Shown in pieces: positions 1 to 5,396 of a DNA stretch of 5,396 bases. Origin of the DNA: a virus (Duplodnaviria > Heunggongvirae > Uroviricota > Caudoviricetes); the IMG/VR virus record IMGVR_UViG_2663763280_000004. One strand, given 5' to 3'. The position numbers were made by a program, and so were the translations under genes. The notes beneath the pieces were generated by a model, which was given only the letters and a program-made list of their open reading frames with translations, was not told the origin of the DNA and did no database searches. How positions within the stretch are numbered: the first letter of the stretch is position 1; every line of letters begins with the position of its first letter.

Positions 1-2
1 CC

Positions 3-104
3 GTGCGCGTCGAGCCGATCGCCGATCAGCGCGCCGCCGAGCAGTACGTGATTGACGAGTACAACAAGTTGAAAACTCGCCTGCGANNAGAGCGCCTCTT
101 ATAA
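3..104 (+). CDS. 3' end of an unidentified CDS (partial, frame 3), reading ...VRVEPIADQRAAEQYVIDEYNKLKTRLRxERLL*; product not recognised
   Basis: Only frame open across 1-101, stop TAA at 102-104. Bases 1-50 are visibly GC-rich compared with the rest of the window. The frame passes through the N calls at 87-88 and overlaps the next gene. By synteny it could be the end of the usher gene yraJ, but the peptide does not look usher-like, so it may be a foreign fragment. Confidence 0.25.
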   Translation: MRVEPIADQRAAEQYVIDEYNKLKTRLRXERLL

Positions 105-1174
105 CAGGACTTTTGTTGATATCCACATCCTGCGCTTATGCCTCCTCAGGAGGGTGTGGAGCTGACAGCACTAGCGGTGCGACAAATTACAGCAGTGTGG
201 TTGATGATGTTACGGTGAACCAGACAGATAACGTGACAGGACGGGAGTTTACCTCTGCCACGCTAAGTAGCACTAACTGGCAATACGCCTGTACCTGCTC
301 TGCGGGTAAGGCAGTTAAACTTGTCTATATGGTCAGCCCTGTACTTACCACCACTGGACATCAAGCAGGATATTACAAACTCAATGATAGTCTGGATATT
401 AAAACCACATTACAGGCGAATGACATTCCAGGACTCGTGACTGACCAGACCGTTTCTGTTAACACCCGATTCACACAGATAAAAAGCAACACCGTATATT
501 CTGCTGCAACCCAAACGGGTGTTTGCCAGGGTGACACGTCTCGTTATGGACCCGTTAATATTGGTGCAAATACCACCTTTACCCTGTATGTCACCAAGCC
601 ATTTCTCGGCTCGATGACCATTCCGAAAACGGATATTGCCGTCATTAAAGGCGCATGGGTCGATGGAATGGGAAGCCCGTCTACAGGTGACTTCCATGAT
701 TTAGTCAAGTTATCGATTCAGGGAAATCTCACCGCCCCACAGTCGTGCAAAATTAATCAGGGCGATGTTATTAAGGTTAATTTTGGATTCATCAATGGTC
801 AGAAGTTTACCACCCGCAATGCCATGCCAGACGGTTTTACTCCAGTAGACTTTAATATCACTTATGACTGTGGTGATACTTCAAAGATTAAAAACTCGTT
901 GCAAATGCGCATCGACGGTACAACTGGGGTAGTAGACCAGTACAACCTGGTCGCCAGACGAAGAAGTTCAGACAATGCGCCCGATGTCGGTATTCGTATT
1001 GAAAATCTCGGCGGCGGAGTTGCAAATATTCCTTTTCAGAACGGTATCCTTCCCGTTGATCCTTCCGGGCATGGCACCATCAACATGCGCGCCTGGCCAG
1101 TTAATCTGGTCGGTGGTGAGCTGGAAACAGGAAAATTTCAGGGCACCGCCACCATTACCGTCATCGTGCGGTAA
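86..1174 (+). CDS. yraK: Fimbrial adhesin-like protein (YraK-like); start codon ambiguous
   Basis: Open frame ending at TAA 1172-1174; the ORF track starts it at TTG 113. Extending in frame to aNN at 86-88 gives (M)RAPLITGLLLISTSCAYA/SSGG, a typical Sec signal peptide with an AxA cleavage site, if aNN is ATG. That yields 362 aa. The position, convergent on rsmI, matches the yraHIJK-rsmI arrangement of E. coli K-12. The symbol rests on synteny rather than a recalled sequence. Confidence 0.6.
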   Translation, partial: XRAPLITGLLLISTSCAYASSGGCGADSTSGATNYSSVVDDVTVNQTDNVTGREFTSATLSSTNWQYACTCSAGKAVKLVYMVSPVLTTTGHQAGYYKLNDSLDIKTTLQANDIPGLVTDQTVSVNTRFTQIKSNTVYSAATQTGVCQGDTSRYGPVNIGANTTFTLYVTKPFLGSMTIPKTDIAVIKGAWVDGMGSPSTGDFHDLVKLSIQGNLTAPQSCKINQGDVIKVNFGFINGQKFTTRNAMPDGFTPVDFNITYDCGDTSKIKNSLQMRIDGTTGVVDQYNLVARRRSSDNAPDVGIRIENLGGGVANIPFQNGILPVDPSGHGTINMRAWPVNLVGGELETGKFQGTATITVIVR

Positions 1175-1181
1175 AAGAAGA

Positions 1182-1205
1182 CGTTGCGTTTTGATTAACG
1201 CAACG
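1182..1205 (-). terminator. Hairpin terminator between convergent yraK and rsmI
   Basis: Perfect 9-bp inverted repeat, cgttgcgtt (1182-1190) and aacgcaacg (1197-1205), with a 6-nt loop. On the minus strand it is followed by TCTTCTTTTAC (complement of 1171-1181), so it fits best as the rsmI terminator. It lies 8 nt after the yraK stop. Confidence 0.5.
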
Positions 1206-1216
1206 CTTCGGCACTC

Positions 1217-1600
1217 TTACCCCTGCTGCTCCAGCGCATACTTATACAGCGCATTTTTCTTCACGCCGTGAATTTCTGCCGCCAGCGCCGCCGCTTTTTT
1301 CAACGGCAGTTCTGCCTGTAGCAGCGCCAGCGTGCGCAGGGCATCGGCGGGTAAGTCTTCTTCCTGTGCTTTATGACCTTCGATAATCAGCACCATTTCG
1401 CCTTTGCGACGGTTTTCATCTTCTTTTACCCACGCCAGCAGCTCGCCAACGGGCGCGCCGTGAATGGTTTCCCAGGTTTTGGTCAGCTCACGCGCCAGAA
1501 CCACGTAGCGGGATTCGCCTAATACCGCAACGATATCTTCCAGGCTATCTAACAGACGGTGGGTGGATTCATAAAAAATCAGCGTGCGCGGCTCCGCTTC
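1217..1600 (-). CDS. rsmI: 16S rRNA 2'-O-ribose C1402 methyltransferase RsmI (YraL), C-terminal ~127 aa only; 5' part absent beyond the junction at 1601
   Basis: Minus-strand translation reads [72 protein letters not shown]...YKYALEQQG*, which matches my recollection of the E. coli RsmI C-terminus. The frame is not continued past nn at 1601-1602. Confidence 0.85.
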
Positions 1601-1602
1601 NN

Positions 1603-1731
1603 GGTATTGCCTTCGACGGCGATGGCGATCGCGTGATTATGGTCGACCATGAAGGCAATAAAGTCGATGGCGATCAGATCATGTATATCATCGCGCGTGA
1701 AGGTCTTCGTCAGGGCCNGNTGNGTCGTGGC
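1603..1731 (+). pseudogene. glmM: Internal fragment (about 43 codons) of phosphoglucosamine mutase gene glmM, with no start or stop of its own
   Basis: Plus-strand translation [38 protein letters not shown](Q)(L)R contains the phosphohexomutase metal-binding loop DGDGDR and matches recalled E. coli GlmM. N calls at 1718, 1720 and 1723. The frame runs into a stop at 1735-1737 after leaving glmM-like sequence. Confidence 0.7.
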
Positions 1732-1882
1732 TTCTGATTTTTGCCATGAGTTCATCAGTCAATTCAGAAACCCACTGCAGAGCCAGCCCCTTCTCTTCAT
1801 CACTACACTCACTAGCCGCTACAAGCTTAAGAAAAAAATCAATGCGCTGGAGCTTCAAAGACTCCAAAAAATAGTCCTGCAT
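1732..1882 (-). CDS. Small prophage ORF, N-terminal ~50 aa only, behind a LexA-box promoter; possibly a Tum/DinI-like SOS-inducible antirepressor. 3' end lost at the junction
   Basis: ATG at 1880-1882 (minus) preceded by AGGAGG (complement of 1887-1892). Translation is MQDYFLESLKLQRIDFFLKLVAASECSDEEKGLALQWVSELTDELMAKIR. It lies immediately downstream of gene A in the same orientation, as tum does in phage 186. The functional guess is by context only. Confidence 0.45.
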
Positions 1883-1907
1883 CTTTCCTCCTATGACACC
1901 AAAGCAA

Positions 1908-1942
1908 TACTGTATACATAACCACTGTTTATATTTACAGTA
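1908..1942 (-). promoter_or_regulatory. LexA (SOS) operator with overlapping putative sigma70 promoter for the small ORF
   Basis: 1923-1942 CACTGTTTATATTTACAGTA fits the LexA consensus TACTGTATATATATACAGTA, with exact CTGT-N8-ACAG and an AT-rich spacer. An adjacent half-site TACTGTATA sits at 1908-1916. On the minus strand a candidate -35 TTTACA (complement of 1960-1965) and -10 TATACT (complement of 1939-1944) overlap the box, although the 15-nt spacing is short. Confidence 0.6.
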
Positions 1943-2034
1943 TATAATAATCTTACTGATGTAAAACGTTTTTTTACGTTCATCAGCCTGATATGCCTGG
2001 TATTATTAAGAGCACGAATTGTTAACCCGCGTAA

Positions 2035-4449
2035 TTAATACAGATTCCGCCACTTATCATCTTCCCGCAAACGCTGGTTCCGATAGAAGATACGCAGGCC
2101 TGCTCCTGACGGAATACTGCCACCGCGAAGGAGTAAATCGACCTCTTTCTCGCTGCCATCAAATCCTCTGGACTTCAGTTCATAGACGAGCTGCTGTCGC
2201 TGATGATCTGTAATTCGCTGTTTGTAGTCTTTACGCCGTTTCGGCTTAACCAGGCGTAACCTTGCTGCCAGTTCCCGGCGCTCTTTTTTGCTCATACTGT
2301 GCAGGTAATCGTGCAACTCCTTGTCATCCATGCGGGTAATGTCCGTTCTGGTGTCCCCATCAGCTGATTTATCTTTCTCCTGTTGGTTCAAATTTTCCGC
2401 AAGGGGACAGTTATTGCCACGAGTCCAAGGGGCGCAAGCGCCCTGGTCGGCTGCCGCCTCCTGAACGTCAACGGCCTTACGAACCATTTTCCACTTCACG
2501 GCATGAGTGCAGATCTTGCCCTCTGCAATAGGTGACCAGATGCCATAAATACGAATGCCGTGATCGCCATAGGCGGTCGGCTCTTCGTTGATTTCATAAG
2601 CGGTTCTGATGAGGTGATATTTGCGGGGAACCAGTACGCCGCCCTGCTTCATGATGTAGGTGGCAAAACAACCAGCATCAGCAGCAGCCAGAATGGCATC
2701 AAGGCGCGGGTTATCCAGTACCGGCGCACCTGCTTTTTTGTCACCCTGCTGCCTTGCCGCCTGACCAGCCAGCAATCGCAGTTCACGGTAAGCCTGACGC
2801 CCCGGAATACCAAAGAAGCGGAATTGCTGAACACGATGCAGAGACGCCCAGGCATTCACGTATTCAGCGTTATCACGCAGAGATTTACCCGTTTCCTTGC
2901 TGATCTCGCCAGCCAGACCACGCCCGTCAATGTTCTTACTGATATATTTCGCGATGTAGCTTGTCGGCGTTCCTTTGCGCGGATTAATCAGCTCAGACTT
3001 AAAGCGCGGCCCAGTGTTATTTCCCAGCTCCTCGCGGTCTTCACGGATGGCAAACTTACGCAGTAATGCAGTGATGGCGCGGCGGTCTTTTTTGCGCATA
3101 AAACACAACAGGTGCCAGTGAACTGTACCGTCATGATGCGGCTCAGCCACCCGCACGCCATACCACCGCAATCCGGCTTTGTGCATCGCCTTACGAAATG
3201 CAGCAAACATGCCGACCAGATAATCACTGCTTTGTCTTACCGTCGCATTTGTCCAGGTCGGGTTGGGCCTGCCGTTATTTAGCGTGGAATGGAAACGTGA
3301 CGGACAGGTGATGGTGTAGAAAACGGCGCAGTCACCGCGCATTTCCGCGATAAGCTCCAGACCTTTAACACAGGCCATCATCTCATTGCGGCGATGCGCA
3401 GGGTTGCTGCTGCTGGCGTTTACCACATCCTCCATGTCCAGCGTGTCGCCGTCTTCGTTCACCAGTTCATGAGAACGGAAAAACTCCAGCGACTTACGGC
3501 GCTGCTCACGTTTATGCAACACGGCTTCATAGCTGACATAGGGAGATGCTTTTTTGCTGACAAGGCAGACAGCACGCAACTGCTCTTCCCGCCATTCGCA
3601 ACGCATCTTCCATAATTTCCGATACCACCAGTCGGCGCACAACATACGCGCCAGCGAACCCGGAATGAGTTCATAGGGCACGGGTTTACGGCGGTTTCTT
3701 TTCCGACGGAGTTGCTCAAACGCAGGAGGGATGACATCCAGACGCAGGGTTTCCGCCGCCACCCTTTCCCATGTCTTGCGGATTTCTTCTGGCTTAACGT
3801 CATCGGTGGCATACAAATCGCCACAAGCTGCATCAAGGCACATGCTCATATGCGCAGCAACAAGGGTGGACAGGCGTTTCACCTGATCCTGACTCATTTC
3901 AGGCAGAATCAGCAGGCCGTCCAGCCCTTCATGGCTTGCCATAAAGCGAAAAGAAGTGGATAGCTGACTGTCGCGTACATGCTCCAGCCGTTCCAGACAT
4001 GGCTTAATCGTCTCACGCAAATAGCGGGAATAAGCCTTTGGCCTGCCCAGGCTGCTGAAGTATTCAATACGTTGCATCAGCGGCCTGCTGATATGGGAAG
4101 GCTGGGCGTTAACGTCCGCCAGTATGACCATGTCCGGATTAAAACGCTGCTGCTCATGCGCCAGCTTTGCCCGGCTAATGAGCTTATCCTGCTCCATTTC
4201 GCGTTGGACAGGATCACGGGATTCATTAAAGAAATAACGCTCCCAGACCTGATCACTCAGTGCCTCGCGGCGCAGTTGTTCCTGCTCGTTATCGGCAGCG
4301 TACAGAGTGATCAGGTTTGAAAGCGCAGAAACCGGCGCAACTTCCGCCGGGTCCAGATAAGGGTTAATAGCCTTTTTCGGGCTGTTCCATGAGAATGCTG
4401 CGGCGACCTCGTTAACGCCGCTGCAGTTGTTCATATCGGCATGACTCAT
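2035..4449 (-). CDS. Phage P2 gpA-family replication initiation endonuclease (rolling-circle initiator)
   Basis: 804-aa ORF with GGAG 7 nt upstream of the ATG. It contains the metal-binding motif [13 protein letters not shown] (HWH at 3112-3120) and the twin-tyrosine motif [12 protein letters not shown] (Tyr codons 2956-2958 and 2944-2946). Both match my recollection of P2 gpA ([25 protein letters not shown]). Confidence 0.9.
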
Positions 4450-5110
4450 GCACGTACTCCGTACACGGCAGAACTATCCACGCCACGTGAATAATCAAAT
4501 CCCACCCAGCAGCGCGGCCCGGAAACAGCAATGATTTCTGTTGCAGATTTACTCTCGCCAGCCGACACGCCGATGCTGCGTTTTGCCTTGATGTAGTGGT
4601 GAGTGAAATTGCGATACAGCGAACGAATCAGGGATGTGTCACTGTTAGAAACAATGACCGGATGACCTTCAGATGATCGATGTTCAAGAACGGATGCCAG
4701 GTGATACTGGTCATCTTCAGTGAAGCCGTCAGTGTGATAACCGGAAAACGTGCCGTCATACGGCGGATCGCAATACACCACATCCCCCGCGTGCAACATC
4801 GCCAGCGTTTCATCGAAGCTGGCGCAGATAAACGTTGCCCGCTGGGCTTTTACTGCAAATGCACGAATTTCTTTTTCAGGGAAATACGGATTTTTATAAT
4901 TACCGTAGGGAATGTTGAAATGCCCGCTCTTGTTATAGCGACATAAACCACGGTAACCGTGACGATTGAGATACAGGAAATATATCGCTTTCATGAAATC
5001 AGTAATTTCAGTTGAGTAATTAAACTCCTGCCTTATGTTGTAATAATCCATCTCCCTGTTTGCGTTCTCAAATAAAACTCTGGCGCGAGATATAAACGAT
5101 TCACAATCAG
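4446..5110 (-). pseudogene. dam: Phage-type DNA adenine methyltransferase (Dam-like), 5'-truncated by IS1 insertion
   Basis: Minus-strand translation from the IS1 boundary reads DCESFISRARVLFENANREMDYYNIRQEFN...[18 protein letters not shown]...VVYCDPPY.... This aligns with E. coli Dam from about residue 68 onward, including the DPPY catalytic motif. The N-terminal ~67 aa carrying the AdoMet-binding motif are missing; the frame continues into IS1 sequence and stops at 5199-5201. Stop TGA (4446-4448) overlaps the gene A ATG (4447-4449). Confidence 0.85.
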
Positions 5111-5396
5111 GGTGATGCTGCCAACTTACTGATTTAGTGTATGATGGTGTTTTTGAGGTGCTCCAGTGGCTTCTGTTTCTATCAGCTGTCCCTCCTGTTC
5201 AGCTACTGACGGGGTGGTGCGTAACGGCAAAAGCACTGCCGGACATCAGCGCTATCTCTGCTCTCACTGCCGTAAAACATGGCAACTGCAGTTCACTTAC
5301 ACCGCTTCTCAACCCGGTACGCACCAGAAAATCATTGATATGGCCATGAATGGCGTTGGATGCCGGGCAACAGCCCGCATTATGGGCGTTGGCCTC
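5111..5396 (+). mobile_element. IS1 insertion sequence, left end, continuing past the window edge
   Basis: 5111-5133 GGTGATGCTGCCAACTTACTGAT is the IS1 left terminal inverted repeat. The following 286 bp match recalled canonical IS1 almost base for base. Confidence 0.95.
5166..5396 (+). CDS. insA: IS1 InsA, partial (77 of 91 codons), GTG start
   Basis: Translation from GTG 5166 reads [77 protein letters not shown], which is canonical InsA. The ORF-track entry 5137..5349 is a different frame. Confidence 0.9.

Follow-up and report, generated by a model that had tools for sequence, protein, structure and literature searches.

Does the stretch of DNA analysed here (5,396 bp, hereafter the window) record a chromosome in which rsmI, a scrap of glmM and a prophage truly adjoin one another, or were these sequences brought together only while the data were being produced? 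The question arises from a sequence-only reading of the window, in which chimeric joining with read-end quality decay had been proposed at two junctions marked by ambiguous base calls. The window is the reverse complement of a complete draft contig, CCCB01000255.1 of assembly GCA_000945835.1, with an exact match. Comparison of its parts with reference genomes and with other assemblies of the same DNA leads to the conclusion that its N-marked joins, three in number, are very probably absent from the bacterial chromosome and would have been made in the course of producing a fragmented draft assembly.

Composition of the contig

BLAST searches against 5,426 complete E. coli genomes, combined with base-by-base alignment to reference loci, resolved CCCB01000255.1 into five blocks, ordered as a piece of fdhF (1-85), a yraK-rsmI segment (86-1600), a piece of glmM (~1603-1724), prophage DNA (1725-5110) and the end of an IS1 element (5111-5396). 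The contig is composed, in other words, of four E. coli pieces of separate origin followed by the IS1 end, each piece being 100% identical to reference up to its own join. It stops within IS1, a typical end for contigs built from short reads. Look-ups by ORF led to it through the truncated dam gene, which also retrieved the sister contig described below; the truncated yraK and rsmI ORFs gave other contigs only. An Rfam scan of the window found no RNA families, and its features are as follows.

1-85, plus strand: internal fragment of fdhF, about codons 682-710, the first chimeric piece; 85/85 nt, 100% identity to fdhF in complete genomes
86-1174, plus strand: fimbrial gene yraK without the first two bases of its ATG; 100% identical to strain M8 and others
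87-88: NN within the yraK segment, 1-2 nt past join 1 (85/86); parental bases AA by three-way alignment
1217-1600, minus strand: 3' portion of rsmI, 127 C-terminal codons plus stop; 100% identity to base 1600
1601-1602: NN at join 2; parental bases AA (rsmI) or TC (glmM)
1603-1724, plus strand: internal fragment of glmM, codons 237-278, including the DGDGDR metal-binding loop; Ns at 1718, 1720 and 1723
1725-1731: zone of join 3, TCGTGGC, common to glmM (TGGTGGC) and prophage; base 1726 prophage-specific
1725-1882, minus strand: prophage 62-aa ORF without its last 31 nt (10 codons plus stop); 100% identical in four other assemblies, which continue
2035-4449, minus strand: P2-family replication endonuclease gpA, 804 aa, intact; Pfam PF05840 on the identical protein, annotated as replication endonuclease
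4446-5110, minus strand: prophage DNA adenine methylase (dam) gene, first 193 nt removed by IS1; intact 285-aa gene in the same four assemblies
5111-5396, plus strand: left end of IS1, from its terminal inverted repeat GGTGATGCTGCC to the contig end within the element

The fdhF piece terminates ~19 nt upstream of the fdhF stop codon. Across 89-1600, the yraK-rsmI segment, in which the two genes are convergent, is identical at 1512/1512 positions to several complete genomes including strain M8, and the match halts at 1600, exactly where rsmI had been read as ending mid-gene; the cut falls on a codon boundary and leaves 127 of 286 codons, with codons 1-159 absent.

An internal piece of glmM had likewise been recognised on the plus strand from 1603, and 1603-1717 does match glmM throughout the 5,426 complete E. 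coli genomes, with 100% identity in many and no less than 90% in any. The piece is in frame (codons 237-278 of 445), and its Ns at 1718, 1720 and 1723 stand for A, C and C, respectively. Its reported length of 129 bp and the placing of the prophage start at 1732 required correction: the internal fragment and the switch near the Ns are real, but the glmM-specific stretch is 1603-1724 (122-127 nt), and the prophage begins at 1725, given that 1726 carries the prophage base C and that 1725-1731 otherwise fits both parents.

The glmM stretch occurs at 5,429 places in the 5,426 genomes, with a median of 1 per genome, and is single-copy in essentially all of them. No second copy recurring in related genomes was found among these 5,426 complete E. 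coli genomes, and in no genome of this set does the stretch adjoin rsmI or the prophage; a circulating glmM pseudogene fragment, or a real partial duplication, is argued against by the single copy across the species. Separate alignment to references places the pieces at separate loci, as had been anticipated from the sequence: in M8, GE3, RM10466 and CP027462 a distance of ~32 kb separates rsmI from glmM (in M8, 3,735,641 and 3,767,549), and their relative orientation is opposite; fdhF and the prophage map elsewhere, each at a place of its own that adjoins neither the yraK-rsmI nor the glmM matches.

Anatomy of the joins

Exactly seven ambiguous bases are present, at 87, 88, 1601, 1602, 1718, 1720 and 1723, with none elsewhere in the contig. 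All seven lie no more than 7 nt from one of three joins, and the remainder of the contig is error-free against the references; with join positions set by the limits of the BLAST alignments and not by the Ns, the placement of all three N clusters within ±8 nt of joins has a chance probability of ~8e-7. The Ns at 1601-1602, 1718, 1720 and 1723, beside the rsmI/glmM/prophage switches, stand at precisely the positions first given for them, and the third N-marked join, fdhF/yraK at 85-89, lies outside the two junctions then described. The restriction of Ns to the joins argues against real breakpoints, since the bases at a true breakpoint should be as easy to call as any others. A consensus N would instead indicate that almost no good read covered the base.

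At join 1 (85/86), where fdhF runs ...CTGCG and yraK (AT)GAAAAGAGCG, the contig reads CTGCGANNAGAGCG; yraK starts from the third base of its ATG, and the fdhF side is internal. Around join 2 (~1600), the parents are ...CCGCTTC(AA) in rsmI and (GATC)TCGGTATT in glmM, TC at 1599-1600 being common to both, and the contig has CCGCTTCNNGGTATT. For join 3 (~1725), glmM reads GGCCAGCTGCGTGGTGGC and the prophage ...TCGTGGCTTCTG, which in the contig appear as GGCCNGNTGNGTCGTGGCTTCTG. Only this last join shows a run of matches between its parents, a microhomology of 6/7 nt (T.GTGGC); over the three joins together, microhomology does not exceed chance, with 18/51 parent-parent matches within ±8 nt (p ~0.07, Monte Carlo).

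Two of the three breakpoints are intragenic on both sides, and that between fdhF and yraK falls on the third base of the yraK start codon. Alignment revealed no IS end, no target-site duplication and no att core or position at any of the three (85/86, 1600, 1725). The assertion that the joins respect neither gene boundaries nor mobile-element ends nor att sites is thus well founded for the rsmI/glmM and glmM/prophage breaks to which it was applied.

In an unrelated assembly, position 1 of contig DAPMNX010000064.1 corresponds to window position 104, 19 nt past the fdhF/yraK join. A genuine repeat or structural break may exist just upstream of yraK in some lineages, and such a break could explain a true contig end there.

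Search for the joins in other genomes

Joins 2 and 3 were searched for in complete genomes and in larger collections. A query covering both (1480-1860) was matched at 80% coverage or more in 0/5,426 complete E. coli genomes. Exact patterns with wildcards gave no match for join 2 in genome and viral collections and none for join 3 in metagenome and genome collections; the wildcard N in these scans perhaps does not match a literal N, and a real junction with ordinary bases would have matched.

The prophage segment and the IS1 junction

The prophage block (1725-5110) is the early region of a P2/186-family phage, carried on the minus strand. Four independent assemblies, drawn from human-gut metagenomes and two other draft genomes, match it at 3386/3386 positions: ERZ914049 (human gut), GCA_018806375.1, JGI 3300056428 and GCA_043676695.1. 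All four stay collinear across both ends; past 1725 they complete the 62-aa ORF and go on through a DinI-like gene to the portal and terminase genes, and past 5110 they enter an intact 285-aa dam gene. The identical prophages extend >10 kb beyond the 1725 breakpoint, and in the intact prophages the DinI-like gene comes next after the 62-aa ORF. By comparison, the allele is only ~97% identical to the best match among the 5,426 complete E. coli genomes, and its identity to Escherichia phage Cartapus is 96.7%. Judged from these alignments, it appears to be a circulating P2-family variant of which the 5,426 complete E. coli genomes searched contain no identical copy.

A perfect LexA-box-like palindrome, CTGT-N8-ACAG, is located at 1925-1940 of the window, between gpA and the 62-aa ORF/DinI-like genes (chance expectation 0.09). 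Such placement fits the SOS-controlled module of 186-like phages.

The junction at 5110/5111 is of another kind. It is exact at the IS terminal repeat, free of Ns and recurrent in a second draft contig, CDRT01001143.1, and it looks genuine. The complete genome NZ_CP170298.1 has IS1 in the same region, 2 nt further on (CAGCG|GGTGATG vs CAG|GGTGATG), which suggests, on sequence grounds, independent IS1 insertions at the same spot of the phage dam gene.

A sister contig with different joins

The second draft contig, CDRT01001143.1 (GCA_001373215.1, 2,089 bp), is identical to window 3703-5396 at 1694/1694 positions, shares the IS1::dam join with the window and stops on the identical IS1 base. In reverse-complement coordinates it is itself a mosaic, with nikB at 1-196, an internal part of lysP at 197-395 and then phage gpA. 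The switch lies to the left of the position matching window 3703, at which the window is collinear with phage. Both foreign pieces are internal fragments: that of lysP measures 199 nt, and that of nikB, an IncI1 plasmid relaxase gene, 196 nt. The best nikB matches (100%) are plasmids, with organism names that include E. coli O169:H41 and TW11681, which look like enterotoxigenic E. coli strains and may give a clue to the originating project. An NN at 389-390 replaces CC within a continuous parent, 6 nt before the lysP/gpA join, and the nikB/lysP join has no N.

The different join in CDRT01001143.1 could in principle be a strain difference between the two draft assemblies. The recurrence of the same signature, read-sized scraps with Ns beside a join, at a different place on identical DNA is what an artefact of the process, rather than a structure of the genome, would give.

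At least 7/9 of the Ns in the two contigs replace a parental A or C, and in the NGNTGNG motif at join 3 the Ns take the place of every A and C, the G and T positions alone being called. A base-calling failure in one channel of a single read might produce this bias, or it may be chance.

Origin of the joins

Taken together, the window is an ordinary chimeric draft contig, an assembly or library chimera, and the earlier reading, chimeric joining with poor base calls, is supported in its main point; read-end quality decay is the more conjectural part and would be confined to 7 nt or less, the sequence being error-free to within a few bases of each join. Most probably, read-sized scraps (85 nt of fdhF, ~125 nt of glmM) became attached to contig pieces that were themselves correct while poor-quality short-read data were being assembled, scaffolded, gap-closed or greedily extended. 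Each join would then have been supported by one or very few poor reads, and this low-quality support would be the reason why the consensus falls to N at the joins and nowhere else.

Several narrower explanations were considered and set aside. Restriction-site ligation finds a GATC in glmM directly at join 2 and none in rsmI, and at joins 1 and 3 no shared site is seen. Conflict between overlapped parents is a loose fit to the Ns at joins 2 and 3 and fails at position 88, which is A in both parents and N in the contig. The 2k-1 length of a de Bruijn bubble, as a source of the fragment sizes, meets ambiguous boundaries (123-129 nt), and the 199 nt of lysP do not fit it.

Among the alternatives, the one that survives best places the error earlier and is still an artefact: real chimeric molecules, formed in vitro in the library when short fragments of distant loci were ligated or template-switched (blunt-end co-ligation, PCR jumping or MDA-type chimeras), would have been assembled faithfully at points of interruption in the true path. 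The inserted scraps are of insert or read size (~125 nt of glmM, 199 nt of lysP), join 3 offers its microhomology T.GTGGC, and rsmI and glmM, 32 kb apart, are joined in inverted orientation; such a geometry is common in displacement-amplification chimeras. However, microhomology over all joins (18/51) stays within chance, a chimeric molecule does not by itself explain why Ns occur at the joins alone, and consecutive events within 1.7 kb, repeated in CDRT01001143.1, would demand a very high chimera rate. We consider this origin possible but unlikely.

Deliberate concatenation of small contigs with short N spacers, by the submitter or a pipeline, would account for the exact NN at two joins and for the NN in CDRT01001143.1. 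It is nonetheless very improbable: the Ns of join 3 are interspersed (NGNTGNG) within recognisable glmM sequence, the NN at 87-88 and that of the sister contig replace bases inside a continuous parent instead of separating two, and the nikB/lysP join has no N whatever.

Still harder to credit is a real, complex chromosomal rearrangement, in which break repair would have inserted short templated copies from fdhF and glmM where yraK-rsmI meets a truncated P2-like prophage, with the essential genes still intact elsewhere. Join 2 has the geometry that an inversion of 32 kb between rsmI and glmM would produce, the joins show weak microhomology, and the strain clearly has active IS1. Set against this, Ns stand at the joins only; joins 2 and 3 are absent from the 5,426 complete genomes and the scanned collections; other assemblies with the identical prophage DNA read collinearly across the breakpoints; CDRT01001143.1 carries a different NN-marked mosaic; neither an IS end nor an att core nor a target-site duplication marks any of the three joins; and at least three independent illegitimate events would be needed within 1.7 kb. 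That the contig records a real multi-breakpoint rearrangement whose Ns reflect a coincidental difficulty in sequencing novel junctions is the least probable of these readings.

A prophage att junction was rejected, the break at 1725 lying inside the 62-aa ORF between gpA and DinI, with identical prophages continuing on both sides and glmM flanked by prophage in 0 of 5,426 complete genomes, as was IS-mediated rearrangement at 85/86, 1600 and 1725, where no IS sequence is present and an IS end is found at 5111 only.

Consequences for the use of the contig

Calls drawn from CCCB01000255.1 are unreliable wherever they depend on the N-marked joins, including the truncation of rsmI, the loss of the yraK start, the glmM and fdhF pseudogene fragments and the position of the prophage beside rsmI. 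Its truncated and fused ORFs have already entered an index as gene calls. The finding of NN-marked chimerism in another draft assembly raises the possibility that the WGS sets CCCB01 and CDRT01 hold many such joins, which can contaminate pangenome, pseudogene and prophage-site surveys as well as protein databases. The value of the present case is one of quality control and warning only.

Comparison with known systems

The closest counterpart of the window is the class of chimeric short-read draft contigs, in which unrelated single-copy loci are likewise joined intragenically with ambiguous bases at the joins; as in that class, the contig ends in a repeat (IS1), and other assemblies of identical DNA lack its joins. 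It differs in the unusual density of its joins, three within 1.7 kb, and in their involving read-sized scraps.

Filler DNA and templated insertions from break repair, together with MDA chimeras, resemble the window in that short pieces of distant loci are set between breakpoints with little or no microhomology, but the Ns at the joins of the window and the result from the sister contig point to data processing. With P2/186-family integration, in which attL and attR lie beside the integrase or ogr ends, the window shares a segment of the P2-family early region (62-aa ORF, gpA, dam), whereas its join at 1725 falls in the middle of the phage map and not at an attachment site. The likeness to IS1 transposition junctions is confined to the join at 5110/5111, with its precise terminal inverted repeat and a near-identical insertion in a complete genome; the three N-marked joins differ from such junctions, having neither an IS end nor a definable target duplication.

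What the first reader, a model, noticed from the sequence alone, without database searches (positions are those of the whole stretch)
1880..1990. SOS-box promoter immediately downstream of gene A: a 186-type (inducible) rather than P2-type module
A near-consensus LexA box, plus a second CTGT half-site 15 bp away, overlaps the putative -10 of a promoter driving a small ORF with a strong AGGAGG. In coliphage 186 the LexA-controlled tum gene lies downstream of A in the same orientation and makes the prophage UV-inducible. P2 itself is not SOS-inducible. If the ORF is Tum-like, this prophage couples induction to DNA damage. The ORF is cut off after about 50 codons by the junction, so its identity cannot be confirmed here.
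Basis: partly seen in the sequence, partly recalled or inferred. Interest (0 to 1): 0.5.

Follow-up and report, generated by a model that had tools for sequence, protein, structure and literature searches.

The report
LexA-controlled tum antirepressor promoter, P2-like prophage
This is the DNA-damage switch of a common Fels-2/186-type P2-like prophage: a LexA-repressed promoter driving a small antirepressor gene (tumA). A 96%-identical prophage in E. coli HS has already been shown to need this gene and cleavable LexA for induction, so the finding is correct but ordinary.

Summary
On the minus strand, 152 nt downstream of the P2-type replication gene A (2035-4449), the layout is TTTACA (1965-1960), 17 nt, TACTGT (1942-1937), then AGGAGG and ATG (1882). 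The -10 is the left arm of a 17/20 LexA box (1923-1942), which is unique in the window (0 of 200 shuffles). This copies the annotated 186 p95.

The ORF loses only its last 9 codons: intact copies give 62 aa. A separate 77-aa DinI-like gene follows in those copies and is lost here at an assembly junction. This is the known split tum (PSP3 tumA/tumB, Fels-2 STM2728).

The window's 53 codons match 52/53 the "tum" of E. coli HS prophage DuoHS. Deleting that gene, or making LexA non-cleavable, abolishes mitomycin C induction. The same segment occurs in about 1,100 of 5,426 complete E. coli genomes.

One addition: the "second CTGT half-site" is the outer arm of a second, overlapping LexA box. The pair matches the double SOS operator of colicin, cloacin and pesticin genes at 86-90% with identical spacing. 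It is conserved in 22 of 31 species-level loci and absent from 186 and PSP3.

Verdict: already known; low interest.

The parts
2035..4449 (-). Replication endonuclease gene A (P2 gpA family, 804 aa). The tum promoter lies downstream of it in the same orientation.
   Evidence: ORF list. Pfam PF05840 Phage_GPA, E 1.3e-127. Annotated 'replication endonuclease' in L001, Cartapus and HS.
1955..1987 (-). Imperfect palindrome/hairpin between the A stop codon and the tum promoter. Its 3' arm overlaps the -35. It may be a terminator or insulator for gene A transcripts, and it is specific to this lineage.
   Evidence: RNA fold -12.6 kcal/mol, z = -3.35, 0 of 200 shuffles fold as well. Not conserved as a hairpin in other genera. 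Not called by the terminator scan.
1969..1975 (-). A-tract (AAAAAAA) just upstream of the -35. It resembles a proximal UP-element.
   Evidence: An A-run followed by 2-3 nt precedes TTTACA in nearly all related loci. The UP-element reading is inference from general knowledge.
1960..1965 (-). -35 hexamer TTTACA of the tum promoter, the equivalent of 186 p95.
   Evidence: Sequence. TTTACA lies exactly 17 nt upstream of TACTGT in most of the 31 box-bearing loci, while the spacer sequence varies. Corresponds to the annotated 186 p95 -35 TTCACA.
1937..1942 (-). -10 hexamer TACTGT, which is also the left arm of LexA box 1.
   Evidence: Same hexamer and same relation to the LexA site as the annotated 186 p95 -10. 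TATACT (1944-1939, 15-nt spacer) is an alternative. No promoter is called at the generic scan's threshold.
1923..1942 (-). LexA box 1: TACTGTAAATATAAACAGTG, 17/20 to consensus.
   Evidence: unique in the window, 0 of 200 shuffles. Present in 31 of 33 species-level loci. Identical in E. coli HS and Fels-2.
1908..1927 (-). LexA box 2: CAGTGGTTATGTATACAGTA. Together the two form a colicin-type double SOS operator.
   Evidence: Inverted repeat I1. Pattern is unique in the window. Second arm conserved at +15 in 22 of 31 loci. 86-90% identical, with identical spacing, to the operators upstream of colicin N, pesticin and cloacin genes.
1887..1892 (-). Shine-Dalgarno sequence AGGAGG, 4 nt before the ATG.
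   Evidence: Sequence. (T)AGGAGG(G/A)AA conserved across loci.
1724..1882 (-). tumA-type antirepressor ORF: the first 53 of 62 codons, cut by the junction.
   Evidence: 52/53 identical to the E. coli HS 'tum' product. PHROG profiles link it to the 186 Tum N-terminus. hhalign gives the same register, P = 3e-4. The published delta-tum primers flank exactly this ORF.
1718..1723 (.). Junction with ambiguous bases, joining the phage segment to a glmM fragment. It removes the last 9 tumA codons and the DinI-like tumB gene.
   Evidence: N at 1718, 1720 and 1723. Homology to the HS prophage ends at 1725. The left-hand pieces map to separate chromosomal places.
4446..5110 (-). Phage dam methylase lacking about its first 65 codons. 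It is interrupted at about 5110 by IS1 (InsA, from 5166 to the end of the window).
   Evidence: TIGR00571 and PF02086 match profile positions 66-68 onward. InsA domains. Homology to HS ends at 5110.

Best explanation
The region is the SOS-controlled promoter and the start of the tumA gene of a Fels-2/DuoHS-type P2-like (Peduoviridae) prophage.

In the lysogen, LexA occupies an operator that covers the -10 and the transcription start of a sigma-70 promoter (TTTACA, 17 nt, TACTGT), so tumA is silent. In this lineage the operator consists of two overlapping LexA boxes offset by 15 bp, as in colicin operons. It probably binds two LexA dimers, giving very tight repression and late, high-threshold induction.

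DNA damage activates RecA, and LexA then cleaves itself. The promoter fires and makes the 62-aa TumA protein and, in intact copies, a DinI-like TumB from the next gene. TumA binds the 186-type CI repressor and stops it binding its operators, which releases the lytic promoter and induces the prophage. TumB probably modulates RecA filaments and the SOS response.

Shown here:
- the sequence anatomy;
- its non-random nature and its cross-species conservation;
- homology to 186 p95/Tum and PSP3 tumA/tumB;
- near-identity to the genetically tested HS prophage.

Taken from the literature:
- tum and cleavable LexA are required for induction (DuoHS);
- Tum is an antirepressor of CI (186);
- the upstream half carries the antirepressor activity (PSP3).

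Inferred:
- direct LexA binding to both boxes;
- the transcription start site;
- the TumA-CI contact in this lineage;
- whether this particular copy is functional.

The confidence of 0.9 applies to the LexA-controlled tumA antirepressor reading. The claim that both boxes bind LexA is weaker, at about 0.65.
For: - Box statistics: the 17/20 LexA box and the double-box pattern are each unique in the window, with 0 of 200 shuffles matching.
- Promoter: the layout is the same as the annotated 186 p95/LexA site.
- Footprint: among 33 species-level loci encoding the protein, 31 have a CTG-N10-CAG box. Most have TTTACA at a fixed 17-nt distance despite variable spacers and leaders. 22 have the second arm at +15. 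Gene A lies upstream in nearly all.
- Intact copies: the order is A, then a 62-aa ORF, then 10 nt, then a 77-aa DinI-like gene. This matches PSP3, annotated tumA 'UV induction of prophage' and tumB.
- Homology of the downstream gene: it is 41% identical to the Tum C-terminus, E 3e-24, and matches Pfam DinI.
- Homology of the 62-aa ORF: it is linked to the Tum N-terminus by reciprocal PHROG hits (phrog_698, 8554, 1993; residues 7-44 in both). hhalign gives the same register, P 3e-4, with a shared invariant Cys26.
- Identity to the tested prophage: window 1725-5110 is 96.0% identical to the E. coli HS prophage, with the -35, spacer and box 1 identical and TumA 52/53 identical.
- Experiment: delta-tum and lexA(Ind-) HS strains fail to lyse or form viral foci after mitomycin C (PMC11195241; PMC12055606). 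The deletion primers match the start and stop of exactly this ORF.
- Literature on split tum: Fels-2 and PSP3 have tum split in two, and the upstream half is the antirepressor (PMC3121763). Loss of Fels-2 rescues lexA-null Salmonella.
- Repressor type: relatives have 186-type CI and CII.
- Double box: it is 86-90% identical to the operators upstream of colicin N, pesticin and cloacin genes. [quoted passage not shown] 109 of 120 sampled viral contigs with the pattern have tumA directly downstream.
Against: - The generic promoter scan finds no site at its 9/12 threshold, because TACTGT scores only 3/6 as a -10.
- BLASTP sees no similarity between the 62-aa ORF and 186 Tum. The hhalign probability is only 39%. 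No Pfam, NCBIfam or PDB match exists.
- The left arm of box 2 is degenerate (GTGG instead of CTGT).
- No LexA binding data or mapped transcription start for this promoter were accessible.
- lexA(Ind-) blocks all SOS functions, so the genetics do not by themselves prove direct LexA control of this promoter.
- In this window the gene is truncated, its DinI-like partner and the CI region are absent, and dam is interrupted by IS1. The functionality of this copy therefore cannot be judged.
- The primary papers on Fels-2 tum and 186 p95 (Bunny 2002, Brumby 1996) could not be read.
Confidence: 0.9

Rival explanations
1. The operator is functionally a single LexA box, as in 186 and PSP3. The second CTGT/ACAG half-site does not bind LexA, and it is conserved for another reason, such as leader RNA structure or shared ancestry among close relatives.
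For: The left arm of box 2 is degenerate (GTGG) and box 2 matches the consensus at only 15/20. 9 of 31 loci, plus 186 and PSP3, have one box and presumably work. No binding data are available.
Against: The second arm stays at exactly +15 in 22 loci across many genera, while the neighbouring leader and the inner box-2 positions vary. The same 39-nt architecture, including the GTGG deviation, is the colicin/cloacin/pesticin operator, which is reported to bind two LexA dimers.
Confidence: 0.25
2. In this genome the module is a dead remnant. The prophage is decayed, with tumA truncated and dam hit by IS1, so the promoter no longer couples anything to DNA damage.
For: The ORF ends at a junction after 53 of 62 codons, and the DinI-like gene, CI and structural genes are absent from the window. 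IS1 InsA abuts a 5'-truncated dam.
Against: The junctions carry ambiguous bases and join fragments that are unlinked in 5,426 reference genomes, which is typical of assembly joins and repeat-ended contigs. The phage segment is otherwise 96-97% identical to intact prophages, with an intact gene A and promoter.
Confidence: 0.2
3. The LexA-like palindrome is a chance AT-rich inverted repeat, and the small ORF is not a real or SOS-regulated gene.
For: The region is AT-rich. With one mismatch allowed, CTGT-N8-ACAG is expected about 1.9 times per window by chance. No promoter is called by the generic scan. The protein is annotated 'hypothetical' almost everywhere.
Against: The 20-mer and the double pattern never occur in shuffles. 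The box, -35, RBS and ORF are conserved across genera. The family has 484 detected homologues. Deleting the orthologue abolishes induction.
Confidence: 0.02
4. The small ORF is a DinI-type modulator of RecA, or an unrelated regulator (some records call it 'levan regulatory protein'), rather than an antirepressor.
For: Some database names say 'levan regulatory (domain) protein'. 186 Tum is labelled 'DinI' in RefSeq.
Against: The 62-aa protein has no DinI Pfam match, whereas the next gene has one (E 7e-23). It aligns to the non-DinI N-terminal part of Tum. The PSP3 upstream half is reported to be the antirepressor. The delta-tum phenotype in HS removes only this ORF.
Confidence: 0.03

Closest known systems
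E. coli HS prophage 'DuoHS' tum (EcHS_A0919 / ECHS_RS04495) and Salmonella Fels-2 STM2728-STM2726.1
   Same: Same position after gene A. The -35, spacer and LexA box 1 are identical, and the double-box layout is the same. TumA is 52/53 (HS) identical over the part present. DNA identity across window 1725-5110 is 96.0% to HS and 86.0% to Fels-2. Tum and cleavable LexA are required for mitomycin C induction in HS.
   Different: The window copy is cut 9 codons before the stop and lacks the DinI-like gene. A few substitutions lie inside box 2 and the leader. dam is interrupted by IS1.
Coliphage 186 SOS operon (p95, tum, orf97)
   Same: Same location downstream of A and same orientation. The promoter has its -10 TACTGT as the left arm of a LexA box. 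The product is an antirepressor of a 186-type CI. A DinI-like moiety is encoded in the operon.
   Different: 186 Tum is one 146-aa fusion with nested internal starts, whereas here there are two genes. The N-terminal part is similar only at profile level. 186 has a single LexA box and an 18-nt spacer. orf97 has no counterpart in Fels-2 or HS.
Phage PSP3 tumA/tumB
   Same: Split arrangement: a small tumA (60 aa, annotated 'UV induction of prophage') is followed by a DinI-like tumB. Both lie downstream of A behind a LexA box. The upstream gene is reported to carry the antirepressor activity.
   Different: TumA is only about 17% identical. PSP3 has a single LexA box and a 3-nt intergenic gap rather than 10 nt.
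Double overlapping SOS boxes of colicin, cloacin and pesticin operons
   Same: The 39-nt operator CTGT-N8-(A/C)CAG-TGGTTAT-N4-ACAGTATT has identical spacing and is 86-90% identical, including the degenerate GTGG left arm of box 2. Both control a product whose expression kills the cell.
   Different: The tum operator controls a phage antirepressor, not a bacteriocin. In the colicin promoters the TTGACA -35 and the -10 lie further upstream, so the boxes sit just after the -10 rather than containing it. Similarity does not extend beyond the operator.
Gifsy GfoA/GftA and N15 AntC LexA-controlled antirepressors
   Same: Same logic: LexA represses a small antirepressor that inactivates a non-cleavable repressor, and a dinI homologue sits in the same operon.
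   Different: The proteins are unrelated and the gene order is reversed (dinI first). They belong to lambdoid or N15 phages rather than P2-like phages.

Membership tests
186-type SOS (tum) module of P2-like phages | Located downstream of replication gene A, in the same orientation | tested here: met
   A is at 2035-4449 (-) and the ORF start is at 1882 (-). Same order in 186, PSP3, Fels-2 and HS.
186-type SOS (tum) module of P2-like phages | Promoter overlapped by a LexA box | tested here: met
   TTTACA-17-TACTGT, with the box at 1923-1942 scoring 17/20. Same layout as the annotated 186 p95. Conserved in 31 of 33 loci. The generic scan is below threshold.
186-type SOS (tum) module of P2-like phages | [quoted passage not shown] | tested here: met
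   Reciprocal PHROG profile hits over residues 7-44. hhalign gives the same register, P 3e-4, probability 39%. BLASTP is negative. The homology is remote but supported by synteny.
186-type SOS (tum) module of P2-like phages | DinI-like moiety in the same transcription unit | tested here: inconclusive
   Absent from the window because of the junction at 1718-1723. Present as a separate gene 10 nt downstream in L001, Cartapus, Fels-2 and HS. Absent in 13 of 33 related loci.
186-type SOS (tum) module of P2-like phages | Partner 186-type CI repressor (with Apl and CII) rather than P2 C/Cox | tested here: inconclusive
   Not in the window. The 96-97% identical intact relatives have CI 33% identical to 186 CI (E 7e-38) and CII 69% identical.
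186-type SOS (tum) module of P2-like phages | SOS-dependent prophage induction that requires tum and cleavable LexA | not testable with these tools
   Reported for the orthologous HS prophage. Fels-2 is lethal in lexA-null Salmonella.
Split tum (tumA + tumB; PSP3/Fels-2 type) | Small stand-alone antirepressor ORF ending in a stop codon, followed by a separate DinI-like ORF | tested here: met
   The orthologous ORF is 62 aa, with a stop codon and a 10-nt gap before the 77-aa DinI-like gene. The window holds the first 53 codons. The split is described in PMC3121763.
DinI family (PF06183) | Match of the window ORF to the DinI profile | tested here: not met
   The 62-aa ORF has no Pfam or NCBIfam family. 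Only the downstream gene matches DinI.
Colicin-type double overlapping SOS operator | Two LexA boxes overlapping, offset by 15 bp, with the conserved CAGTGG junction | tested here: met
   86-90% identity to the colicin N, pesticin and cloacin operators.
Colicin-type double overlapping SOS operator | Binds two LexA dimers | not testable with these tools
   Stated for colicin operators in PMC2994835. No data exist for tum.
Colicin-type double overlapping SOS operator | Controls a bacteriocin activity gene | tested here: not met
   Here the downstream gene is tumA. The operator therefore works like the colicin one but is not part of a bacteriocin operon.
P2-type non-inducible arrangement | orf91, tin and old after gene A, with no LexA-controlled antirepressor | tested here: not met
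   P2 annotation. The only perfect CTGT-N8-ACAG in the P2 region lies inside old, which is within chance expectation. The window has the tum module instead.

The most novel reading that the evidence does not exclude
The tumA promoter of the Fels-2/DuoHS lineage does not use a simple 186-like SOS box. It uses the colicin-type overlapping double LexA operator, essentially the same 39-nt cassette found upstream of colicin N, cloacin and pesticin genes. This would imply either exchange of an operator cassette between Col plasmids and P2-like phages, or strong convergence. Functionally, it would set an unusually tight, late, bistable threshold for prophage induction compared with single-box relatives such as 186 and PSP3. 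I found no description of this in the accessible literature, but the key older papers could not be read.
Probability: 0.45. Interest if true: 0.35.

Novelty: already known. Interest (0 to 1): 0.17.

Why it matters
The module decides whether a very common class of E. coli, Salmonella and Klebsiella P2-like prophages is induced by DNA-damaging agents, including antibiotics such as fluoroquinolones. That in turn affects phage release and gene transfer. This is already established for 186, PSP3, Fels-2 and the HS prophage, so the window adds only another copy. The one point of some further interest is the colicin-type double operator. If it really binds two LexA dimers, it would explain tight silencing and delayed, all-or-none induction in this lineage, and it offers a natural single-box versus double-box comparison.

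Tried and rejected
- The generic promoter/terminator scan of 1700-2100 found nothing at its thresholds. The promoter was assigned by homology and footprint instead.
- BLASTP of the 62-aa ORF against 186 Tum found nothing. Profile methods were needed.
- Pfam, NCBIfam and PDB sequence searches of the 62-aa protein found nothing.
- The first primer search failed because the primer carries a non-genomic 5' TCA. It was repeated with the genomic part only.
- The upstream palindrome was considered as a conserved terminator or regulatory hairpin. This was rejected as a general feature because other genera lack it.
- An orf97 homologue downstream in Fels-2 or HS was considered. None was found.
- A literature search by sequence string was uninformative.
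- Bunny et al. 2002 (PMC151935) and Gillor et al. 2008 (PMC2729051) are not held. Brumby 1996 and Shearwin 1998 are known only through citations.
- Structure prediction of TumA was not run, because it would not change the verdict.
- I did not compute a heterology-index or PSSM score for box 2. I had no verified LexA site table and did not want to rely on sites recalled from memory.

Full report
**What is in the window**

The 5,396-base window is a patchwork. Ambiguous bases at about 87, 1601 and 1718-1723 separate several pieces:
- Positions 89-1600 are one contiguous yraK-rsmI segment in reference E. coli genomes.
- The two short pieces on either side of it map elsewhere.
- Positions 1725-5110 form a single phage segment.
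- From about 5111 the sequence is IS1 (InsA domains).

The phage segment carries three features on the minus strand:
- a dam methylase lacking about its first 65 residues;
- the 804-aa replication gene A at 2035-4449 (Pfam Phage_GPA, E 1e-127);
- after a 152-nt intergenic region, a small ORF that starts at 1882 and runs 53 codons into the junction.

**Checking the observation**

- One perfect CTGT-N8-ACAG lies at 1925-1940.
- The 20-mer at 1923-1942 (TACTGTAAATATAAACAGTG) matches the LexA consensus at 17/20. It is the only such site in the window, and none occurred in 200 shuffles.
- The second CTGT is at 1910-1913, exactly 15 bp away.
- AGGAGG lies 4 nt before the ATG.

The generic sigma-70 scan calls no promoter at its threshold. 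However, the minus strand reads TTTACA (1965-1960), 17 nt, TACTGT (1942-1937). The -10 is therefore the left arm of the LexA box. The GenBank annotation of coliphage 186 gives p95 the same relationship: -35 TTCACA, 18 nt, -10 TACTGT, with the LexA site starting at the -10.

**Identity of the ORF**

The region is common. Megablast finds it at 95-99% identity in 48 phage records (Escherichia, Klebsiella, Salmonella, Felsduovirus) and in 1,104 of 5,426 complete E. coli genomes.

In intact copies the ORF is complete at 62 aa. It is followed 10 nt later by a separate 77-aa gene.
- The downstream gene is DinI-like (Pfam PF06183, E 7e-23). It is 41% identical to the C-terminal half of 186 Tum (E 3e-24).
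- The 62-aa protein has no Pfam, NCBIfam or PDB match, and BLASTP shows no similarity to 186 Tum.
- Profiles do link it to the Tum N-terminus. It hits phrog_698, phrog_8554 and phrog_1993, and 186 Tum hits the same three, over residues 7-44 in both proteins.
- An hhalign comparison of the two family alignments aligns residues 3-43 of each in the same register (P = 3e-4, probability 39%), with an invariant Cys26 in both.

PSP3 annotates the equivalent pair as tumA ('similar to 5' end 186 tum; UV induction of prophage') and tumB. Fels-2 has the same pair as STM2728 and STM2726.1. Lemire et al. [quoted passage not shown]

Most relatives of the 186 Tum N-terminus in the large protein collection are themselves stand-alone proteins of 63-90 aa, and several are named 'Tum protein'. 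Only its last 9 codons are missing. The DinI-like partner is lost at the junction.

**Experimental support from a near-identical orthologue**

The E. coli HS prophage (called 'P2' in the preprint and 'DuoHS' in the published paper) has the same order: A, a 62-aa ORF, then the DinI-like gene.
- Window 1725-5110 is 96.0% identical to it.
- The -35, spacer and LexA box 1 are identical.
- The 53 window codons match its product at 52 positions.

The published delta-tum primers fuse ATG to TGA and continue with GGTGACTTTTATGCGCATTG. That sequence is the stop codon of the 62-aa ORF, the 10-nt gap and the start of the DinI-like gene. The genomic parts of the other primers match window 1880-1902 and 2010-2030 with one mismatch each. 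'tum' in that work is therefore exactly this ORF.

Both the delta-tum and the lexA(Ind-) strains fail to lyse or form viral foci after mitomycin C (PMC11195241; PMC12055606). Loss of Fels-2 is what allows lexA-null Salmonella to survive (Bunny et al. 2002, as cited). The tum homologue of BTP5 is cited as the mark of a 186-like SOS operon in a P2-like prophage.

Intact relatives carry a 186-type switch: CI is 33% identical to 186 CI (E 7e-38) and CII is 69% identical. P2, by contrast, has orf91/tin/old after A and no box there.

**Cross-species footprint**

I fetched 33 loci encoding the protein, one genome per species, from Escherichia, Citrobacter, Serratia, Kluyvera, Enterobacter, Klebsiella, Pantoea, Erwinia, Tatumella and others.
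- 31 have a CTG-N10-CAG box upstream. Of the other two, one is cut by a contig end and one has a decayed box.
- TTTACA or a close variant lies exactly 17 nt upstream of TACTGT in nearly all, although the spacer sequence differs freely.
- The Shine-Dalgarno sequence is conserved.
- Gene A lies upstream in nearly all.
- A DinI-like gene follows in 20.

An A-tract directly upstream of the -35 is also conserved. The palindrome at 1955-1987 is significant here (z = -3.35) but is not conserved in other genera.

**The second half-site**

In 22 of the 31 loci a second ACAG arm sits exactly 15 bp beyond the first. This makes a second 20-mer (window 1908-1927, CAGTGGTTATGTATACAGTA) that overlaps box 1 by 5 bp. 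The combined pattern never occurs in shuffles.

A 52-nt query spanning it hits about 200 plasmids, many of them small mobilizable Col-type plasmids. In the three I inspected, the match lies about 40 nt upstream of a bacteriocin gene: colicin N, pesticin and cloacin. The alignment shows identical spacing and 86-90% identity across the operator, including the shared GTGG deviation in the left arm of box 2. The flanks are unrelated, and the colicin -35 and -10 sit further upstream.

[quoted passage not shown] 186, PSP3 and the most divergent tumA loci have a single box.

I found no mention of a double operator at tum in the accessible literature. The older primary papers were not readable.

**Mechanism**

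1. LexA occupies the operator, which covers the -10 and the start site, and keeps tumA silent.
2. DNA damage activates RecA and LexA cleaves itself.
3. The promoter fires, making TumA and, in intact copies, the DinI-like TumB.
4. TumA inactivates the 186-type CI and releases the lytic promoter.

The anatomy, statistics, conservation and homologies are shown here. The requirement for tum and cleavable LexA, and the antirepressor activity, come from the literature on orthologues. Direct LexA binding (one dimer or two), the transcription start and the TumA-CI contact in this lineage are inferred.

**Verdict**

The module is already known and has been genetically tested in a 96%-identical prophage. 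It is also extremely common. Interest is low. The one modestly new angle is the colicin-type double operator.

Noticed in passing
L007 (E. coli HS), L001 and L005 (Fels-2): tumA versus cI: TumA is 97-98% identical among HS, L001 and Fels-2, but their CI repressors are only 43-47% identical (HS versus L001: 87%). One antirepressor apparently serves heteroimmune repressors. This points either to a conserved CI target surface (RDSFPAEWVIQCALETG is identical in the N-terminal domain) or to mosaic exchange. It also raises the possibility of cross-induction between co-resident Fels-2-like prophages.
   Followed up: partly
window 1-1723: The window is a chimera of unlinked chromosomal fragments joined at ambiguous bases (about 87-88, 1601-1602, and 1718/1720/1723). 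Positions 89-1600 are yraK-rsmI, and 1603-1717 reads as a glmM fragment. The pieces map to about 3 separate places per reference genome. The N positions look like disagreeing columns of short spurious overlaps.
   Followed up: partly
window 4446-5396: The phage dam methylase lacks about its first 65 codons and abuts IS1 (InsA from 5166). This is either a genuine IS1 insertion in dam or another contig join at a repeat.
   Followed up: partly
window 1969-1975 (-) and loci L011-L043: A conserved A-tract (AAAAAA followed by 2-3 nt) lies immediately upstream of the -35 TTTACA in nearly all tumA loci. It resembles a proximal UP-element subsite and suggests a strong promoter once LexA leaves.
   Followed up: no
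window 1955-1987 (-): A palindrome overlaps the -35 (RNA fold -12.6 kcal/mol, z = -3.35). It is present in the Escherichia/Fels-2 lineage only. It may terminate gene A transcripts or compete with promoter use.
   Followed up: partly
loci L016, L020, L026, L030, L034-L041, L043: 13 of the 33 species-level loci have tumA but no DinI-like gene after it. This fits the view that the DinI-like partner is an accessory. The gene after it also varies: 186 orf97 has no counterpart in Fels-2 or HS.
   Followed up: partly
L066, L134, L140, L132 and related viral contigs: 11 of 120 viral contigs with the double-box pattern do not have tumA downstream. L066 even carries a third LexA-like box just after the pair. 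These may be other phage genes under colicin-type double operators.
   Followed up: no
L003 4975-5015 (186) and L006 (PSP3), upstream of p95: 186 and PSP3 share a conserved stretch upstream of the p95 -35. In 186 it reads ATATCATGTACATACAGTGTATTTAACTGTGATTTTTTT, and it contains ACAG/CTGT motifs in an arrangement that is not a LexA box. Its function is unknown.
   Followed up: no

Follow-up and report, generated by a model that had tools for sequence, protein, structure and literature searches.

The locus examined here raises two linked questions: does the IS1 end that abuts a prophage dam gene record a genuine transposition, and what would such an event have cost the prophage? The window, meaning the whole stretch of 5396 bases analysed, is the complete contig CCCB01000255.1 of an Escherichia coli draft genome (NCBI GCA_000945835.1) in reverse orientation. 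A first-pass annotation of the same stretch had proposed a precise IS1 insertion into dam, with the element beginning at position 5111, and had set this boundary apart from joins at 1601 and 1731 that it considered random.

The dam/IS1 junction

The window proved to be a mis-scaffolded, chimeric E. coli contig in which unlinked E. coli segments have been falsely joined at three or more places. An unplaced segment that maps elsewhere in E. coli (1–86) is followed by the yraK–rsmI region (89–1600, 100% identity to E. coli chromosomes), an internal piece of glmM (1603–1717), the P2-like prophage part (~1731–5110) and finally the IS1 part (5111–5396, the window end). N marks stand at the joins (87–88, 1601–1602 and single Ns at 1718, 1720 and 1723). 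The suspicion that the joins at 1601 and ~1731 were false was borne out, as both are N-marked and bring together unlinked segments. The prophage gene for a 62-amino acid product 3′ of gene A (~1688–1882, minus strand) is cut by a false join, through which the part of the window's prophage that matches the variable cargo of its relatives has also gone.

Given the false joins at 1601 and 1731, the join at 5110/5111 needed its own check. It might itself have been produced by the assembly, as were the other joins of the scaffold, since at least three of these occur in the window contig and one more in a second contig that carries the locus. However, the other joins of the window are all N-marked, whereas the one between dam and IS1 carries no N. 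It also coincides with the first base of IS1, and a second assembly, GCA_001373215.1, contains it unchanged within 1694 identical bases. On these three grounds the dam/IS1 junction is real, and an artefact at this position is highly improbable. The case illustrates that, even in a poorly scaffolded draft, an IS junction deserves trust if it coincides with the end of the element and is repeated in another assembly.

The contig of the second assembly (CDRT01001143.1; locus L010, 1–2089) stops at the same IS1 base as the window, nt 286. Within its gene A there is a separate false join, marked by NN and 1694 nt away from the contig end. The two assemblies, GCA_000945835.1 and GCA_001373215.1, suggest related isolates processed by the same assembly pipeline.

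The IS1 element

The plus strand from 5111 to 5396 carries the left 286 bp of IS1, 285 of which agree with the 768-bp IS1A that E. coli BKQWHE carries in complete form; the contig stops inside the element. The left terminal inverted repeat (IRL, GGTGATGCTGCCAACTTACTGAT; 5111–5133, plus strand) matched at 23 of 23 positions, with 0 occurrences in 200 shuffles. About 55 bp inside IRL lies the 5′ part of insA (5166–5396, plus strand), with a GTG start and 77 codons before it is cut by the contig end. Both InsA domains were detected on 5169–5396, namely PF03811 Zn_ribbon_InsA (E 4.6e-20) and PF12759 HTH_Tnp_IS1 (E 1.1e-21). The terminal repeat at the element end and the position of insA relative to it assign the element to the IS1 family.

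A consensus scan identified a promoter-like site, CTGCCA-16-TATGAT (5118–5145, plus strand), that corresponds in position to the IS1 promoter. It overlaps IRL and is directed inward, away from dam. Partial overlap of the IS1 promoter with IRL has been described (PMC12903888). The sole mismatch in the 286 nt is at window position 5237 (IS1 nt 127), where the window has T and the BKQWHE IS1A has C (aaagcacTgcc). This T may be why the assembler could extend so far into the IS1 repeat.

According to this arrangement, IS1 would have transposed into dam of an E. coli P2-like prophage between dam nt 193 and 194, with IRL facing the 3′ part of dam and insA transcribed away from it. The 90 bases around the insertion site have a GC content of 35.6%, compared to 46.7% for the whole dam gene. 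This local A+T-rich stretch agrees with the reported preference of IS1 for A/T-rich DNA; its target duplications are normally 8 or 9 bp (PMC12903888).

Lost and retained parts of dam

The interrupted gene encodes a Dam-family N6-adenine methyltransferase. Its 3′ 665 nt (nt 194–858) occupy 4446–5110 on the minus strand, and codons 1–64 are missing. Comparison with intact dam–A prophages, as the first-pass annotation had suggested, gave 0 mismatches over the 665 nt against the intact dam of four independent contigs (L004–L007), in which dam adjoins an identical gene A. The fragment is thus unaltered nt 194–858 of an intact allele. This identity (665/665), together with that of IRL (23/23), upholds the core of the earlier reading, that an authentic IS1 end abuts the prophage dam and replaces its 5′ part.

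The intact prophage dam comprises 858 nt and encodes 285 amino acids. Its protein was found on 20 contigs and covers positions 1–253 of 253 in PF02086, with 321 bits for TIGR00571 and E 9e-73 for E. coli Dam structures. The window fragment reaches only positions 66–253 of PF02086, short of the full-length profile. Its minus-strand frame, with the stop at 4446, is open to 5110, where the IS1 repeat takes over at 5111 as first described, and then continues for 29 further codons inside IS1. The first start codon in this frame is the ATG at 5051. The longest remaining ORF with a start codon (4446–5051, minus strand) encodes 201 amino acids from Dam Met85. Exact matches to this product were seen on 2 contigs only in the protein collection, the window and its counterpart in the second assembly, and it is probably not a functional enzyme.

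The extent of the loss had been overstated as the 5′ third of the gene; it amounts to 193 of 858 nt (22.5%), or 64 codons and 1 nt. By alignment, phage Dam residue n corresponds to E. coli Dam residue n+3. The break within phage codon 65 therefore falls exactly at E. coli residue 68, which had been given as an approximate position. Lost residues 1–64 include KWAG, motif I VEPFAGS (29–35) and the ADIN aspartate (residue 51), and by homology with E. coli Dam would constitute the AdoMet-binding part. The catalytic DPPY motif (residues 179–182 of the intact protein; 4758–4769, minus strand) is kept. With motif I and ADIN lost and DPPY retained, the proposed separation of the AdoMet-binding N-terminus from the catalytic motif agrees with the sequence. 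The N-terminal motifs might still have lain elsewhere in frame, a possibility raised earlier, but a tblastn search across all frames of the window showed no trace of KWAG, F-x-G-x-x or ADIN (best E 3.5). As the cofactor-binding region is gone, the truncated Dam is expected to be inactive. The GATC-methylation test proposed with the first reading would say little here, because the host would have its own Dam.

Of 5426 complete E. coli genomes, 1239 carry this dam gene, and 1233 have ≥80% dam coverage in a search that joins pieces across an IS1-sized gap. Describing these 1233 genomes as strictly 'intact' for dam was rejected, as such gaps are bridged in the coverage. An identical gene A is also carried by a 109-kb contig that breaks off within dam (L008, 1–539); the break point, 539 nt away from the stop, differs from the window's.

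A second IS1 insertion in the same gene

A search of the 5426 complete E. coli genomes for an IS1 left end close to this stretch of dam yielded only BKQWHE and 730V1, neither with the window's exact junction, which excludes the source strain from this set. In BKQWHE (NZ_CP170298.1), IS1 occupies the same dam in the same orientation, with its end 2 bp from that of the window. The 3′ part of dam, ending ...CACAATCAGCG, is followed by the 768-bp IS1, the 9-bp repeat CAATCAGCG and the 5′ part of dam, and both halves are annotated as pseudogene pieces. The left junction comes after CAATCAGCG in BKQWHE and after CACAATCAG in the window. The dam alleles differ at 30 of 665 positions, so that the BKQWHE insertion is independent of the window's.

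730V1 carries an IS1B-type element elsewhere in the same dam (L002, 4747–6381), which leaves a 363-nt 3′ dam piece. Gene A is truncated as well in the 730V1 prophage and ISKpn26 lies near cI; this prophage is a more decayed relative.

The right side of the element

The 9 bp beside IRL, CACAATCAG, had been put forward as the target sequence. These bases are indeed present at 5102–5110, where they occur once in the window and form a candidate copy of the target duplication; neither a second copy nor the 5′ part of dam on the far side of IS1 was found in the collections searched. For a 9-bp duplication, the right junction is predicted to run from the IS1 right end (...AAGTTGGAGTCATTACC) into dam, reading ...CATTACC-CACAATCAG-CGGCAACC. 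Exact-pattern scans of genome, metagenome and viral contig collections gave 0 matches for this junction of IS1 right end, CACAATCAG and dam, and 0 for the left junction. The 68-amino acid product of a 9-bp duplication (...KKVAADCG*) was absent from a protein collection that includes the source assembly. Exact look-ups in the protein collection gave no match to the products that duplications of 0, 8, 9, 10 and 11 bp would yield, nor to contig-edge forms of the left-junction product (220–230 amino acids). Only the form matching a 7-bp duplication was present. This 73-amino acid product (P0001; ...AADWVMTPTY*) combines the window's dam allele to nt 200 with the IS1 right end, on one 5163-nt Logan contig. 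A 67-amino acid contig-end partial of the same allele, ...KKVAADC (P0045), was found on 18 contigs, none of them longer than 5.2 kb.

The first-pass annotation had taken a junction at an IS terminus as the signature of genuine transposition. The IS end is real, but this one junction is insufficient to prove a simple insertion, because an IS movement accompanied by a deletion produces an identical left junction and leaves no duplication (PMC11708052). A deletion of this kind, an inversion or recombination between IS1 copies could have removed or displaced dam nt 1–193 and the upstream early/immunity region. The prophage would then be a remnant and there would be no target duplication. In line with this, the collections searched, which include the source assembly, yielded neither a product nor a junction of the predicted right side, and IS1 copies are many in E. 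coli, with thousands of matches across genomes and a median of 10 places per genome. Against it, most IS copies arise as simple insertions, and in BKQWHE a simple insertion lies at nearly the same position. The 18 short contigs with the ...KKVAADC partial are also as expected of a right-side contig that stops at the IS boundary. We consider a rearrangement behind the real left junction unlikely.

The Logan product offers a different reading, in which the right junction follows dam nt 200 as at the BKQWHE site. Either 2 bp (CG) would have been lost from the left flank of the window or the duplication would be 7 bp (CAATCAG), and the target repeat would not be CACAATCAG. The Logan product shares the orientation and dam allele of the window, and the absence of the product of a 9-bp duplication points in the same direction. 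However, a 7-bp repeat departs from the usual 8 or 9 bp of IS1 (PMC12903888), the Logan contig could not be linked to the source strain, and the partial ending ...AADC requires dam sequence past nt 200. A right junction of this type is accordingly judged quite improbable.

A simple IS1 insertion, with the dam 5′ part lying past the contig end, is the most likely of the four readings and in our view a probable one. One would then expect the remainder of IS1, a short duplication of the target and dam nt 1–202 to follow there, an arrangement that BKQWHE displays in full 2 bp away. Weighing against a simple insertion are the absence of the right side in the collections, the missing 68-amino acid product, the mis-scaffolding elsewhere in the contig and the location of the IS1 right end outside the window.

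Several IS ends lie close together in this gene. Those of the window (5102–5110), BKQWHE (L001, 6403–6413 and 7181–7189) and the Logan contig (P0001) fall at dam nt 192–202; these three are IS1 ends in one and the same orientation, no more than 2 bp apart. The Klebsiella pneumoniae product ...AADWLC* (P0015) is compatible with an IS903-type end after dam nt 199, and product P0009 diverges at dam nt 193. The clustering at nt 192–202 was found via a biased look-up and is subject to ascertainment bias. It is possible, if rather doubtful, that these bases form a recurrent, orientation-biased IS landing site, or that IS1 made a 7-bp duplication if the Logan contig came from the strain of the window. 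The clustering of independent IS ends within ~10 bp is the one mildly unusual point of the case and may reflect a local hot spot in A+T-rich DNA.

Gene A and the early operon

Replication gene A (2035–4449, minus strand; 804 amino acids) is intact, and its ATG overlaps the dam stop codon (ATGA). Its product, gpA, spans profile positions 1–321 of 321 in PF05840 Phage_GPA (E 1.3e-127), which places it in this family. An identical A protein adjoins intact dam on many contigs. The dam–A/prophage region is 96–97% identical to Escherichia phage Cartapus, Salmonella phage RE2010 and several Klebsiella P2-like phages, and the early region is of the 186/Fels-2/RE-2010 type.

In intact relatives, one strand carries in order an apl-like gene, cII (CP76), fil, DUF5347, DUF2732, a traR/dksA-like gene, dam, A, the 62-amino acid gene and a dinI-like gene, with cI and int divergent from this row. 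The traR-like/dam and dam/A pairs each overlap by 4 bases. A promoter-like site with a better-matching first hexamer is located just upstream of the apl-like gene, ahead of the gene row. Internal promoter-like sites in the early gene row were no commoner than in shuffles. Gene A belongs to the early lytic operon in P2 and 186. In P2-like phages, this operon begins with the apl/cox gene (PMC7498355). The dam and A genes would stand at the distal end of a compact early operon whose start lies near the divergent cI/apl promoters.

Variable cargo flanks the conserved early region. BKQWHE has genes with GmrSD and HEPN domains beside cI and genes for an S8 peptidase and an AAA ATPase beyond dinI (L001, 1–2335 and 10473–12243). 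Genes with GAPS4-type domains flank the region in the 109-kb contig (L008, 3629–6379). These cargo segments resemble the defence islands of P2-like prophages.

The idea that the junction creates a hybrid promoter, reading outward from the IS1 end to gene A, was rejected because the scan showed no such site. The only minus-strand promoter-like site, 5071–5043, is present in intact dam as well. IS1's own promoter cannot drive A, since insA points away from dam. The early-operon position of dam and A, with no IS1-derived outward promoter evident, makes it reasonable to infer from gene order that gene A has been cut off from its native promoter, as the first-pass annotation proposed. By separating A from the early promoter, IS1 would probably lower its expression, which would mark a stage in the decay of the prophage. 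In this strain, prophage replication is probably impaired.

Comparison with known systems

IS1, Dam of the P2-like/retron-Ec67 type, gpA and the disruption of prophage genes by IS elements are all known, and the case adds a new example of an ordinary process. The dam remnant belongs under pseudogene annotation and is of little importance otherwise. Classical polar IS1 insertions in gal and lac likewise place IS1 in a multi-gene unit upstream of an intact distal gene; unlike in those cases, we infer the polarity on gene A.

The intact allele is a full-length homologue of E. coli Dam, as are the Dams of P2-like and 186-like prophages such as RE-2010, Cartapus and the 'retron EC67 DNA adenine methylase', a name borne by one member of the protein cluster. 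In contrast to these intact Dams, the window keeps residues 65–285 only. The insB′ region, A6C frameshift site, right inverted repeat (IRR) and duplication of known IS1 would lie beyond the window, in which the element is seen over 286 bp. Over this length it has the same exact 23-bp IRL as IS1 of the IS1A/IS1B type from E. coli and Shigella, the same zinc ribbon and HTH of InsA and the same inward promoter-like site over IRL, with no difference in features across the 286 bp.
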